This document shows, piece after piece, positions 1-12,014 of a DNA stretch of 12,014 nucleotides. The stretch's first letter is position 1, and the number at the start of each line of letters is the position of its first letter. Source of the stretch: Archangium sp. (GTDB lineage Bacteria; Myxococcota; Myxococcia; Myxococcales; Myxococcaceae); the NCBI GenBank assembly GCA_031367385.1, contig JANLPS010000040.1, positions 1 to 12,014 on the forward strand, given 5' to 3'. A model generated the notes under the pieces. That model searched no databases. It saw only the letters and a program-made list of their open reading frames with translations, and was not told the origin of the DNA. A program made the translations under genes and the position numbers.

Positions 1-718
1 GGGCCGTCGCACCGGCTCATCGCAGAAGCAGATGCCGATCAGCGGAGACCCCTTCATCAAGCTCGACACCGACGGCAAGACCTCGATTCACCTCGAAGAC
101 GTGCGCGCGTGGATCACCAGCTTGCAGGTGCCCGGCGTGGCTGGTGATGCAGACCCGACCGTGTCAGCCGCCAATCGCATCGACGCCACCTTCGTCGAGT
201 TCGGGCTGCGAGACCTGTTGGGCCTGACCGAAGACGACTTCTATACCGCCGCGTACAGCTACGGCGTGCTCGCCCGCTATGAGCGCAGTGACGATTTCTA
301 TGATCTGCGTTCGCCCGACCGCGCGCCTGGCCAGTGGGCTCCGAAGGGCCGCTTCACCTCGCTCGGAGGCGCCGCCGCCAGCATCAGCGCCCACGTCGAC
401 TCGTCGATCTCGACCAATTTCGTGCAGACCCTGACGCCGCTCTCGCAAGCCTGGTGCGGCATGGCGATTCGCAAAGCGGGCAACAAGGCGTTGTTCACCA
501 CCGGCACCGCGATGACCGGCGGCAAAGACCTGCCCACGCTGCGCTCGCAGCTGGCCGACTGGCACGCCTTGTTCTTGTCCGAGGCTCCGACCGAAGCCGA
601 CCTCGATGACGAGGTGAACGGCGTGTTCTTGCCGCTCGAGGCGAAGTCAGGCACCCAAGTCGCGTGGATCGGCACCTGCTCGTACTTCGTGCGTCACCCG
701 TTGTTCGTTTTCTACTGA
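1..718 (+). CDS. 5'-truncated hypothetical protein; probable partner of the downstream DUF1501-like protein
   Basis: The frame of ORF 32..718 is open back to the window edge (ggc cgt cgc acc ggc tca tcg cag aag cag ATG), so the true start probably lies upstream. GC3-rich codon usage. The C-terminus AWIGTCSYFVRHPLFVFY resembles the 'W..C.....HP.F..Y' ends I recall in proteins encoded just before DUF1501 genes. The stop is 12 bp before the next ATG. Confidence 0.75.
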   Translation, partial: GRRTGSSQKQMPISGDPFIKLDTDGKTSIHLEDVRAWITSLQVPGVAGDADPTVSAANRIDATFVEFGLRDLLGLTEDDFYTAAYSYGVLARYERSDDFYDLRSPDRAPGQWAPKGRFTSLGGAAASISAHVDSSISTNFVQTLTPLSQAWCGMAIRKAGNKALFTTGTAMTGGKDLPTLRSQLADWHALFLSEAPTEADLDDEVNGVFLPLEAKSGTQVAWIGTCSYFVRHPLFVFY

Positions 719-730
719 GGCCAAAGACCG

Positions 731-2296
731 ATGCGCCCTTCACGACGTGACTTGTTGTTGGCCAGCCTCGGTGCAACCCAGCTCGGGTTGTTGTCGAAGT
801 ACAACCTGCTGCAAAGTGGCTCGGCCTACGCCGCGCCGCCCACTGACCGGCCGACCAAGCTGCTCACCATCTACATCCCCGGTGGCATTCACCACGAGTT
901 CATCTGGGGCCAGTTTCCCGACGACAAGTTGGGCTTGTTCATGCCAACGCCCGACAAGCTGCCGAACGTCTTCTACGACAAGTCGATGGTCTCGAACCTC
1001 GACGGCAGCGGCAACGCCGAGTCAGACGCTCCGATTCGCCGCCTGCGCTCGCACATCACGTGGAACCCGAACGACCCGACCGACCGCACCACCGTCGCAG
1101 AGCCGAACAACAAGGGGTACGCCTGGGCCGCACCGATGTACCGGTTGTTCGACAACGTGGCGGTGATTCTCGGAGTCGATCAAGGCACTGCGGCCCACGA
1201 GAGCGGCATCGTGGCCTCGATGTGCGGCATCGCTGGCGCGAACTACGTGGTGCCGTCGATCGCGGCGCGCATCGCGAACCATTACCTGAGCGCCTTTCCA
1301 GATCGCGCGGTTCCGAACGTGACCATTTTAGGCTCTCCACGCGCGCCCGCGGTGACGTTGCCGGCGGTCGTCGACGCAGCGACCGTGGCGTCGATTGGTG
1401 ATTTGCAGTTCGCCCTCTCAGACCGGCGCGGCAACTGGGACGGACTTCGCGAGCGCCGAATGGTGCCCAACGTCGGCTTCGATGGCACCGTGAACGGCCA
1501 GGCCGAGCTCACCATCGTCGAAGAGGCGGTGTTGAAGGCCGTGCGCGGGCGCAAGGGCCGCGTGAACGTGGCCACCGACAACGCTTTGGCGAAGCTCCAC
1601 GACACCTACGCCGGAGTCTCGAAGACCATCGCGCGCAACGTCGTCGACCTGCTCGAGAAGACCGTGGGCGTCGAGAAGCTGCCGACCGACATCCCCTGGT
1701 GCCCGGGGCGTGGCCGCTTCGGGTGGCAAATCGGGTACGCCGATTTTTATGCGAGCGACTCGACCTGGGCCAACGAGTTCGATTTGGCACTGCGGTTCTT
1801 GAAGAGCGACTTGGCGACCAGCGTGACGTTCAAGATGACTCCGACGTTCGGCTTCGATTCGCATTTCTCGAACCCGTACCCGGGCCACAGCATTCACCTG
1901 CGCGGCGCGATGGAGTCGATCGCCCGATTGATGATTGAAATGAAGCTGACGCCGTCGAAGAGCCGGCCAGACCGTTCGTTGCTCGACGAGACGTTGGTCT
2001 ACGTCACCAGCGACTTCGGTCGCTCGTTTCCCATCAGCGGGGGCTCTGACCACAACCCGATTCACGCCGCGGTGTTGGCGAACGGCATGATTCAAGGCAA
2101 CCGCATGGTGGGCGGCATCGCCGACAATGGCTTGGGCGCTCCGATGGCGATTACCGAAGAATCGGGCGAAAAGTCGATGCGGCCCCCGAGCGCGCGCGAC
2201 GTGGCGGCGACCATCAGCGCGGTGATGGGGCTCACCACCAAAGAGGCTTTCTTGCCCGGCGGGTACGGCGTCGCCGACGGCATCGTGAAGGGCTGA
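731..2296 (+). CDS. DUF1501-family Tat-exported protein (521 aa; possible alkaline-phosphatase/sulfatase-like metalloenzyme fold)
   Basis: Twin-arginine signal MRPSRRDLL, ending near AYA-A. Family-typical motifs: LLTIYIPGG, GVDQGTAAH, GFDSH, LLDETLVYVTSDFGRS, GSDH, GMIQGNRMVGG, DVAATI. GAGG lies about 10 nt upstream of the ATG. Confidence 0.85.
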   Translation: MRPSRRDLLLASLGATQLGLLSKYNLLQSGSAYAAPPTDRPTKLLTIYIPGGIHHEFIWGQFPDDKLGLFMPTPDKLPNVFYDKSMVSNLDGSGNAESDAPIRRLRSHITWNPNDPTDRTTVAEPNNKGYAWAAPMYRLFDNVAVILGVDQGTAAHESGIVASMCGIAGANYVVPSIAARIANHYLSAFPDRAVPNVTILGSPRAPAVTLPAVVDAATVASIGDLQFALSDRRGNWDGLRERRMVPNVGFDGTVNGQAELTIVEEAVLKAVRGRKGRVNVATDNALAKLHDTYAGVSKTIARNVVDLLEKTVGVEKLPTDIPWCPGRGRFGWQIGYADFYASDSTWANEFDLALRFLKSDLATSVTFKMTPTFGFDSHFSNPYPGHSIHLRGAMESIARLMIEMKLTPSKSRPDRSLLDETLVYVTSDFGRSFPISGGSDHNPIHAAVLANGMIQGNRMVGGIADNGLGAPMAITEESGEKSMRPPSARDVAATISAVMGLTTKEAFLPGGYGVADGIVKG

Positions 2297-2303
2297 GCGT
2301 CTC

Positions 2304-5300
2304 TTAGTCGCACTTACTGTGTCTGCCGGCGTGGCAGTAGTTGCACGTCGCGGGGTTGGTCATCGTCGGGCACCGGGCCGCGTGATCGAACTTCCACGCG
2401 GTGGTGTAGGCGGCGCCAGTGGTGACCAGGCCGTTGCCCGCCGGAGACGCGTGACATTGCGCGCAGTCGGTCGGGTAGAAGTGATTCGGGTTGGCGACGT
2501 TGTCTGAGTTGCCGCTGTACGTGACTCGAATGGTGCCCAAGGTGAACGCGCGATCGTCACCTGCGCCGGCGGCGAGCGTGGTCGCCTTGTTCCACGGAGT
2601 GCCGATGAGGTCAGAGCCCGCTTCGTGGCACGAAGAGCAGCTGGTTTTGATCAGCGGTGAGAGGTGGTCGTACCCGATGGCTCCTTTGCCGCCGCTCGCT
2701 TGGGCATGGCAGCTGGTGCAGGTGTTCGCGCCAATCGCCGGGTGCGGCAGGTTGGCGATGTTGGCCGCGATCGTCGTGGTGTTGGCCGCCGGAGGGCTCG
2801 GCACCATGAACCCACCGACCGAGATGTACGTCGGTACGCCGGTGGCGCCGAGCCAGTTGGGCGACGCGCTGGTGCCGGTGCCCGGGTAGACGTGGCACGG
2901 CGTGCAGTCTTTAGTACCAGAGACGTTGGTGAAGGTGCTGTGATCTTGCTTGGTGTAGGCGGGGCCCGGCTTGAGTGCGAGGTGGCAGTTGCTGCAGCGC
3001 GCGGTCGTCAGGTTGCTCACCATCGGTGACTGGGCGGTGAAGCTCGCGTGGAGCTTGGCGATCGACCATTCTTTGCCTGTCACGCCTGCGACCTTCGAGG
3101 GCCCGACCTGGGTGTGGCAGGCGTTGCAGTCACGGCTGGCCACGTTCAAATCGGTGTGGGTCAGTTGGTCGTGCGTGCCAGCGGGTATGCCAGTGGTCGG
3201 GGTCGCGCTCGCCGTGGTCAGGGTCGTCGAGTCGGTCAACCCCGCTGGGAGGTTGTTATTGGTGCCCGAGACCGAGCCGAGACCATTCGTGAGCCCATGG
3301 CACCCCTGGCACGTCGTGAGCCCGGGCGCGTTGGAGTGCAGGGGCGTCAAGGTGCTCCATGCTGCTCCACTCTTCTTGGCATCAGCCAGGTGACAGGCAG
3401 CGCAGTCTTTGCCGACGATCGAGGCCGCGGCGTGGCTGACGTACTGCGCTTGGTTGCTCGCGGTAGCGCCCTGGGTCAGCGTGTATTGCGTCGCGCTCGC
3501 AGTGGTCTTCGCGGGGTCTGAAGCCGAGTGACAGTCGAGACACTGGGCGGGTTGGGTGCCGAGCGAGGCGTGAAATTGGCCGGGCTTGAAGAGGGTCGCG
3601 CTGATCGGCGTGGTGGAGGCCTTCGCGAGGGCGGTGCTGTGGCAGGTATCGCAGCGTTGAAAGGTGAGCAGGCTCGAGCGGTGCGCCATCAGCGAGCCGG
3701 TGGCGTTCGGCAGATCTGACTTCGCTGGCTCGGCCATCAACGGGTAGTGGCAGCTCGTGCAATCGGCCGGCACCGCGGTGGCGATCTTCGAGTGAAACAC
3801 GCCGTTGCCCCACGTCGTGCCGGCCGCTGCGTGACAGATGGCGCAGTCGATGTCGGCGACTCCGCTGGCCGAGGCACCGGCGATCATCACCGGCGCGACG
3901 AACGTGGCCGCGTGGTCCATCGGCTGGAGCGATTGGGTGGCCACTCCGGCGTCTGACTTCTCGACGATGCCCGCGGGCCGCATCTGCTGATGGCAGTCGT
4001 TGCACTTGGCGGGCTGTGCGAAGGGCACCACCGGGCCGCCGAAGGTCGCTGAGTACGAGGTGAGCGCCGAGTGAAACTTGCCGCCTGAGTACTCGGTGAC
4101 CGTGCCGGCGGTGTTGGTGTGGCAGTGCCAGCAGGTCGCATTGTTCGGCATGTCCGTGGGCCCCGCGTTGAGCGCGGCGGGCACCTGCGCAGAGACGTGC
4201 AACATGCCGTTGTAATAGCGAATACCCGGGTTCACGGTGATGCCGGTCACCAGCATCGTGGTGCTCGAGCGGTTCAGCTTGAGCTCGTTCAGGTTGATGA
4301 ACTCGTCGACCGACGCCGCCAAGACGTCGCCGGGGTAGACGCCGGCATCGCGCCAGTCTCCACCAGGCAGCGTGCCAGACGCGTTGAAGTAGCTCGTGTA
4401 GCGGTTGGCCTTGGCGGTGGCCTGGTGGCAGGCGAAGCACTCGCCGCGGCCGTTGATGGCGTGATCGAAGCCGAGAAGGGCGGTTACTTGCGCGGGGCTC
4501 AGCTTCGGGGCCAGGGCGAGGTCTGGCCGCTGGGTGCTGTGGCACGAGACGCAGGCGTTGGCCGAGAGCGTGCCCGGGCCATGCACGAAGTTGCCGCCGA
4601 CCCAGGTCTTCACGTCACTGTGGCAGACGGCGCAGTCTTGGCTCGCGCCGTGGGTGATCGCTGCGCTGTTGGTGACCGCATCGAAGGGCTTGCTCTGCCA
4701 GGTGGCGCTCGCCCAGCTGGTGGTCGAGGTCGGTCGCTCTCCGTCATGGCAGGTGGCGCAGCTGGTCGGTGCGGTGACGGTCTTGTGAAAGGCCCCACCG
4801 GCCCACGAGGTGGTGCCGAGGTGGCAACTGGCACAGTCACCCAGTGTTTCGTCGGCCGTGTGATCGAACGCGACCCCGGCCGGGAGCTTCGCGGCCGGCG
4901 CGGTGAGCACGGAGGTTGGCCTCGAATTCGCGTGGCAGTCGAGGCACGAAGCGGGCTGAGCGGCGGCGAGGGCCGAGTGGTACCGCACCGTGCCCGCGTC
5001 AGCGGTGGTCGACCAGTCGGCGCCGACCGAGGGCGTCGCGTGACAGGTCGCGCAATCGGCCTTCAGCACGGGGGTCGTCGAGGCCGCGTTGTTGACCCAC
5101 TCCACCGCTTCGTGACGCATCTCAGGGCTGGGAGGCACCCGCACCGGCGCGGTCGCGAAGGCGCCGACGAAGCCCTTGGGCGCGGCGTTGACGTGGCAGT
5201 CGTTGCAGGTGGCGGGCTGGGGCAGCTTCAGCGCGTCGAGCGACGAGTGAAACACGCCAGGAAAGAACGCGCCCTGGGTGGCGTTCGGGTGGCAATTCGC

Positions 5301-5963
5301 GCAGGTGCTGAACGCCGCGGCGGCGACCGACGTCGTGGTGTGGCTCATCTCAGACGGCAGTTTCTGCACCTGCGGAGTGACCCGCGAAATCGAGGTGCCT
5401 ACGAAGCTCGGTGAATACGCGGTGACGCTGACGTCATTCGTGGCGTCGTGTGAAAGCCCGGCCGGCCCTCCGGCGAGCGCGTCTTTCCAGTCGTGCGTGT
5501 TGTGACAGGCGCTGCAGTCGGTCGCGCCAATTTCTCGATGGGTGAAGCCCGCTTTCGGCAGCGCCGCGAACGCCGCGCCCGCTTGGTGGCAGGTCGCGCA
5601 CCCACTCTCGATGCCCGCGTGATCGAAGGGCTCTTTGGCGCCGACGGGGTGGCACGAGTAGCAGGCCGCGCTGGTGTACCCGTAGTCGGCCACCGAGCGG
5701 TGCAGGGGGTCGGTCACCGCTTGCTCGTGCGCGTGGCAGCCCAGGCAGCTGAAGTCGGCGAAGCTCGCAGCGGTGGGCGAGTGACACGATTCGCAGCTGA
5801 TCGTCTCGCCGGCCGCGGTGACCTGACCCACCGCGTGAACGCCGTCAGCGAGTGGAAACCAGGTGTGGTTCTTGTTCGTCACGCCGGTGCTCGCGGGCGT
5901 GGGCCTCGGCGTGCACGCGCCGAGCAGCAAGATCACCCCCACTCGGAGAAGGCGCATGGTCAC
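2304..5963 (-). CDS. Giant multiheme c-type cytochrome lipoprotein (1219 aa, 29 CxxCH motifs)
   Basis: Manual count gives 29 CxxCH motifs (first CESCH, last CNYCH), nearly all preceded by a His that could act as distal ligand. Lipoprotein signal MRLLRVGVILLLGA-C17. Thr/Ala/Ser-rich, as in surface proteins. The start is GTG 5963 or ATG 5957. Confidence 0.93.
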   Translation of the reverse strand: MTMRLLRVGVILLLGACTPRPTPASTGVTNKNHTWFPLADGVHAVGQVTAAGETISCESCHSPTAASFADFSCLGCHAHEQAVTDPLHRSVADYGYTSAACYSCHPVGAKEPFDHAGIESGCATCHQAGAAFAALPKAGFTHREIGATDCSACHNTHDWKDALAGGPAGLSHDATNDVSVTAYSPSFVGTSISRVTPQVQKLPSEMSHTTTSVAAAAFSTCANCHPNATQGAFFPGVFHSSLDALKLPQPATCNDCHVNAAPKGFVGAFATAPVRVPPSPEMRHEAVEWVNNAASTTPVLKADCATCHATPSVGADWSTTADAGTVRYHSALAAAQPASCLDCHANSRPTSVLTAPAAKLPAGVAFDHTADETLGDCASCHLGTTSWAGGAFHKTVTAPTSCATCHDGERPTSTTSWASATWQSKPFDAVTNSAAITHGASQDCAVCHSDVKTWVGGNFVHGPGTLSANACVSCHSTQRPDLALAPKLSPAQVTALLGFDHAINGRGECFACHQATAKANRYTSYFNASGTLPGGDWRDAGVYPGDVLAASVDEFINLNELKLNRSSTTMLVTGITVNPGIRYYNGMLHVSAQVPAALNAGPTDMPNNATCWHCHTNTAGTVTEYSGGKFHSALTSYSATFGGPVVPFAQPAKCNDCHQQMRPAGIVEKSDAGVATQSLQPMDHAATFVAPVMIAGASASGVADIDCAICHAAAGTTWGNGVFHSKIATAVPADCTSCHYPLMAEPAKSDLPNATGSLMAHRSSLLTFQRCDTCHSTALAKASTTPISATLFKPGQFHASLGTQPAQCLDCHSASDPAKTTASATQYTLTQGATASNQAQYVSHAAASIVGKDCAACHLADAKKSGAAWSTLTPLHSNAPGLTTCQGCHGLTNGLGSVSGTNNNLPAGLTDSTTLTTASATPTTGIPAGTHDQLTHTDLNVASRDCNACHTQVGPSKVAGVTGKEWSIAKLHASFTAQSPMVSNLTTARCSNCHLALKPGPAYTKQDHSTFTNVSGTKDCTPCHVYPGTGTSASPNWLGATGVPTYISVGGFMVPSPPAANTTTIAANIANLPHPAIGANTCTSCHAQASGGKGAIGYDHLSPLIKTSCSSCHEAGSDLIGTPWNKATTLAAGAGDDRAFTLGTIRVTYSGNSDNVANPNHFYPTDCAQCHASPAGNGLVTTGAAYTTAWKFDHAARCPTMTNPATCNYCHAGRHSKCD

Positions 5964-5971
5964 CAGAAGAG

Positions 5972-6002
5972 GAGTGGCCCACCACAGCCGCCAGCAGGCA
6001 GC
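5972..6002 (-). promoter_or_regulatory. Candidate ECF-sigma promoter (GCTGCCTG-N16-GCCACTC) upstream of the 29-heme cytochrome
   Basis: The minus strand reads GCTGCCTG ctggcggctgtggtgg GCCACTC and ends 8 nt before GTG 5963. The same two boxes with the same 16-nt spacer occur upstream of the sigma gene (8311-8341). Confidence 0.65.
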
Positions 6003-6011
6003 CGCCTCGAA

Positions 6012-6587
6012 TCAATGCGAGGCGACACAAACCCCGCGAAGACAGGCATCTTCGCCGTCGCAATCGGCGTTGACCAGGCATCGCACGCAGGTGCCGGTGC
6101 TGTGTTCGCATCTGGGCTGACCACCGCCACAGTGGGTGTCGAGCACACATGCGACGCATGCGCCGATGGTGAGATCGCAGTGCCGCCCGGTGCAATCGTT
6201 GTCACCTTCGCAGACCGAGCACACCGATCGCACGCACCCGTGCCGAGACCCGGGGCATTGCGAATCTTCGCTGCAAGTCTTCGCGCAGGCCTCGGTTGCC
6301 AGAACGCACGATTGGGGAGCGCTGCACCCCAGCGAGGCGCCGCAGGGCACGCAGCGGCTGGTGAGGGTGTCGCAGGCAGGCGTCAGCGCGCCGCAGTCGG
6401 TGTCGGCTCGGCACTCGACGCACGAGCCGGTGGCGTTGTCGCACACGAGCGGTGACGCGCATGGGGCGCTGCTCGAGCACCGCCAACCGCCTCCGTCTTG
6501 GAGCGCACCGCCATCGCCCAGCTTTTCGAAGTCGATTCTCAGCGTGTTGCACGACGTGAGCAGCACCAGCCAAACCAGGAGTCTCAT
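6012..6587 (-). CDS. Cysteine-rich repeat lipoprotein (191 aa, myxobacterial-type 4-Cys repeats)
   Basis: Lipobox LLTS-C13, then a DGG linker, then 28 Cys arranged as 7 tandem units of roughly C-x5-C-x4-6-C-x4-6-C (e.g. CRADTDC, CSEDSQC, CEGDNDC, CVLDTHC, CLVNADC). ATGA overlap with the upstream gene at 6584-6587. Confidence 0.85.
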   Translation of the reverse strand: MRLLVWLVLLTSCNTLRIDFEKLGDGGALQDGGGWRCSSSAPCASPLVCDNATGSCVECRADTDCGALTPACDTLTSRCVPCGASLGCSAPQSCVLATEACAKTCSEDSQCPGSRHGCVRSVCSVCEGDNDCTGRHCDLTIGACVACVLDTHCGGGQPRCEHSTGTCVRCLVNADCDGEDACLRGVCVASH

Positions 6588-7666
6588 GGGGTCTCGAGCA
6601 CCGCGCGTTCAGCTTCGGCGCGGCCGACTCCTCGGGGAAATTGGTTCAAGTATTGAGTGGCCGCGGCGCGGGCCGCTTCAGGTGCGCGTGGCTCGAGCCA
6701 CCGAATTTTTTGGAGCAAGGCGGTCTCGGCGAGCGACCCGCTCGGGTACTCCCGAAGCAGCTGGTCGAGCCGGGTGATGGCCTCTGCGAAGCGGCCTGCC
6801 TGTTGGGCCGACTGGGCCTGGCTGTAGAGCTCGTTCTGGCGGCTCAGCGGGTCGACTGGCGTCGGCTCGACGACCGGGGGCGGTGCCGGCGGCGCTTCGA
6901 CTCGGCCCGTGCCGCGCGCTGGCGTTACCTTCTTCACGGGCGCCACCACGGGCGCTGGCGTGGGAGGCGGTGTGTGTGGCTCGGCGCACTGCTCAGCAGA
7001 AGGCCAGCGCTCATCACCATGCAGCGTGACGGAGCCGGCCTGCGTCGCGATGGTCACCTCTCCTGAGACGACTCGTACTTCGGTTTGGCCGCGGCACCCG
7101 GCAGCAGGTGAGAGCCAGAACTCGCCCTTGTTCGAAGTGACCAAGACGTCGCTCGTCTCGAGGCTCAAGGGCGCAGCATCGACGGTCACCTCTGCGAGCA
7201 CTGCGCCGCGCAGCACCCGCACCAGGGCTGGCCCGGCGCCGCGTTCAACCTCAGACGATGGCTGCACATGCAGCGAAGCCCTCGCCACCAACACCTGCAC
7301 GGTGCCATTCGAGCCGGTCTTCAGGCGAGTGCCCGAGGGCCACGACGCGCCCGCGATTGGAGACTCAGCGGCGCCTCGAACCGACACGATGCCGTCGTTG
7401 AGCGGCTGCACGGCGGCGATGGGCTCGAGCACGGTGGGGGTGGGGCGTTGACGAAGCCCGGTGGTCAACGCGACGCCGGCCATGGCGATCAACACCGCGG
7501 CGGCGGCGACCCAGATCTGCCGGGGTACTGCCCGTCGAGCAGGCACGGTGGCGCGCTCCATCGCGGTGATGGTGGCGAGCCTCGCCTTGGGCGTATCGGG
7601 CAGCGGCTGCACCGCCTCGAAGGCCTCGCGCAAAAGCGCAGCGGCTCGCTCTTCACCGGGGCTCAT
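6584..7666 (-). CDS. FecR-like transmembrane anti-sigma factor with Pro-rich linker and C-terminal TPR domain (360 aa)
   Basis: Short cytoplasmic N-terminus, then a TM helix (IWVAAAAVLIAMAGVAL). FecR-like beta region (GTRLKTG, VRVLRGAVLAEV, TEVRVVSGEVTI). Pro-rich linker. TPR-like end (LDQLLREYPSGSLAETA, YLNQFPRG). ATGA-coupled to the ECF sigma gene at 7663-7666. Confidence 0.85.
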   Translation of the reverse strand: MSPGEERAAALLREAFEAVQPLPDTPKARLATITAMERATVPARRAVPRQIWVAAAAVLIAMAGVALTTGLRQRPTPTVLEPIAAVQPLNDGIVSVRGAAESPIAGASWPSGTRLKTGSNGTVQVLVARASLHVQPSSEVERGAGPALVRVLRGAVLAEVTVDAAPLSLETSDVLVTSNKGEFWLSPAAGCRGQTEVRVVSGEVTIATQAGSVTLHGDERWPSAEQCAEPHTPPPTPAPVVAPVKKVTPARGTGRVEAPPAPPPVVEPTPVDPLSRQNELYSQAQSAQQAGRFAEAITRLDQLLREYPSGSLAETALLQKIRWLEPRAPEAARAAATQYLNQFPRGVGRAEAERAVLETP

Positions 7667-8301
7667 TGCAGTCGCTCCGAGAGCAAAGCGGTGAGCTCGA
7701 CGTCTTTCTCGATTCGGGCCCGCACCTCGCCCCGCCCGCGCACCAACCGGGTCTGCGCGTTGGCGACGGTGATGCCGAGAATCTCAGCGATTTCTTTCAG
7801 CTCGAAGCCGTGCACGTCATGCAGCAGGTAGACCTCGGCGTGCTTGCCATTGACGTGCTCGAGGTGGGCCAGCACCCGCTCCACGGCTTCCCGGTGCACG
7901 GTCGTGGTGAGCGGCCCCGCCGCCGGAGTGGCCGGGTCGGGCGCGGTTTGCTCGAACGGAGACGCAGCGAAGCGGCGCTCGAGCTTGTCGCGGCGCATGC
8001 GCTGGTAGGCGGTTCGCGCGGCGATGGTGGCGGCCCAGGCATCGAGGCTGCGAATCGCGGGGCGGGCTTTGAGCGAAACCAGCAGCTCGACGAAGGTCTG
8101 CTGCACCAGATCTTCGTGGTCTGCGCCTCGCGCAGTGAGGCGCCGAATGGTCTTGCTGATCAGCGGGCGCAGACGGTCGTAGAGCGCGAGCGCGCTGCTG
8201 GCTTCACCCCGAGCGACCGCGTCGATGAGCGACTGGTCGTTCATCACCTCTCCGACCAGGCGGAGGGGTGCTCGAATGGCGGCGGTGCACAGCAGCAGCA
8301 T
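7663..8301 (-). CDS. ECF-family sigma-70 RNA polymerase sigma factor
   Basis: Region 2 (DHEDLVQQTF, DAWAATIAARTA) and region 4 (VYLLHDVHGFELKEIAEILGITVANAQTRLVRGR). The start is uncertain. ATG 8301 is preferred because GTG 8319 lies inside the putative promoter. ATG 8244 (preceded by GGAGAGGTG) is an alternative. Confidence 0.93.
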   Translation of the reverse strand: MLLLCTAAIRAPLRLVGEVMNDQSLIDAVARGEASSALALYDRLRPLISKTIRRLTARGADHEDLVQQTFVELLVSLKARPAIRSLDAWAATIAARTAYQRMRRDKLERRFAASPFEQTAPDPATPAAGPLTTTVHREAVERVLAHLEHVNGKHAEVYLLHDVHGFELKEIAEILGITVANAQTRLVRGRGEVRARIEKDVELTALLSERLQ

Positions 8302-8310
8302 CAACCACTC

Positions 8311-8341
8311 GAGTGGCACGAACCGGGCTCCATCAGGCAGC
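8311..8341 (-). promoter_or_regulatory. Candidate autoregulatory ECF-sigma promoter (GCTGCCTG-N16-GCCACTC)
   Basis: The minus strand reads GCTGCCTG atggagcccggttcgt GCCACTC and ends 9 nt before ATG 8301. It matches the motif at 5972-6002 in both boxes and in spacing. ECF sigma factors commonly autoregulate. Confidence 0.65.
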
Positions 8342-8348
8342 GCAGAGG

Positions 8349-9191
8349 TTAGAAGGCGCCAACGTACCCAACTTCGAGGCGTGCGGTCCCAGGGCCGACC
8401 GTCCCCACTGCATTTCCACCCACATTGACCTGCAGGGTGGTGGGTGTGAGCGCAAAGGCGCCGAGCGCTTGCAGCGCATGGGCGTGGGCCAACCAGACCC
8501 GGGCGCCGACTCCAACGCGGGCGACTGGGAGCCAGGTGGTGACCTGCTCGGCGCGATGGCTCAGTCGCCAGGCGGTGACGCCGCCCCCGAGGGTGAAGAC
8601 CGGGGTGACGGTACGGTCAGGCACCTGGGCAATCAGCTCGAGCAGAGCGGCGGGCGCGAGCAGCTGTGCTTGAGAGGGTTGAACCAGCGCGACCTCGAGG
8701 GCGATGCCGATGCTCAGCCACGAGACCAGCTTTCGCTCGAAACGAAGGGCCAGCCCACCGCCCCAGGAGCCCGACGGCACATCGAGCGCCACCAGCGGCG
8801 CGGCGACGAAGGCCCACGCGGTGGGCTCGAGCGCCGGCGTGACGGGCTGCGCGACGGCGGGTGGGTTCAACGCCGCGAGATCTTCGTCGCGTTGGTGCGC
8901 CATGTTGGCAACCGCGAAGGCCACCGCGGTCGCGCGTTGGGCGAGGGCATCGGTGGGCGAAAAGCGGAGCACGCGGCGGAGGTCACCGGGCACGCGCGCG
9001 GTGTGGAGCAACAGCTCGGCCTCGGCGCCATCGGCAGAGAGCGTCACCCAAGCGACCGAGCGGCCGGGCGGAGCGGTCTCCCCGATGCTGACCTCAGGCA
9101 CCCCTTCAGGAAAAGCGGCGGGCAGGGCGCGCTGCAGCTCACCTGAGAAGGGGCCCGCGAGCTCTCCAACCAGCAGAATCAAGAGTGTCAC
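8349..9191 (-). CDS. Hypothetical protein with C-terminal small (about 8-strand) outer-membrane beta-barrel
   Basis: ORF 8349..9227. GTG 9191 (VTLLILLVG) is the likely start because it avoids overlap with the upstream gene. The C-terminal half has alternating amphipathic strands (GGGLALRFER, WLSIGIALEV, ARVGVGARVW) and ends LEVGYVGAF, with a terminal Phe as in BAM substrates. Confidence 0.7.
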   Translation of the reverse strand: MTLLILLVGELAGPFSGELQRALPAAFPEGVPEVSIGETAPPGRSVAWVTLSADGAEAELLLHTARVPGDLRRVLRFSPTDALAQRATAVAFAVANMAHQRDEDLAALNPPAVAQPVTPALEPTAWAFVAAPLVALDVPSGSWGGGLALRFERKLVSWLSIGIALEVALVQPSQAQLLAPAALLELIAQVPDRTVTPVFTLGGGVTAWRLSHRAEQVTTWLPVARVGVGARVWLAHAHALQALGAFALTPTTLQVNVGGNAVGTVGPGTARLEVGYVGAF

Positions 9192-9216
9192 TCGCGGTAG
9201 CTCACTCCAGGTACCC

Positions 9217-10890
9217 TTACAGCTCAATCACCAACTGCGCGGTGGCTTGCGTTGAGCTCCTGGTGAGCACCTCGGTCGAGACCGCGCCCGCCAAGCCGGT
9301 TCGCCACGAGCCGTACAGCCGACCCAGCAAGAACGAGGTCAATCGCGCGTCGATCGCCAAGCTGACGCCGAGCTCATTGGCGCCCAGCGTCGGAGTGGGT
9401 TGCTGAAACCACGCCCCCCGCGCCTGCACCCGAAACCGCGAGCTCGGAGCGACCGCGGCCGCGAGCGACCAGGTTCTCCCGCGCAGCCAGCCGAGCTCTT
9501 CTTGGTACCCCGCGGTCACGCCGATGCGGCCCTGCCAGGTGCGCCACGAGAGCTCTGGGCCCATGAAGCTCTGAAAGAGTTGCCCTTGAATCTCCCACGC
9601 AAGGCCGGCGCGCGCGGCGAGGGTCAGGCTCGGCAGCAGGTCGAACGAGACGTCGGTCGAGGCGTGCACGCTGCGCGTCACCGGCAAGGGAGCTCCCACC
9701 TGCGCCACCTCGAGCAAGGGGTTGCCTCGATACCGGCCGCTCAGGTGCAGCCGAAACCGATCGCTCGGGGTCAGCCCCAAGTCGAGCGTGCCCAGCTCGA
9801 GAGAAGCCGGAGCCTGCTGCGCCGGCGCCACCGCGAACTGCGCGCCCACATGCGCGTCGAGCACCCGCGAAACCCACCCGTGCATCGCGGCGCCCGCTTC
9901 GAAGCGTGACCCGACGCCAGGCCGCAACGCCCAGCCCGCGCGGGCTTCGCCTTGAACCACCGACGATGTGCTGCCCAGGCCGTCGACCCATCGGCCCATG
10001 CCGTACGCGCCCGCCGCCCACTGACCGAGCGAGACGCCGGTGGTCACCGCATCGGGGAGCAGGCCTCCGTAGAGGCCCACTTCAGCGCTCGCCCGTGAGT
10101 AGCCGATTTGCGCGCCGTCGATCGCCAGCAGCCCTGGTGTGTACCTCGGCCGCACTCGCCCGACCCGCACCACCACCGGAGCCCCCTCGGGTTGCCAGCT
10201 CACCTCGAGCTGACGAACGACGCCTTGCAGCACGGTCGTTCGTGGCAGCCGGTTGTTCGAGGGCTTGCGCGACCAGACCAAAAGCGACGCGTCGGCGCTC
10301 ACCGCGAACCCGGCGCCGAGCCGCTGATAGAGCGAGGCGTCGACTTGCTCGAGCTGAAATGAGCCCTGGGCCGAGCCCAAATCAGCGAACAGGTGATGCG
10401 CCAGGCTGACCCGCAACCGGCTGCCATCGGCCCGGGCTGCAGGGCCCGATTCATCGAACTCCACCAACGCCCACGGAGCACCCATCACGCTTGCTCGCTG
10501 CGCCTCAAGCTCTGCCGCCGAGGGCAGCGCGGGGAGCCCGGCGAGTGCTGCCGCGGTGACCCTGTCGACCTGGGCGCGATCGCCAGCGCGAACGCCCTTC
10601 GCGTGACACACGGCCGCGTGCTCAGAGAGCTGAGCAATTTCGCAGGTCGCCACCGGCTTCGAGGCCCGGGTGATGTTCACCTTCGACGACAGCGTGAGCC
10701 CATCGGCCTTGCCCCGATCCAAGTACACCGAGTCGGCGGTCACGTAGCTGACCTTGCCTTGCCCGACGTCACTCGGAGGCTTCACCAGCGACCACCCCGC
10801 GCGCTTGGCCGGTGCAGGCGGGCGCGTGACGTGCGCCGGCTTCGCCCCGGTTGCGACATACGCCACGAGGAGGGCCGCGGAGATCATCAT
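9217..10890 (-). CDS. Outer-membrane beta-barrel (porin-like) protein with N-terminal FlgT-C-like domain (557 aa); candidate porin of a porin-cytochrome complex
   Basis: The real start is ATG 10890 (MMISAALLVAYVATG, signal-like), which overlaps the stop of the decaheme gene (ATGA). The N-domain GKVSYVTADSVYLDRGKADGL...VRAGDRAQV resembles FlgT C-terminal small barrels. The remainder is many amphipathic beta strands (VVVRVGR, IDGAQIGY, EVGLYGG, RFRLHLSGRY, RIGVTAGYQ, RFRVQARGAWF). Confidence 0.8.
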   Translation of the reverse strand: MMISAALLVAYVATGAKPAHVTRPPAPAKRAGWSLVKPPSDVGQGKVSYVTADSVYLDRGKADGLTLSSKVNITRASKPVATCEIAQLSEHAAVCHAKGVRAGDRAQVDRVTAAALAGLPALPSAAELEAQRASVMGAPWALVEFDESGPAARADGSRLRVSLAHHLFADLGSAQGSFQLEQVDASLYQRLGAGFAVSADASLLVWSRKPSNNRLPRTTVLQGVVRQLEVSWQPEGAPVVVRVGRVRPRYTPGLLAIDGAQIGYSRASAEVGLYGGLLPDAVTTGVSLGQWAAGAYGMGRWVDGLGSTSSVVQGEARAGWALRPGVGSRFEAGAAMHGWVSRVLDAHVGAQFAVAPAQQAPASLELGTLDLGLTPSDRFRLHLSGRYRGNPLLEVAQVGAPLPVTRSVHASTDVSFDLLPSLTLAARAGLAWEIQGQLFQSFMGPELSWRTWQGRIGVTAGYQEELGWLRGRTWSLAAAVAPSSRFRVQARGAWFQQPTPTLGANELGVSLAIDARLTSFLLGRLYGSWRTGLAGAVSTEVLTRSSTQATAQLVIEL

Positions 10891-11807
10891 GGGCCGTTGA
10901 TCATCGCTTGGTGGCACTCGGCGCACTTCGCATCTCGGCACTGATACCCCTGCACCTGGGCGTGCAGCGCATCGGTGGGGAGCGTGCCCTGCGGCCCTGC
11001 GCATTGGTGCGTGTGGCAGCCGGAGCACGACACGGTGCGAGACGCGCACGCGTTGCTCGCGCTCAAGGGAATGCCGAGCCCGTGGCATTGCTCGCAGGTC
11101 ACCGCGCTGTGCGCGCCAGAGGTGATGACGAAGCAGCTGTCGTGCGAAAACGTCGGGGTCACGAAGCGGGCGGGCTTGAAGCGAATGGCGCTGTGGCACG
11201 ACAGGCAGTCATTGCCGAAGCCGAGGCGGGCGTGGTCGATGCCGGTGCCAGTGGTCTTCATCACGTCACCCTGGTGGCAGCCCACGCAGGCGACCGCGGC
11301 TCGGGTGAATTTTCGCTCGCGTGCGTCGGCATGGCACTCGAGGCAGGGCAGGGCCGCGTGGCCTCCCAGCAGGGGGAAATTGGTGCGCCGGTGGGCTTCG
11401 GGTGACTGCTCGCTCTCCCAGGTGCGCTCGTCGTGGCAGCTCTCGCAGCGCTGACCCAGGTCTCCGCCGTGGGCATCGACATGGCACCCGCTGCACCCGC
11501 GTGGCACCGGCGCGTCGAAGGTCGTCACGTGGCACTGCTTACAGCTGACCCTCGCGTGCTGACCCTTGAGCAAGAACCCGGTCGCGTCATGGTTGAAGCG
11601 CACCTGGCTCCAGCCGCCGGTCGAGTGACACGCGCCGCAGGCCGTACCGCCGTGACCACGTGGTGTGACGGCCTTCACGTTGACAGCCGGGCTCAACGTC
11701 AGCGACTTGGGAGCATCGGCGGCCTTCACCACTGGAGGTGCAACCGCAAACGCGCCGGTCGCGGCCAATGACACGCCCAGCACAGCAAGGACATGCCGAG
11801 TGCTCAT
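10887..11807 (-). CDS. Periplasmic decaheme c-type cytochrome (306 aa; cytochrome c3/c7-like repeats)
   Basis: Sec signal MSTRHVLAVLGVSLAATGAFA. Ten CxxCH motifs: CGACH, CKQCH, CSGCH, CESCH, CLECH, CVGCH, CLSCH, CEQCH, CSGCH, CAECH. Repeated 'H..t.F.L.G.H....C..CH' units. ATGA overlaps at both ends. Confidence 0.93.
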   Translation of the reverse strand: MSTRHVLAVLGVSLAATGAFAVAPPVVKAADAPKSLTLSPAVNVKAVTPRGHGGTACGACHSTGGWSQVRFNHDATGFLLKGQHARVSCKQCHVTTFDAPVPRGCSGCHVDAHGGDLGQRCESCHDERTWESEQSPEAHRRTNFPLLGGHAALPCLECHADARERKFTRAAVACVGCHQGDVMKTTGTGIDHARLGFGNDCLSCHSAIRFKPARFVTPTFSHDSCFVITSGAHSAVTCEQCHGLGIPLSASNACASRTVSCSGCHTHQCAGPQGTLPTDALHAQVQGYQCRDAKCAECHQAMINGP

Positions 11808-12014
11808 GGCGCGAACCCCTCGAAGGCGCCCTTGTGAAAGTCGGAGTGGCAGCCTTCACACGTTCGAGGCGCTCCGAGGAAGCGTTGCACGCGCTTCGCC
11901 CCGGCCACGGCGACCGAAGGGTGACACCGCTCACAGGCCACCTGCGCATGTTTGCCCTCGAGCACGAAGTCGGTGAACGGGGCCTGGTGCATGAAGCCGC
12001 TCGCGGGTCGAAAC
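11804..12014 (-). CDS. C-terminal part of a multiheme c-type cytochrome (5'-truncated by the window edge)
   Basis: The frame is open to the window edge (FRPASGFMHQAPFTDFVLEGKHAQVACERCH...CEGCHSDFH). Two CxxCH motifs and the same F.L.G.H repeat as the decaheme. Its stop overlaps the decaheme start (ATGA, 11804-11807). Confidence 0.88.
   Translation of the reverse strand, partial: FRPASGFMHQAPFTDFVLEGKHAQVACERCHPSVAVAGAKRVQRFLGAPRTCEGCHSDFHKGAFEGFAP

Follow-up and report, generated by a model that had tools for sequence, protein, structure and literature searches.

The contig JANLPS010000040.1 of Archangium sp. carries genes for large multiheme cytochromes, a barrel-like protein and an ECF sigma factor, raising the question of what kind of electron conduit it encodes and whether the regulatory genes within it belong to that conduit. 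A preliminary description regarded the locus as a non-canonical porin-multiheme cytochrome conduit with an embedded ECF sigma/anti-sigma cassette. Based on the analysis presented here, the window (the whole stretch of 12,014 nt that was analysed) probably represents the outer half of a conserved PCC3-like cluster, which likely forms a wire from NADPH to the cell surface and into which a four-gene ECF cassette was likely inserted later in this genus.

Extent of the cluster and its inner half

The window is a complete contig carrying just half of the system (Table 1). All counted genes are located on the minus strand. ATGA overlaps link the 20-heme gene to the decaheme gene, the decaheme gene to the barrel gene and, within the cassette, sigma to anti-sigma and anti-sigma to the Cys-rich lipoprotein. 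A recount agreed with the gene order, co-directional layout, ATGA coupling and 29+10+2 CxxCH motifs described previously, while shuffling of residues yielded a mean of 0.14 and a maximum of 3 such motifs. The total of 41 motifs holds for the window only; the full cluster has about 59, because the two-heme open frame at its edge is the tail of a 20-heme protein. This piece matches residues 520-587 of a 587-aa 20-heme homolog, and a piece encoded on contig C348 matches residues 1-468. C348 encodes a 742-aa membrane flavo-Fe-S protein and the N-terminal 15 hemes of the 20-heme cytochrome (locus L032). The join between the window contig (C193) and C348 is supported by an independent 6046-bp contig of run X4, which covers both ends and bridges a gap of 156 nt. 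Misassembly was considered and rejected, since a second-strain contig (5000-10512, 41 differences) spans the barrel, the intact cassette and the start of the 29-heme gene.

Table 1. Features encoded in the window
Position	Strand	Feature	Basis
2304..5957	-	29-heme lipoprotein cytochrome, 1217 aa, likely surface-exposed, optional	29 CxxCH
6012..6587	-	Cys-rich lipoprotein, 191 aa, 29 Cys, no CxxCH; final cassette gene	
6584..7666	-	Anti-sigma factor, 360 aa, single-pass: FecR-like domain, Pro-rich linker, TPR/BamD-like end	
7663..8319	-	ECF sigma factor, 218 aa; alternative start ATG 8244; ECF267-like context	Profile matches
8349..9191	-	First cassette gene, 280 aa, likely small outer-membrane beta-barrel with N-terminal extra domain	
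9217..10890	-	557-aa outer-membrane protein, no named family	Structure model
10887..11807	-	306-aa decaheme cytochrome c, predicted barrel-threading subunit	10 CxxCH
11804..12013	-	Last 69 aa (2 CxxCH) of 20-heme cytochrome, likely periplasmic	Alignment to homolog

The 742-aa membrane protein is a fusion of a 2[4Fe-4S] domain, an FAD/NADPH domain and a ferric-reductase-like WX3HX13H domain, with matches to Fer4, Pyr_redox and, weakly, Ferric_reduct, and its nearest solved relatives are Bdr/TrxR/FNR proteins (E 2e-39). W544-H548-H562, W710-H714-H728 and YR...R are invariant in nine of nine aligned proteins, and two WX3HX13H motifs plus [ST]GxxG were detected in 86 of 89 homologs, with Thr for Ser in the nine aligned. 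Aligned relatives are about 730-770 aa long. A hydropathy scan of the C-terminal domain placed three of the five expected helices above threshold. An Emticicia plasmid has a split version, in which a stand-alone 281-aa PCC3-type membrane protein (E 4e-43) lies adjacent to the gene for the flavin/Fe-S domain; when shorter membrane-domain proteins were sought, most matches were pieces of short contigs without informative names.

The barrel was found in 130 of 401 Myxococcota genomes, most commonly in family f7 (50/64), and is present in the named isolate Anaeromyxobacter oryzae Red232 (L166); many named decaheme loci belong to Anaeromyxobacteraceae. Among 109 distinct barrel loci, the 20-heme gene was detected in 101, the membrane protein in 96 and both in 94, so the synteny survey bore out the co-conservation of the barrel with the 20-heme and membrane-protein genes. 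About a third of the sampled Myxococcota genomes thus contain an unnamed barrel family with a fixed 10- and 20-heme set and a flavoprotein.

The 29-heme protein is an optional part of the conduit, its gene occurring in 28 of the 109 loci within the stretch fetched. Among its best 120 homologs, 104 have 29 CxxCH motifs, and 31 non-motif His residues are kept in 80% or more of the 60 homologs aligned. The protein is rich in Ala/Thr/Ser/Gly (42 aa per heme) and passes PF22113 (MtrC-like heme domains) as a repeat-level match; against OmcA/MtrC TIGR03507 it scored 34.7 bits (cut-off 209.3). The lipobox-like motifs LGAC15 and LTSC13 were read by eye, and the cytochrome locations are those suggested by signal sequences read in the same way.

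Barrel-decaheme pair and comparison with known systems

The large beta-barrel proposed earlier was recovered in the predicted structure of the 557-aa protein (pLDDT 82.6), where a 22-strand barrel follows a small beta domain at the N-terminus (residues 44-109, invariant C83/C95). The protein had no credible match in Pfam or NCBIfam, and NCBIfam gave none for 30 homologs. A fold search retrieved generic barrels only, at about 10% identity (top Z 17.4, rmsd 6.2, 349 aligned), with MtrB at rank 27 (Z 14.1). The highest structural matches were transporters and ushers. In the complex model, which is heme-free and was built from alignments outside the calibration set, the decaheme was placed in the barrel lumen with a score of 0.75, compared with 0.00 for the best control; the score mark is reached by 116 of 157 solved pairs and 2 of 215 mismatched pairs. 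The runs share at least 70% of contacts with a partner pLDDT of at least 68, and the predicted contacts fall on 20 of the 22 strands, frequently at alternating residues. Resemblance to the solved MtrAB arrangement may account for this score. As modelled, the protein once taken for a free periplasmic decaheme keeps its ten CxxCH motifs but is better read as a putative barrel-threading subunit. Nine of its His residues beyond the motifs are invariant or near-invariant across 89 homologs. Its heme-free model had a pTM of 0.52, and the top row of the fold search was MtrA at a non-significant level (E 2.0, TM 0.17).

The pair would work much like MtrCAB/MtoAB, with a decaheme predicted inside a barrel and an optional surface lipoprotein cytochrome. 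However, membership in the Mtr/Mto group was rejected: the barrel gave no Pfam match and no MtrB-type NCBIfam match at E 0.1, no MtrB appeared in a profile search of PDB sequences, and the decaheme scored 13.8 bits against the DmsE/MtrA profile TIGR03508 (cut-off 192.2). In addition, 28 strands are predicted for MtrB (PMC4245776) versus 22 here, and the present cluster brings an inner-membrane flavoprotein and a 20-heme wire of its own. The system is best regarded as a PCC3-like variant. The profile, fold, synteny and complex-model results agree with a conduit of porin and multiheme cytochromes that is conserved and draws on protein families other than MtrA/B/C. What the preliminary description missed was the inner half on C348, whose membrane FAD/Fe-S/heme-b protein and 20-heme cytochrome make the system PCC3-like and hence of an already described kind.

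The WX3HX13H ferric-reductase-like membrane domain marks PCC3, and the same motifs occur in PCC3 and PCC4 (PMC5566968). The likeness of the cluster to PCC3 (PMC5566968; Gallionellaceae survey PMC9900912) is one of gene content and motifs. Both have a porin, and both have repeat-rich cytochromes abundant in Ala/Thr/Ser/Gly. The periplasmic cytochrome carries about 21 hemes in PCC3 and 20 here, outer cytochromes carry 10-35 hemes in PCC3 and 10 and 29 here, and the inner-membrane domain of both bears two WX3HX13H motifs together with an SGXXG-like one. The cluster differs in that 2[4Fe-4S] and FAD/NADPH domains are joined to its membrane domain (742 aa versus about 300 aa stand-alone), in having three cytochromes, a barrel with an N-terminal beta domain and a host in Myxococcota rather than Proteobacteria, and in carrying, in one genus, the ECF cassette. 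PCC3 itself is functionally unverified (10.1101/2025.02.27.639646). No PCC3 of a named iron oxidiser turned up in plasmid searches, and matches on Methylophaga and Alteromonas plasmids were discarded as other membrane-protein loci with no large cytochromes annotated. In the literature covered, mostly outside subscription journals, neither this cluster nor an ECF factor inside a conduit was found to be described.

Geobacter Pcc (OmaB-OmbB-OmcB) has a barrel of similar size (18-22 motifs) and an adjoining partner of 5-14 hemes (PMC4245776), compared with 22 strands and 10 hemes here. Only weak repeat matches to ExtN/ExtO, far below cut-off, were obtained in library scans, as distinct from comparison with OmbB/ExtABCD reference sequences. 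Identity with the published Anaeromyxobacter Pcc was also rejected, as the latter comprises two genes with a 12-14-heme cytochrome (PMC4245776), whereas four to five genes and a 10-heme partner are found here. Since the scanned porin profiles miss this barrel, surveys relying on such profiles would likely underestimate how widespread extracellular electron transfer is in soils and sediments.

ECF cassette: composition, distribution and possible role

The sigma factor, whose N-terminus is common to its ortholog in genome G001, exceeded the cut-offs of Sigma70_r2, r4_2 and TIGR02937, as expected from its earlier assignment. The anti-sigma factor has one transmembrane helix and TPR-type matches; of its proposed FecR/TPR architecture the TPR part was seen directly, whereas FecR was below detection in the window protein and over the cut-off in the orthologs of G001 (27.1 vs 24 bits) and G014. 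The 280-aa protein is conserved in stand-alone cassettes (38-48% identity) and most likely starts at GTG 9191 rather than TTG 9227, given that orthologs start there and the second strain lacks one base at 9192. Its Atlas clusters contain unnamed Myxococcota proteins, the nearest named being an OMP beta-barrel family (0.88, a lead only). The Cys-rich lipoprotein weakly matches TraA Cys repeats and travels with the cassette. By description, the cassette resembles ECF267, a myxobacterial ECF group which, in Casas-Pastor et al. 2021 (PMC7826278), has a FecR-like TPR anti-sigma factor at +1 (found here, with FecR via the orthologs from G001 and G014), no TonB-dependent transporter, and kinases nearby. 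A protein kinase likewise adjoins related cassettes in G014, G405 and G347, and none is present in the window. The available part of that paper places ECF267 in Sorangium and Chondromyces and mentions no cytochrome context, whereas a small barrel and a Cys-rich lipoprotein accompany the sigma factor here.

The view of the cassette as a conserved conduit part did not hold up. Of 109 other barrel loci, 65 of them with 8 kb or more of sequence beyond the barrel, one had it embedded, and that locus is from the same genus; the 29-heme gene followed the barrel in 15 loci, with the cassette between them in one. The nearest cassettes stand alone. Close cassettes were present in five genomes (85-100% complete) without a barrel found, and in G264, G313 and G284 neither barrel nor 29-heme gene was found. 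The closest sigma relatives (62-63%) adjoin giant Cys-rich lipoproteins, not cytochromes. Comparison of the loci therefore makes a later insertion in one genus likely, while composition sets the cassette apart only unclearly (GC3 0.77-0.84 vs 0.83-0.86).

These distributions also make it doubtful that the cassette is a dedicated, integral regulator controlling the terminal cytochrome, a reading further weakened by ECF267 promoter motifs, reported as not conserved, and by cassette upstream regions, which showed no common motif by eye. Nevertheless, the cassette shares the strand of the conduit genes, is tightly spaced (25 nt separate it from the barrel gene ahead and 54 nt from the 29-heme gene that follows) and is intact in both G001 and the second strain. 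Related cassettes lie beside the cluster in other positions in G270, G014, G405, G347, L125, L143 and L155, which are scattered in the sigma tree, and nine further ones adjoin tri/tetraheme genes. Altogether, 13 of 24 related sigma genes adjoin cytochrome genes, in genomes that are kin and not independent, compared with a CxxCH frame within 6 kb of 0 of 12 other FecR loci of this genome, which argues against a mere passenger.

The cassette would likely sense an envelope cue through its anti-sigma factor. Its spacing, with no terminator called before it, suggests that it is likely co-transcribed with the conduit. A promoter/terminator scan found no sigma-70 sites and four terminator-like sites versus 7.0 expected, placing the site at 6046-6033 at chance level. 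Dedicated control of the 29-heme protein would be plausible, with some indirect support from the related sigma genes beside cytochrome genes, and the cassette may drive the 29-heme gene. A broader proposal, which we rate as rather unlikely, is that a lineage of ECF/FecR-TPR cassettes is a dedicated sensor of envelope redox state or extracellular acceptors, recruited several times to outer-membrane cytochromes (this conduit and Cyc2-like cytochrome-barrel loci), and that it here switches on the 29-heme extension of an NADPH-fed, quinone-independent wire; if true, it would be a trans-envelope signalling system controlling extracellular electron transfer. The embedded cassette offers a natural case for surface-signalling control of such a wire. 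Geobacter Pcc likewise has neighbouring regulators, OrfR/OrfS, which set a precedent for regulation beside a conduit but are not of the ECF type.

Proposed electron flow and alternative functions

In the proposed mechanism, cytoplasmic NADPH would reduce FAD in the TrxR/FNR-fold domain, from where electrons would pass over the two [4Fe-4S] clusters to a pair of b hemes carried by the ferric-reductase-like membrane domain. They would then travel along the 20-heme periplasmic wire and through the barrel on the decaheme, optionally onto the 29-heme surface lipoprotein, with Fe(III), humics or another extracellular compound as the final acceptor. The outward direction is inferred from established NOX/FRE chemistry. 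The membrane protein combines the two-heme HX13H domain and flavin NAD(P)H domain of NOX/ferric reductases and TrxR-type ferredoxin-NADP reductases (Bdr/YpdA, FNR); it differs in that its flavin domain has a TrxR fold, is N-terminal and carries a fused ferredoxin, and its output is likely the 20-heme cytochrome instead of oxygen or soluble iron. Such a flavoprotein could couple NADPH straight to the cell surface. Outward flow would carry negative charge out and conserve no energy, which suggests disposal of surplus reductant or reductive metal mobilisation over classical respiration. With a named isolate (A. oryzae Red232) and a two-protein core backed by a model, direct testing is feasible.

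A quinone, not NADPH, might instead be the electron partner of the membrane domain, as proposed by He et al. 2017 for the same membrane motifs (PMC5566968). The frequency of the barrel in family f7, the Fe(III) reducers among Anaeromyxobacteraceae (PMC4245776) and the origin of datasets with window DNA (sediment metagenomes of two studies) are consistent with this possibility. No RNA dataset was listed among those with window sequence, a result that bears neither way on expression. However, the flavin/Fe-S domain, fused here and adjacent in Emticicia, is unneeded by a quinone-only model, and multiheme loci also occur elsewhere in the genome, among them another barrel-decaheme set on C212; the quinone alternative is thus considered unlikely.

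An assimilatory role appears still less probable than the NADPH-to-surface wire or its quinone-fed version. Yeast Fre1 reduces metals before uptake, and the cluster would be its bacterial counterpart, reducing extracellular Fe(III)/Cu(II) for uptake under a FecR-type switch responding to metal starvation. The ferric-reductase-like domain fed by NAD(P)H and the FecR-like anti-sigma factor fit this role, and a link of FecI/FecR to iron uptake appears in PMC7826278. Nevertheless, about 59 hemes per set would be a costly amount of iron for a starved cell, no transporter gene was found in the window or in the loci listed gene by gene, and ECF267-type cassettes are described there without a TonB-dependent transporter. 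Finally, it is very improbable that there is no conduit and that the cytochromes are electron stores beside an export or assembly channel, as a capacitor idea published for large Anaeromyxobacter cytochromes (PMC2330069) and the transporters and ushers among the structural matches might suggest, because those matches are generic and the decaheme is modelled inside the lumen, unlike all controls.

Gene order and reconstruction of the cluster

The window is the entire contig C193 of an 8.0-Mb Archangium genome (G000) in 562 contigs. Its minus strand carries, in order, an open 69-aa frame (2 CxxCH), a 306-aa decaheme cytochrome, a 557-aa protein, a 280-aa protein, an ECF sigma factor, a 360-aa anti-sigma factor, a 191-aa Cys-rich lipoprotein and a 1217-aa protein (29 CxxCH). 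The 29+10+2 motifs on one strand, the gene order and the ATGA coupling (overlaps at four gene junctions of the cluster) are as first described, and shuffled sequences contained at most three motifs. Cytochrome c assembly genes were represented in G000 by two matches to PF01578. A contig from a sediment run matches window 5000-10512 apart from 41 differences and one gap; the arrangement is therefore genuine and shared by a second strain. Window DNA was found in six sequencing runs of two studies, five labelled sediment, three of them possibly source data.

The inner half of the cluster was located on contig C348 of the same genome, where the gene for a 742-aa protein is followed by that for a cytochrome with 15 CxxCH motifs, which runs off the contig end. 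In a 6046-bp contig of run X4, bases 1-1067 correspond to window 10948-12014 and bases 1224-6046 to C348 25-4847, the matches to both contigs being taken as one record because they share run, length and depth; the 156 nt between C193 and C348 amount to 52 codons. When a 587-aa 20-heme homolog was used as reference, the C348 piece covered residues 1-468 and the window piece 520-587, with three motifs in the gap.

Besides an N-terminal anchor, the 742-aa protein contains 2[4Fe-4S] and FAD/NAD(P)H domains; it also matches ferric reductase weakly, and its closest solved relatives are Bdr/TrxR/FNR proteins. An invariant YR...R motif, which we take from thioredoxin reductase to be an NADPH signature, suggests a preference for NADPH. 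Two W-x3-H-x13-H motifs and one TGxxG are invariant in 9/9 aligned proteins, and motifs of these types were detected in 86 of 89 homologs; according to He et al. 2017 (PMC5566968), PCC3/PCC4 inner-membrane proteins carry them as well. Features located by coordinates are listed below.

Features observed in the window and in the stretches compared with it
Location	Strand	Feature
Window 2-718 and 731-2296	+	Convergent pair unrelated to the cluster: end of a gene continuing on C271 of G000 (141-bp overlap), and a DUF1501 protein
Window 10564-10761	-	Barrel N-terminal domain (residues 44-109); invariant Cys pair; weak TsaP match (E 0.042)
L032 (on C348) 6215-7729		Frame labelled integrase-like by eye; the membrane-protein gene lies ~2.5 kb downstream
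L016 (G001, same genus) 3775-5476		20-heme gene broken across three frames; sequencing error or pseudogene
C212 (G000) 1-5535		Second barrel-cytochrome set (labels by eye): 412-aa barrel-like protein followed by a cytochrome of 10 or more CxxCH (truncated at the contig end), monoheme cytochrome, divergent 1025-aa decaheme protein
L026 2212-9627		Relative of the 29-heme protein with 2472 aa and 57 CxxCH; its gene and the barrel gene converge
L107 745-3026		Sister sigma-cassette locus

Conservation of the core and the modelled barrel-decaheme pair

Searches detected the barrel (the 557-aa protein) in 14 of the 40 relatives and, across the phylum, in 130 of 401 Myxococcota genomes, the latter a lower bound that includes one genome (G204) used in no other count; a profile search retrieved 1350 representatives at E 0.001. 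For the decaheme, 468 stretches in species-representative genomes matched, the best 80 of which include Anaeromyxobacter oryzae Red232, Myxococcus sp. RHSTA-1-4 and a Bdellovibrionales MAG. Examination of 156 stretches (75 barrel stretches picked by score and diversity, the 80 best decaheme stretches, and L103), after seven without a barrel match were dropped and duplicates merged, yielded 109 loci. The 20-heme gene was present in 101, the membrane protein in 96, and both in 94. A 29-heme homolog lay within the examined stretch in 28 of the 109, and many loci have an additional 6-26-heme gene before the barrel. A split form of the cluster is found on an Emticicia oligotrophica plasmid (NC_018749.1, Bacteroidota), comprising ccsA, a 281-aa membrane protein, an NAD(P)-binding protein, cytochromes of 23 and 40 hemes and a 538-aa homolog of the barrel; a distantly related ECF sigma (21% identity) adjoins it divergently, as does an annotated outer-membrane barrel.

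The barrel had no Pfam match and no credible NCBIfam match, 30 homologs likewise lacked a credible NCBIfam match, and its Atlas neighbours were unnamed clusters from Myxococcota and Gemmatimonadota. Its model comprises a small N-terminal beta domain, which may serve as a periplasmic tether, and 22 strands (pLDDT 82.6, pTM 0.65), with generic barrels as structural matches. Whether a cytochrome inserts in the lumen was a question raised in the preliminary description, and complex modelling placed the decaheme inside, scoring 0.74-0.76 vs 0.00 for three controls (paired alignments, 89 rows) in a model that contains no hemes and may be influenced by the solved arrangement of MtrAB; 116 of 157 solved pairs attained the score mark, as did 2 of 215 mismatched ones. 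Between runs, at least 70% of the contacts agreed (partner pLDDT at least 68). Predicted decaheme contacts involve 20 of the 22 strands, frequently at every second residue, a pattern that points to a position of the decaheme in the lumen. In the best-defined pairs, the heme-4 region meets strands 11-12 at their periplasmic ends, and the heme-5 region meets strands 1, 2, 21 and 22 at their outer ends; the C-terminal hemes would protrude outside. The model thus predicts hemes 1-4 within the lumen and on its periplasmic side, heme 5 at the outer mouth, and hemes 6-10 beyond it.

Proposed electron route and relation to known systems

The best reading, which we hold to be reasonably probable, is an NADPH-driven route to an extracellular acceptor. 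Electrons would pass from NADPH through FAD and Fe-S clusters to two b hemes in the membrane protein, from there to the 20-heme wire and the barrel-threading decaheme, and then, via the optional 29-heme lipoprotein, to the acceptor; this direction of flow and the kind of acceptor are what we infer. Conserved spare histidines (9 in the decaheme, 31 in the 29-heme protein) fit bis-His wires. A quinone-linked respiratory conduit appears rather unlikely, and assimilatory metal reduction is improbable. That the cytochromes and barrel form no conduit at all is very hard to credit beside the complex model.

The cluster would work like both MtrCAB and Pcc. Membership of Mtr was rejected, and the two-gene Pcc of Anaeromyxobacter, as described in PMC4245776, differs from the cluster. 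Judged by published description, the cluster shares two features with PCC3 but departs from the size of the stand-alone PCC3 membrane protein; 10.1101/2025.02.27.639646 and PMC9900912 call PCC3 unverified. The earlier proposal of a conduit built from different protein families holds as regards Mtr; the PCC3-like features make it one of a described kind. A search of largely open-access literature yielded neither a paper on the cluster nor one on an ECF sigma within a conduit, and the supplementary tables of He et al. could list related clusters. The conserved, putatively NADPH-linked core is of more consequence than the regulator set within the cluster.

The ECF cassette

A 29-heme gene follows the barrel in 15 loci, and the cassette (the 280-aa small barrel to the Cys-rich lipoprotein) intervenes in one, that of G001; an anti-sigma homolog occurred anywhere in the stretch in 7 of 109 loci, at least 8 kb behind the barrel being available in 65. 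Close relatives of the sigma number 26, spread over 20 of the 190 genomes of the family, and neighbourhoods were read for all 24 besides G000 and its G001 ortholog: four adjoin the conduit cluster in other positions, nine a tri/tetraheme gene and seven giant Cys-rich proteins (the nearest relatives, at 62-63%, belong here), while four have none of these neighbours, two of them cut by contig ends. Five genomes that carry close cassettes yielded no barrel, the decaheme profile giving only weak matches in two of them, and the 29-heme gene was not found in the three cassette-bearing, barrel-less genomes searched. These absences and the single embedding argue that the cassette is a self-contained module and that its embedding is recent; conservation of the regulator as part of the conduit is not supported.

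None of the 12 other FecR loci of G000 had a CxxCH frame within 6 kb, and near-cluster sigmas occupy about five places in a sigma tree with many weak branches, which together speak against pure chance for the cassette-cytochrome association; the cytochrome-adjoining sigmas are kin, gathered with the window's own gene, and represent a few events rather than 13. A promoter/terminator scan and an upstream comparison by eye gave no promoter evidence for the cassette. Dedicated control of the terminal cytochrome, as first suggested, is doubtful, and the embedded regulator is better viewed as a genus-level feature whose link to the conduit is suggestive but unproven. The cassette architecture fits the description of ECF267, a myxobacterial sigma group, in PMC7826278.

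The stand-alone cassettes of L093-L096, L100, L104 and L105 have giant Cys-rich proteins (82-175 Cys) as neighbours. A sister sigma-cassette group (L107, L098, L106, L108, L197, L201) is oriented divergently to two neighbours, a tri/tetraheme gene and that of a 400-aa protein; this protein has a single N-terminal CxxCH, resembles Cyc2-type cytochrome-porin fusions and had no NCBIfam match. A homolog (39%) is on contig C357 of G000. In genus g6 (L021, L033, L036, L038-L040, L042), a different ECF sigma directly follows the barrel, and in L021 the gene next after it has a caspase-like domain.
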